Source: Gammaproteobacteria bacterium | GTDB taxonomy: Bacteria; Pseudomonadota; Gammaproteobacteria; Arenicellales; Poriferihabitantaceae | Length of the DNA stretch: 64,000 nt | NCBI GenBank assembly: GCA_024644945.1 | Contig: JAHEGU010000008.1 | Span: forward strand, 4,868 to 68,867 | Direction of reading: 5' to 3' | Part shown: piece by piece, positions 1-64,000 of the stretch | Position numbering within the stretch: position 1 is the first letter of the stretch | Layout: every line of letters starts with the position of its first letter | Translations under genes and position numbers: made by a program | Notes under the pieces: generated by a model | What the model was told of the DNA's origin: nothing | Database searches by the model: none | Seen by the model: only the letters and a program-made list of their open reading frames with translations

Positions 1-2391
1 GGCCTGTGTAATGCGCTGCCGGAACTTGTGCACGACGCTGAGCGTGGCGGCGCGTTCGAAATCAGAGAAGTGTTAAATGATGAGCCCGGCATGTCACCTA
101 TGCAGATATGGTGTAACGAATCTCAGGAGCGCTATGTGCTGGCTGTTGAGCCAGACAGGTTCGCTGAATTTGAAGCCATTTGTGCCCGTGAGAGATGCCT
201 CTTTGCCCGGGTTGGCGAAGCCACAAAAGAACAACATCTGGTTTTGACTGACCGTCACTTCGAGGGAAAGTCTGCCCATACATCGATCCCTATTGATCTG
301 TCCATGGCGCTCTTGTTTGGGCTGCCGCCAAAGATGAAACGAGACGTGGAGAGCGCGGTCCCTTATCTGGCGCCGCTCGAAAATTCAAAGCGGTCTATTA
401 GTGAATTATTGTCACTGGTTTTATCATTTCCCGCGGTAGCGGATAAGACTTTTCTAGTCACTATTGGAGATCGCAGCGTTACCGGCATGATTGCACGGGA
501 TCAGATGGTTGGACCCTGGCAGGTGCCAGTATCTGACGTCGCGGTAACCTGTTCGGATTATTACGGCTACACGGGCGAGGCCATGGCCGTTGGTGAACGG
601 ACACCCGTGGCAGTTATCAATGCAGAGGCGAGTGGGCGAATGGCCATTGGAGAGGCTTTGACCAATCTTGCTTCGGCAATGATTGGAGAGACCTCATCTA
701 TTCGCCTGTCTGCCAACTGGATGGTCGCTGCCGGAGAACCGGGACATGATGCCGAACTGTATCGCACTGTCCGTGCAGTGGCGTTGGACCTTTGTCCCCA
801 ACTGGCGCTGGCGATTCCGGTTGGCAAGGATTCGATGTCGATGGCAACGCGTTGGCAGGATAATGATGGGCAGGAGCATAAGGTAGTGGCGCCGTTATCC
901 CTGGTAGTCACTGCGTTTTCTCCGGTCGTCGATATACGTGGGACCTGTACCCCATTGATCAGGCTTGATAAGGGACCAACTGAATTATGGTTTTTCGATC
1001 TTGGTTGTGGCAATAATCGACTTGGTGGTTCAGTGCTTGCGCAGGTGCTGGGACAGCTCGGCGATCAGGCACCTGATGTCAATGCAACAGTGCTGAAGCG
1101 TTTTATGAGTTTTATGTGCACTGTTCATCAACAGCAACTAGCCTGCGCTTATCATGATCGTTCCGACGGTGGACTCGCGGCGACCCTGATGGAAATGTGT
1201 TTTACTGCACGCTGCGGAATTGAGATAGATATTGCCGCTCTTGGGCCTGACTCGTTGGCGATTTTGTTCAGCGAGGAGCTCGGCGCAGTGATTCAGGTTG
1301 GTACAAAAGACCGGGATCGTATGCAAGGCTTGGTTGACGACAATGGCTTAGGTGCAATCAGTTATCGAATTGGTCAACCTACCAATAGTCATCGTATCGC
1401 GATTAACAATGGCGCCGAGACCCTTGTGGATGTCGCCCGTGAATCCCTGCATCGAGCCTGGTCAGAGGTGACCTGGCAAATGCAGCGGATGCGTGACAAT
1501 CCTGCTTGCGCGGATCAGGAATATGATCGACTGCTCGATCTCGATGATCCGGGAATTCATCCTACTTTGACTTTTAATCCCGCTGAGGATATTGCGGCGC
1601 CGTTTGTCTCTAGCGGTCACCGACCGCGAATCGCTATTCTTCGGGAGCAAGGTGTTAACGGGCAGCTTGAGATGGCTGCGGCATTTGATCGCGCTGGTTT
1701 CACCGCAGTTGATGTCACCATGAGTGACCTGGTTGGCGGTTTGACTCTAGATGAGTTCCGCGGTTTTGCCGCCTGTGGCGGTTTTTCATTTGGTGACGTG
1801 CTTGGTGCGGGAGAGGGTTGGGCTAAGTCTATTCTGTTTAACAGCCGTTTACGAGACGCGTTTCAGGAGTTTTTTGAACGCTCTGATACTTTTGCTTTAG
1901 GCGTCTGTAATGGTTGCCAGATGATGTCGACGATCAAGGAGCTGATACCAGGTGCAGATCACTGGCCCAGATTTATAAGAAACGCTTCAGAACAGTATGA
2001 AGCGAGGTTCGTCACCGTTAGTATCGAGTCGCAGGTATCAATCTTACTGCACGAGATGCAGGGTTCTCGATTCGCTGTTTCGGTGGCACATGGGGAGGGG
2101 AGGGCGTGGTTTCCAAGTATTGATCACCTGCATGCACTAGAACGATCCGGGCAGGTTGCCATGCGATTTGTCGATAACCATCATCAGGCTACAGAAAGAT
2201 ATCCATTTAATTCCAATGGTTCCCCTCAAGGTGTAACTGGCTTTACCAATGAAGACGGACGATTTACGATCATGATGCCGCATCCTGAGCGCGTATTCAG
2301 AACTATCACGCATTCCTGGCACCCGGATGAGTGGCAAGAGAACAGTCCCTGGATGCGTTTATTTCAGAATGCTCGTGCGTGGGTGGCTTAG
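1..2391 (+). CDS. purL: phosphoribosylformylglycinamidine synthase (large single-chain PurL), C-terminal ~790 aa; 5' end outside window
   Basis: Frame-1 ORF open from base 1 to the stop at 2389-2391. AIR-synthase-like repeats are followed by a class-I glutamine amidotransferase domain with the GVCNGCQMM nucleophile and the HGEG / MPHPER motifs. Confidence 0.9.
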   Translation, partial: GLCNALPELVHDAERGGAFEIREVLNDEPGMSPMQIWCNESQERYVLAVEPDRFAEFEAICARERCLFARVGEATKEQHLVLTDRHFEGKSAHTSIPIDLSMALLFGLPPKMKRDVESAVPYLAPLENSKRSISELLSLVLSFPAVADKTFLVTIGDRSVTGMIARDQMVGPWQVPVSDVAVTCSDYYGYTGEAMAVGERTPVAVINAEASGRMAIGEALTNLASAMIGETSSIRLSANWMVAAGEPGHDAELYRTVRAVALDLCPQLALAIPVGKDSMSMATRWQDNDGQEHKVVAPLSLVVTAFSPVVDIRGTCTPLIRLDKGPTELWFFDLGCGNNRLGGSVLAQVLGQLGDQAPDVNATVLKRFMSFMCTVHQQQLACAYHDRSDGGLAATLMEMCFTARCGIEIDIAALGPDSLAILFSEELGAVIQVGTKDRDRMQGLVDDNGLGAISYRIGQPTNSHRIAINNGAETLVDVARESLHRAWSEVTWQMQRMRDNPACADQEYDRLLDLDDPGIHPTLTFNPAEDIAAPFVSSGHRPRIAILREQGVNGQLEMAAAFDRAGFTAVDVTMSDLVGGLTLDEFRGFAACGGFSFGDVLGAGEGWAKSILFNSRLRDAFQEFFERSDTFALGVCNGCQMMSTIKELIPGADHWPRFIRNASEQYEARFVTVSIESQVSILLHEMQGSRFAVSVAHGEGRAWFPSIDHLHALERSGQVAMRFVDNHHQATERYPFNSNGSPQGVTGFTNEDGRFTIMMPHPERVFRTITHSWHPDEWQENSPWMRLFQNARAWVA

Positions 2392-2394
2392 ACA

Positions 2395-2829
2395 GTGGCA
2401 AGGCCCAAATTTACCTTTGCAAGTTTTATCATTCGTATAATACTGGCAATGGTGCTGGTTTTTCTGACCTATAACCCGCTGGATCCCTGGTCATATTATC
2501 ACTGGGCGTTGAGACCGTTATTGGAGGATTTTGGCGATTTCACCGTTCTAAAAGGTCTGGCTGGAGTCGCACTGTTAATCGGCTGGGGTGTTTTTCTCGG
2601 CGCTACCCTTGGCTCCCTGGGGCTGCTTGGAACTTTACTGGTTGCCCTGTTTTTCGGTCTGCTGTTGTGGTGGTTGATTGATATTGGATGGATATCCATG
2701 GAGAAATCAACCACGCTAAACTGGTTAGCTCTAGTCGCGCTTAGTTTGGTCCTCGGCGCCGGTGTTTCGTGGTCTCACATCAGGCGGAGACTGACGGGTC
2801 AGGTGGACGTTGACGAAACCGAAGAATGA
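2395..2829 (+). CDS. small integral membrane protein, function unknown
   Basis: 144-aa ORF with a GTG start 3 nt after the purL stop. Four hydrophobic segments and an acidic C-terminus. No family recognised. Confidence 0.5.
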   Translation: MARPKFTFASFIIRIILAMVLVFLTYNPLDPWSYYHWALRPLLEDFGDFTVLKGLAGVALLIGWGVFLGATLGSLGLLGTLLVALFFGLLLWWLIDIGWISMEKSTTLNWLALVALSLVLGAGVSWSHIRRRLTGQVDVDETEE

Positions 2830-2860
2830 CTGCGGTGTTAGCTGAGTAGCCGTAGAATTG

Positions 2861-3964
2861 CTACTCGAATGGGAGCGATTCGATAGTGCGTTCCGAAAGG
2901 AATTTCCATCCGCCTGGTGTCTCCGTCATCTCAATGGATTTGATTACCCGGTCACGATAGCTCTTTGATGTGTAGCGTTGCGTAAAACGTACCTCAGTGA
3001 TCTCGTTGTCTACGCGATACACTTCTGCATTAGAAACAATAATCCTGATATTCTTGTTTCTCAACCGCTCCCTTCTCAACTGCTCCCAGCTCACCCGATC
3101 CTGGGAAGCGTCATCGGGAATAAAGTCTTTGCTATAGAACGACAGGTATTTTTCGACATCATTATTTGACCAGGCGGTAGCCCAGCCAAGGATGATTTCA
3201 TCTTCATTGATCAGGGCGTCCTGCTGTTCGGTGACTAGTCGATTCACAGCTTTGGCCGAAGTTCCACTCTCGACTGCGGGGCCATCGAATGTTTGAGCCT
3301 GCTGGTTAGTATCGACCGCTGCGACTTGTGAAGTATTCGGCTCATCTGATTCTGCTTTTGAAATTTCTGGTGGAGTGATTTCAGTTATTCCTATCGATTC
3401 GCTAGTTGGTAAGGAAGAAGTGTCGTCCGCTACGGCTTTAGATGCTGGTTCGGATATTACCGCTACATCAAATGTTGTTTCGGTGCCCTCAGTCACTGGC
3501 TGCGCCACTATGATTTCCGCGGTGCTTTGATCTTCTGCTTCTATAGTTTCTGTCTGCACGCCCGGATCGGATTGAGTTTCAACTTCGTTGATAGTGCCGC
3601 TTGAAGCGATTTGATCTGAACCACTCTGTTGATCAGTGACTGCTGAAGGCGCGGTGGATGGAGCCGGTGCACTCAATTGTTGGCTCGCAGATTGCTCGAT
3701 TTCAGATTGTGATGAGGCGGACTGCAGCAGGCTTGAAATGGCAATGTCATCTTCCACGTTGGAGATCGCGGCGATGAGATCTGTGGGCAGCGTGATCAGG
3801 TTAAAATCCAACACCGGATTTTCTGCCCGAGCCGTAGTTATTGCCAATACGATAGCAACCCCGACAATTCGCCCGGCTGTCGATTGCAGAGGAAGGTAAC
3901 TGGTACCCGGCTTAAATACCGCTCCTCCCTGCATGAAGCGGTGCTTCAACTTCTTCACCAACAC
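2861..3964 (-). CDS. signal-anchored protein with long acidic Ser/Thr/Glu/Gln-rich linker and C-terminal NTF2/SnoaL-like (Cds6-like) domain
   Basis: 367-aa ORF with an N-terminal hydrophobic anchor (RIVGVAIVLAITTARA) and ~200 aa of low-complexity sequence. The C-terminus (WATAWSNNDVEKYLSFYSKDF...) is typical of the small NTF2-like domain found on periplasmic proteins. The start codon is uncertain (M1 or M11). Confidence 0.5.
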   Translation of the reverse strand: MLVKKLKHRFMQGGAVFKPGTSYLPLQSTAGRIVGVAIVLAITTARAENPVLDFNLITLPTDLIAAISNVEDDIAISSLLQSASSQSEIEQSASQQLSAPAPSTAPSAVTDQQSGSDQIASSGTINEVETQSDPGVQTETIEAEDQSTAEIIVAQPVTEGTETTFDVAVISEPASKAVADDTSSLPTSESIGITEITPPEISKAESDEPNTSQVAAVDTNQQAQTFDGPAVESGTSAKAVNRLVTEQQDALINEDEIILGWATAWSNNDVEKYLSFYSKDFIPDDASQDRVSWEQLRRERLRNKNIRIIVSNAEVYRVDNEITEVRFTQRYTSKSYRDRVIKSIEMTETPGGWKFLSERTIESLPFE

Positions 3965-4090
3965 AATCCTCCGGTGTTAATCCCCGCATTACACTTTTCT
4001 CGTTAAGCGGTCCGGCGCTTGTTATTTAGTTTCCCTAACGTCAATTGGGTCGAGTCTTGAGCTTTACTTTTGCCCGTGGTCCCCATCTCT

Positions 4091-5746
4091 CTACATATTG
4101 GCGTAGTTTGGTCCCCCTGTACCTTCTGGCGTGACCCAGGTAATGTTTTTTGTAGGATCTTTGATGTCACACGTCTTACAGTGTACACAATTTTGCGCAT
4201 TAATGTGCAGTTCGGGGCGCTCCTCTTTATTGACGTATTCGTAGACCCCGGCAGGACAAAACCGTTCTTCAGGGCCGCCATAGCGCCTGAAGTTTATCTC
4301 AACTGCACGAGACTCCTCGCCTAGACGCAGGTGCACAGGTTGATCATCCTCATGATAGGTGTTGGATAAAAAAACCGAAGAAGTTTTATCGAAGCTGAGT
4401 ATGCCGTCTGGTTTCGGGTAGTCGATTGGTTGGCACTCGGCAATAGGCTTAAGTGTTTCATGATCCGGCTTCGGGTCAGACAGAGTAAACGGCAGCTTAC
4501 CGCCTAGTATGTTTTGTTCGATGTAGTTCCAGGTGCCGCCCAGCCAGGTGCCAAATTTGTGAATCGCGGCACCAAAATTACGAGATTTGTGTAATTCGTC
4601 ATGCAGCCAGGAGTGTTTAAATCGCTGTTCGTAACCTGCCAGGTCTGCATTGTTAACGAGGTTTTCAAATACCGCCTCCGCCGCCAGCATGCCGGACTTC
4701 ATTGCAGTATGTGAACCTTTAATTTTGGAGAAGTTAAGCGTGCCGGCATCGCAACCAATCAACAGACCGCCCGGCATAACCATCTTCGGCAAAGCGTTGA
4801 GACCGCCTTTTGTTATGGCCCTTGCGCCATAAGTCAATCGCTCGCCACCTTCCAGGTACTGCTTGATTTCCGGGTGATGCTTGAAACGCTGCAGCTCATC
4901 AAACGGACTTACATGGGAGTTAGAGTATGACAGATCGGTTATCATGCCTATGGATACCAGATCATCACCAAGGTGGTACAAAAACGAACCACCGGTGGAG
5001 CCTGACTCCTTGTGCGGCCATCCGGCACCGTGCAAAACGAGTCCGGGTTTGTGCTTGGATTTATTGATCTTCCAAAGCTCTTTAATCCCAATGGCATAGT
5101 GCTGTGACTCGCAGTCCGCGTCCAGATGAAAATGGTCAATCAATTGTTTACCGAGGTGGCCACGACAGCCTTCCGCAAACAACGTGACCCGGGCATGAAG
5201 CTCCATACCCGGTTCGTAAGAATTTTTCGCTTCGCCATCTTTTCCCCGACCCATTTCCCCGGTCGCAACACCCTTGATTGTTCCATCTTCATTGAACAAA
5301 ACTTCCGATGCCGGGAATCCAGGGAAAATCTCCACACCTAGGCTTTCAGCTTGTTCCCCTAACCATCGGACCACTTCGCCAAGACTGACAATATAGTTAC
5401 CATCATTGCGCATTGGCTTCGGGTGCATCCAATGTGGCATGTGGATTGCCTTGTCGGCATTCCGAAACATCAATACTTGGTCTTCAGTTACCGCAGTGTT
5501 AAGCGGAGCACCCATTTCTTTCCAGTCGGGAAATAATTCATCCATAGCACGCGGCTCAAATACAGCGCCCGACAGAATATGCGCGCCCACTTCTGAACCT
5601 TTCTCTAGAACCACGACACTGAGCTCCTGTTCTTTTTCCTGGGCCAGTTGCATCAACCTGCATGCAGCGGAGAGTCCGGCGGGCCCAGCGCCAATAATCA
5701 CAACATCCACTTCCATGGATTCGCGTTCAATCTGGTCTGTCGACAT
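4091..5746 (-). CDS. electron-transfer flavoprotein:ubiquinone oxidoreductase (ETF-QO)
   Basis: 551 aa. N-terminal FAD fold (VVIIGAGPAGLSAA) and a C-terminal 4Fe-4S cluster region (RFCPAGVY...CVHCKTCDIKDP). Length is typical of bacterial ETF-QO. Confidence 0.9.
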   Translation of the reverse strand: MSTDQIERESMEVDVVIIGAGPAGLSAACRLMQLAQEKEQELSVVVLEKGSEVGAHILSGAVFEPRAMDELFPDWKEMGAPLNTAVTEDQVLMFRNADKAIHMPHWMHPKPMRNDGNYIVSLGEVVRWLGEQAESLGVEIFPGFPASEVLFNEDGTIKGVATGEMGRGKDGEAKNSYEPGMELHARVTLFAEGCRGHLGKQLIDHFHLDADCESQHYAIGIKELWKINKSKHKPGLVLHGAGWPHKESGSTGGSFLYHLGDDLVSIGMITDLSYSNSHVSPFDELQRFKHHPEIKQYLEGGERLTYGARAITKGGLNALPKMVMPGGLLIGCDAGTLNFSKIKGSHTAMKSGMLAAEAVFENLVNNADLAGYEQRFKHSWLHDELHKSRNFGAAIHKFGTWLGGTWNYIEQNILGGKLPFTLSDPKPDHETLKPIAECQPIDYPKPDGILSFDKTSSVFLSNTYHEDDQPVHLRLGEESRAVEINFRRYGGPEERFCPAGVYEYVNKEERPELHINAQNCVHCKTCDIKDPTKNITWVTPEGTGGPNYANM

Positions 5747-5892
5747 AATCTGGTATTAAAGTTGGTAATAATTGAAGAATTCAATAAAGCCCAAATAAAT
5801 AAACATCTCAAGCATAATATCTAGTGATATTTTGCAGCTGATAACGCTAAAATTCCACACTGAAAACGGCACTTTATGCGATCAAAACAACT

Positions 5893-7137
5893 ATGACAGC
5901 GTCTACAGCAAAATCTATCCCGCCGCCCCTTTCAACCTTGACTGATCGAGAGCTTTATGACCGGGTCATGACACCTAATTATGCGCCTATGACCATGATT
6001 CCTGAGCGCGGCGAAGGGGTGCGATTGTGGGATACAGATGGTAAGGAATACATGGATTTCGCCGCAGGTATTGCGGTCAGTGCATTAGGTCACGCTCATC
6101 CTGAGTTATGCAAGGCGCTGGCCGAACAGGCAGGCAAGTTCTGGCATGTCAGCAATCTGCTGACCAACAGACCAGCCATCGACCTTGCGAATCGATTGTG
6201 TTCCCTGACTTTCTCCGAACGAGTGTTTTTTGCAAATTCCGGAGCTGAAGCCAATGAGGCTGCGCTGAAACTGGCGCGAAGATATGCCCTTGATCATTAT
6301 GGCCAGGGCAAGACTGAAATCATATCTTTTAATAATTCTTTCCATGGCCGCACTTTTTTCACAGTGTGCGTAGGCGGCCAAAAGAAATACAGTGACGGTT
6401 TCGGACCCAAGCCTGGTGATATCACTCACTTGCCTTTTAATGACGTCGAGGCGCTTCAGTCCGCGGTTAGCGACCGGACCTGCGCCATCATTTTCGAACC
6501 GGTGCAGGGGGAGGGTGGCGTTCATCCTGCAACGGAGGAGTTCGTGCGCACTGCGCGAGAGTTATGCGATCGTTATAACGCTTGTCTGATTTTTGATGAG
6601 GTCCAGATCGGCATGGGACGATCGGGCCATCTTTTTACTTATCAGAAGCTGGGTATAACTCCGGACATTCTTACCAGTGCCAAAGGGCTTGGAGGAGGAT
6701 TTCCAATCGGCGCCATGCTGACCACTGAAGCAATCGCTGATTCTCTTAAGGTTGGCACGCACGGTAGTACTTTCGGTGGAAACCCAATGGCCTGTGCAGT
6801 AGCCTGTAAAGTCTTGGAGATTGTCAGCGATCCAGACATGTTGAGCGCCGTGGAGAGTAAAAGCACTTTGTTGAAAAGCGAGCTCGAAAAACTCAATCAG
6901 AAGTACGATCTATTTACCCAGGTGCGAGGTGATGGACTATTGCTAGGGTGCGAATTGAGTGAAAAATGGAAAGACCGCGCCAGAGACATCTTGACTCAAT
7001 GCGCCGAAGAAGGGCTATTGATTCTGATGGCCGGAGCCAATGTCCTGCGACTCGCACCGCCACTTATCATAGAGGAGAAAGATATTATTGCGGGCGTTGC
7101 AGTCATGGGGCGGGCGGTAGAGAGATTAAACGGCTAG
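5893..7137 (+). CDS. argD: acetylornithine / succinylornithine aminotransferase (class-III PLP aminotransferase)
   Basis: 414 aa. Motifs [26 protein letters not shown] and the PLP-lysine region [11 protein letters not shown]. Collinear with E. coli ArgD/AstC. Confidence 0.85.
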
Positions 7138-7187
7138 TCGTGGGCAATTAAGAATTCTCTTGTATTGCAGTAAGTCGGACTAGCGCT

Positions 7188-7280
7188 CGAAATTCCAAAA
7201 CTCGCCACAAGTACATCCCTGTAGGCTCGATTCAGGCCATCCCTGGCCTTCTACGGTTTTAGAATCTCGATCCCTATTCC
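7188..7280 (-). ncRNA. candidate structured RNA element carrying CsrA/RsmA-type GGA hairpins (hypothetical)
   Basis: On the minus strand there are two hairpins with GGGA loops (7212-7223 and 7234-7249). They are enclosed by an imperfect 15-bp helix (7188-7202 pairing with 7255-7269), with AGGGAU and GGAA motifs at 7270-7280. No transcription evidence. Confidence 0.3.
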
Positions 7281-7502
7281 GAAACTGATAGTATGGTGGC
7301 GGATTTATGAGCTTCTACCGCTACTTTGGACTTACAAATAGCCACGAGTAAAGTATTTTTACCCAGTCTGTTCGCAGGACGTAATTGCGGCTCACTCAAG
7401 CTAATCTAAATCCAAGGGCACATTGACTCAGAAGGGCTAACTCGTATGGCGTCAAGGAAGCCTCAAGAATAGTACCGCTAACTCTATTCTGCATCCTGTT
7501 TG

Positions 7503-8276
7503 TTATTTTTCAACAAATGCTCTCTCGATAACAAACTCTTTGAAATCACTTTTACGAGTTTCCTGGAATCCAAGATTGATCAGCATGTCGCTCAAGGTTT
7601 TGAGCATTGCGGGGCTTCCGCATAACATAAACCGATCGTCTTCAACGCTGAGGGGAGGTAAACCGATATCTTGCATAAGCTTTCCGCTTTCAATCAGCAT
7701 ATTAATGCGGCCGTAATTTTTAAAAGCCTCCCTGGTGACCGCGGGATAGTAGATCAATTTTTCTCTCACCTCCTCGCCGAAGAACTCATTGTTTCGCAGC
7801 TTGTGGGTGATCAGATTTTCATAGGTTAACTCGTTGATATAACGACAACCATGAACCAGGACGACTTTTTCGAAATTCTCGTACACTTCCGGATCTTTGA
7901 TGATGGAGAGAAATGGTGCCAGCCCTGTACCAGTACTTAGTAGATACAAGTGCTTGCCTTGTCGAAGATGATCCCACAGCAGCGTACCGGTGGGTTTTTT
8001 ACTGACCAATACGGTATCCCCCACCTTAATATGCTGCAGTCTTGATGTGAGTGGTCCGTCCGGGACTTTGATGCTGTAGAACTCTAGAAAGTCTTCATAG
8101 TTTGCGCTGGCCATACTATACGCGCGCAGGAGCGGTTTACCGTCTACCATGATTCCCATCATGGCGAACTCTCCATTGCGGAATCTGAGAGTCGGATCGC
8201 GAGTAGTGCGAATGGAGAACAGACGGTCCGACCAATGGTGAACATCGGTCACTGTTTCGGTATGCGCTTTTGCCAT
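7503..8276 (-). CDS. fpr: ferredoxin-NADP+ reductase
   Basis: 257 aa. FAD-binding RAYSMAS motif and an NADP-binding GTGLAPF motif. Length matches proteobacterial Fpr. Confidence 0.85.
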   Translation of the reverse strand: MAKAHTETVTDVHHWSDRLFSIRTTRDPTLRFRNGEFAMMGIMVDGKPLLRAYSMASANYEDFLEFYSIKVPDGPLTSRLQHIKVGDTVLVSKKPTGTLLWDHLRQGKHLYLLSTGTGLAPFLSIIKDPEVYENFEKVVLVHGCRYINELTYENLITHKLRNNEFFGEEVREKLIYYPAVTREAFKNYGRINMLIESGKLMQDIGLPPLSVEDDRFMLCGSPAMLKTLSDMLINLGFQETRKSDFKEFVIERAFVEK

Positions 8277-8443
8277 GATTCGGTAATTGAGAGTTTTCTA
8301 AAACTTGGAACGATAGCGGTTTATCTGAAATTACAATTGCTTTAAATCCATTTTGGCGCGTCCCGCTAAGGCTTTGATTAATCCGCGAGCATGATTTTAA
8401 CAAGCCATTACGGTTATTACTTGTCTCTTCTACTGCGCTTAAA

Positions 8444-9394
8444 TTAAGCGTTTTCCGCGAGCCAGGTGTCAATCAAACCCCGTGCAATAGAGTCTTTTGG
8501 CGGCAGCGCAATTTCGGTGTTCGGGCCATCGAATTCGCCAAATGAACGCATTTCATCGGCGCTGAACCAGGCAGCGTGTTCCAGCTCATTGTTGTCGATT
8601 ACGATTTCACGGTCGTCAGTACTGGCTCGAAAGCCAAACATCATGGAGGCGGGGAAGGGCCAAGGTTGTGACGCCACATAGGTTGGATTGATTACCCTCA
8701 GTCCGGCTTCTTCATATACTTCCCTTATGACTGCTTGTTCAAGATTTTCAACCGGGTCGACGAAGCCTGCGAGAGTGGAGTACATGCGTTTGGGAAGTTT
8801 GTCGTGGCGTCCGAGTAAACAGCGTGGAATCCCGTCGATCGGATTATTCTGTTCAACCAGCATAATCACGGCAGGGTCAATGCGGGGAAAAATTTCGCTG
8901 CTGCATGCTTCGCAGAAACGCATGTGGCCGCCCCGTTTGCTATGTGTCTTGCGGCCACATTGGGAACAGAACTTGTGATTTTGATGCCAGTAGGCCATGG
9001 CTCTTGCCAGAGCGAGTATAGAAGCCTGGCCGGGCTCCAGCAGGGTTCCGATACGACGCAGGTTGACCATTTCACATTCTGGTGCAGCGTGCCCAAGAAT
9101 TTTCAGCACTCGACGCTCCGGCAGTTGCGCCAGATCTGCTGCGAAAACGGGTGCCTGACCATCGTGTCCAAGGTAGATGACTTCAGTAGCATTGCCCAGG
9201 ATAAGTGCAGCATCACTTATTCGCAGATAAACAGGTTCTGGAATACCGCTGGTTAATCTCACCAGGTTCATTTGGGACCAGATAACAACCACCAGCGCGT
9301 CATCTGAAGCCAGCTGCGCATTCAGCCATTCACTTTGTTGTCTTAGATCCGCATGCCGTTCCAGCGGCATCGAGCAGTAGTAAAGCGGTTGCAC
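8444..9394 (-). CDS. nudC: NAD+ diphosphatase (NADH pyrophosphatase), Nudix family
   Basis: 316 aa. Zinc ribbon CSQCGRKT...CEACSSEIFPRIDPAVI followed by a Nudix box GFVDPVENLEQAVIREVYEEAGL. The start codon is not certain. Confidence 0.8.
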   Translation of the reverse strand: MQPLYYCSMPLERHADLRQQSEWLNAQLASDDALVVVIWSQMNLVRLTSGIPEPVYLRISDAALILGNATEVIYLGHDGQAPVFAADLAQLPERRVLKILGHAAPECEMVNLRRIGTLLEPGQASILALARAMAYWHQNHKFCSQCGRKTHSKRGGHMRFCEACSSEIFPRIDPAVIMLVEQNNPIDGIPRCLLGRHDKLPKRMYSTLAGFVDPVENLEQAVIREVYEEAGLRVINPTYVASQPWPFPASMMFGFRASTDDREIVIDNNELEHAAWFSADEMRSFGEFDGPNTEIALPPKDSIARGLIDTWLAENA

Positions 9395-9396
9395 GT

Positions 9397-11226
9397 CTAC
9401 GAGGCTTTCTGTTTTATCCTCAACGCCTGTTTACGCTCGTGCTCCTTGAGCAGTTTTTTACGAATCCTTATGCTTAGCGGCGTAATTTCCACCAACTCGT
9501 CTTCATCAATTAACTCTATCGCGGATTCCAAAGTAATACGGATAGGGGGCTCGAGAACGATGCTGTCATCTTTACCCGAAGCGCGCACATTGGTCAGCTG
9601 CTTGCCCTTAAGGGGATTCACCACCAGATCGTTATTGCGCGAGTGTAAGCCGATGACCTGCCCTTCATACACTTCTGTATTGGGGTGGATAAATAAGCGG
9701 CCACGTTCCTGTAAATTGAATAGCGCGAACGCCAGTGATTTTCCGGTACTAGTGGAAATTAGCGCGCCATTGTGGCGATTGCCGAATTTCCCGGGAGCGA
9801 TGGGAGCGTACTTATCAAATACATGGTAGATCAATCCTGTACCCGAGGTCATAGTCAAAAAGTCAGTCTGGAATCCGATTAATCCCCGCGCAGGTATACT
9901 GTATTCCAGGCGCACCCTGCCACGACCATCAGGCTGCATATTCTGTAGATTCCCGTTGCGAGACCCGAGGGCTTCCATGATCGCTCCCTGATGCACAGCT
10001 TCAATATCGACACTTAGTTCTTCCCAGGGTTCACAGTGCACCCCTTCGATCATGCGATTGATGACATGGGGTCGTGATACTGCGATTTCATAGCCTTCCC
10101 GGCGCATAGTTTCGAGCAGAATAGAGAGGTGCAGTTCGCCGCGACCGGAGACTGCAAATATGTCCGGGTCCGGAGTTTCCTCTATCTTCAGTGCAACATT
10201 ATGAATCAGCTCCCGCTTAAGGCGTTCGCCAATCTGGCGGGAGGTTACAAACTTTCCCTCGCGCCCAGCGAAGGGTGAGGTGTTGACTTGAAAGTTCATG
10301 CTGACAGTGGGTTGGTCCACAGTCAGGGAGGGCAGTGCCTGCGGGTGGTCGGGACTGCACAGGGTATCAGAGATACCGAGGTCTTCGATTCCGGTTAACG
10401 CAATAATATCACCAGCTTGTGCTTCCTCCACTTCGATTCGTTCGAGTCCGTGGAATCCAAAGATCTGCAGGACACGGCCGCTTCTAGATTTACCAAATCG
10501 ATCAATACACACCACTCGTGACTTGGCGGGAAGGCGGCCTCGTGCGACCCGGCCGACTCCAATTGTTCCCACGTAACTCGAGTAATCTAATGAAGATATC
10601 TGCATCTGAAACGGACCGTTCAGATCGACATCCGGTGGTGGCACATGGTCGATAATGGTTTGGAATACCGGCGACATATCATCGCCTGATTTGTCGTGTT
10701 CAAGGCTGGCAAATCCGTGTATGGCGGAACAGTAAACTACGGGAAAATCGAGCTGCTCATCGCTGGCGCCAAGCCTGTCGAATAGATCAAAGGTTTGATC
10801 CAGTACCCACTCGGGACGAGCGCCATCGCGGTCGATTTTATTGATTACCACGATGGGCTTAAGACCATGCGCAAATGCCTTCTGGGTAACAAACCGAGTT
10901 TGCGGCATTGGACCTTCAACAGCATCGACGAGCAGCAGTACGGAATCAACCATGGACAGAACTCGTTCCACCTCGCCACCAAAATCAGCGTGACCGGGTG
11001 TATCGACAATATTTATTCGGTAGTCTTTCCAGCGAATGGCGGTGTTTTTTGAAAGAATCGTGATGCCACGTTCCTTTTCAAGATCATTGCCATCCATCAC
11101 ACGTTCTACCGGCCCGAACCGTTCTCCGAGGGTCCCGGACTGTTGCAGCAGGCGATCTACTAATGTTGTTTTTCCATGGTCCACATGGGCAATGATTGCG
11201 ATATTTCGCAGGCGAGAAAGGTTCAT
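9397..11226 (-). CDS. typA: translational GTPase TypA/BipA
   Basis: 609 aa. G1 motif AHVDHGKTT and G3 motif DTPGHADF. Collinear with BipA. Confidence 0.95.
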
Positions 11227-11250
11227 ATTAGAAAACTGAAGAGAGCTGGA

Positions 11251-12252
<1,002 letters not shown>

Positions 12253-12434
12253 TTAGGTCGCTTTTAGCACATAAAATGCAGTTCATGGATTAACCGAGGG
12301 GGTCATCCGGAAACCAATTTATGATATGATTAGTCGTATAAGGATTCCTTTATATTCTCTGGTTTTACATAGAGACATCTACCATTCAGACGCCTGCCTA
12401 TGCGGGCATCGCTTTGTCGAGAGGCTTATACACA

Positions 12435-13601
12435 ATGTCCAAATCGTATCTCTTCACCTCGGAGTCAGTATCAGAGGGTCACCCAGATAAGGTTGCAGAT
12501 CAGATTTCTGATTCCGTGCTAGATGCGATGCTATCTCAGGATTCTGGATCCAGAGTGGCATGCGAAACTTTAGTTAATACCGGCATGGTCGTCATTTCCG
12601 GTGAAATCACCAGCAATGCGGTGGTCGACCTGCCTGAGGTCGTAAGAGCGACTGTGCAGGAGATTGGTTACAACTCATCTGATATGGGTTTTGACTCTCA
12701 AAGCTGTGCAGTACTCGTATCCTTGGACAAGCAATCCCAAGACATTGCTCAAGGTGTAAACGAAGGACAGGGTATCGACCTTGATCAGGGCGCGGGTGAC
12801 CAGGGTTTGATGTTCGGATACGCGTGTAATGAAACCGATGTGCTGATGCCGTTTCCGATTACCTATTCTCACCTTTTGGTCAAGAAACAGTCGGAGGTTC
12901 GCAAGACCGGAAAGTTGACCTGGCTGCGACCCGACGCGAAGTCCCAGGTCACTGTGCGCTATGAAGGTGGAAAGCCGGTCTTTGTAGATACCGTCGTATT
13001 ATCTACCCAGCATGATGAAGGAGTATCTCATGAGGACCTCAGTGAGGCAGTGATTGAGGAAGTCATTAAGCCGGTACTCCCAGCGGGTATGATTTCGGCC
13101 GAAACCAAGTTTCTGGTAAATCCAACAGGTCGTTTTGTAATTGGCGGACCGGTCGGCGACTGCGGGCTGACTGGGCGCAAGATCATTGTTGATACCTATG
13201 GCGGTTCCGCACACCATGGCGGTGGGGCGTTTTCTGGTAAGGATCCTTCGAAAGTGGACCGCTCCGCGGCATATGCGACCCGGTATGTGGCTAAGAATAT
13301 CGTCGCTGCAGGACTCGCCGACAGGTGTGAAGTCCAGGTCGCTTACGCAATTGGGGTAGCTAAACCAGTTTCAGTCATGGTGGATTCTTTCGGAACCGGG
13401 AAAATCTCTGACGATAAGATTGGTGAACTAGTGGAAAGCCACTTTGACTTGAGGCCGAAGGCAATCGTTCAGACCTTGGATCTGCTTCGACCGATTTATA
13501 AGGAAACAGCAGCCTATGGCCACTTTGGTCGAACCGGCGTCAACTTCACCTGGGAAAAGACCGATAAAGCCGATGAGCTCAGAGCAGACGCGGGTTTATG
13601 A
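12435..13601 (+). CDS. metK: S-adenosylmethionine synthetase
   Basis: [27 protein letters not shown]-terminus, with [12 protein letters not shown] and [16 protein letters not shown] motifs. The start is placed at the ATG at 12435. Confidence 0.95.
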
Positions 13602-13668
13602 GTCTGTCAACTACGAAAATTTTCGCTTCAATTTAAACAATCAAACAACTTTAATTCAGGAATTAATC

Positions 13669-15087
<1,419 letters not shown>

Positions 15088-15104
15088 AAGTTAGGCTTTT
15101 AAAG

Positions 15105-15134
15105 GAAAAAACCGGGCATAGCCCGGTTTTTTTT
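15105..15134. terminator. bidirectional rho-independent terminator between convergent ahcY and the ROK kinase
   Basis: AAAAAA-CCGGGC-ATA-GCCCGG-TTTTTTTT: a 6-bp GC stem with a 3-nt loop, flanked by an A-run and a T-run. Confidence 0.7.
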
Positions 15135-15147
15135 GGTAATAAGAGCA

Positions 15148-16062
15148 TCATATGGTGAGAAAAGCGGCCCCGAAAACACCAGCGCTGTCACCTAGCTGGG
15201 GTCTGACTATGCGGGTTTTCATAGTGGGACTGAAGATGGACTTCGAGGTTTCGTCAACACCCCTCGTATACAACAGGTCGATATTGCCAACACCTCCACC
15301 AATCACGATAACATCCGGATCCACCATGTTGATTATGCTGGACATCCCGATTCCGAAATAATGTATTAGTCGGTTGACGGTCGCAATTGCATGGAGATTT
15401 TCTCGCTTGGCTTCAGTTACGATTTGACTGAGCGGCATAGAGGATCCCGATTGTTGCCAGTAATAATCTTCTAGAGCCGGACCTGAGATGATTGTTTCCG
15501 CGCAGCCGCTTTTACCGCAGTAACAAGGGCCGCCTGAAGCATCCATAAAGTTGTGACCCCACTCGCCAGCGATCAGATTGCACCCACGTAGTAACCGGCC
15601 CTCTACCACTAGACCGCCACCAACTCCGGTCCCAAGTATGACGCCGAATACGACATCTTTCGGCTTGGCCATGGATTTGACAGCACCGATTCGTGTTTCC
15701 GCCAGCGTGAAACAGTTCGCATCGTTTTGTACCACAACCGGCAAATTGAGCAGAGCCTCCAGATCCTGTTTGATTGGCTGCCCTGTCAAGTGCTTCGAAT
15801 TACTGCCGCGCAGTAAACCTGTCTCAGGGTCGATAGATCCGGGCGTGCCGAAACCGATTTCATCTGGAACCAGGCCTGTGTCCCACTGCATCTTATTGAC
15901 CAGATTCTGGATTCTTTGCAGAACGTGTTCGTACCCCTGATCGCCCTCAGTATCAATCCGTTGTCGTTCAATCACGACTGGGTTTAATGCTGATTCAAGG
16001 ATCACGCATTCGATTTTACTGCCCCCTAGATCTACCCCCCAAAGCGGTCTGTCATTAAACAA
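15148..16062 (-). CDS. ROK-family sugar kinase (N-acetylglucosamine kinase / fructokinase-like)
   Basis: 304 aa. N-terminal GVDLGGSKI ATP motif and the ROK zinc signature GEWGH...CYCGKSGCAE. Confidence 0.75.
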   Translation of the reverse strand: MFNDRPLWGVDLGGSKIECVILESALNPVVIERQRIDTEGDQGYEHVLQRIQNLVNKMQWDTGLVPDEIGFGTPGSIDPETGLLRGSNSKHLTGQPIKQDLEALLNLPVVVQNDANCFTLAETRIGAVKSMAKPKDVVFGVILGTGVGGGLVVEGRLLRGCNLIAGEWGHNFMDASGGPCYCGKSGCAETIISGPALEDYYWQQSGSSMPLSQIVTEAKRENLHAIATVNRLIHYFGIGMSSIINMVDPDVIVIGGGVGNIDLLYTRGVDETSKSIFSPTMKTRIVRPQLGDSAGVFGAAFLTI

Positions 16063-16103
16063 CGGTTTTATCCTGTATGGTTTTTTAGTCCCGAAATCCT
16101 AGG

Positions 16104-16123
16104 TAATGCAATGCATTGCATTA
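16104..16123. promoter_or_regulatory. 20-bp perfect palindrome TAATGCAATGCATTGCATTA (candidate operator or hairpin)
   Basis: Perfect dyad read directly from the sequence. It overlaps the cfa stop codon and lies 42 nt upstream of the ROK kinase start. Confidence 0.3.
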
Positions 16124-17275
16124 GAAATCCGGTCTGCGATAGGGGTACTTGCTAGTGCCTTTTGAGATAACGAATTGCCACAGCTGCAGATCCCGAGCGC
16201 GGAAGGCGCCGGCACAAACCATCAGGTAGTACGTCCACATACGGTAGAAAGTATCCGGATACTTGTCCTGCAGCGTATCCCATCCGTCGCAGAAATTCTG
16301 ATGCCATGCCATCAAAGTGCGATCATAGTCCGGCCCGAAATTATGCAGGTCCTCAATGATCAGATTAGGCTCCAGTGCCTCGCTGATTTGCTTCAAAGAT
16401 GGGATTTCTCCATTTGGAAAAATGTATTTGGAAATCCAGGGATCAACGCCCGGAATGGACTCATTTTTACCGATTGTATGCAGCAATGCCAGCGCATCCG
16501 GTTTCAGACATCGATCTAGCACGTCCATGAATGTGCGGTAGTTTTTATGCCCAACATGCTCAAACATTCCTAGGGAAACAACGGCGTCAAACTGCCCGTC
16601 TATATCGCGATAATCTTGAAGGCGAAACTCAACCGGTAGATCCTTACAACGTGCTCGCGCCAGTTCAATCTGTTCTTTTGAGACCGTGACGCCGACCACG
16701 CTAACGCCATGTTCAATCGCCGCATATTCGGCGAAACTGCCCCAGCCGCAGCCGATATCAAGTACACGCATACCCTGCTGTAGACCCACTTTCCTGCACA
16801 CAAGTTCAAGTTTTGCCTCCTGAGCCTGATCCAGAGTTCCTGCATGGCGCCAGTAACCACAGGTATAAACCATGCGGCTGTCGAGCATAGACTCGTAAAT
16901 ATCATTCCCTAAATCATAATGGGCCTCTCCAACATGAAATGCCCGGGATTTTTTCTGTAGATTGAAAAATGATGCAGCTATTATTGAAAGCTGGCGTGAA
17001 ATAAAATGCTTTTTATGCGTTATCGGGGATTTCAGTAGCCTGTGAATCAATTCATCCAGTTTATCCACTTCCCATTGGCCTTGCACATATGATTCGCCCA
17101 ATGCCAGAGAACCTCCTGTTAGCAGTTTGCGCAGCATCGACTCGTCCTTAACCTGAATATCCCAACTGTTGGAACCATTCAGAACGATCCCTGCTTGATC
17201 AAGCATTGATTGCACTGTGCGGCCGACAAAGTTCAGCGATCCATGGGTAACAGGTTTATTGGATGACTTCGCCAT
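16121..17275 (-). CDS. cfa: cyclopropane-fatty-acyl-phospholipid synthase
   Basis: 384 aa. SAM-binding VLDIGCGWG motif. Collinear with E. coli Cfa (382 aa). Confidence 0.85.
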   Translation of the reverse strand: MAKSSNKPVTHGSLNFVGRTVQSMLDQAGIVLNGSNSWDIQVKDESMLRKLLTGGSLALGESYVQGQWEVDKLDELIHRLLKSPITHKKHFISRQLSIIAASFFNLQKKSRAFHVGEAHYDLGNDIYESMLDSRMVYTCGYWRHAGTLDQAQEAKLELVCRKVGLQQGMRVLDIGCGWGSFAEYAAIEHGVSVVGVTVSKEQIELARARCKDLPVEFRLQDYRDIDGQFDAVVSLGMFEHVGHKNYRTFMDVLDRCLKPDALALLHTIGKNESIPGVDPWISKYIFPNGEIPSLKQISEALEPNLIIEDLHNFGPDYDRTLMAWHQNFCDGWDTLQDKYPDTFYRMWTYYLMVCAGAFRARDLQLWQFVISKGTSKYPYRRPDF

Positions 17276-17403
17276 AGAGATTCAAGAAAATGCATTGACA
17301 CCAGGATATTGCCAAAACATTTTTCAATGTTCAATCCGCTGAGTCTGAACCGTCAGCGTTTTCGCGGAATTTTACTGCTTCAGCCTCCGCATAGGTGCTG
17401 GTT

Positions 17404-17685
17404 TTAGTCGGTTCGCGATTGAATTTCCAGAAGATGGAAGCCAAATTGCGTTTTAACCGGCCCGTGGACTACCCCCACTTCGTGATTGAATACCACTGTA
17501 TCGAATTCGGGCACCATCTGCCCTGGGCTGAACGAACCCAGGTCCCCTCCATTTCGTCCCGATGGGCAGCTGGAGTGGGCGGCAGCAACCTCAGCAAAAT
17601 CAGCACCTTGTTCGATCTGTTGCTTTAGTTCATTACATTGTTGCTCGGTTTCGACAAGGATGTGCCGGGCTGTCGCTTGTGCCAT
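17404..17685 (-). CDS. ppiC: parvulin-type peptidyl-prolyl cis-trans isomerase C
   Basis: 93 aa from the internal Met (MAQATARHILV...), the same length as E. coli PpiC. Contains the parvulin core HILV...FGFHLLE. Confidence 0.8.
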   Translation of the reverse strand: MAQATARHILVETEQQCNELKQQIEQGADFAEVAAAHSSCPSGRNGGDLGSFSPGQMVPEFDTVVFNHEVGVVHGPVKTQFGFHLLEIQSRTD

Positions 17686-17743
17686 ATACTTGTGCCTCAA
17701 TCAGGTTCTTGGGTAAGGCCAGCGATGCTACCAGATAGAGTCG

Positions 17744-20476
17744 TCAATGCGCCAGCTTCCAGTTTTCGCCGATGCCGGTATCAACTATCAAAGGAACTTT
17801 TAGCGCCGCAACACCGCACATTATTTCCGCAGTCCGGGTGGCCATAGTATCCGATTCGCTCTGCTCGACCTCTAACACCAGTTCGTCATGCACTTGGAGA
17901 ATAATCTTAGCATCGGAGTCATTATCCGACAGCCAGTGATCCAGTGTGATCATCGCTTTCTTGATCAGATCTGCGGCAGTGCCCTGCATCGGTGCATTGA
18001 TTGCAGTGCGCTCGGCGTATTGTCGCCGCGCCGCATTCTTGGAATGAATTTCAGGCAGGTTAAGGCGACGCCCGAATAAGGTTTCAACGTAACCTTGTTC
18101 CCTCGCAAGTTCTCGGGTTTCGTCCATATAGCGTTTCACACCGGGATATCGGTCAAAATAAATGTCAATATAGTCCCGGGCCTCCCGTTGGGGAATCTGC
18201 AATTGTTTAGCAAGGCCAAAAGCAGACATACCATAAATTAGACCGAAATTTATCGCTTTTGCCCGTCGCCTCTGCTCGGCATCGACGTCATTCGCACTGC
18301 CTCCAAATACCTCCGCCGCGGTAGCGCTGTGAACATCAAGTCCCTGGGCAAAGGCATTGATCAGTCCATCGTCCTCGGATAGGTGGGCCATAATGCGAAG
18401 TTCTATTTGCGAATAGTCCGCAGCGAGAAGGACTTTGCCGGGATCCGCAATAAAAGCTTCACGAATACGCCGTCCTTCCTCGGTTCGGATCGGGATGTTC
18501 TGCAGATTAGGGTCGCTGGATGAGAGGCGTCCAGTTGCGGCTACCGCCTGATGATAGGAGGTATGAATTCTGCCACTTGAAGGGTTGATCAGCTGCGGTA
18601 ATTTATCGGTGTAAGTGCTTTTCAGTTTAGCCAGGCCACGGTGTTCTACAATCAGGCGCGGAAGCTCATGCTCCAAAGCCAGCTCCTGTAGCACGTTCTC
18701 CGCGGTGGAAGGCTGACCTTTAGGCGTCTTGCTGATCACCGGGAGGCCCTGTTTTTCGAACAGTATCTCCTGAATCTGTTTAGGAGAGGCGATATTAAAC
18801 TCCTCGCCGGCCACCATGTGTGCCTCGCGCTCAATTTCTCCGAGACGTGCCGAAATTTCTGCGCTTTGCTCAAGCAGCATATTCGCATCCACCTTGACGC
18901 CGTTCGACTCGATCCGGGCTAACACTCCGATCAGCGGTATCTCCAGCTCGTTGTAAAGCTGGAATAAGCGCGCATGCTGTTTAAGTTGAGGCAACAACAC
19001 GTGGTGCAATCTTAGCGTAATGTCAGCGTCTTCCGCTGCGTAATCAGAGGCTATTTCAAGAGGGATATGATCAAAAGTGAGCTGGTTTTTGCCGCTACCC
19101 GCGACATCTGAAAATTTGATCGTAGAATGACCAAGGTGTTTCATTGCCAGCGTATCCATATCGTGACGTGTGTTACCCGCGTCCAGTAAGTAGGACATCA
19201 GCATAGTGTCATGTTCGACACCCTTTAAATGAATGCCGTGATGCTGCAGGACTTCAATATCGAATTTTAGATTTTGCCCGGTCTTACTCCGATTGGGGTC
19301 TTCCAGTAAAGGTTTCAGCTTTTTTAACACTGCGTCCAGGCCTAGTTGCTTGGGTACGCCTGCATAGTCGTGTGTCAATGGCAGGTAGGCGGCTTCTCCC
19401 TGTTTGTCGCTAAACGAGATGCCAACCAGAGCGGCCTGATGTGCATCCAGGGATGTTGTTTCAGTGTCTACCGCAAACACCTCGGATTTTTTAAGTCGTT
19501 TGATCCATTTATCCAATGCTTTAGCATCGAGTATGGTGTCATAGGTGATATTTTTCGTATCACCCTTATTTTCAGCTACTTTATCGCCGGGGTCCGCAGA
19601 TGCGCCAGGATCTAGCTTGTCCAGTTCACTAAGCCAATTACGAAATTCAAGTTCCTGATAGAGTTCTCTGAGCTTGGCAATATCAGGTTGACCCATCTCA
19701 AGGTCGTCGAATCCGAGCCCGGTATCAATGTCACATTTCACCGTGGCCAGTTGCCTGGACATCTCGAGCTGATCAAGATGTGCGCGCAAGGACTCGCCAA
19801 TTTTGCCGCTTACCTGTTCTGCATTTTCTACAACTTTTTGCAGAGACCCAAACTCAGTCAGCCATTTGACTGCTGTTTTCGGCCCAACCTTGGGAACACC
19901 GGGGATATTGTCCGAACTATCTCCCATCAGCGTGAGATACTCGACGATCTTGTCTGGCGGGATGCCAAATTTATTGATGACGCCTTGTATGTCTAACTTG
20001 GTTTTGCTCATGGTGTCGACCATGACCACTTTGTCATTGACTAATTGGGCGAGATCCTTGTCGCTGCTGACAATCATGACGTGGTAGCCGTCTTTAACTG
20101 CTTGTACCGAAAGGGTTCCAATCACATCATCCGCTTCAACTCCTGAGATAGATACCAGTGGAAGCCCAAGTGCCGGAATAATTCTAAGCAGGTATTCAAG
20201 CTGAACACGCAGATCGTCAGGCATTGGCGGTCGATTGGCTTTGTATTCTGGATACATCTCATGCCGAAATGTCTTACCTTTAGCGTCCATCACCATCGCA
20301 ATATGTATGGGCTGACATTCCTTGATCAGGCTCTTGAGCATGTTGACAACTCCAAATACGGCATGGGTAGGCTGTCCGTCCCGGGTCGATAATCCGCCCT
20401 GTCTGCCAAGTGCATGGTAGGCGCGAAACAGAAACGATGAACCGTCGATGAGGATTATTTCTTTGTCAGGGGACAT
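17744..20476 (-). CDS. polA: DNA polymerase I
   Basis: 5'-nuclease N-terminus (ILIDGSSFLFRAYHA), 3'-5' exonuclease (FAVDTETTSLD) and polymerase motifs (DYSQIELR, QVHDELV). The start is placed at MSPDKEI. Confidence 0.95.
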   Translation of the reverse strand: MSPDKEIILIDGSSFLFRAYHALGRQGGLSTRDGQPTHAVFGVVNMLKSLIKECQPIHIAMVMDAKGKTFRHEMYPEYKANRPPMPDDLRVQLEYLLRIIPALGLPLVSISGVEADDVIGTLSVQAVKDGYHVMIVSSDKDLAQLVNDKVVMVDTMSKTKLDIQGVINKFGIPPDKIVEYLTLMGDSSDNIPGVPKVGPKTAVKWLTEFGSLQKVVENAEQVSGKIGESLRAHLDQLEMSRQLATVKCDIDTGLGFDDLEMGQPDIAKLRELYQELEFRNWLSELDKLDPGASADPGDKVAENKGDTKNITYDTILDAKALDKWIKRLKKSEVFAVDTETTSLDAHQAALVGISFSDKQGEAAYLPLTHDYAGVPKQLGLDAVLKKLKPLLEDPNRSKTGQNLKFDIEVLQHHGIHLKGVEHDTMLMSYLLDAGNTRHDMDTLAMKHLGHSTIKFSDVAGSGKNQLTFDHIPLEIASDYAAEDADITLRLHHVLLPQLKQHARLFQLYNELEIPLIGVLARIESNGVKVDANMLLEQSAEISARLGEIEREAHMVAGEEFNIASPKQIQEILFEKQGLPVISKTPKGQPSTAENVLQELALEHELPRLIVEHRGLAKLKSTYTDKLPQLINPSSGRIHTSYHQAVAATGRLSSSDPNLQNIPIRTEEGRRIREAFIADPGKVLLAADYSQIELRIMAHLSEDDGLINAFAQGLDVHSATAAEVFGGSANDVDAEQRRRAKAINFGLIYGMSAFGLAKQLQIPQREARDYIDIYFDRYPGVKRYMDETRELAREQGYVETLFGRRLNLPEIHSKNAARRQYAERTAINAPMQGTAADLIKKAMITLDHWLSDNDSDAKIILQVHDELVLEVEQSESDTMATRTAEIMCGVAALKVPLIVDTGIGENWKLAH

Positions 20477-20545
20477 TGCTGAGGGTATGATCTGATGCGC
20501 AAACAAAGCCTATTGTAACCCGCACTCGAGTTTTATCATCAGACT

Positions 20546-21277
20546 ATGACTTTATCCGGAGAAGATCTGCGCAACATGGTAATGCATGGTGCGGCAGTTA
20601 AAGACCTTCAGCACGAATCGTGGAAAATCTTCCAGGTTATGGCGGAATTTGTCGAGGGTTTCGATAAGATGTCGAATGTACATCCCGCGGTCAGTTTTTT
20701 TGGCTCAGCTAGAATCCGTCGCAGCAACCCGCATTACCGGCTGGCGAGGAAAACGGCAAAGCTATTCTCTGAGGCCGGCTTTTCAATTATAAGCGGTGGT
20801 GGTCCGGGAATAATGGAGGCGGTGAATCGCGGTGCACAGGAGGGTGGATCCCCTAGTGTGGGATTGAATATCAAACTTCCAGGTCGCGACGAAGAAGCCA
20901 ATGACTATCTTGACGTCAGCATAGATTTTCATAATTTTTTTGTGCGCAAGCTCATGTTTGTTCAGTACGCGTCTGCCTATGTAGTGATGCCAGGTGGTCT
21001 TGGCACACTAGATGAGGTAATTGAGTGTCTAACCTTGATGCAGACTGATAAAGCGCACCGAATTCCAGTTATACTTGCAGGCAGGGGGTTCTGGGCTGGT
21101 CTGGTTGACTGGCTGCAGGATACGTTACTCGAGCACGGTACAATCAGTGAGTCAGATCTTCACTTGTTCCAGGTGCTGGATCGTCCCGAAGAGATTCGGG
21201 ACGCGGTATTTGACTTTTACGAAACCAGCGGCTTTGGCCGTTTGGCGGAAAGGTACAAGATACCGATACAACTTTAA
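20546..21277 (+). CDS. LOG / TIGR00730-family nucleotide phosphoribohydrolase-like protein
   Basis: 243 aa. GGGPGIMEA and PGGLGTLDE motifs characteristic of the LOG (lysine-decarboxylase-like) family. Confidence 0.75.
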   Translation: MTLSGEDLRNMVMHGAAVKDLQHESWKIFQVMAEFVEGFDKMSNVHPAVSFFGSARIRRSNPHYRLARKTAKLFSEAGFSIISGGGPGIMEAVNRGAQEGGSPSVGLNIKLPGRDEEANDYLDVSIDFHNFFVRKLMFVQYASAYVVMPGGLGTLDEVIECLTLMQTDKAHRIPVILAGRGFWAGLVDWLQDTLLEHGTISESDLHLFQVLDRPEEIRDAVFDFYETSGFGRLAERYKIPIQL

Positions 21278-21290
21278 TGGGGATACAAAA

Positions 21291-21704
21291 ATGACAACAT
21301 ACCAACTACAAGCTAGGGGCACTATCCTAAGATTGTTAGGGTCAACACTATTACTTACCGTGATTGCAGTTTATTTGCTATTGATTCCGGGTTTTCTGCA
21401 GGCGCAACAATCCGAAGGTTTGAAATTGCCCGAGGATATTGCGGAAAAGTCGGGTAAAGGTGTAACTGACGGAGAATTCGACTCGGGGGTCACAAGCGAA
21501 CAACAGGAAGCGATCGCCGATGACAGAAAATACTTTATTGAAGAGCGAAGGGTTGGAGGTCGTCTGGAAAGAGTGACCGTATACAGAAAAAACGGTTTGA
21601 ATGAAGTTTATGAGAATCCCAATGTCGATTCGATGTGGGTCACTGAGGACAAAGAATTGGGAGAGGTTCAAAATGTCAGACGCTGGACAATTGGGTCGTG
21701 GTGA
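21291..21704 (+). CDS. membrane-anchored hypothetical protein (possibly DUF2782-like)
   Basis: 137 aa from the ATG at 21291, with one N-terminal TM/signal segment. The longer track ORF from 21075 overlaps the LOG gene in another frame and is rejected. The family guess is from memory of a polA-adjacent small protein in Pseudomonas. Confidence 0.45.
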   Translation: MTTYQLQARGTILRLLGSTLLLTVIAVYLLLIPGFLQAQQSEGLKLPEDIAEKSGKGVTDGEFDSGVTSEQQEAIADDRKYFIEERRVGGRLERVTVYRKNGLNEVYENPNVDSMWVTEDKELGEVQNVRRWTIGSW

Positions 21705-22102
21705 CGAAAAAGGCGAAGTATATTCTGACGATATTATTACTGGCAATTACGACGCCAGCTGCGGCTGACCATCACGGTTCGGTGCGCATTTACAAGTTAA
21801 ATTCCAAAGACCAGCCTGTGAAAGCCCGTTGGGTAAAAAACGCCGATGAAGAGGGTTGTCACGATCTGCGCGGAACCAAGAGTGCGTATCGATTTGCGCA
21901 GGTCGGATTCGCCTGGTGCGTAGTTTACAGTGGGGACAAATGCGAGAAAGGCACTGAACTGAGCGCTATATGGAGAGGTGAAAAGTATCGGGTCGCAGAT
22001 ATCGATATTACCCAGCCACAGACGCGCCTGTTACGCGGTTCAGATTGGTATCTTGACGGATCCCGCAATGTAGAAGTCGGATCCTGGGCGTGCGAATATT
22101 AA
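21698..22102 (+). CDS. small secreted Cys-containing hypothetical protein
   Basis: 134 aa with a GTG start overlapping the previous stop by 7 nt. Signal peptide ILTILLLAITTPAAA and four Cys residues. Confidence 0.5.
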   Translation: MVTKKAKYILTILLLAITTPAAADHHGSVRIYKLNSKDQPVKARWVKNADEEGCHDLRGTKSAYRFAQVGFAWCVVYSGDKCEKGTELSAIWRGEKYRVADIDITQPQTRLLRGSDWYLDGSRNVEVGSWACEY

Positions 22103-22118
22103 TCGCTGAATTTTTCAC

Positions 22119-24296
22119 TTAGGCCTGTAAAGTCGTAACCAGCGGGATTGATACCGTTACCGCAACACCCTTTGCATCGCGGCGATTCTCTGCCCAAGCG
22201 CTGCCGTGGTGATATTCAGAGATTAATCGAACCACGAATAATCCAAGGCCAAGATGTGATTGCTTGGCGTTAGTTTTGCCATATGAAACCATGGGATCAA
22301 ACAGCCTTTCGCGAATGTTTTCTGGTATCAAGGGGCCTTCATTGAGGACCACCACTTCACCGTGACCGGACCTTTCTCTGACGCGCACAATGATGCCTTG
22401 ACCAAGAGGGCTGAACTGAACCGCATTGTCAATCATTTTATCCAGCATCTGGGCAAGGTGATCTGGACTGCCATCTATCCAAAGTGGGCGTGATTCGACC
22501 TGCAGATGAAACACATAGTCCGGGTAACTGGTGTAATAGCCATCTACCACCTCAGATACTAAAGAAGCGAGATCGATGCGCTCTCTGATTTCGTCGCGCA
22601 TCGCTTCTTCCAGATTGGCAGCCTCTGTGAGCGTCGTCAGAATAGCGCGGAGCCTGTTGATTCCGTTTTGAGCGCGTTGCATGTGTTTGTTTTGGGCGGC
22701 TCCGGGTAGATCTCCTTCGAGAATCTCAAGTGAAGAGCTCACTACATTGAGCGGGTTGTTCATTTCATGTGCCAAGGTGTCCGGCATGCCTTCAAGATAT
22801 CGTGTGTATCCTGAAAGTCGAGTCAGCATGCTGGTGATGCTGCGCCCGAGATCGCCAAGTTCATCCTTGGGATAGGTGCGGCTCGGTATGCGATCTTCGA
22901 GTACCCTTCCTTCAGCGGTGATCGCTTGCTCAGTGGTCTGATATAACCTTCTGATGCGTGCGGTGAGTCGCCAAGCAAAAACCAATAACGCAAACAGTAC
23001 AAAGGCAAAAACCAGAATGGTCACAAGAGTAAGGCTGCGCAGCAGAAAATACTGCTGCGCAAGAATCGCGTTACTGCTTTGTTCGACTATTACTGCCCCT
23101 ACCACGTTACCTTCCGACTGGATTGGATAGCCGGCCACAACTATCTGTGCCTTCTGATCTAAAGATAGCCGCGCCTGAACCATAGGCTCCCCTTTAAGAA
23201 TTTGCGTGAATATCTTGTCAGGTCGGGAAGTGACATCTTTGGGAACATCCACGAATTGTTCAGAAGGACGGCTCAACAGTGTTGCAAACAAAGCTTCTGC
23301 TTTTCGAAGGTTGCGTGCAAAAAGGGATTCGTTAACGTTATCTGGCCTAGGTTGTATGCCTGGATCGGACAACCCTCCCACCACCGCTCGTACTCGTTGT
23401 TCGCTGTCGAGTATCCAGATTCTCGATTGTGGGCGGTCTAGGCCCTTAAGTATCTTTGTTAATTCTGGCGAGTTGAGTAAAATTTGACCTGGTTCACTGT
23501 CTTCCCGTTGCGGCGAAGTAGAAAGTGTAGCCTCGACTTCCGGATTTACCGGATCGTCAACGTCCACCGCAAAATACCCAAGTCGAGACCGAGTGCCGAC
23601 TACATTTCGTGGAACCCTAAGTTCTACACGATAGCCCCAGTCGGTCTCGGCCATCTCTGCGATGAAGGTGGTAATAGCTTCACCTTTAATCGGTAGTTTC
23701 CAGTTCCGATCAACCAGGTAAATACTCATTCGTCCCGGTGAGCGAGCGACCATTAAGTAATGGCGTAATTCGCCATTTGGAAGTTGAAGCAGTATCCGGA
23801 TTTGATCGCTCTTATCCAGCTGCAGTCGGTTCAGATCGCGATAAACGATATGGTCGTCGTTGATCTCAAACAGCACATACAGGTCATCTTCATGATACCC
23901 AATGACGTTGTTTAGCGAGAAGTCATCCGGGTTATCATCTGCTTCGCAGCTGTACTGGGTAGCGCCTACGTAATAGTTACTCCGGTCAATGATCGATTCC
24001 CAGTCATTGATTTGCCCGTCCAACTGTATGGGATTGGGTAATTCGTGAGCATAAAGATCGTTCTTATCTCCGAGAAGCTCTTGTACGCCAGTAGTCGGAT
24101 TGAACAGTTCTGACCGGTCATTCAGAACGGTCGCAATACCGTTTGCCGTAAGTAACTGAGCGTCCTGCTGTCCACGCAGGAGGAACAGCTGCATTTCCTG
24201 CACATAATGATAACCCATCCACGGTATGACTAGCAGGGATAACGCGATCCAGATCAGCTTGGTCTTTATACTGAGTGCGCGGAGGGTCTTGAACAT
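22119..24296 (-). CDS. sensor histidine kinase with ~400-aa periplasmic domain
   Basis: 725 aa. TM segments at the N-terminus and near residue 430. H-box TLAHEMNNPL and a HATPase region (DNAVQF...GLGLFVV). Confidence 0.85.
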   Translation of the reverse strand: MFKTLRALSIKTKLIWIALSLLVIPWMGYHYVQEMQLFLLRGQQDAQLLTANGIATVLNDRSELFNPTTGVQELLGDKNDLYAHELPNPIQLDGQINDWESIIDRSNYYVGATQYSCEADDNPDDFSLNNVIGYHEDDLYVLFEINDDHIVYRDLNRLQLDKSDQIRILLQLPNGELRHYLMVARSPGRMSIYLVDRNWKLPIKGEAITTFIAEMAETDWGYRVELRVPRNVVGTRSRLGYFAVDVDDPVNPEVEATLSTSPQREDSEPGQILLNSPELTKILKGLDRPQSRIWILDSEQRVRAVVGGLSDPGIQPRPDNVNESLFARNLRKAEALFATLLSRPSEQFVDVPKDVTSRPDKIFTQILKGEPMVQARLSLDQKAQIVVAGYPIQSEGNVVGAVIVEQSSNAILAQQYFLLRSLTLVTILVFAFVLFALLVFAWRLTARIRRLYQTTEQAITAEGRVLEDRIPSRTYPKDELGDLGRSITSMLTRLSGYTRYLEGMPDTLAHEMNNPLNVVSSSLEILEGDLPGAAQNKHMQRAQNGINRLRAILTTLTEAANLEEAMRDEIRERIDLASLVSEVVDGYYTSYPDYVFHLQVESRPLWIDGSPDHLAQMLDKMIDNAVQFSPLGQGIIVRVRERSGHGEVVVLNEGPLIPENIRERLFDPMVSYGKTNAKQSHLGLGLFVVRLISEYHHGSAWAENRRDAKGVAVTVSIPLVTTLQA

Positions 24297-24329
24297 TGTC
24301 CGAATAAAAGTCGAACCCGAGAAGAAAGA

Positions 24330-25025
24330 CTAATCTGCCTGCCAACGGTAACCCACACCAAATACGGTCTGGATCATGTTGAATTGTGGGTCCACTTCTT
24401 TAAATTTTTTTCGCACTCTACGAACGTATCCATTAATTGTATTTTTTTCCACATAGCTTTGACGCGTTGTCTGCATGAGTGCTTCGTATGTTTTGACATG
24501 ACCAGGGTATCTTGCAAGAGCCTCAATCAACCAAAATTCCGTCAGTGTCAGATTAAGTATCTGGCCTTTCCAGCTCACCGACATGCTGCTTTGATCAAGT
24601 TCAAGGTCTCCAAGCACTAGTGCCGACGGCTGTTCAGAATCAGTCTGCATGGCGGAGGCGATACGAAACAATGAAGACACCCTGACTGCGAGGAACTGAA
24701 GGTTAACCGGTTTGGTGATGTAGTCCCAGGCATCCAGGCGCAGTCCGGATACGCGGTCAATATCGCTGTCTCTGGCAGTGAGAAAGATGATTGGTAACTT
24801 CGGACTTTGTTTTCTCAGTTCACGACATAAATCAAAACCGCCGTCTATATCGTCTTCCAGCATAATATCTAGGATTGCCAGGTCCGGCAAAGAACGTTGG
24901 AAACCCGCCATGGCTTCTGGTCGATTGCCATAGAGTTGAATGGTATACCCCTGGGACTTGAGAGCGTCGGCGTAATTCTCCCTCTGGTCGGCGTCGTCTT
25001 CGACAATTGCAATGGTTCTAGACAT
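24330..25025 (-). CDS. OmpR/PhoB-family response regulator
   Basis: 231 aa from MSRTIAIVEDD. Receiver domain (phospho-acceptor Asp in LAILDIML) plus a winged-helix output domain (TVFGVGYRW). It lies 33 nt upstream of the kinase gene on the same strand. Confidence 0.85.
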   Translation of the reverse strand: MSRTIAIVEDDADQRENYADALKSQGYTIQLYGNRPEAMAGFQRSLPDLAILDIMLEDDIDGGFDLCRELRKQSPKLPIIFLTARDSDIDRVSGLRLDAWDYITKPVNLQFLAVRVSSLFRIASAMQTDSEQPSALVLGDLELDQSSMSVSWKGQILNLTLTEFWLIEALARYPGHVKTYEALMQTTRQSYVEKNTINGYVRRVRKKFKEVDPQFNMIQTVFGVGYRWQAD

Positions 25026-25477
25026 GTTGAAGCGGTATGAGTGGTAGGAGTTCGGTGCGAAAGTATACCGGATGCAACAGGCCCGTCGAAGACCATATTG
25101 AACTGCCATAAAAACGCCATTAATCCAGCCATGAATCTAGCGGTAAGAGCGAATATGCGGTAAGCAATGGAGCTGCGGAAAAGTCTCTAGACGATAAAAG
25201 TCCCCCGTGGTGTCCCATATATTCGCTTATCGAATAAGGGGTGACGTTGACTGATTCGACTACGTTGACATTTTACTTGCTTTGATAGGAATACATTTCT
25301 ACCAGGTGCATTTCACTAGCTTACTGAGTCAATGGGTAGTGTGCCGAATTTCGCCAAGGTTGTTACAAATTACGGCATAAGCCTGTTCAGACTGCCATCA
25401 AAATACCATTATTTCTCCTTTTTAGGGCCACTGCTGATTGGTGTAATGTTCCGGCAAAACCCCAAGGGAAAGTAGTG

Positions 25478-25651
25478 ATGACCCAGAAAGTGTTTATTCC
25501 GGTTACAGACGAAATGCTGTACGACCATCCGGAACTAATCACCGCGCCGCTTCGGCCTTTCCGGATCGATGACCCCTGTTATCATTGGCTGGCAGTGGAG
25601 ATCGAGCCAGTCGAGGAACCAGAAATCGAGCGCTGTAAAGACGCGGCTTGA
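25478..25651 (+). CDS. possible 57-aa small protein (below the ORF-track cutoff)
   Basis: ATG at 25478 is preceded by AAGGGAAAG. It translates to MTQKVFIPVTDEMLYDHPELITAPLRPFRIDDPCYHWLAVEIEPVEEPEIERCKDAA. No family recognised. Confidence 0.3.
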   Translation: MTQKVFIPVTDEMLYDHPELITAPLRPFRIDDPCYHWLAVEIEPVEEPEIERCKDAA

Positions 25652-25673
25652 GCTGTTAACAGACTAGCGCTAT

Positions 25674-27833
25674 TCAGATCATTTCCAGGCTGGCATAGGC
25701 GGGTATAATCCATTTCGTACCGACTTCACTGAAGTGAATTTGCACCCGGGTGTGCTCGCCCTGTCCTTCCAGGGTGACTACCATACCTTCTCCAAATTTT
25801 TCATGCCGCACCTGTTTTCCAGGTTGAAGCTCGTTTGAATTCTTTTCTTCTTTCCTTAAGCCTCCTCTTTGCAGTGGGCGGCTGATAGCGCTAGAGCGAA
25901 TTTCTTCAATGTTCGCCGTCGGAACTTCAGTGAGAAAGCGGGATCCCTGGGTGTAGTGGTCCTTTCCGTAAAGTCGACGGATCTCCGCATAGCACAGGTA
26001 CAGCTGCTCCATAGCGCGCGTCATTCCGACGTAACACAGACGTCTTTCCTCTTCCAGGCGTCCAGGTTCCTCTAAAGAGCGTTGGTGGGGAAATAAACCT
26101 TCTTCCATCCCACATAGAAACACCAGTGGAAATTCGAGACCCTTGGCTGAATGCAGGCTCATCAGCTGCACGCAGTCCTCCCATTCTTCCGCCTGTCCTT
26201 CGCCCGCTTCGAGCGCCGCGTTAGCGAGAAACAGAGACAACAAATCGAGCTCATTGTCGTCGGTCTCAGCGGGAATAAAATTGCGCGCTGCACTAACGAG
26301 TTCCTCCAGGTTTTCGACTCGGCCTTGAGCGCGTTCAGATTTTTCTTTGCGATAGTGTTCAAGTAAACCACTGGTGTTGAGCACATGATCGGTAAGATCT
26401 TCTAGACTGTTATCTTCGGTTTGTGCCGTCATCTCGCTAATTAGTTTTAAAAAAGCTCCAACGGCTCCGGCGGCCCGCGCGGGTAACAGCTCCTGGCTAA
26501 TAACTTGAGATGCGGCTTGCCACATCGATATTTGTTGGGTGCGTGAGTATTCTCTTATTTTTTCTAAGGTGCGATTGCCGATACCTCTAGGGGGTAGATT
26601 TACGATTCGCTCGAACGATGGGTCGGAATCGTGATTGCTAATCAGTCGCATATATCCAAGAGCGTCCTTGATTTCCGCGCGCTCGAAAAAGCGAAGCCCG
26701 CCATATACCCGATAGGGCATGGCGGCAGACAGCAATTGTTCTTCGAATACCCGGGATTGAGCATTAGAGCGATAAAGAATTGCCACACTGTCACGCCGAT
26801 TGCCCTGTTCGACCCAGGATTCAATGGTCCCTACGACAAACTGGGCTTCGTCTATCTCGTTACTGGCGCCATAGAGCCGAATTAGATTTCCGTCAGCTGC
26901 TTCGGTCCAGAGCTCTTTGCCCATGCGATCTTCGTTGCGCGCAATGACTGCATTTGCAGCGGCCAGAATATGTCCACTGGAACGGTAATTTTGTTCCAGC
27001 CGGACGATTTCTGCGCCCGGATAATCTTTTTCAAATGTGAGCAGGTTCTCAACACGGGCACCACGCCACCCATAGATCGACTGATCATCATCGCCGACAG
27101 CAAACAGGTTCCTGCTACTGGCGCTCAGCAGCCGCAGCCACTGGTATTGAATAGTATTAGTGTCTTGAAATTCATCTACCAATACATGTCGAAATCGCTT
27201 CTGCCATGTTTCTCTAATGGTCTGGTTATTTTTAAACAGTTCCAGGGTTCGCAACAGGATCTCGGCAAAATCCACAAGTCCAAGCCTCTGGCAGAACTCC
27301 TCATAACTGGCGTAGACGCGATACAGAGTTTGCTGATGGTAATCGTCGCTTGCGGGCAGGTGGTGAGCCCGGCGCGCTTCTTCCTTATGCTGGTTGATCG
27401 CCCATTGGAGCTGTCTTGGTGGCCAGTACGCTTCGTCTAGGTCCAGCTCTCCCAGTATCCGTCGTATCAAACGGTATTGATCGTCACTATCGATAATCTC
27501 GAAGGTTTCTGGCAATCCAGCTTCCTGGTAGTGCATACGTAACAGGCGATGGCAAATACCATGAAATGTGCCCATCCACATGCCGCCGGTTGGAAAATTT
27601 AGGAGTTCTTCTATGCGCCCCCTCATTTCTCTCGACGCTTTATTGGTAAAGGTAACCGCAAGAATCTGAAGAGGAGAAATGCCTTCAGCCTGAACCAACC
27701 AGCCGATACGGTGAGTGAGAACACGGGTTTTACCGCTTCCAGCACCAGCAAGCACCAGTACAGGGCCGGGTGGAGTGGTCACAGCTCGGCGCTGAGCATC
27801 GTTGAGGGGGTCGAGAATATGAGAAACATCCAT
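25674..27833 (-). CDS. uvrD: DNA helicase II
   Basis: 719 aa. Walker A AGAGSGKT, DEFQDT, and the UvrD C-terminal region. Confidence 0.95.
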   Translation of the reverse strand: MDVSHILDPLNDAQRRAVTTPPGPVLVLAGAGSGKTRVLTHRIGWLVQAEGISPLQILAVTFTNKASREMRGRIEELLNFPTGGMWMGTFHGICHRLLRMHYQEAGLPETFEIIDSDDQYRLIRRILGELDLDEAYWPPRQLQWAINQHKEEARRAHHLPASDDYHQQTLYRVYASYEEFCQRLGLVDFAEILLRTLELFKNNQTIRETWQKRFRHVLVDEFQDTNTIQYQWLRLLSASSRNLFAVGDDDQSIYGWRGARVENLLTFEKDYPGAEIVRLEQNYRSSGHILAAANAVIARNEDRMGKELWTEAADGNLIRLYGASNEIDEAQFVVGTIESWVEQGNRRDSVAILYRSNAQSRVFEEQLLSAAMPYRVYGGLRFFERAEIKDALGYMRLISNHDSDPSFERIVNLPPRGIGNRTLEKIREYSRTQQISMWQAASQVISQELLPARAAGAVGAFLKLISEMTAQTEDNSLEDLTDHVLNTSGLLEHYRKEKSERAQGRVENLEELVSAARNFIPAETDDNELDLLSLFLANAALEAGEGQAEEWEDCVQLMSLHSAKGLEFPLVFLCGMEEGLFPHQRSLEEPGRLEEERRLCYVGMTRAMEQLYLCYAEIRRLYGKDHYTQGSRFLTEVPTANIEEIRSSAISRPLQRGGLRKEEKNSNELQPGKQVRHEKFGEGMVVTLEGQGEHTRVQIHFSEVGTKWIIPAYASLEMI

Positions 27834-28051
27834 GACGGTATTCTACTCAATCCGGCATGGTCACTTAAGGGATTTGTTTGCTGAATCCACCCTGACCTCT
27901 GGTATAGTTTAAAAAAGCGATCTGGTTCTACTGTGCCAGGCTGTAAGGGGAGTAATGTCCATGAATAAATGAGCACACTGAATTCCCGGTCAGCAACCAC
28001 CAACACCATGCAGTATTTGAATATGCTGCCACCATACTTCTGGAGACGATC

Positions 28052-29434
28052 ATGAACAAACCCGTTACCGGACTCGAAAACGCCAAAATCATCAGCGAAG
28101 ACAAAGCGCACGTTTGGCACCACCTGAGCCAGCACAAACCCCTTGAGAGTTCTGATCCAATGGTGATTGTGGAGGGCAAGGGTTTGCGGGTAACCGACAT
28201 CAACGGTCGACAATACCTTGATGCGGTTTCTGGCGGGGTATGGACGGTGAACGTCGGGTACGGGCGAGAGTCTATCGCGGACGCCGTTAGGGACCAGCTC
28301 GCAAAAATGTGCTACTTCGCGAACTCCGCTGGCTCTATCCCCGGGGCGCTGTTTGCCGAGAAATTAATCGACAAGATGCCCGGTCTGAGCAGAGTTTACT
28401 ATTCTAATTCCGGTTCCGAAGCCAACGAAAAAGGTTACAAACTGGTACGTCAGTTGGCAGCAATGAAAAACAATGGCGAGAAGCATAAAATTCTGTATCG
28501 TGATCGTGACTATCATGGCACTACGATTACTGCTTTGAGCAGCACCGGTCAGCTTCAAAGAAAGGATCAATATGGCCCTTTTACCCCGGGATTTGTCGAA
28601 GTGCCGCATTGTCTTGCCTATCACTCTCCAAACGGCGATGACCCGGATTTCGGTGTCAAGAGTGCGCGGGAGATCGAAAAAGTCATTCTGCGTGAGGGCC
28701 CGGATACTGTTGGATCAATTGTTCTCGAGCCAATCACCGCCGGTGGCGGTGTGATTCCACCACCTGAGGGCTATTTCGATACAGTGCAGGAAATCTGTAA
28801 ACAATATGGGGTGTTACTGCATATTGACGAAGTTGTGTGCGGCATGGGGCGCACAGGAAAGTGGTTTGGTTACCAGCACTACGGCGTGAGACCGGATATT
28901 GTTACCATGGCGAAGGGCGTGGCAAGCGGCTATGCGGCGATTTCTGTTACGGCGACCACTGAGGATTTGTTCAGCGAGTTCCTGGCTGAGCCTTCCGATA
29001 AGATGCATTACTTTCGGGATATCAGCACCTTTGGCGGATGTGCGGGCGGTCCGGCCGCCGCATTGGAGAACATGCGGATTATTGAGAATGAAAACCTGCT
29101 CGATAACGTCGTTCGAATGGGCGATTATTTAATGGATAGGTTGCGTGAATTAAAAGACAAACACGCCATGATTGGTGATGTGCGAGGCAAAGGATTGTTT
29201 GTTGGGGCAGAGCTAGTTAAAGACAGACAAACACGTGAGCCTGTTGATGAGTCTGTTGCGGCCAGTGTTGCTGCCCATTGTCTGCAACAAGGTGTAATGA
29301 TTGGACGCACTAATCGGAGTTTTGTCGAATACAATAATACACTTTGCCTCAGCCCTGCACTGATCTGTACCAAAGACGATATCGATGAGATCGTTGCCGC
29401 TATAGACAACGGCTTGGCGGCACAGGCGGGGTAA
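28052..29434 (+). CDS. class-III (omega) aminotransferase, substrate unknown
   Basis: 460 aa. NSGSEANE, DEVVCGMGRTG and PLP-lysine MAKGVASGY motifs. Resembles pyruvate-dependent amine aminotransferases. Confidence 0.85.
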   Translation: MNKPVTGLENAKIISEDKAHVWHHLSQHKPLESSDPMVIVEGKGLRVTDINGRQYLDAVSGGVWTVNVGYGRESIADAVRDQLAKMCYFANSAGSIPGALFAEKLIDKMPGLSRVYYSNSGSEANEKGYKLVRQLAAMKNNGEKHKILYRDRDYHGTTITALSSTGQLQRKDQYGPFTPGFVEVPHCLAYHSPNGDDPDFGVKSAREIEKVILREGPDTVGSIVLEPITAGGGVIPPPEGYFDTVQEICKQYGVLLHIDEVVCGMGRTGKWFGYQHYGVRPDIVTMAKGVASGYAAISVTATTEDLFSEFLAEPSDKMHYFRDISTFGGCAGGPAAALENMRIIENENLLDNVVRMGDYLMDRLRELKDKHAMIGDVRGKGLFVGAELVKDRQTREPVDESVAASVAAHCLQQGVMIGRTNRSFVEYNNTLCLSPALICTKDDIDEIVAAIDNGLAAQAG

Positions 29435-29511
29435 GTCTTCGTAGCGAGGTAAGGCGTTTCTGTGGATGGAAGGCCGTTGGCAGGAGAGTTCTGGCGGCAA
29501 CGGCTTAAGTG

Positions 29512-30360
29512 CTATGGCTTGAAATAGTAGTCGGCCAAGTGACGGCCAGAAAGGCGTTTTCGATACTTTTCGATATCGGAGACAATTTTCGCGACCCGAT
29601 CCCGGTCACGATCCATCGCTGCTCTGCGTTTAGAAGATGCCAGCAAGCCGCCGGTGCGGATCCAGCGCAGGATTACACTCAGCTCTTGCTGGTCAAACCA
29701 GAATCCGTGATCCTTACACTGATCGATAACGATGCCGCTGCCTGGACCGTAATTTCTCCGATGCATGATTACATCGCAGCTGGGGCATTTCCGATATAGA
29801 TTCTGGTCTCCACCCTGCATGCGTGGCAGGCCTGCAGTTACTTTTTTATGTTCCCTGGAGATGCCGCTACTGGAGAGCTTTATCATTTTTCGTTCTAATG
29901 CGAGGAACGTTTCTGTATCGAGCCAGATACCTGCGCACAAGGTGCATTCTAGTGCGTTGAATTTAGACGATTTGATTTTTCGAATGGACAGGACACTCTT
30001 GTTACGGCAGTGTGGGCATGCGCTCTTGGTTCGTTTTCCAACTTTACCAATCACCACGATGGGTGTCGCGCAATGGTGGCAGTACTTTGATCGATTGCTG
30101 ATTCGGGTTAAACACTCTGGGCAAACGGTCTGTAAGTCCTGCTCATGTAAGGTAAAATCTGCGCCGCAGAAACCACATTGCTGGTTATTATGCTGCCGCA
30201 CACCACCACAAGCCGAACAACGCACAACCGCCGCGTCATAAGAGCGATGCTCGGGTACAGCGATCAGCTGGCCGCAGATACAGTGGAACTTTTCCCCGGC
30301 AGTTCTCCCAATGGTGTCGTATTGGCGTGTGCACCGATTGCAACTAACGATTACGTGCAT
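29512..30360 (-). CDS. multi-zinc-ribbon protein with two zf-TFIIB-like (PF13453-type) modules
   Basis: 282 aa with five paired Cys modules. The last two have the CPxC...(16-20 aa)...C..(C/H)xGxW(L/F)D pattern (CPHCRNK...CTLCAGIWLD and CPSCDVI...CKDHGFWFD). Confidence 0.6.
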   Translation of the reverse strand: MHVIVSCNRCTRQYDTIGRTAGEKFHCICGQLIAVPEHRSYDAAVVRCSACGGVRQHNNQQCGFCGADFTLHEQDLQTVCPECLTRISNRSKYCHHCATPIVVIGKVGKRTKSACPHCRNKSVLSIRKIKSSKFNALECTLCAGIWLDTETFLALERKMIKLSSSGISREHKKVTAGLPRMQGGDQNLYRKCPSCDVIMHRRNYGPGSGIVIDQCKDHGFWFDQQELSVILRWIRTGGLLASSKRRAAMDRDRDRVAKIVSDIEKYRKRLSGRHLADYYFKP

Positions 30361-30523
30361 ACTATTTATTTTCTGTTTTCAGCAAACCACATACTATCGA
30401 CAACCATACTATCGACGACCATATTAACACCTCGAGATTGGATCAAGTCTCTGAATGCAATTCAATTCACCCCGTTACTCAGACCTGAGTCAGGATCTCA
30501 AGAGCCACTCAGATGCCTTGACT

Positions 30524-32587
30524 CTAGTCCTCAGCCGGCTCCACCCAGACCGCGGTATCGTGAAACACCGCGCCACCATTAGGTGCGGCGGGCTCGGCGC
30601 TTATCAGCAAGTTAATCCCAATCCCCTCAGGAAACGCGCTGGCTGGCCATATCCCCTCTACTACAACCGTGTCGCGTTGCATGTTTTTGAGCACATTCAC
30701 GGTGACGGTTACGCTTCCCTTTTGGTTACCAATCCGGGCGAGGCGGCCCTGTTCAAGTTGATACTTCCTGGCCGTCTGCGGGTGAATTTTCAACCAGGGT
30801 TTCTTTTCTCTCTTGACGGACGACGGCGATTGATTAAAAGTGCTGTTGAGATAGCCTCTTGCAGGAGCGGCCACCAGACGAAGCGGATGCTCACTGTCCA
30901 TATTGTCAATTATGTCCCAGTGATCTGGCATTGCGGGCATTTCGATACCCCGCGGTCCGATGGAAGTCCAGTCGGGCGCAAACCGAAATTTTCTATCTGG
31001 CCATTCGAATCCGTTTAAAAAGTGCGCATCTTCGTACTCTGGCGCACAATCGAGAAAATGCTGCCGGGTGAACTCTTGTGCCGGGGGATAACCGGAGCTT
31101 TCCAGTGTCTCCGCGATCAATTCCTTTTCGCTCATGCAAAATCCTCGATAATCGGACCCTAGTCGCTGGCCAAGTTCGCAGATGAGTTCGTGATTTGACC
31201 GGCACTCACCGGGAGCATCAATGATTTTATCAGCGACCTGCAGAAAAGTTTGTCCATAGCTGCGGTAAAGGTCGTCGTGCTCTACAAAGCAGGTTGCGGG
31301 TAAAACCAGGTCCGCCATCTCCGCGGTTTCGGTCATGAATTGCTCATGCACGCACACAAACAGATCTCGCCGCAACAGTCCCTGTCTGACTTTTCCAAGA
31401 TCGGGTGCCACCAGCATCGGATTAGTATTCTGGATCAGCATAACCTTGACCGGAGGTCCTCCCTGTAAGGCGTTTGCGTTGCCGTTCAGTATCGCGCCAA
31501 TTTCTGACATATCGAGCACGCGTGCCGCAGGGGCGTCCTGGTCGAGCCCAAAGAACAGGGTGTCATCAATGTGGAAGCTGCCGCCAGTCGATAAAAGCGC
31601 ACCGCCCCCTTGATGCTGCCATGCGCCTGTCAATGCCGGCAGGCAGGAAACGGCGTGTATGTTCGCGGCTCCATTGCGGCTGCGCGAGAAACCGATACCA
31701 AGGCGGATATAACTCGACTTGGTTCCGCCGTACCATTCTGCAAGCGTTTCAATCTGTGCAATTGGCACATCACAGATGTCGGCTGCCCACTTTGGATCAC
31801 GGGCTGCAAGATGCTGTTCGAGTTCTGATGGTTGATCGGTATATTTCTCGAGGTAGTTTCGATCAACCATGTTGTTTTTAAAAAGCAGGTGCATGACTGC
31901 ACAGGCCAGTGCGCCGTCGGTACCCGGTCGCGGAGCAATATGAAGGTCGGCAATTTTAGCGGTGGGCGTTTCATACGGGTCAATCACGATCAGTCTGGCG
32001 CCTTGCTTTCGTGCCTTGCTGATATGATGCATGACATTGATCTGGGTAGCCGCCGCATTGCAGCCCCACAGGACTGCGAGCTCGCTCAGCGCAAGCTCTC
32101 TTGGGTCGGTTCCTCGCAAGGCACCTGTACCTGCCTGCCAACCGTCATATGCGATTTGCACACAGAAGGTCTTCTTAAGGCCAGAATAGCCAAACGCGTT
32201 AGCCAGTCTGATGATGCCATCGCGCTGCACCAGGCCCATAGTGCCGCCATAATAATAGGGCCATACGGATTCGGCACCGAACTCTGAAGCTGCCTGATTC
32301 AACTTACTCACCACCATGTCCAGTGCGGTTTTCCACTCGATAGGTTCGAAGCGCGCTGCTTCGGATTTTCCGGAGGTGCGGACCAGCGGTTGGGTCAGTC
32401 GTTGCGGGTGATGGGTGCGTTCTGCATATTTTGAAACCTTGGCACAAATTACGCCATCAGTATAGGCGTTATGGGGCGAGCCCCTGACTTTGCCTATTCG
32501 GTCAGTCGCTAGCTTCTCGACCTCCAGGGAGCATGCCGAGGGACAGTCATGAGGGCATGTGCTATTGTGCCAGCTGGCTAGCTCCAC
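30524..32587 (-). CDS. molybdopterin (bis-MGD) oxidoreductase, MopB superfamily, cytoplasmic type
   Basis: 687 aa with a GTG start. N-terminal Fe-S motif CPHDCPSAC, no Tat signal, and a C-terminal molybdopterin dinucleotide-binding barrel. Confidence 0.85.
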   Translation of the reverse strand: MELASWHNSTCPHDCPSACSLEVEKLATDRIGKVRGSPHNAYTDGVICAKVSKYAERTHHPQRLTQPLVRTSGKSEAARFEPIEWKTALDMVVSKLNQAASEFGAESVWPYYYGGTMGLVQRDGIIRLANAFGYSGLKKTFCVQIAYDGWQAGTGALRGTDPRELALSELAVLWGCNAAATQINVMHHISKARKQGARLIVIDPYETPTAKIADLHIAPRPGTDGALACAVMHLLFKNNMVDRNYLEKYTDQPSELEQHLAARDPKWAADICDVPIAQIETLAEWYGGTKSSYIRLGIGFSRSRNGAANIHAVSCLPALTGAWQHQGGGALLSTGGSFHIDDTLFFGLDQDAPAARVLDMSEIGAILNGNANALQGGPPVKVMLIQNTNPMLVAPDLGKVRQGLLRRDLFVCVHEQFMTETAEMADLVLPATCFVEHDDLYRSYGQTFLQVADKIIDAPGECRSNHELICELGQRLGSDYRGFCMSEKELIAETLESSGYPPAQEFTRQHFLDCAPEYEDAHFLNGFEWPDRKFRFAPDWTSIGPRGIEMPAMPDHWDIIDNMDSEHPLRLVAAPARGYLNSTFNQSPSSVKREKKPWLKIHPQTARKYQLEQGRLARIGNQKGSVTVTVNVLKNMQRDTVVVEGIWPASAFPEGIGINLLISAEPAAPNGGAVFHDTAVWVEPAED

Positions 32588-32597
32588 GGTATTGCTA

Positions 32598-34439
32598 TCA
32601 GAGGTTGCTGACGTCTCTAACGGCCCCGTTAGCGGCGCTGGTAGCGAGTAAGCCGTAGGCTTTCAGTGCAGTGCTGACCTGGCGCTCTCGATTCGGCTTC
32701 CAGGCCTCCCGGCCTTTTGAGATCATCTCGGCGCGTCTTTGTTCGATGGTTTCTTCATTCACTGCAAGGTGAATACTTCGAGCAGGAATATCAATTTCGA
32801 TGATGTCGTTTTCCTGCACTAATCCTATTAATCCGCCATTAGCAGCTTCGGGCGAAATATGCCCGATTGACAACCCCGATGATCCACCAGAAAATCGGCC
32901 ATCGGTAATCAACGCACAGACTTTACCCAGATTCTTCGATTTCAAATAGGAGGTAGGGTAAAGCATTTCCTGCATGCCCGGTCCTCCTTTAGGACCCTCA
33001 TACCGAACTACTACTACGTCCCCAGGCTCGATTTTGTTACCTAGAATACCCTCGACAGCGGCTTCCTGGCTTTCGAAGATGCGCGCACGACCGTTAAAAG
33101 TGAGGATGCTCTCATCGACACCCGCGGTCTTGACGATACAGCCCTCTTCGGCCAGGTTGCCATAGAGCACGGCCAGACCACCATCCTGACTGTAGGCGTG
33201 CCGCTGATCGCGAATGCAGCCCTTTTCTCGGTCTGTATCCAAAGATTTATAGAGCATGCTTTGACTGAAGGCGACCTGAGTGGGTACTCCTCCCGGAGCC
33301 GCTCTGAAAAAGTCCTTGCGCTTATTGTCCTCGGTTAGACGAACATCCCATAACGCAATGGCTTCCGCCATAGTCTGCTCGTGCACAGTGCGAACATCTC
33401 GATTGAGCAGGTTGGCGCGGTCCAGTTCACCCAGGATTGCCATAACGCCACCAGCACGGTGAACGTCTTCCACATGATAATCCGGCGTAGCCGGCGCGAC
33501 TTTGCAAAGATTCGGCACTTGGCGGCTCAGACGATCAATATCTGACATGGTGAAATCGATCTCTCCTTCTCGCGCGGCGGCCAGCAGGTGTAAAACCGTA
33601 TTGGTAGAACCTCCCATCGCAATGTCAAGGCACATCGCATTTTCGAAAGCTGCAAAGTTGGCGATTGAACGAGGCAACACGCTGTAGTCATCGTTCTCAT
33701 AGTGTGACTTTGCCAGAGCAACTATCATTCGACCTGCTTCAAGGAAGAGTCTTTCCCTTTCACTGTGTGTCGCAACCAGTGTACCGTTTCCGGGTAGTGA
33801 CAGTCCTAAAGCTTCTGTAAGGCAGTTCATGGAATTTGCGGTGAACATTCCCGAGCAAGATCCGCAGGTCGGGCACGCCGACCTTTCCATTGCCTCGGAC
33901 TCATCGTCGCTGACATTATCGTCCGCCGCGACAATCATGGCATCTATCAGATCGACCGAGCGGTCATGGTCCCTCCAGGTCACTTTACCCGCTTCCATCG
34001 GGCCGCCAGAAACGAAAATTGCCGGGATGTTGAGGCGCATTGCCGCCATCAGCATGCCGGGAGTGATCTTGTCACAATTGGAAATACATACCAGCGCATC
34101 GGCGCAGTGCGCATTGACCATATACTCCACTGAATCGGCGATAATTTCCCTGGAAGGCAGGGAGTACAGCATGCCTCCATGGCCCATGGCGATACCGTCA
34201 TCAACCGCAATAGTGTTGAACTCTTTAGCCACTCCACCGGCTTTTTCAATTTCCCGCGCAACCAGTTGACCCATGTCCTTAAGGTGCACATGACCCGGAA
34301 CAAATTGAGTAAACGAATTTGATACAGCGATAATTGGTTTATTGAAATCCTCGTCGGTCATGCCAGTTGCGCGCCATAAAGCGCGTGCTCCAGCCATGGT
34401 GCGTCCGCGAGTAGTTGTCCAGGATCGATAGTCAGGCAT
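32598..34439 (-). CDS. ilvD: dihydroxy-acid dehydratase
   Basis: 613 aa from MPDYRS. Motifs [25 protein letters not shown] and GRFSGG. Confidence 0.95.
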
Positions 34440-34575
34440 GATGAGAGTCCAGCTGCTGTAAATATAATGGTAAATTTTTTCGAGGCACAATCTTATCAAA
34501 TTACCTGGGGTTGCGACCTACCACCGTGCAATGTGTGGTACGCTTCGCTCCCAGGTATTCAACAGAACCTGGATA

Positions 34576-35061
34576 ATGAAAAGACTTTTTCACTTTGCAG
34601 TTGCCTTGATATTCCTGAACTTGGTTGCATGCGGAGGAGGGGGCGACGGTGGCAGTTCTAATGGCGCGGGATCTGCTTCAGGATCCAGCCCAAGCGTCAA
34701 TTCTGCAGACCTCGCTAAATTTGCCGGTACCTATACCGGAACAATTACCGCGACCGCAAATGTAGACGGCAAATCGGAAACTCTGAGCCGGCAAATCACC
34801 TTTGTGGTATCTGAGGATGGCGACACGATTAGCGTGCAAGGAGAAACGTTTCCATTAACCAGTCAAAACTTCGAAATAACTGTGCCCCTTCAGATTACAA
34901 ATGGCGATATTAACTGTATTTTTCTCGATGCCATATTCAAAGGTACGATAAGAGAGAATCAGATTTCGGGGACGATAAGCGGTGCAACTGAGTGCCTGGT
35001 AGGTGGCACTAAAAAAGTCCCAGGCGAAATTTCTGGCTATTCGGGGGCAACCAGAATCTAG
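34576..35061 (+). CDS. lipoprotein, function unknown
   Basis: Start at MKRLFHFAVALIFLNLVAC (lipobox LVAC), followed by a Gly/Ser linker. Confidence 0.6.
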   Translation: MKRLFHFAVALIFLNLVACGGGGDGGSSNGAGSASGSSPSVNSADLAKFAGTYTGTITATANVDGKSETLSRQITFVVSEDGDTISVQGETFPLTSQNFEITVPLQITNGDINCIFLDAIFKGTIRENQISGTISGATECLVGGTKKVPGEISGYSGATRI

Positions 35062-35193
35062 TGAGAAGCCAGCCGCTTACTATCAACCTATCACCATTAT
35101 AAATATCGCATCGAATCGAACTCGCCTTGCTATAAGGTGCGGGTGATGTGGCTGTGCCTATGTGGAATAAGAGAATTTCGGTCCGGTGGAGAT

Positions 35194-36327
35194 CTATTGC
35201 CCGTTTGATACCAACTGTTTTAACTCCTGGTCCAGCCGATCGAGAATCTCGTCATACTTAAAAGCGCCTACTTTTTCTCCCTGTCGTTTTAAATTGACAT
35301 AATTGGGGCCGCACCACAGTCCTAAATCAGCATCGTCTGTTTCTCCAGGGCCGTTTACTCTGCAACCCATTACAGCGATGGTAACGGCATGTTGTTCAGC
35401 CCAGGATGTACGCTCCTGGACCTTGTGGGCAAGATCGATAAAAGCCTCATTTTCTACCCTGGAACAGCTAGGACAACTGATCAGGTTGAGCCGGTCGGCA
35501 TTAAAGTGCACCACCGTTCGGACTCTACCGGCATTAATATCATCGAGTATCCCTCTACCAGCCTCGATTTCTTCATATTTACGCTCATAGGGCAGAGTAA
35601 GAGAAACCCGTATGGTGTCTCCAATCCCTTTACCAATCAATTGCTCGAAAGCGATTCGCGTCTTTTCTACACCCATGGGCGGTATACCGGCTTCGGTTAC
35701 ACCGAGATGAAGGGGTATATCGGGTCGTACCTCGGCAAATCGCAGGTAGGCATCAACCGTCTTGGCAGGATCTGAATCCTTAAGCGACACGCAATATCTG
35801 GTGTACCCCAGATGGTCCAGCCAATCGCTATGCTCCAGGGCGCTTTCGACCATAGGGATGATCGAATCATCATCGGCATAACGTGCCGCTTTGTCGGGGT
35901 CCACAGAACCGGCATTGACCCCGACGCGCATGGCACAATCATGCTTAACTGCAATATCTGCCAGGTAAGCTACCTTTTCTTTCCACGGTTTCTTGCGCTC
36001 ATGATGATAAAGATGACCTGGGTTATAACGAATCTTATCGACATGGGGTGCAAGCACTTCAGCCAGACGATAGTTTTCCTGCAGATCGACGCTCAATACT
36101 GCATCGGTTTCATCGCGCAACTGAATCAAGGCCGCAGCGTCTTTCTTGTTGTCCGCTGCGATTCTGATAATATCCGCGCCAGCTTTTTCTAAGGATCGCA
36201 GTTGACCCAGTGTGGCATTAATATCCGTAGTCGGTGTGGCACACATACTCTGCACTGCAATGGGATGACCCTGACCAATAGTAATGTTTCCGATCTTGAC
36301 CGGGCGAGTGGGATTACGTTGAATCAT
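35194..36327 (-). CDS. ispG: 4-hydroxy-3-methylbut-2-en-1-yl diphosphate synthase
   Basis: 377 aa. Collinear with GcpE, with Fe-S cysteines at CPSCSR and GCRVNGPGE. Confidence 0.95.
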
Positions 36328-36438
36328 TCAGGTGGTAAATTGCATAAGCGAGAGGGGTCGCTACCCTATCGCGTCTTTGAAAATGGCGCAACTCTATGAT
36401 GTCTCCACGGATCCATATAACCGTTTTAATGATACCTC

Positions 36439-37224
36439 TTGAAAATTGATATCGAATCTCTGAACGACCAGCTTGCAAATACAAATTGCCCAGCTGCTGG
36501 CAAAATAGTCTGGTTCAATCGAGTCGCCTCAACCAATGACTACATTATGGATCTGAATGATTTTCATGCTGTAGTGTGCCTCGCAGGGCTGCAGATTTCA
36601 GGGCGCGGCCGGCGTGGCAACAGCTGGCAGGCACCCTATGCAAGCAGCATTCTGATGTCGATAGGTTGGCGCATTGACCAGGCCAACATCAGTGGGCTGT
36701 CTCTCGCTTGTGGGATTGCCGTTGGGCGTGCTTTGAAGGCGATCGGTGTAAGTGGCGTCTCCCTCAAGTGGCCCAATGACTTGCTTTTGAGAGGCGCCAA
36801 ATTTGCCGGCATTCTGGTTGAACTTGCTGACGATAAATGTGTGGTGGGATTAGGTGTGAACATAAATATTAAGGAAGACCAATTTCAGTCTCCTATGGAA
36901 ACGTCTACACCTTGGACAGACCTTTATCGTGAGGGCTATAACATTGATTATCAGGCGCTGGTCTGTCAGCTGATTACGAAGCTGTGTGATACTCTTGGAC
37001 GCTTCTCAAAAGAGGGATTTGCTCCGTTTGTTGAAGAGTGGAATCAAAATCATCTTTTTCACTTGCGACAAGTGAAGGTGTGCGGACAGCAAACGGTCAG
37101 CGGACGAGTTTACGGGGTAAGTGAACAAGGTGGATTGATGCTCGAAACCAATTCCGGTATTCAAGTATTCTATTCAGGTGATGTTTCCTTGATTCCCGCG
37201 CCAGGAACCGGGACGCAAGAATGA
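36439..37224 (+). CDS. birA: biotin-[acetyl-CoA-carboxylase] ligase, short form without N-terminal HTH
   Basis: 261 aa. GRGRRGNSW biotin/ATP motif and KWPND motif. TTG start assumed. Conserved position upstream of coaX and the tRNA-tufB cluster. Confidence 0.75.
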   Translation: MKIDIESLNDQLANTNCPAAGKIVWFNRVASTNDYIMDLNDFHAVVCLAGLQISGRGRRGNSWQAPYASSILMSIGWRIDQANISGLSLACGIAVGRALKAIGVSGVSLKWPNDLLLRGAKFAGILVELADDKCVVGLGVNINIKEDQFQSPMETSTPWTDLYREGYNIDYQALVCQLITKLCDTLGRFSKEGFAPFVEEWNQNHLFHLRQVKVCGQQTVSGRVYGVSEQGGLMLETNSGIQVFYSGDVSLIPAPGTGTQE

Positions 37225-38057
37225 GCCCCACATTGCTGATCGACATGGGAAACCAGCGCCTTAAGTGGGCAATGCTGGATATTTCGCCTGGTCAGAGTGT
37301 CGGTGAACTATTGTCTGGTTTAGAGAAGCATAACGGTATCGTGGATATCGCAGACAGCGCTGATAGCATGTTTCAACGATCTCGGTTTGAAGAGGTCGTT
37401 CAACACGCAGGGATTCCAGCCCGGGTGTTTGTAAGTTGCGTCAGTGCACAGCAAGCTTGGGAAGAACTCGATCAATTGAGTTTCGATTCCTGGCAAATTA
37501 GGCCAGTAAGGGTCAATTCTGAGGCAACCAGAATCGGCTTGACTAACCAGTATGCCGATCCCACCCAACTTGGATCTGATCGTTGGCTGGCTGCTGTGGC
37601 GGGATATCAGCTTGTGTGCAAAGAGCGTAACAAGCAAGCGGTTATCATAGTCGATGCGGGCACCGCCGTTACGGTTGATCTAGTGGATGCCCACCAGTTT
37701 AAAGGTGGCGCCATTCTTCCGGGCGTGGCTATGATGATAAAGGCACTGGGAAACTCCACCGGTATGATCGATATAGATATATCCACTGTATCGCAGCATG
37801 TTGAAGCACTGCGATATCCAGATGTTGTGGCGGTTACCAGTGATGCAGCGGTGCAGGCGGGCACGCTTGCCTCGGTTGCCGGCGGGGTGGAGCGCTGCCT
37901 CGGACAGATGCACCAAGTCTGCGATGGATCTGTTGATGTGTTGATCACAGGAGGTGATGCTAGACTGGTTACTTCGATGATTGACTACCCTTGTGAAATT
38001 GTTCCGCGGCTGGTGCTCGCTGGCTTGGCCTTGATTGCAATGGGGGAACTGGAATGA
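37221..38057 (+). CDS. coaX: type III pantothenate kinase
   Basis: 278 aa. N-terminal LLIDMGNQRLKWA (ASKHA fold) and DAGTAVTVD. The ATGA overlap with birA and the position match the Pseudomonas-type birA-coaX arrangement. Confidence 0.8.
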   Translation: MSPTLLIDMGNQRLKWAMLDISPGQSVGELLSGLEKHNGIVDIADSADSMFQRSRFEEVVQHAGIPARVFVSCVSAQQAWEELDQLSFDSWQIRPVRVNSEATRIGLTNQYADPTQLGSDRWLAAVAGYQLVCKERNKQAVIIVDAGTAVTVDLVDAHQFKGGAILPGVAMMIKALGNSTGMIDIDISTVSQHVEALRYPDVVAVTSDAAVQAGTLASVAGGVERCLGQMHQVCDGSVDVLITGGDARLVTSMIDYPCEIVPRLVLAGLALIAMGELE

Positions 38058-38938
38058 AGTGGGTAGCTGCAGTGTTGATGATTGTCAACGTCGTAATATT
38101 CCTGGGCGTAAGTGATCGGCAGGTTGAATCAGCTTTCCGGGGAAACGATTTCAAACCGGACGTCAATCGAGAGAGTATGATGCTTCTGCAGGAAACATTA
38201 CCGATAAACTCAGGTGATCCGGAATTGCAGGGCCCTGACGAAGCACGGTCTCCCACGCTGGTCACAGCTCCCGACGTCTCTTCCGATTCCGATTTGCAAA
38301 CCGTTGCAATAGAAGCCAATGAGCTGGCTATGGTTGATGTCGATCTAGTTGAAGTCGATATCAATCACGATGTCAATATTACAGTAACAGAAGGGGCGGT
38401 GCCTGATTCAAGCTCTGAGCCGAGTGAGGATACTCAAGAGGGACGCGAAATCGTTCTGGCTGCCCCGCCGGGTCAGTTCTCTTGCTATCGAGTGGGGCCA
38501 TTCAAAGACAAGTCCATATGGCGCGGTGCAAGACAGTGGGTCACAGACCAAGGCCTCGAATTTGTCGCGGTACGGAGTGAAAGCAGGGAATTGAGGGCCG
38601 TACGTGTTTATGTTGGGCCATTTGACTCGATTAATGCGGCGCAGCAGGATGTCGACAGGCTGGATAACAAGGAGCTTGATTTCTTCGTATATCTTCGGGA
38701 TAACGGGGAGGCTCGAATATCACTTGGTTATTTCACTCAGGAAGAGCTCGCGGCGAAGTTTGTAGCCTATCTATCGACTCAGGATATTGAGGCTAAATCG
38801 CAACCTGAATATCGCACTCTCGGCCCTTTTGACTGGATGGATATCAAGGTAAAAAGTACCTCTCGCTGGGACTTGCTGGAGCGGGATTGGCAGGATGCTG
38901 GAGTAAAGATTACTGAGCGGCAATGTACTTCGGGTTGA
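38054..38938 (+). CDS. membrane-anchored SPOR-domain protein
   Basis: 294 aa. N-terminal TM segment, an acidic linker, and C-terminal SPOR-like repeats (YRVGPF...VYVGPF...SLGYF). ATGA overlap with coaX. Confidence 0.6.
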   Translation: MKWVAAVLMIVNVVIFLGVSDRQVESAFRGNDFKPDVNRESMMLLQETLPINSGDPELQGPDEARSPTLVTAPDVSSDSDLQTVAIEANELAMVDVDLVEVDINHDVNITVTEGAVPDSSSEPSEDTQEGREIVLAAPPGQFSCYRVGPFKDKSIWRGARQWVTDQGLEFVAVRSESRELRAVRVYVGPFDSINAAQQDVDRLDNKELDFFVYLRDNGEARISLGYFTQEELAAKFVAYLSTQDIEAKSQPEYRTLGPFDWMDIKVKSTSRWDLLERDWQDAGVKITERQCTSG

Positions 38939-39045
38939 ATCCTTTACAAAGTGGCGGAATCAAACAGGTTTTTAGGATTTGTATGTCTGCTCGCGTGCCT
39001 CCGAAATCGGCTCCGCATTGGTGAGCTGAAATTGCTGTTTCGGCA

Positions 39046-39075
39046 TTGCAATTAACGTGCCAATTTGAGTAAAAT
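39046..39075 (+). promoter_or_regulatory. candidate sigma-70 promoter of the tRNA-tufB operon
   Basis: TTGCAA - 18 nt - TAAAAT, followed by a GC-rich discriminator (CGCGCTCC) as in stringently controlled stable-RNA promoters. It lies ~120 nt upstream of the first tRNA. Confidence 0.4.
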
Positions 39076-39196
39076 CGCGCTCCATTTTGTGTAACGGTTT
39101 GTGAGCAGGCCAATGCGTCGGTCAGCGGTGGTGATTTGATAACTATCCCTTCTCGATAAGTCATTGTTTTTCAGATATTTTTTCGTTTTTTAGTTA

Positions 39197-39589
39197 GCCC
39201 GCATAGCTCAGTTGGCTAGAGCAGCTGATTTGTAAAATTGCACCTTTTCGGGGAAACCCGGGAAGTGGAGGTGGCTAAAACGGGGAAACCTTCCCGGGTG
39301 GTTGTTAAAACGGTCCAATCCGACCGTCAATTTCACAACGTTACCCGATTGGCAATCCCGTGCTACCCCGGTTCGAAGTTGATGAGACCTTAAGGTTCTC
39401 CAATACCTTGGATTGGGGGAGTGTAGAGACTTTACACCACCCACCTGCAGCCCGAATGGTCGGGTATGGTGAAGAGAAAGTCCAGACCCCAAACCCAAAA
39501 CACGCCTTCTGGGGGCGGTAACGGGGCCGCGAAAGCGGTGGTAGGTAAGAATCAGCCGGTCGGGGGTTCGAGTCCCTCTGCGGGCTCCA
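39197..39589 (+). tRNA. thrU: tRNA-Thr(UGU) interrupted by a 316-nt intron between positions 36 and 37
   Basis: Exon 1 (39197-39233) and exon 2 (39550-39589) join into a perfect 77-nt cloverleaf: 7-bp acceptor GCCCGCA/TGCGGGC, D stem GCTC/GAGC, anticodon stem GCTGA/TCAGC, loop TTTGTAA, T arm GGGGG-TTCGAGT-CCCTC, and an encoded CCA. The position matches thrU of the E. coli thrU-tyrU-glyT-thrT-tufB operon. Confidence 0.85.
39234..39549 (+). ncRNA. group I intron (IC3-like), ORF-less
   Basis: The 5' exon ends in U and the intron ends in G. GCA at 39240-39242 can form P1 with UGU, including the G.U wobble. The core strings GGCAATCCCGTGCTA (39351-39365) and GTGTAGAGACTTTACACCACCCACCT...GGGTATGG (39421-39469) resemble the Azoarcus and cyanobacterial tRNA intron cores. 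GAAA-tetraloop hairpins lie at 39249-39260 and 39527-39538. Confidence 0.8.
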
Positions 39590-39714
39590 CTAGAAGCGGA
39601 TATCGCTTGGCTGAAACGGATGGGTGTATCGTGAAACGCAGCACGAAGTGGCTGTCGGGAAACCGGCCTGAATGGTCCTGCAGCGACTGGTCGCAAATGG
39701 ATCGAAAAGTTGTT

Positions 39715-39799
39715 GGAGGGGTTCCCGAGCGGTCAAAGGGGGCAGACTGTAAATCTGCTGGCTCAGCCTTCGGAGGTTCGAATCCTCCCCCCTCCACCA
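39715..39799 (+). tRNA. tyrU: tRNA-Tyr(GUA), long variable arm, CCA encoded
   Basis: GGAGGGG...CCCCTCC acceptor stem, anticodon arm GCAGA-CTGTAAA-TCTGC, T loop TTCGAAT. Nearly collinear with E. coli tRNA-Tyr. Confidence 0.95.
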
Positions 39800-39852
39800 C
39801 CGCCGCGGTGTGTGTGAGAAAAGCGCGCAGTTCGGCGTGATTGTATAGAAGT

Positions 39853-39927
39853 GCGGGTGTAGTTCAACGGCTAGAACCTCAGCCTTCCAAGCTGATGATG
39901 TGGGTTCGATTCCCATCACCCGCTCCA
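39853..39927 (+). tRNA. glyT: tRNA-Gly(UCC)
   Basis: GCGGGTG/CACCCGC acceptor stem, anticodon arm TCAGC-CTTCCAA-GCTGA, T loop TTCGATT, CCA encoded. Confidence 0.95.
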
Positions 39928-39958
39928 TGGTTGGAATAGTTTTTGAGAGAGTTGCGAC

Positions 39959-40034
<76 letters not shown>

Positions 40035-40155
40035 TAAAAGGGCCGCGGTTGCAGTTAGCGCAGGTGCTAGGTGTTAGTAGTTATTCTTGGGATTTGATGG
40101 TCCAAGGTGACAGAATTTTTATCAGGAATGGGATCTTAATCGAGCGAGATTAGCA

Positions 40156-41346
40156 ATGTCGAAAGAAAAATTTGAGAGAACGAAGCCGCACGTAAACGTT
40201 GGCACGATAGGTCACGTAGACCATGGTAAGACGACTTTAACGGCGGCGATGACCAAGGTGCTGTCGACGAAGTATGGTGGATCGGCGAAAGATTTTGCTG
40301 ACATTGACAATGCGCCTGAAGAGCGAGAGCGCGGGATCACGATTGCGACGGCGCACGTAGAGTATGAGACGGAAGGTCGTCATTACGCGCACGTAGACTG
40401 CCCGGGCCACGCGGACTATGTGAAGAACATGATCACCGGAGCGGCGCAGATGGATGGTGCGATCCTGGTATGTTCAGCGGCGGACGGTCCGATGCCGCAG
40501 ACCCGTGAGCACATACTGCTGGCGCGTCAGGTTGGAGTGCCGTACATCGTGGTGTTTATGAACAAGGCGGACATGGTCGACGACGAAGAGCTGTTGGAAC
40601 TGGTAGAGATGGAAATACGGGAGCTTCTGGACAGTTATGAATTTCCGGGTGACGACACGCCGATTATTATTGGCTCAGCGCTGAAGGCACTGGAAGGCGA
40701 CACGTCTGATATCGGGGAGGGGTCGATTATGAAGCTGGCTGAGGCGTTAGATAGTTACATTCCGGAGCCTGAGCGTGCGGTAGATGGAGATTTTCTGATG
40801 CCGGTAGAGGATGTGTTCTCGATATCTGGACGCGGTACGGTGGTCACGGGACGTATAGAGCGAGGCGTGATCAAGGTAGGCGAGGAGATCGAGATTGTAG
40901 GGGTCAATGATACGACTAAGACCACGTGCACGGGGGTAGAGATGTTCCGCAAGCTTCTGGACGAAGGACAGGCGGGAGATAACGTAGGTATTCTGCTTCG
41001 AGGCACCAAGCGAGAGGAAGTGGAGCGCGGTCAGGTACTGGCGAAGCCGGGATCGATCACGCCGCACACTAAGTTTGAGGCAGAGGTATATATTTTGTCG
41101 AAGGAAGAGGGTGGACGCCACACGCCATTTTTCAATGGATATCGCCCACAGTTTTACTTCCGCACGACGGATGTGACGGGAGCCTGTGAGCTGCCTGGAG
41201 ATATTGAGATGGTGATGCCTGGAGACAATGTGAAGATGACGGCGGAGTTGATTGCGCCGATAGCGATGGAAGAAGGTCTACGCTTTGCGATACGCGAGGG
41301 CGGTCGCACTGTGGGTGCGGGCGTGGTGGCTAAGATTATCGCTTAA
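40156..41346 (+). CDS. tufB: elongation factor Tu (copy 1)
   Basis: 396 aa. [17 protein letters not shown] and NKAD motifs. Follows the four-tRNA cluster. Confidence 0.97.
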
Positions 41347-41347
41347 C
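40156..41347 (+). repeat. 1.19-kb direct repeat (tuf copy 1), apparently base-identical to 57149-58340
   Basis: The lines I compared by eye are identical. The 396-aa product and both antisense track ORFs (124 aa and 84 aa) are identical in the two copies. Identity starts at the ATG and ends one base after the TAA. Confidence 0.85.
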
Positions 41348-41428
41348 AATCGATAGTTCCGGATAGTGGGAACTGCGCGCGGTTACCTTGGATTCTCCCC
41401 CCGGTGACAGCCTAAGGTTAAAGTTCGA

Positions 41429-41504
41429 AGGCCAGTAGCTCAATTGGCAGAGCGGCGGTCTCCAAAACCGCAGGTTGGGGGTTCGATTCCCTCCTGGCCT
41501 GCCA
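41429..41504 (+). tRNA. trpT: tRNA-Trp(CCA)
   Basis: AGGCCAG/CTGGCCT acceptor stem, anticodon arm GCGGT-CTCCAAA-ACCGC, T loop TTCGATT, CCA encoded. Confidence 0.95.
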
Positions 41505-41530
41505 TTCGAACCCGGAATTCGATAAATCGT

Positions 41531-41562
41531 TGAGTAGCTGATTTGAATAAACCAGCTACTCA
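41531..41562 (+). other. 10-bp hairpin after tRNA-Trp (possible processing or termination signal)
   Basis: TGAGTAGCTG - 12-nt loop - CAGCTACTCA. There is no U-run after it, so the terminator function is unproven. Confidence 0.3.
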
Positions 41563-41591
41563 CCACTGACCATAGAAATAGAGAAGGCAAA

Positions 41592-41942
41592 TTGAAAGAT
41601 AAGCTGACGCTGACATTCGCTGCGCTGGTAGTCGTGGCATCGATAGTGCTCTATTACCTGCTGGAGGACCAGATCCAGGTCGTGCGTGTGGGTGTGGTAT
41701 TGGCTGGGGTCGGAATGGCGTTATTTGTTGCTTATATGAGCGATACCGGCAAAGCAGCGTGGACTTTTGCAAAAGGTGCAAATATTGAACGTCAGAAAGT
41801 AGTGTGGCCGAACCGCCGCGAAGCGGCCATGGTGACATTGATGGTGATTATCCTGGTTATAGTGATCGGCTTGTTCATCGCTTTGGTGGATAAGATCCTG
41901 TTTGAAACCATTTACGACTTTATTCTTGGAGTAAGCGAGTAA
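41592..41942 (+). CDS. secE: preprotein translocase subunit SecE
   Basis: 116 aa with three hydrophobic segments and the conserved KVVWPNRRE motif before the last TM. A TTG start is assumed. Conserved position before nusG. Confidence 0.8.
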
Positions 41943-41947
41943 AAATT

Positions 41948-42520
41948 ATGTCTGAGCAAGAACCGTCATTGCAAACCCAGGACACCGTTAAAAAACGGTG
42001 GTACGTGCTGCAGGCATTTTCTGGATATGAGAAAAAGGTTAAGCAGTCACTGCAGGAGCACATTGATCGTGCCGGTATGCAGGATTTATTCGGCGATATC
42101 TTGGTCCCTACTGAAGAGGTGGTTGAGATGAAGGCTGGCCAGAAGAGGACCAGTGAACGAAAATTTTTCCCCGGATATGTCCTGGTCAATATGGCGATGA
42201 CGGATGAGACTTGGCACCTGGTTAAGGCAGTGCCCCGGGTCGCCGGATTCATCGGTGGTACTGAAAACCGGCCGATGCCGATTTCAGATCGAGAGGCTAA
42301 AGAGATTATCCAGCAGGTTTCAGATAGCGCCGATGCGCCTAAGATGAAATTCACCTTTGCGCCTGGAGAGCTTGTAAGAATTATTGATGGGCCGTTTGCA
42401 GATTTTAACGGGACGGTCGAAGACGCCAACTTTGAAAAATCTAAATTGCGCGTCTCAGTCACAATTTTTGGACGCTCAACTCCGGTTGAGCTCGATTTTA
42501 CTCAGGTAGAGAAGGGCTAA
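41948..42520 (+). CDS. nusG: transcription termination/antitermination factor NusG
   Basis: 190 aa. NGN domain ([14 protein letters not shown]) and KOW domain ([18 protein letters not shown]). Confidence 0.95.
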
Positions 42521-42591
42521 TTCTCTATCTGTTGAATTAACTGGGGAGCTTCTGCCCGGAGCGTTTGCACCCATATATATGAGGCATAAAG

Positions 42592-43023
42592 ATGGCCAAG
42601 AAAATTGATGCTTACATCAAACTGCAGGTTCCTGCGGGGGATGCCAAGCCTAGTCCACCGGTTGGCCCGGCTCTGGGGCAGCATGGTGTCAATATTATGG
42701 AATTCTGCAAGGCGTTCAACGCCGAGACTCAGGATATGGAGAAGGGGTTACCAGTGCCAGTAGTGATTACGGTATATGCTGACAAAAGCTTTACTTATGT
42801 AAAGAAGACGCCACCAGCCGCGATCCTGATCAAGAAAGCTGCGGGAATCGGTAAAGGCAGCGGTGTGCCAAATCGCGATAAGGTTGGCAAATTGAACCGA
42901 AGTCAGCTGGAAGAAATTGCCAAGGCCAAGGAACCGGATCTGAGTGCATACGATATGGACGCGGCGGTTAAAATTATTGCCGGTACTGCTCGCAGTATGG
43001 GTGTTGAAACGGAGGGTGCGTAA
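42592..43023 (+). CDS. rplK: 50S ribosomal protein L11
   Basis: 143 aa. [34 protein letters not shown]. Confidence 0.97.
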
Positions 43024-43024
43024 G

Positions 43025-43723
43025 ATGGCAGGAAAAGGAAAACGAATTCGCGCTGCGAACGAAAAAGTTGAACGAGAGAAATTGTATCCGTTGAACGAAG
43101 CGCTGTCTCTGGTTAAAGAGCTCACTTCAGTTAAATTCGATGAGACCGTGGATGCCGCAATTAATCTAGGTGTCAATGCGCGAAAGTCTGACCAGAATGT
43201 GCGCGGTGCGACAGTATTGCCAAAGGGTACTGGTAAATCGGTTCGCGTGGCGGTATTCGCTGAAGGTGAAGATGCCGAGAAAGCTAAGGCAGCCGGTGCT
43301 GATATCGTTGGATTGCAGGATCTGGCAGATAGTGTCAAGGCAGGCAATATTGATTTCGAATTGTGTATTGCGACGCCTGCGACTATGCGTGTGGTCGGTC
43401 AGCTCGGACAAATCCTGGGTCCGAGAGGCATCATGCCGAACCCGAAGGTCGGGACAGTAACCACTGATGTGGCGAAAGCTGTCTCCGATGCCAAGTCCGG
43501 TCAGATCCAGTTTCGCATCGACAAGTCTGGAATTATTCATTGCCCGATCGGTAAAGCTTCATTCTCGGCCGATGACCTTGAGGAGAACCTCAATGCCGTG
43601 ATCAGTGCATTGATTAAATCCAAGCCCGCGGCCTCAAAAGGTCAATATATTCGACGTGTGGCGCTGTCAAGCACCATGGGGCCGGGTATTCGGGTAGAAC
43701 GATCCAGTATCTCGGTGATTTGA
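43025..43723 (+). CDS. rplA: 50S ribosomal protein L1
   Basis: 232 aa from [15 protein letters not shown]. The track ORF starting at 42944 overlaps rplK and is trimmed. Confidence 0.95.
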
Positions 43724-43959
43724 TAGAGATCATGGGTCAGCAGCAGTCAGATGCCCTGACTGCAGAAAAGTTTGGGGTCCGAAGGGGCAGTTGCTCGCAG
43801 CTGATCCGTCGGACGGTCAAAGACCGCTGGTGCGCTTTGCCGCGCTTAATGCGACACCAAATCGGATTTGTTCGGTTCGGTAATTAGCCAGCGTAGACGG
43901 TGGCCCGAAGTCAGGAATCATCCTGGTGCAGGACACCATTATTAATGGGAGTTGCTTAA
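43724..43959 (+). promoter_or_regulatory. rplJ leader (probable L10-L12 autoregulatory region)
   Basis: 236-nt untranslated spacer before rplJ with extensive GC-rich pairing potential. By analogy with the E. coli rplJL leader; not modelled here. Confidence 0.35.
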
Positions 43960-44484
43960 ATGAGCTTAAGTTTCGAACAGAAAAAGGCGGTAGTAAGCGA
44001 AGTGACTGAGGCAATTGCTTCAGCACAAGCCGGTGTGCTTGCCGAGTATCGCGGAATGACAGTTTCTCAACTAACAGACTTGCGTAAGGAAGCGCGCAAC
44101 GCAGGCGTGTGGATCAGGGTTGTGAAGAACAATCTTGCAAAGCGCGTTATCGATGGCTCCGACTTCGAGTGTTTAACTGAACACTTTGTCGGCCCGGTCA
44201 TCTTCTCAGCCTCAGAAGACCCAGTCGCTGTGGCCAAGGTGATGTCCAAGTTTGCTGAAGACAATGAAAATCTGAAGATTACCGCAGGAGCCATGAACGG
44301 TTCTCTGATGGATCAGAAGACGATCGAGAGTCTTTCCAAACTTCCGGGCCGCGATGAGCTGCTGGCCAAGCTGATGGGCACAATGAACGCCCCTATACAA
44401 AAGTTTGTGTCGACGCTTAATGAGGTTCCAGGAAAATTTGTGCGTACTCTCTCTGCAGTTGCTGAGAGTAAGGAAGCGGCTTAA
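43960..44484 (+). CDS. rplJ: 50S ribosomal protein L10
   Basis: 174 aa. Recognisable L10 sequence and operon position. Confidence 0.95.
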   Translation: MSLSFEQKKAVVSEVTEAIASAQAGVLAEYRGMTVSQLTDLRKEARNAGVWIRVVKNNLAKRVIDGSDFECLTEHFVGPVIFSASEDPVAVAKVMSKFAEDNENLKITAGAMNGSLMDQKTIESLSKLPGRDELLAKLMGTMNAPIQKFVSTLNEVPGKFVRTLSAVAESKEAA

Positions 44485-44559
44485 TGCCATATCTGTTGGT
44501 TGATTGGCTGAAGTTTCAATAATTTTTATTTTAGTGTTCTAGTAATTAGGAGTATATCC

Positions 44560-44949
44560 ATGGCTTTAAACAAAGAAGAAATTCTCGACGCGATTGCCGA
44601 GATGTCTGTTCTTGATCTGTCAGAAATGATCAAGGACATGGAAGAGAAATTCGGCGTATCTGCTTCCGCGGCCGTAGCAGTAGCAGCGGGACCTGCTGCC
44701 GCTGGCGGTGATGCGGGCGCGGCTGCTGCTGAAGAAAAAGATGAGTTCGACGTTATTCTGACCGCGTTTGGTGATAAGAAAGTCGGCGTCATCAAGGCAG
44801 TGCGCGCCATCACTGGTCTCGGACTCAAAGAGGCGAAAGACCTGGTGGAAGGTGTGCCATCACCGGTCAAGGAAGCTGCATCTAAAGATGAAGCGGAAGA
44901 ACTTAAGAAGCAGCTTGAAGAAGCTGGCGGTTCGGCCGAACTCAAGTAG
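44560..44949 (+). CDS. rplL: 50S ribosomal protein L7/L12
   Basis: 129 aa. Ala-rich hinge and the C-terminal domain [24 protein letters not shown]. Confidence 0.97.
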
Positions 44950-44975
44950 TTTTTGTTGAGTCCTTCACAAATGGT

Positions 44976-45003
44976 GCAGGGTGACGGGTTTCCGTCGCTC
45001 TGC
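44976..45003 (+). terminator. rplL-rpoB intercistronic attenuator hairpin
   Basis: 12-bp stem GCAGGGTGACGG / CCGTCGCTCTGC (two G.U pairs) with a GTTT loop, followed by ATCTTTGCGTT. Same position as the partial terminator in E. coli. Confidence 0.45.
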
Positions 45004-45221
45004 ATCTTTGCGTTCGGAGGTTTTGAGACAAGTGGATCTCATGAGGCTTATTTGATGTCACGACAGGGCTTCAAATTGGGCACAGCCTTATTTCAAACAG
45101 GCTTTAGTCAACATTAACCAACAATGACGATTAAAGTTGATTTGAAATATGGTTTATTTTTTTACAGCAGTTTATCGCTGGTAATTTTTGACACTAGGTT
45201 GATCTGACAAGAGGACAACAG

Positions 45222-48200
45222 ATGGGCTATTCCTTTACCGAGAAAAAACGTATTCGTAAGAACTTCAGTAAGCGTTCTGACGATTTCGAGGTGCCGTACC
45301 TTTTGACGACCCAGAAAGAGTCGTACTACAGATATCTGCAGGCTGATATTGCGCCGCAACAACGCATCGATCAGGGTATCCAGGCTGCGTTTAAATCTGT
45401 ATTTCCTATCGAGAGTTACAATGGCAGCGTAATTTTAGATTTCGTCAGTTACCGCCTCGAGAAGCCTCGTTTCGATGTTAATGAATGCATGCAGCGCGGT
45501 TTGGTGTTTTCATGTCCTCTGCGGGTGGTCCTGCGACTGGTTATTTTTAATAAAAGTGGTAGCGGCAAAAAACCAAAGGATGTCATCGAGCAGGAGGTGT
45601 TCCTGGGCGATATGCCTTTGATGACCGATAACGGCACATTTGTAATTAATGGCACGGAACGGGTTATCGTTTCTCAGCTGCATCGTTCTCCCGGAGTGAT
45701 TTTCGATCACGATGGGGGTAAGACGCATGCCTCGAGCAAGCTGTTATTTTCGGCCCGTGTCATCCCGTATCGAGGCTCATGGTTAGACATGGAATTCGAT
45801 CCGAAGGATCTTCTCTATATTCGTATTGATCGTCGGCGCAAGCTTCCAGCAACCATTATTCTGCGTGCTCTTGGCTACGACACCGAGGAGATTCTCGCGA
45901 TGTTTTATGAGAATGATGTCATCTCCCTCGGTGAAGAAAGCTGCATGATTGAACTTGTGCCGGAACGTCTGCGTGGCCAGCAACTGGAGTTCGACCTGAA
46001 AGGGCCCAAAGGCAAGATTCTGGTAGAGGCCGAGAAGAGAATCACTGCACGACACACCCGAGAACTTGAAAAGGCGGGCATGAACGAGATCGAAGTGCCT
46101 GATGTATATATCGTCGGGCGAACTTTGTCGAAAAATATCATTGACCAGGAAACTGGCGAGCTGTTCGCCGAGTCCAATCAGGAAATCACCGCAGAATTAC
46201 TGGAGGCTTTGCGCGAGGCTGGTGTGGTGCAGATTGAGACCATTTATACCAACGACATCGATTGCGGGCCGTTCATATCTGATACATTGCGAATCGATGC
46301 TACCCGCAGCGAAGAAGAGGCTCAGATAGAAATCTATCGCATGATGCGTCCAGGTGAGCCGCCAACCAAGGAAGCCTCGGCTGCGCTTTTTACCAATCTG
46401 TTCTTCAATCATGAACGCTACGATTTGTCTGCGGTGGGTCGTATGAAGTTCAATCGACGCCTTGGGCGTGAGAGCGATGAAGGTCCAGGTACTCTGAGTA
46501 AGCAGGATGTCATCGACGTAATGAAGAAGATTGTTTCGCTGAAGAATGGCAAAGGCGAAATTGACGATATAGATAACCTTGGTAATCGTCGGGTCCGATC
46601 AGTTGGTGAACTGGTGGAAAACCAGTTTCGTATTGGTCTGGTGCGGGTTGAGCGCGCTGTTAAAGAACGACTCAACCTGGTAGAGAGTGAGAATCTGACG
46701 CCACAAGATCTTATTAATGCCAAGCCTGTAGCGGCAGTGGTTCGAGAGTTTTTTGGTTCCAGCCAATTGTCTCAGTTCATGGACCAAACCAATCCGCTGT
46801 CGGAAGTCACTCACAAGCGACGTGTGTCAGCACTTGGCCCAGGTGGTTTGACTCGAGAACGAGCTGGCTTCGAAGTGCGCGACGTGCATCCGACCCACTA
46901 CGGCAGGGTTTGCCCGATCGAGACACCTGAAGGGCCGAACATCGGTCTCATCAACTCTCTCGCAGTGTTTGCTCGGACCAACGAATACGGCTTTCTCGAA
47001 ACACCATATCGTAAAGTTAAGGATGGAAAGATTACTGACGACGTGGAATTCCTGTCTGCGATTGAAGAACATAAGTATGTGATCGCACAGGCAAACTCAG
47101 TACTGGACGCCACTGGAAAATTCACTAATGAGCTGGTTTCCTGTCGGCACAAGAATGAATTCTCGCTGTCGACGCCTGATCAGATTGACTATATTGACGT
47201 TGGACCGCAACAGATTGTGTCGGTCGCTGCGTCGCTGGTGCCTTTCCTCGAGCATGATGATGCTAACCGCGCATTGATGGGTTCAAACATGCAGCGACAG
47301 GCAGTGCCGGTGTTGCGCAGTGAAAAACCTCTGGTCGGTACCGGAATGGAACGCACGGTTGCAGTGGACTCGGGTGTTACTGTGGTGGCACGGCGCGGTG
47401 GCATGGTCGACTTTGTTGATGCTTCCAGAATTGTGGTTCGAGTCAATGATAATGAAGGTATTGAAGGTGAGCCAGGCGTCGATATATATAATCTGACCAA
47501 ATACCAACGTTCTAACCAGAATACCACCATCAATCAGCGTCCGCTGGTGCAGTATAACGACGTGGTACAACGTGGAGATGTGTTGGCGGACGGACCTTCC
47601 ACCGATATGGGTGAGCTGGCGCTTGGGCGAAATGTGTTAATGGCGTTTATGCCGTGGAATGGTTATAACTTTGAGGATTCGATCCTGATCTCCGAGCGAT
47701 TGGTGAAGGACGAGGTGTATACCTCGATTCATATCCAGGAGCTTTCCTGCGTGGCTCGCGATACCAAACTTGGTTCAGAGGAAATCAGCCGAGATATTCC
47801 GAATGTTGGAGAAAGCGCGCTTTCCAAGCTGGACGAATCCGGCATTGTGTATATCGGTGCTGAAACTCAGCCTGGTGATGTGCTGGTGGGTAAGATAACA
47901 CCGAAAGGTGAAACTCAACTGACTCCAGAGGAGAAGCTGCTGCGAGCAATTTTCGGTGAGAAGGCCTCCGACGTAAAAGACACCTCACTGCGCATGCCCT
48001 CCGGTATGAAGGGTACTGTTATTGACGTACAGGTATTTACACGTGAGGGTCTCAAGAAGGATGCCCGCGCCACGGCTAATGATGATTTCGAACTTGCTAT
48101 GGTGCGTAAAAATCTGGATGACCAGATGCGTATTGTCGAGGATGACTCGTTTGCACGAATTGAGAAGTTGCTGCGCAATCATGTCGCTGAGGGTGGTCCT

Positions 48201-49301
48201 AACAGCCTTAAGGCTGGCGATAAAGTAACGTCGGATTATCTGGCTGAATTGCCACGTAAACAGTGGTTTGAAATCCGCCTGCGCAATGAGGAGGTGAATG
48301 AGCAAATCGAGCGCATTCGCGACCAGCTCGAACTTCAACGCAGGGATTTTGATAATCGTTTCGAGGAGAAACGTGAAAAAATCCAGATGGGTGACGATTT
48401 AGCCCCCGGCGTACTTAAGATCGTAAAGGTTTTTGTCGCAGTGAAGCGCAGATTGCAGCCCGGTGACAAAATGGCGGGTAGACACGGAAACAAGGGTGTG
48501 ATCTCGAAGATCGTGCCTGTAGAAGATATGCCTTATATGGAAGATGGAACCTCCGTTGATATCTGTCTTAATCCGCTTGGCGTGCCTTCACGTATGAATG
48601 TTGGTCAGGTGCTTGAAACTCATCTTGGATGGGCCGCTAAGAACCTAGGACAGCAAATTGATGACATGCTGCGCAAGGCAAAGAAACCTGATCAATTGCG
48701 TAAATATCTGGGCAAGGTTTATAACACCAGTGGCAAGAAAGAGGATCTTGATTCGTTCAGCGATGACGAGGTACTCGAGCTGGCCAGTAATTTGCGCCAG
48801 GGTGTACCTATGGCGACTCCAGTGTTTGATGGTGCTCACGAGTCAGAGATCAAAGGGATGCTCAAGCTTGCGGGTCTGCCGGAAAGTGGTCAGACCACGC
48901 TGTTTGATGGGCGAACCGGAGAGGCTTTTGACCGGCCGGTGACTTGTGGCTACATGTACATTCTAAAACTCAACCACCTGGTGGATGATAAGATGCACGC
49001 TCGATCTACCGGCCCTTACAGCCTGATCACCCAGCAGCCTCTCGGCGGAAAGGCCCAGTTTGGTGGGCAACGATTTGGTGAGATGGAAGTCTGGGCGCTG
49101 GAAGCCTACGGCGCCGCGTATACCCTTCAGGAAATGCTGACAGTGAAGTCGGACGACGTTGTTGGGCGCTCCAAGATCTACGAGAACATTGTCAGGGGGG
49201 ATCACGGCATGGATGCAGGTATGCCCGAATCCTTCAACGTGCTGGTCAAGGAAATCCGAGCACTTGGGCTCAATATTGAGCTCCAGCAGGATAAAAGCTA
49301 A
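45222..49301 (+). CDS. rpoB: DNA-directed RNA polymerase subunit beta
   Basis: 1359 aa, collinear with proteobacterial RpoB. Confidence 0.98.
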
Positions 49302-49331
49302 TCATCAACCGACTACTTACGAGGCAGAAAA

Positions 49332-52300
49332 ATGAGAGACATTTTTAACCTGTTTAAACAAAACGATACGGTTGAGGATTTTGACGCTATCCGTGTCAGC
49401 ATAGCTTCACCGGAGAAAATTCGGTCCTGGTCTTATGGTGAAGTAAAGAAGCCGGAGACTATTAACTATCGTACCTTCCGCCCTGAGCGCGACGGCCTGT
49501 TCTGCGCCAAACTTTTTGGTCCGGTCAGCGACTATGAGTGTTTGTGCGGAAAATACAAACGTTTGAAGCATCGCGGCGTCATATGTGAAAAATGTGGCGT
49601 AGAGGTTACGCTATCCAAGGTGCGCCGGGAGCGCATGGGCCATATCGAACTGGCGGCCCCGTGTGCGCATATCTGGTTCCTTAAGTCGTTACCGTCCCGA
49701 CTCGGTCTATTGCTTGATATGACCGTGCGCGAGATGGAGCGTGTTCTCTATTTCGAGGCTTATGTCATTATCGATCCAGGTGCGACTGATTTTGAGCGTG
49801 GTGCACTGCTGACGGAAGAAACCTATCTCGATGCGATTGAAAAGTACGGCGATGCATTCGAAGCCCGCATGGGTGCGGATGCAATTCGGTCATTATTGCG
49901 AGAGATCGATCTAGAAGTTGAGGAAGGCTTGCTGCGCGAAGAACTTGCGGCTACTAAATCCGAAACCAAGATCAAGAAGTTCACCAGCCGCCTAAAAGTT
50001 ATCGAGGCTTTCCTTAAGTCAGGAAACAAACCGGATTGGATGATCATGGATGTGTTGCCTGTGCTTCCGCCTGACCTTCGACCGCTGGTGCCATTGGAAG
50101 GTGGGCGCTTTGCAACCTCTGACTTGAATGACCTTTATCGCCGGGTAATCAACCGCAATAATCGTCTTAAGCGATTACTGGATTTGAATGCACCGGATCT
50201 TATCGTACGCAACGAAAAGCGTATGCTGCAGGAGGCAGTCGATGCGTTGTTAGACAACGGACGACGCGGTAAAGCGATAACCGGTGCCAATAAGCGTCAG
50301 CTAAAGTCCATTTCGGACATGATCAAGGGTAAACAGGGTCGGTTCCGACAAAACTTGCTCGGTAAGCGGGTCGATTACTCAGGACGCTCAGTAATCGTTG
50401 TAGGGCCAACTCTTAAGCTGCATCAATGCGGCTTGCCGAAGAAAATGGCCCTCGAACTGTTCAAGCCGTTTATATTCAGCAAGCTCGAACTGCGCGGTCT
50501 CGCCACTACTATCAAGCAAGCTAAGAAAATGGTGGAGATGGAAAGTCCCGAGGTTTGGGATATTCTCGAAGAAGTGATTCGAGAACACCCAGTGATGTTG
50601 AATCGGGCGCCGACACTGCACCGGCTCGGTATCCAGGCGTTTGAGCCTGTGCTCATTGAAGGCAAGGCAATTCAGCTGCATCCGTTAGTATGTACGCCAT
50701 ATAACGCGGACTTTGATGGCGACCAGATGGCTGTTCACGTGCCGCTCTCTATTGAGGCACAACTGGAAGCCCGGTCCTTGATGATGTCTACTAACAACAT
50801 CCTTTCTCCGGCAAACGGTGAACCGATTATTGTGCCTTCTCAGGATATTATTCTGGGTCTTTACTACATGACTCGGGAAAGTGCCGATGCAAAGGGTACG
50901 GGGGGCTATTTCTCAGATTTAAACGAGTTGCGCCGCGCTAATGATTCCGGTCAGGCGCACCTGCATGCGCGTATCAAGGTTCGCGTACCGAGCGTTGATG
51001 AGAGCGGTGAGCCTACCGGTGAGATGCACATCATCGAAACCACCGTGGGTAGAGCGCTGCTATCTGAAATTCTGCCCAAAGGTCTGGCGTTTGATCTGAT
51101 TGACCGGCCGATGAAGAAGAAAACCATTTCTGAGCTGATCAATGTTTGTTATCGCAATGCCGGACTCAAGGAGTCGGTTATCTTTGCCGACCAGCTCATG
51201 TACACCGGCTTTCGAATGGCGGCCCTGGCGGGTATTTCCATTGGTGTCGATGACATGGTGATTCCGGCAAGCAAAGATGCCATGCTGGGTGTGGCGCAGA
51301 AAGAAGTAGTCGAGATCCAGAGCCAGTATACCAATGGACTGCTGACGGACGGTGAGCGGTACAACAAGGTAATCGATATCTGGACCCGCACCAGTGAGCA
51401 GGTTGCTGATGCCATGATGAGCGAACTCGGTGTGGATGAGGTAAGCAATAAAGAAGGCAAAACTGTCGAGCAGGAGTCCTTCAACTCGATTTACATGATG
51501 GCTGACTCGGGGGCGAGAGGCTCTCATGCCCAGATCCGTCAGCTGGCCGGTATGCGGGGTCTGATGGCTAAACCGGATGGATCCATTATCGAAACGCCAA
51601 TCACCGCAAACTTTCGTGAAGGGCTTAATGTGTTGCAGTACTTCATTTCCACTCACGGTGCCCGTAAGGGCTTGGCCGACACCGCGCTCAAGACGGCGAA
51701 CTCAGGTTATCTGACGCGTCGATTGGTGGACGTCTGTCAGGATCTGGTGGTGACCGAGGAAGATTGCGGTACCTCCAATGGTCTGCGGCGAGAAGCCCAG
51801 GTGCAGGGTGGTGAGGTGGTTGTTCCTCTGAGCGATCGGATACTCGGTCGTTACACTACCGAGGATATCGTCGATCCTGCTAGCGGTGACGTAATTGTAT
51901 CGACAGACCAGATGCTGGATGAATCCCTGGTCAAACTGGTTGATCAGGCAAACTTGCATGAGATTACGGTTCGTTCGGCGGTGACATGTGAAACTCGATA
52001 TGGCGTTTGTGCCAAATGTTACGGTCGAGACCTGGGTCGCGGGCACAGGATCAATCTTGGAGAAGCGATTGGTGTTATCGCAGCCCAATCCATTGGTGAG
52101 CCCGGTACCCAGCTGACGATGCGGACCTTCCACATTGGCGGGGCGGCGTCAGGTTCCGCGGTAACCAGCCAAATCGAGCTCAAGAACGAGGGCAAGATAT
52201 CTCTGCGTGGGGTCAAGCTGGTAGAAAACAGTGATGGCAATAACGTTGTAGTGACTCGATCCAGTGAGCTGGTGGTTCAGGATGAGCATGGTCGAGATCG

Positions 52301-53540
52301 TGAACGCCACAAACTGCCTTACGGCGCCGTCTTATCGGTAAAAGAAGGCTCCAAAGTGAAGGTGGGTTCGGTGGTCGCTACCTGGGATCCCCATACTCAT
52401 CCAATTATTACTGAGGTGGCGGGAAAGGTTGTGTTTACCGACCTGATCGAAGGGGTCACGGTAAATGTGCAGACTGATGAAATTACCGGCCGCACAACTT
52501 ACGTTATCCTGGATCCACAGCGTCGACGCGGTAGTGCCCACGATATTAAACCGACCATTAGTCTGGTGAGCAAAGACGGTAAGCCGGTGAAAATTCCTGG
52601 TACCGATGTCGATGCACGTTATCAGCTTCCTCCGGACTCTATCGTGATGCTGGAAGATGGTCAGGAAGTCCATAATGGCGACGTCCTTGCACGAATACCG
52701 CAGGAGTCATCTAAGACGCGCGATATCACAGGCGGTTTGCCTAGAGTCGCGGAGCTTTTCGAAGCGCGTAAACCTAAGGAACCTGCGATATTGGCCGAAG
52801 CAACAGGTATTGTTTCTTTTGGTAAAGAGACAAAAAGCAAGCACCGTCTGGTTATTACGACTAAAGAAGGAGAGGTTTTTGACAATCTGATACCGAAAAC
52901 GCGTCGGATAAATGTATTCGAAGGCGAATTTGTAGAGCGGGGCGAAGTGGTTGTCGATGGCCCGCCATTGGCGAGCGATATCCTCGATTATCGTGGGGTT
53001 ACCAGTTTGGCCGATTATATTGTCAATGAGGTCCAGGATGTTTATCAGTTGCAGGGTGTAAAGATTAACGATAAGCATATCGAAGTGATCGTTCGTCAGA
53101 TGCTGCGCAAGGTTCGGATCAATGAGGTAGGCGATAGCACCTTCCTTCCGGGTGAACAGGTTGAGCGGTCGATGCTTCTGGACTACAACGACAATCTGGT
53201 TGCAGAGGGTAAACAGCCTGCTGGTTACGCTCCCGAGCTACTAGGTATCACCAAAGCTTCCTTGACTACTGAGTCGTTCATTTCGGCGGCCTCGTTCCAG
53301 GAAACCACCAGGGTGCTGACCAATGCGTCGGTCAACGGCAAAATTGACAATTTGCGTGGCCTGAAAGAGAACGTCATCGTGGGCCGATTGATTCCGGCCG
53401 GAACCGGGCTGGCGTTTCATGAAGACCGTAAACGAAACCGAATTGAAAGTCTTCAAAAAAATCAAGAACTTGAAGAGCTTCTCGGTTCGGTTGAAGGCGC
53501 TTCAGACGATGCCGTTGAGCTCGAAATCAGCGAAGCGTAA
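49332..53540 (+). CDS. rpoC: DNA-directed RNA polymerase subunit beta'
   Basis: 1402 aa. Zinc-binding N-terminus and the catalytic NADFDGD motif. Confidence 0.98.
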
Positions 53541-53561
53541 CGCCTTTGGTTTGATCAGGTT

Positions 53562-53586
53562 GCCGGCTCATCGAGTTTGAGCCGGT
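53562..53586 (+). terminator. hairpin after rpoC (weak or partial terminator)
   Basis: GCCGGCTCA - TCGAGTT - TGAGCCGGT. No U-run follows it. Confidence 0.3.
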
Positions 53587-53626
53587 AACCAATCTAAAGC
53601 CTTTAGTCAGACCCGGGAAAATAGCC

Positions 53627-53655
53627 TTGACAGGGGTGTCTCCGGGGCATAGAAT
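53627..53655 (+). promoter_or_regulatory. sigma-70 promoter of the str operon (rpsL-rpsG-fusA-tufA)
   Basis: Consensus -35 TTGACA, an exact 17-nt spacer, and -10 TAGAAT. It lies 180 nt upstream of rpsL. Confidence 0.55.
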
Positions 53656-53835
53656 CGCCGCCCTCGCAGGGGTCCTGAATGCTAAAAATCTGGCTGAAAT
53701 GCTGGGTTTGACCGCAAACGGCGAAATCCTCGCGCGATAAATCCCGAGCCAAGTTTGCGTTGTGATTGACGGCATCAATATGCCGCCAGGATCGGGGACG
53801 ATTTAGACAGTATTTTTAGCGGATTAGTTTAGCGA

Positions 53836-54210
53836 ATGCCCACAGTAAACCAGCTGGTCAGAAAACCACGCAAGAAACAGGTAAAGAAAACAAACGTACC
53901 TGCGCTTCAGGCGTGTCCCCAGAAGCGGGGAGTGTGCACTCGTGTTTATACCACTACTCCCAAGAAGCCGAATTCGGCGTTAAGGAAAGTTGCTCGTGTG
54001 CGACTGACCAACGGTTTTGAAGTCACCACCTATATTGGCGGTGAAGGCCATAACCTGCAGGAACACTCGGTGGTTCTGTTGCGTGGTGGCCGAGTAAAAG
54101 ACCTCCCAGGTGTTCGTTACCACACCGTTCGCGGTGCATTGGATACTTCAGGAGTGTCAGATCGGCGACAGGGCCGGTCAAAATATGGTGCCAAGCGACC
54201 CAAGTCGTAA
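53836..54210 (+). CDS. rpsL: 30S ribosomal protein S12
   Basis: 124 aa. [13 protein letters not shown]...[11 protein letters not shown]. Confidence 0.98.
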
Positions 54211-54496
54211 CGCGCCTCAATTTAATACCTACATTGGGCAGACGCCGTCGCCTTTTGTTTTGCAACTGGCGTAAACCTTAAACTCCCTGGAGTGAAGTCT
54301 TAATCAAGGGAGTTGGCGGTGGCGGACGATATGTTCGCACCGCGTATCAGACTGGAAGACTTCGAAAGGATGACTTCGGTGGCCTTGGGTCCGTTCCTCG
54401 CGAGCGGTATCAGGGGCGCCCTGGAATAACCCGTTCAGCTTTTGCCGCGAAAAAACTATGCGACAAGGGCGGAATTTTTATGCATTGATTAATTAA

Positions 54497-54979
<483 letters not shown>

Positions 54980-55005
54980 TCAATAAGGTCGTCAAAATAA
55001 GTCCC

Positions 55006-57096
<2,091 letters not shown>

Positions 57097-57148
57097 CCAG
57101 TAAATTTTAGTGAATACAGTAAACAACCTTTAGTTTGAGAGTTCGAAG

Positions 57149-58339
57149 ATGTCGAAAGAAAAATTTGAGAGAACGAAGCCGCACGTAAACGTTGGCACGA
57201 TAGGTCACGTAGACCATGGTAAGACGACTTTAACGGCGGCGATGACCAAGGTGCTGTCGACGAAGTATGGTGGATCGGCGAAAGATTTTGCTGACATTGA
57301 CAATGCGCCTGAAGAGCGAGAGCGCGGGATCACGATTGCGACGGCGCACGTAGAGTATGAGACGGAAGGTCGTCATTACGCGCACGTAGACTGCCCGGGC
57401 CACGCGGACTATGTGAAGAACATGATCACCGGAGCGGCGCAGATGGATGGTGCGATCCTGGTATGTTCAGCGGCGGACGGTCCGATGCCGCAGACCCGTG
57501 AGCACATACTGCTGGCGCGTCAGGTTGGAGTGCCGTACATCGTGGTGTTTATGAACAAGGCGGACATGGTCGACGACGAAGAGCTGTTGGAACTGGTAGA
57601 GATGGAAATACGGGAGCTTCTGGACAGTTATGAATTTCCGGGTGACGACACGCCGATTATTATTGGCTCAGCGCTGAAGGCACTGGAAGGCGACACGTCT
57701 GATATCGGGGAGGGGTCGATTATGAAGCTGGCTGAGGCGTTAGATAGTTACATTCCGGAGCCTGAGCGTGCGGTAGATGGAGATTTTCTGATGCCGGTAG
57801 AGGATGTGTTCTCGATATCTGGACGCGGTACGGTGGTCACGGGACGTATAGAGCGAGGCGTGATCAAGGTAGGCGAGGAGATCGAGATTGTAGGGGTCAA
57901 TGATACGACTAAGACCACGTGCACGGGGGTAGAGATGTTCCGCAAGCTTCTGGACGAAGGACAGGCGGGAGATAACGTAGGTATTCTGCTTCGAGGCACC
58001 AAGCGAGAGGAAGTGGAGCGCGGTCAGGTACTGGCGAAGCCGGGATCGATCACGCCGCACACTAAGTTTGAGGCAGAGGTATATATTTTGTCGAAGGAAG
58101 AGGGTGGACGCCACACGCCATTTTTCAATGGATATCGCCCACAGTTTTACTTCCGCACGACGGATGTGACGGGAGCCTGTGAGCTGCCTGGAGATATTGA
58201 GATGGTGATGCCTGGAGACAATGTGAAGATGACGGCGGAGTTGATTGCGCCGATAGCGATGGAAGAAGGTCTACGCTTTGCGATACGCGAGGGCGGTCGC
58301 ACTGTGGGTGCGGGCGTGGTGGCTAAGATTATCGCTTAA
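57149..58339 (+). CDS. tufA: elongation factor Tu (copy 2)
   Basis: 396 aa, identical to copy 1. Classical position after fusA. Confidence 0.97.
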
Positions 58340-58340
58340 C
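57149..58340 (+). repeat. 1.19-kb direct repeat (tuf copy 2), partner of 40156-41347
   Basis: See copy 1. The offset between the two copies is 16993 bp. Confidence 0.85.
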
Positions 58341-58396
58341 GACCAAGTACTGAATAGTGGTTGGCTTTATAAACCTGTTATCAAGAGATTAAATCC

Positions 58397-58714
58397 GTGA
58401 AGGTCGAGAACCAGAAAATCCGCATTAGCTTGAAAGCTTTTGATCACAAGATGATCGATCGCTCAGCGTTGGAAATAGTCGATACTGCTCGCCGAACTGG
58501 CGCCATGGTAATGGGACCGATTCCATTGCCGACAAAGATCGAAAAGTACACGTTGCTTCGGTCGCCGCACGTAAATAAGAAGGCACGCGACCAGTTTGAG
58601 ATTCGCACCCACAAGCGGATTCTGGATATTGTCGAACCAACGGATAAAACCGTAGATGCGCTGATGAAGCTGGATCTGGCGGCGGGCGTGGACGTTGAAA
58701 TTAAACTTAACTAA
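58397..58714 (+). CDS. rpsJ: 30S ribosomal protein S10
   Basis: 105 aa with a GTG start. [18 protein letters not shown]. Confidence 0.95.
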
Positions 58715-58732
58715 TTGTCGGGACGCAGAATA

Positions 58733-59377
58733 ATGTCGATCGGATTGGTAGGAAAAAAAGTCGGGATGACCCGGGTGTTCTCTGAGGACGGGGTATCTAC
58801 GTCGGTCACTGTGATCGAGGTTAGCCCGAACCGTGTTTCTCAGGTGCGCACCAAGGAGTCGGATGGCTATGATGCGCTGCAAGTGACTGTGGGCGAACGC
58901 CGGGCAAATCGTGTCACCAAGGCGATGAAAGGCCATTTCGCGAAAGCTGGGGTTGAGCCCGGTCGCGGTGTTTGGGAGTTTCGGATAGATGCTCCGGTTG
59001 AAAATGAAGTCGGTTCTGACCTCACTGTGGATTTGTTCGAAGCGGGCCAGAAGGTCGATGTGAGCGGACAATCCATAGGTAAAGGATTTGCCGGAGTAAT
59101 CAAACGACATAATTTTAGCGGTGGCCGCGCGACTCACGGTAACTCTAAAGCACATCGACTACCTGGCTCAATCGGTCAGAATCAGGACCCTGGAAAGGTA
59201 TTTAAGGGTAAAAAAATGGCAGGTCATATGGGTGCGCGACAGCGTGTCCAACAAAACCTGGAAGTGGTTCGAGTTGATAGCGAGCGCAACCTGCTGCTGG
59301 TTAGTGGATCAATTCCAGGGTCTAAAGGCGCTGATGTTGTCATCCGTCCCGCGATCAAGGCCGTGAGCCAACACTGA
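58733..59377 (+). CDS. rplC: 50S ribosomal protein L3
   Basis: 214 aa from [16 protein letters not shown]. The track start at 58715 is trimmed. Confidence 0.95.
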
Positions 59378-59402
59378 AAAATTATATAGAGAGACTTAAT
59401 TC

Positions 59403-60023
59403 ATGTCTGTTCAACTAGCGATCAACAAGTCAGGCGGTGGCCAGTCCGGCACTCTGGACCTGTCTGATGCGTTCGGCGCCGCATACAACGAAGCGCTGAT
59501 TCACCAGGTGGTTACTGCCTACCAGGCAGGCGCTCGTGCTGGTACCAGAGCCCAGAAAAACCGTGCCTCGGTGGCAGGTGGTGGAGCTAAGCCATGGCGT
59601 CAGAAAGGTACTGGTCGCGCACGTGCAGGAACGATAACCAGCCCGATTTTTCGAGGTGGCGGACGTGCGTTTCCCGCTTCAACTAGAGACTATTCGCAGA
59701 AAGTTAATCGAAAAATGTACCGGGCCGCAATGCGTTCAATCCTCTCTGAGTTGAATCGCCAGGAGCGCCTGGTTGTGGTTGACGACTTATCGATGGATGC
59801 ACCTAAGACCGGAGCGTTGGTGAAAACTCTGGCTGCGCTGGAGGCTGGTAAAGCATTGGTAGTGTTGGCCGAAGACAATGCAAACATCGAGCTGTCGGCG
59901 CGAAACCTGAATACGGTTGCAGTATGCAACAGCCACGAAATCGATCCCGTTAGCCTGCTTAGCTTCGACAAGATTGTGGTTACTGTTGATGCAGTCAAGA
60001 ACATTGACGAGGCACTGAAATGA
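59403..60023 (+). CDS. rplD: 50S ribosomal protein L4
   Basis: 206 aa. [14 protein letters not shown] motif. Confidence 0.95.
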
Positions 60024-60340
60024 GCGCAGCGACAGCAGCAAAAGACGAGCGTATCTATCAGGTAATCCTGCGCCCGGTGATCTCCGAGAAGTCTACCGTT
60101 GCCGCGGATAAGCACCACCAGATCGTATTTGCAGTGTTGCCTGATGCGACCAAGCATGAGATCAGGGACGCGGTGGAGAAACTATTTGAGGTTAAAGTTG
60201 ACCAGGTCCAGGTGGTCAACGTGCGCGGAAAAGTTAAACGATTTGGCCGTTCTCCAGGAAAGCGGAGTAACTGGAAAAAAGCATATGTGAGGCTGCAGGA
60301 AGGACACGATATCGACTTCCTTGGTCTGGCTGGAGCTTGA
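60020..60340 (+). CDS. rplW: 50S ribosomal protein L23
   Basis: 106 aa. ATGA overlap with rplD and the conserved S10-operon order. Confidence 0.93.
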
Positions 60341-60392
60341 TACCCGGTACGAGATTGAAAGCCTAGTTTGAAAATATTACCAGAGTAGATAG

Positions 60393-61217
60393 ATGGCATT
60401 AGCAAAACAGAAACCAGTCACACCAGGCCGACGAGGTATGGTGAAAGTGGTGACTTCGGACTTGCACAAAGGCAAGCCCTACAGTCCACTGTTGGAAGCA
60501 AAGAAGGCGACCAGCGGTCGCAATAACGAAGGTCGAATTACCGTTCGACACCGTGGTGGTGGCCACAAACGCCACTACCGTATGGTTGATTTCAAGCGCG
60601 ATAAGGATGGTGTTCCTGCAATCGTGAAGCATATTGAATATGATCCCAACAGAAGCGCGCACATAGCGCTGCTGTTATATCGAGATGGTGAGCATCGCTA
60701 CATCATCTCTCCGCGCGGGATCAAATCTGGCGATCCTATTATGTCCGGATCGGGCGCACCTTACGGCAACGGTAACGCGATGCCATTGCGCAATATTCCA
60801 GTGGGTACCATTGTGCATTGTGTTGAATTGAAGCCCGGTAAAGGTGCGCAATTAGCCCGTTCGGCTGGTTCATCGGTACAGTTTATCGGTAAGGAAGGCG
60901 CCTATGCGCAGCTCAGACTAAGGTCGGGCGAAATGCGTAAAGTGTTGCTCGATTGTCGCGCCACAATCGGTCAGGTGGGAAATTCTGAGCACAGTCTCAA
61001 GAAGCTTGGAAAAGCTGGCGCCAAACGCTGGCGTGGAATCCGCCCAACAGTACGCGGTGTGGCGATGAATCCGGTAGATCACCCTCATGGTGGTGGTGAA
61101 GGTCGCACCTCTGGCGGACGCCATCCGGTTTCTCCCTGGGGCGTGCCTACCAAGGGCTATCGCACACGTTCCAATAAGCGCACTTCTTCAATGATAATTC
61201 GTAGAAGGAAAAAATAA
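60393..61217 (+). CDS. rplB: 50S ribosomal protein L2
   Basis: 274 aa. RHRGGGHKR and [13 protein letters not shown] motifs. Confidence 0.97.
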
Positions 61218-61219
61218 CT

Positions 61220-61492
61220 ATGCCACGTTCAATTAAAAAAGGTCCATTTGTAGACCACCATCTCTGGAGCAAGGTTGAAAAAGCCAGGGAAGAAAATTCA
61301 CGTAAACCTATTAAGACCTGGTCTCGGCGCTCAATGATCATGCCTGAGTTTGTAGGCCTGACTATTGCAATTCATAACGGTCGCCAGCACATGCCAATTC
61401 TGATCAATGAAAACATGGTCGGACACAAGCTGGGCGAATTTGCTCCTACGAGAACTTATCGTGGTCACACTGCCGGGAGAAAGGCCAAGTAA
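61220..61492 (+). CDS. rpsS: 30S ribosomal protein S19
   Basis: 90 aa. [15 protein letters not shown]. Confidence 0.97.
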
Positions 61493-61494
61493 TC

Positions 61495-61845
61495 ATGCAA
61501 GCTAAATCCATATCGAAATACGTCAGGCTGTCGCCACAAAAATGCCGGTTGGTGGTGGATCAGATTCGTTGCTTACCCGTGGAAAAGGCGCTGGAAGTCC
61601 TTCAGTTCAGCAACAAGAAAGGTGCGTTACCGGTACGTAAGACCCTCGATTCGGCGATTGCCAATGCCGAGCATAACGAAGGAGCCGACATCGACGAGCT
61701 GTGGATCAATCAAATCATGGTTGACGAAGCGCCGACTATGAAGCGTTACCGCGCGCGCGCCAAAGGCCGTGGCACAAAAATCCTGAAACGAAGTTGTCAT
61801 ATCACCGTTAGCGTGAGTGATGAGACGCAACCCAAGCGGAGATAA
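61495..61845 (+). CDS. rplV: 50S ribosomal protein L22
   Basis: 116 aa. Operon position and recognisable L22 sequence. Confidence 0.95.
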
Positions 61846-61849
61846 CAAG

Positions 61850-62524
61850 ATGGGACAAAAAGTACATCCTAATGGTATGCGCCTCGGTATATCCAAAGAT
61901 TGGAATACCAAGTGGTACGCACCGAGTAAAGACTATGCCGCGATGCTGGCGAGTGATCTAAAGCTGCGTAAATATGTAACTAAACGCCTGTCTAATGCCG
62001 CAGTAAGCAAAATAACCATTGATCGGCCAGCGCAAAATCTGAATATCACCATATTTACTGCGCGACCGGGTATCGTGATTGGTAAGAAAGGCGAGGATAT
62101 CGAGCGCCTGCGCGCTGATCTGAGCAGAATTAACGGATCCCCGGTACAGGTGGCGGTTGAAGAAATTCGCAAACCCGAACTGGATGCCAAGCTGGTGGCG
62201 GAGAATATTTGTCAGCAGCTCGAGAAACGAATCATGTTCCGTCGCGCAATGAAGCGCGCAGTGCAGAATTCCATGAGGTTAGGTGCCGAAGGTGTCAAGG
62301 TCATGTTGGCCGGCCGGCTCAATGGCGCCGAGATTGCGCGCACGGAATGGTATCGCGAAGGTCGTGTGCCATTGCATACCTTGCGTGCCGATATTGACTA
62401 CGGTGTGCACGAGGCACAAACAACCTACGGAATTATTGGTGTCAAGGTGTGGATCTTCAAAGGCGAGGTTTTTGAGCAGGAGTCGCCTGCTGAAGCTTCG
62501 GATCAGAAAATCGAGGCAGCCTAA
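61850..62524 (+). CDS. rpsC: 30S ribosomal protein S3
   Basis: 224 aa from [13 protein letters not shown]. The track start at 61817 overlaps rplV and is trimmed. Confidence 0.95.
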
Positions 62525-62541
62525 GGCGAGGTTAGTAAATA

Positions 62542-62955
62542 ATGCTTCAACCGAAACGTACAAAATTCCGTAAACAGCAAAAAGGGCGCAATCGAGGCCT
62601 GGCTACACGCGGCGCCAGAGTGAGCTTTGGAGAGTTTGGACTTCAATCCTCAGACCGTGGCCGACTGACCGCACGCCAGATTGAAGCCGCTAGACGCGCG
62701 ATCACCCGACACGTTAAACGTGGCGGCAGGATATGGATTAGGGTTTTCCCGGATAAGCCGGTATCAAAGAAACCACTGGAAGTCCGGATGGGTAAAGGTA
62801 AAGGTAATCCCGAGTACTGGGTGGCCCTGGTGAAGCCGGGAACCATGCTTTATGAGATCGAGGGTGTAACTGAAGAATTGGCGCGAGAAGCTTTCAGGCT
62901 GGCCGGTGCCAAATTACCAATTCAAACAACATTTGCTAAACGTCAGGTAGGTTAA
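62542..62955 (+). CDS. rplP: 50S ribosomal protein L16
   Basis: 137 aa. [16 protein letters not shown]. Confidence 0.97.
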
Positions 62956-63146
62956 TGAACGCCACTGAGCTCAGAGCCAAGAATGTGGAACAACTGAAGG
63001 AAGAGTTAACTAACCTTCGTCAAGAGCAATTTAATCTGCGTATGCAGAGGGGCGCGGGGCAGCTTGCCAATCCGTCCCGATTCGGCATCGTCAGAAAAGA
63101 AATTGCACGAATAAAGACTGTATTGACTGAGAAGGCCGGAAACTAA
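62955..63146 (+). CDS. rpmC: 50S ribosomal protein L29
   Basis: 63 aa. Operon position and typical L29 sequence. Confidence 0.93.
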
Positions 63147-63148
63147 CA

Positions 63149-63415
63149 ATGACTGCACAAACTACAGATAAATCCGCGCGATCGCTGCAAGGCAGCGTTG
63201 TCAGTGCCGCGATGGACAAGACCATAACGGTGATGGTGGAACGTCAGGTCAAGCATCCACTGTATAAAAAATATATTCGTCGCTCAACTAAATTTCATGC
63301 TCATGATGAAAAGAACGAGTGTGGCGCTGGCGATGTTGTGAAGATAGAAGCGTGCCGCCCGATTTCCAAGCAAAAAAGCTGGCGTCTGGTGGAAGTTGTA
63401 ACCAAGGCCGTTTAG
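63149..63415 (+). CDS. rpsQ: 30S ribosomal protein S17
   Basis: 88 aa. [18 protein letters not shown]...KFHAHDE. Confidence 0.95.
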
Positions 63416-63425
63416 AGGCAATACC

Positions 63426-63794
63426 ATGATCCAGATGCAATCAATGCTTTCCGTCGCGGATAACAGCGGTGCCAAGCGAGTCCAGTGCATTAAGGTGCTG
63501 GGTGGGTCGAAGCGCCGTTATGCCGGGATTGGCGACATTATCAAGATTTCTATCAAAGAAGCGCTACCCAACAGTCGGGTCAAGAAGGGTGATGTATACA
63601 ACGCGGTGATTGTTCGTACCCGAAGTGGCGTGCGTCGCCCGGATGGATCCTTGATCCGATTCGATCGCAACGCCGCGGTGTTGTTGAATCAAAATCACCA
63701 GCCAATTGGAACTCGAATATTCGGTCCAGTGACTCGTGAACTGCGCTCCGAAAAGTTTATGCGAATTATCTCGCTGGCGCCGGAAGTACTTTAG
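63426..63794 (+). CDS. rplN: 50S ribosomal protein L14
   Basis: 122 aa. [17 protein letters not shown]. Confidence 0.97.
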
Positions 63795-63843
63795 GGTGCT
63801 GTCGATCAGCGAAGAAATTGAGAATTAGTTAAGACATAGAAAC

Positions 63844-64000
63844 ATGCAACGAATCAAGAAAGGCGACGATGTTATTGTGATTGCCGGACGGGACAAAGGA
63901 AAACGGGGCAATGTGCTGCGCGTTCTCGATGATACCCGGGCGCTGGTTGATAACGTCAATGTTGTTAAGAAACACAAGCGCGGTAATCCCAATACCGGTG
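63844..64000 (+). CDS. rplX: 50S ribosomal protein L24, N-terminal part (3' end outside window)
   Basis: ATG at 63844 opens [27 protein letters not shown] (KOW motif). The ORF runs off the window. Confidence 0.9.

Follow-up and report, generated by a model that had tools for sequence, protein, structure and literature searches.

The results of our analysis showed that the tRNA-Thr(UGU) gene heading a tRNA-tufB cluster in the window (the whole 64-kb stretch of gammaproteobacterial DNA analysed, 64,000 nt) is split between U36 and A37 by a 316-nt group I intron of the bacterial tRNA (IC3-like) type, and the sequences make it very probable that this intron is functional and self-splicing. The homology, structure, conservation and covariation described below lead us to infer that it is catalytic and that its tRNA is needed. 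The split gene and its neighbours are arranged as follows.

39197..39233, + strand: exon 1 of tRNA-Thr(UGU), 37 nt (ARAGORN on the joined exons and with -i)
39234..39549, + strand: group I intron, 316 nt (covariance model R1, 98.3 bits; RF00028, 20.6 bits, E 0.006)
39550..39589, + strand: exon 2 of tRNA-Thr(UGU), 40 nt, CCA encoded (ARAGORN)
39715-39799, + strand: tRNA-Tyr(GUA), downstream in the cluster
39853-39927, + strand: tRNA-Gly(UCC), downstream in the cluster
39959-40034, + strand: tRNA-Thr(GGU), downstream in the cluster
40156-41346, + strand: tufB, last gene of the cluster

Exon 1 contains the 5' strand of the acceptor stem, the D arm, the 5' strand of the anticodon stem, U32 and U33, and U34 G35 U36; exon 2 contains A37 and A38, the 3' strand of the anticodon stem, the variable loop, the T arm, the 3' strand of the acceptor stem, the discriminator U and CCA. 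Both exons match letter for letter those read in the preliminary description, and when joined they make a canonical 77-nt tRNA that ARAGORN called tRNA-Thr(tgt). ARAGORN with the intron search, which had been suggested as a check, found the split gene in the genomic stretch as tRNA-Thr(tgt) i(38,316), with an intron of 316 nt. The 7-nt anticodon loop is restored only by this U/G pair of splice sites, and the exons are near-invariant in 26 orthologues. It had been suggested that default annotation could miss this tRNA, and default ARAGORN and the Rfam tRNA model (RF00005) indeed returned only Tyr, Gly, Thr(GGU) and Trp on the 64-kb window, with no call for the split gene.

The tRNA and tufB calls confirmed the gene order, in which the split gene is the first of a Thr(UGU)-Tyr-Gly-Thr(GGU)-tufB cluster, as had been proposed, and in nearly every orthologous locus the split gene is followed by the same downstream order. 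It is this gene order that suggests co-transcription of the cluster as an operon; a scan for promoters and terminators spoke neither for nor against it, with three promoter-like sites versus 2.4 expected, which is no better than chance, and one terminator-like site, located inside P4/P5. ACA makes up 10% of the Thr codons in eight genes of the window, including rpoB, rpoC and fusA.

The identity of the insert was established with R1, a covariance model whose 13 seeds are published bacterial tRNA introns from the Williams alignment, none of which comes from the lineage of the window. R1 gave a single match in the 64 kb, at 39229-39549 (98.3 bits, E about 1e-27), which spans the full model (positions 1-228) and whose alignment ends exactly on the terminal G at 39549; the group I, IC3-like type and the position after nucleotide 36, both proposed earlier, are upheld. 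The same model scored the orthologues at 60-118 bits and found no match in negative control loci. The Rfam scan at the gathering threshold did not report the intron in the window, and RF00028 on 601 nt gave 20.6 bits (E 0.006), below the gathering score of 50, while still aligning P1-P9 over the full length. Controls on RF00028 scored 61-64 bits for the Bartonella Arg(CCU) introns, 54.5 for Polynucleobacter and 50.9 for Carnimonas Leu, with the Burkholderia Leu(UAA) intron (33.2 bits) and two orthologues (L122, 44.2 bits, and L096, 25.0 bits) below 50, so that accepted members and orthologues span 25 to 64 bits. The model used by Williams (bioRxiv 10.1101/2020.01.27.920355) had no bacterial seed, and his working cut-off was 18-20 bits. 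Matches to tmRNA, mascRNA, Yfr1 and CRISPR-DR obtained at an E-value threshold were discarded, as they covered only the T arm or short strings. No homing endonuclease ORF (LAGLIDADG, GIY-YIG, HNH or His-Cys box) is present in the 316 nt, as had been noted, and a Pfam search of the ORFs overlapping the intron found no family.

The elements of the intron were placed as follows.

39231..39242, + strand: P1, in which U34 G35 U36 and the first intron A (39231-39234) pair with UGCA (39239-39242)
39244..39265, + strand: P2 hairpin, 9 bp, with L2 GAAA at 39253-39256 (folds at -12.2 kcal/mol)
39270..39274, + strand: P3 5' strand GGUGG, pairing with CCACC at 39437-39441
39280..39285, + strand: P4 5' strand ACGGGG, pairing with UCCCGU at 39356-39361 (aligned to P4 by RF00028 and R1)
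39289..39352, + strand: P5 with a long extension, P5a/P5b (folds at -21.7 kcal/mol, z = -2.6)
39362..39422, + strand: P6 (GCU/AGU) with an extended P6a arm (folds at -24.2 kcal/mol, z = -3.5)
39426..39431, + strand: P7 5' strand G[A]GACU with a bulged A, pairing with AGUCC at 39479-39483 (aligned to P7 of RF00028)
39437..39441, + strand: P3 3' strand CCACC (pairing in 26 sequences)
39442..39471, + strand: P8 hairpin with a CACC...GGUG base (folds at -12.9 kcal/mol)
39472..39478, + strand: J8/7 AAGAGAA, single-stranded core (invariant in alignment A1; aligned by RF00028 and R1)
39479..39483, + strand: P7 3' strand AGUCC (pairing in 26 sequences)
39486..39546, + strand: P9 domain, comprising P9 (ACC/GGU), P9a and P9b (GCCGC-GAAA-GCGGU), with the L9 tetraloop at 39531-39534
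39549, + strand: omega G, last intron nucleotide (invariant G in 26 sequences; end of the covariance model alignment)

The splice-site features read earlier all stood: the 5' splice site lies directly after U36, UGU pairs with GCA (39240-39242) through a U.G wobble, and the last intron base is G. P1 has only three exon pairs and one intron pair in the window, and the U.G wobble, the U-A pair and the G-C pair are each found in 26/26 orthologues. The internal guide sequence AUUGCA occupies 39237-39242, and its AUU could pair with AAU, the first bases of exon 2, as P10. Both GAAA loops fall within the ranges given in the preliminary description, and the strings that it quoted, GGCAAUCCCGUGCUA (39351-39365) and GUGUAGAGACUUU... 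(from 39421), lie where it had placed them. P3 and P7 cross to form a pseudoknot, and the G-C pair of P7 adjoining the bulge is the expected guanosine-binding site, by analogy with Tetrahymena and Azoarcus.

Alignment A1 contains 26 distinct sequences, 25 of them distinct from that of the window, and P3 (GGUGG/CCACC), P4, P6, P7 and P8 are 100% paired in all 26. It has 168 invariant columns, including U-1, its pairing G, P4, P6, P7, J8/7 and the terminal G; the six pairs of P4 and the five pairs of P7 do not vary. Paired cells amounted to 98.0%, versus 93.8% for shuffles and 37-46% for slid partners. Changes on both sides of a helix occurred in 16 pairs concentrated in P2, P3, P8, P9 and P9b, a number reached by none of 500 shuffles. 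They affected seven of the nine pairs of P2, whose GAAA loop is invariant (26/26), one pair of P9 and three pairs of P9b, with L9 being GAAA in 25/26 and GCAA in the remaining one. The middle pair of P3 is U-A in 18 orthologues, C-G in 5 and U.G in 3, and the second pair of P8 is A-U in 21, G.U in 3 and G-C in 2. The CC/GG base of P5 is invariant, with an arm that varies in length and sequence and is unalignable between orthologues; the base of P6 is invariant too, and by reading of the alignment its adjoining strands differ yet stay complementary. The internal loop of P8 is receptor-like and reads CCUGCAG...GUAUGG in the window, departing from the canonical 11-nt receptor motif, which many orthologues carry as CCUAAG...UAUGG.

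The same intron at the same site was found in well over 30 other public contigs; its presence in many public assemblies shows that it is not confined to this genome. Eight syntenic loci, selected through seven CoaX homologues (36-53% identity) by protein similarity alone, carried the intron at the same site in 8/8 cases, and no homing endonuclease gene was found in them. A single CoaX homologue at greater distance (35%) was examined; its neighbouring genes are ordered differently and include no tRNAs. The CoaX nearest to that of the window is 93% identical (Logan contigs) and the next is 54% or less; the EF-Tu of the window is 91% identical to that of a Ca. Spongiihabitans (Arenicellales) MAG, and an exact-protein look-up of it gave no match. 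The upstream SPOR protein matched two Logan contigs, both of which end before the tRNA. All orthologous introns measure 242-368 nt and are consequently too short for an endonuclease gene. From the sampled loci, the intron looks fixed in the lineage, and its conservation extends over an entire group of marine-type gammaproteobacteria that have not been cultured. Since it has no endonuclease gene and all sampled relatives sharing the gene order possess it, it would have been inherited vertically in this gene for a long time, within a lineage of uncultured gammaproteobacteria, rather than being a recent mobile insertion.

If the intron splices as its family does, the folded pre-tRNA would pair the guide AUUGCA with the anticodon UGU, forming P1 with the U36.G wobble, and free guanosine at the P7 G-C pair would attack after U36. 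The terminal G at 39549 would then occupy the same site, with AAU/AUU (P10) holding exon 2, and ligation of the exons would yield the 77-nt tRNA, whose anticodon loop would exist only after splicing.

Three other explanations were weighed against plain self-splicing. The best of them, which we consider improbable, is that the intron works with the help of a host protein, or has been co-opted as a control point, for example one tying the supply of tRNA-Thr(UGU) to the levels of guanosine nucleotide or of Mg2+. We infer this idea only from the fixation of the intron, without an endonuclease, across a deep lineage and at the head of a cluster ending in a GTPase gene, and from the freely varying, lineage-specific long arms of P5, P6 and P9. 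However, apart from the standard group I core no additional conserved element turned up, the variable arms are not conserved in sequence, which speaks against their being a dedicated site for a ligand or protein, and endonuclease-free cyanobacterial tRNA-Leu introns are known to persist without needing a regulatory role. A dead gene, that is, a tRNA-Thr(UGU) pseudogene whose intron no longer splices while ACA is read by another tRNA-Thr(UGU) gene, is more unlikely still. A second gene could exist, as only 64 kb of the genome is in view, the R1 score of the window is the lowest among 102 introns apart from three odd cases, and the T stem of one orthologue (L152) is broken, so some copies may be decaying. 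On the other hand, the invariant columns and compensatory changes run through all 26 orthologues, the window copy has zero private changes at otherwise invariant columns, and the gene is kept in every syntenic locus at 36-53% CoaX identity, a divergence over which a neutral remnant would lose intact exons and a ribozyme core. The last explanation, that the insert is something other than an intron (a fortuitous likeness, a chimeric assembly or a different kind of inserted element such as an IS or a MITE), fits the fact that neither the default tRNA scan nor Rfam at its gathering thresholds called anything here, and is nevertheless ruled out, for practical purposes, by the pairing and covariation of 26 sequences, the R1 match with its exact ends, the R1 scores of the orthologues, the recovery of the same structure from independent assemblies in NCBI, ENA, JGI and Logan, and a blastn search of phage GenBank records, in which only exon 1 was matched, by phage tRNA-Thr genes, and the intron had no match.

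Among the known systems closest to this self-splicing candidate is the group I intron (IC3) of tRNA-Ile(CAU) in Azoarcus sp. BH72, reportedly described by Reinhold-Hurek and Shub in 1992. This intron, Aol6.Ile2.5Ug in the Williams seed alignment, is also inserted after nucleotide 36, as the preliminary description had stated for the tRNA-Ile(CAU) intron, and shares with that of the window the P1-P9 plan, the GAAA loops in L2 and L9 and the lack of an endonuclease gene. The likeness of the cores, also noted there, is real, as the near-identical strings GUGUAGAGACU..AC..CACCCACCU and GGUGAAG....AGUCCAG occur in both the seed sequence and the window. For a possible Azoarcus-type tertiary clamp, in which the GNRA loops L2 and L9 would dock with receptors in P8 and P5, the sequences show the L2 GAAA (26/26), the L9 GAAA (25/26) and, in the window, CCUGCAG...GUAUGG in P8 and CCUUCC...GAUUGG in P5. 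The two introns differ in host tRNA and anticodon, in P4 (ACGGGG/UCCCGU in the window, UCGGCG/CGCCGA in Azoarcus) and in size, 316 nt versus about 205 nt, because of the long P5, P6 and P9 arms of the former; their identity is about 69% in a pairwise alignment.

The cyanobacterial and plastid tRNA-Leu(UAA) intron likewise has an IC3-type core, no endonuclease and a long vertical persistence in one tRNA gene, and the similarity to it that had been noted was traced to a segment present in both, GGCAAUCC.G.GC.A. It is inserted after U34 in another host lineage, whereas the window intron follows U36, and J6/7-P7 reads GCAGAGACU rather than GUAGAGACU for the cyanobacterial seed Sel1.

Among tRNA-Thr introns, the Thr.5Ug class (the seed Rba53.Thr.5Ug and L032, from an Acetobacteraceae MAG) shares with the window the site after nucleotide 36, U-1, the final G and a short P1 of the form NNUA-loop-UGNN. 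The window intron thus fits the Thr.5Ug setting of Williams (36/37 of tRNA-Thr, U-1, omega G), but this fit says nothing on descent: the seed and L032 lie in tRNA-Thr(GGU) instead of UGU, and over model-aligned columns the identity to L032 is only 62%, a value no higher than those for tRNA-Leu or tRNA-Arg introns. The Thr.3Ug class (Mti5.Thr.3Ug and the viral locus L220) does interrupt tRNA-Thr(UGU), but after U34, the tRNA-Leu(UAA)-type site, and not after U36. A viral tRNA-Thr(UGU) intron on an IMG/VR contig (L243) has the same tRNA type, the position after U36 and the guide AUUGCA; it differs in its length of 194 nt, its common UUCGGGG-type P4, its exons, its viral contig and its R1 score (146 bits versus 98 for the window). 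ARAGORN host calls with long introns were unreliable for odd anticodons, such as His(atg), Cys(aca) and Tyr(ata); L149 and L150, called Tyr, proved to be Thr(UGU) on inspection.

The claims of novelty made earlier fared less well. Bacterial tRNA group I introns had been listed there for four host types only, with none known in tRNA-Thr(UGU) or in a gammaproteobacterium. The Williams preprint (bioRxiv 10.1101/2020.01.27.920355) expands the four classical host types to 21 tRNA/intron settings, three of them tRNA-Thr types, and its seed alignment includes Rba53.Thr.5Ug (after nucleotide 36, anticodon GGU from its P1), Pgr210.Thr.2Ug and Mti5.Thr.3Ug, the last in tRNA-Thr UGU after U34. We also found tRNA-Leu(UAA) group I introns in the gammaproteobacteria Carnimonas nigrificans, Halioglobus and Steroidobacteraceae. 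A literature search combining 'group I intron' with tufB found no paper, and searches on tRNA-Thr and on Gammaproteobacteria yielded the Williams preprint as the sole relevant item. Judged against the text and seed alignment of that preprint, what stays new is a separate thrU lineage with deep conservation, the kind of intron itself being well known.

Current views of the nature of group I introns and of their insertion sites stay as they are. The score under half the gathering threshold exposes a sensitivity gap of the Rfam group I model for long-armed bacterial members. Detection of group I introns was, according to its paper, outside the design of tRNAscan-SE 2.0. With the split gene missed by standard annotation, tRNA-Thr(UGU) will seem absent from genomes of this lineage, and spurious ORFs may be called across the intron. 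The orthologues provide about 30 natural variants of a ribozyme that resembles that of Azoarcus and whose peripheral arms vary and, beside the cyanobacterial tRNA-Leu introns, a deeply conserved endonuclease-free example useful for asking why such introns persist. A bolder reading of the sequences, which we put forward tentatively as possible and rather doubtful, is that they represent an undescribed ancient lineage of endonuclease-free ribozymes fixed in the only tRNA-Thr(UGU) gene of an uncultured gammaproteobacterial clade (Arenicellales-like and relatives). If so, ACA decoding in this clade would depend on RNA self-splicing. A further possibility would then be that the intron links tRNA supply to the pool of guanine nucleotides, given the use of guanosine in the reaction and the place of the gene at the front of the tufB cluster.

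The two exons of thrU, the tRNA-Thr(UGU) gene at the head of the tRNA-tufB cluster, were found at 39197-39233 and 39550-39589, with exactly the sequence given in the preliminary description. Joined, they make 77 nt that ARAGORN calls tRNA-Thr(tgt), with the four stems present and the CCA encoded. The insert between them is 316 nt long (39234-39549), begins after U36 and has a G as its final base. ARAGORN with intron search, the check proposed in the preliminary description, returned tRNA-Thr(tgt) i(38,316) on 39100-39700. Standard tools missed the gene, as had been anticipated: ARAGORN by default and the Rfam tRNA model reported only tRNA-Tyr, Gly, Thr(GGU), and Trp, and the ORFs overlapping the region matched no Pfam family. 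The tRNAscan-SE 2.0 paper likewise describes fMet and Ile2 genes missed owing to group I introns. At two other retrieved loci, L149:189-506 (-) and L150:3175-3492 (+), the long-intron call of ARAGORN was Tyr(gta), while the sequence is that of a tRNA-Thr(UGU) split after U36; several further odd host calls from the scans of genomes and viral contigs (His atg, Cys aca, Tyr ata, Phe aaa) probably arose in a similar way. Two short-read contigs seemingly from the window's organism (L001 and L002, Logan SRR12825418/19) stop about 100 nt short of the tRNA gene, so that short-read assemblies often lack this region.

The Rfam Intron_gpI model (RF00028), to which the preliminary description had looked for both a score and a core, gave a divided answer on 601 nt: the score of 20.6 bits (E = 0.006) lies below the gathering score of 50, while the alignment covers the entire model and places P3, P4-P6, P7, P8, and J8/7 correctly. 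The low score is no argument against membership, as known introns and orthologues (split tRNA-Thr(UGU) genes of other contigs with an intron at the same site) cover a wide range of bits in a like search: 61-64 for the Bartonella tRNA-Arg(CCU) introns, 54.5 for the Polynucleobacter intron, 50.9 for the Carnimonas tRNA-Leu intron, 33.2 for the Burkholderia tRNA-Leu(UAA) intron, 44.2 for the orthologue L122 and 25.0 for the orthologue L096. According to the searchable text of the Williams preprint (bioRxiv 10.1101/2020.01.27.920355), bacterial seed sequences are absent from the Rfam model that he used, and his working threshold was 18-20 bits. We therefore built our own covariance model, R1, for which 13 sequences were taken from Williams' published seed alignment (hosts Leu, Arg, fMet, Met, Ile2, Lys, Ser, and two other Thr types), none of them from the lineage studied here. 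Against the 64-kb window, R1 gave a single match, 39229-39549 (+), of 98.3 bits (E ~1e-27), which runs over positions 1-228 of the model and has precisely the terminal G as its last base. On this sequence evidence, the group I intron of tRNA-Thr(UGU) is real and well supported.

Elements of the intron (window coordinates, + strand)
39231-34 with 39239-42: P1, UGUA with UGCA, U36.G wobble
39237-42: guide sequence, AUUGCA
39244-65: P2, GAAA loop
39270-74 with 39437-41: P3, GGUGG with CCACC
39280-85 with 39356-61: P4, ACGGGG with UCCCGU
39289-352: P5, long arm
39362-422: P6, extended arm
39426-31 with 39479-83: P7, G[A]GACU with AGUCC, crosses P3
39442-71: P8
39472-78: J8/7, AAGAGAA
39486-546: P9, P9a, and P9b, GAAA loop at 39531-34
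39549: omega G

The AUU of the guide sequence can also pair with the AAU of exon 2 as a putative P10. Five arms were folded in isolation: those of P2, P5, P6, and P8 each formed the hairpin expected of them (z -2.0 to -3.5), and the P9 domain also folds, yet no better than shuffles.

When 185,579 species-representative genomes were scanned with the core pattern common to the window and Azoarcus, at least 120 loci in many phyla matched. Among the matches listed, the hosts called by ARAGORN with intron search were mostly tRNA-Leu(UAA), CAU-anticodon tRNAs, and tRNA-Arg(CCU), with many others, and the gammaproteobacterial cases among them overturn the earlier statement that no such intron is known from that class. 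Two of the matches listed carry the intron after U36 of tRNA-Thr(UGU): L096, from a Gammaproteobacteria MAG, and L122, from a Ca. Spongiihabitans MAG (Arenicellales). Downstream of the split gene, both have Tyr, Gly, and Thr(GGU), and L122 continues with tufB and tRNA-Trp. A metagenome scan with the lineage-specific P3-J3/4-P4 string returned 31 contigs, with the complete split gene in 27, nearly always in the same cluster. At L128:1230-1726 (-), the split tRNA-Thr(UGU) precedes tRNA-Leu(UAA) and not Tyr-Gly-Thr; the intron-bearing gene is thus not always within the tufB cluster. In another orthologue, L152:1981-2373 (+), the 3' strand of the T stem reads CATTA, not CCCTC, which breaks the stem; this copy may be decaying or may contain a sequencing error.

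Alignment of 26 distinct pre-tRNAs, whose introns measure 242-368 nt, showed 168 invariant columns, among them U-1, the G that pairs with it, P4, P6, P7, J8/7, and the omega G, while P5, P6, distal P8, and P9a were alignable neither in sequence nor in length. Across 68 named pairs, standard pairs occupied 98.0% of cells, against 93.8% in shuffles and 37-46% when partners were slid. Changes on both sides were observed at 16 of these pairs (shuffle mean 9.1; 16 reached in 0 of 500 shuffles): seven of the nine pairs of P2, one each in P3 (U-A to C-G), P8 (A-U to G-C), and P9 (C-G to U-A), three in P9b, and the remaining three in the tRNA itself, one in its anticodon stem and two in its T stem. 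At no column otherwise invariant among the 26 pre-tRNAs does the window copy carry a change of its own. This conservation and covariation is that of a constrained, folded RNA and unlike that of a decaying insert. From group I membership and this constraint, we infer that the intron would be self-splicing.

The distribution was also sampled with no selection on the intron, starting from the CoaX protein encoded upstream: its homologues were searched for, and the contigs of eight were fetched. Seven homologues (53, 46, 44, 41, 40, 39, and 36% identity), at eight loci, share the order ispG-birA-coaX-SPOR-tRNAs-tufB; the eighth (35%) lies in another gene order with no tRNA genes nearby. In 8/8 syntenic loci, an intron of this family (272-344 nt) interrupts thrU at the identical site, and the intron is therefore fixed across deep divergence. 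R1 scores of all orthologues ranged from 60 to 118 bits, and no endonuclease gene was found in any of these introns. Fixation without an endonuclease gene fits long vertical retention, as judged from intron presence, every sampled syntenic locus being a carrier. In two related genomes (L279:7065-8033 and L280:7047-8192), the SPOR gene is separated from the split thrU by mobile-element genes that differ: one genome has an rve-type integrase there, the other an IS605 OrfB/TnpB-like gene. A GIY-YIG and DUF6884 gene pair is also present upstream of ispG.

Over model-aligned columns, the window intron shares 78% identity with those of L122 and L096; among about 100 introns, no other exceeds 69%, and L032, which occupies the same position in a tRNA-Thr(GGU), reaches 62%. 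The lineage is therefore separate rather than closely derived from the known Thr(GGU) type. The IC3 core pattern also matched at least 120 IMG/VR viral contigs. In one viral tRNA-Thr(UGU), L243:1276-1543 (+), the insertion site of the window intron is occupied by a group I intron of 194 nt with the same guide sequence, AUUGCA; in another, L220:242-525 (-), the intron follows U34. Such introns may spread by way of phage tRNA genes. In two metagenome contigs (Ga0180438/Ga0180437; L138:3484-3830 and L146:1289-1635), 25-30 tRNA genes are densely arrayed, and one of them, a long-arm tRNA called Ser(tga) by ARAGORN, resembles by eye a Leu(UAA) interrupted after U34. The intron of this tRNA has the P3-P4-P5 string of the window lineage and scores 130 bits with R1. 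At L054:4335-5099 (+), called tRNA-Leu(UAA) by ARAGORN, R1 detects within a 678-nt intron two separate full-length group I cores, 4367-4586 (42.9 bits) and 4843-5047 (78.5 bits), which may be tandem or nested introns.

Introns of tRNA-Leu(UAA) were recorded in 14 Burkholderia species in tRNADB-CE (2008). The list of four hosts in the preliminary description is outdated, since the searchable text of the Williams preprint (bioRxiv 10.1101/2020.01.27.920355) raises the tRNA/intron settings from four to 21, with seeds that include three Thr types: Thr.5Ug (GGU anticodon, by its P1), Thr.3Ug (UGU, after U34), and Thr.2Ug. No published report of an intron in thrU or the tufB cluster was found in the literature searched, and this specific lineage appears to be undescribed in the searchable text of the preprint, outside which its Table 1 lies.

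The tufB (40156-41346) and tufA (57149-58339) genes are identical at all 1191 nucleotides, which could reflect gene conversion or assembly collapse. Their Thr codons are ACG at 21 of 30 positions in each and never ACA, unlike those of rpoB, rpoC, and fusA, an unusual preference in the most expressed gene. ACA makes up 10% of the Thr codons of eight window genes, and a UGU isoacceptor would therefore be needed, tRNA-Thr(UGU) gene content being seen here within 64 kb only. The main uses of this intron family lie in annotation and in the conserved natural ribozyme series that it provides.
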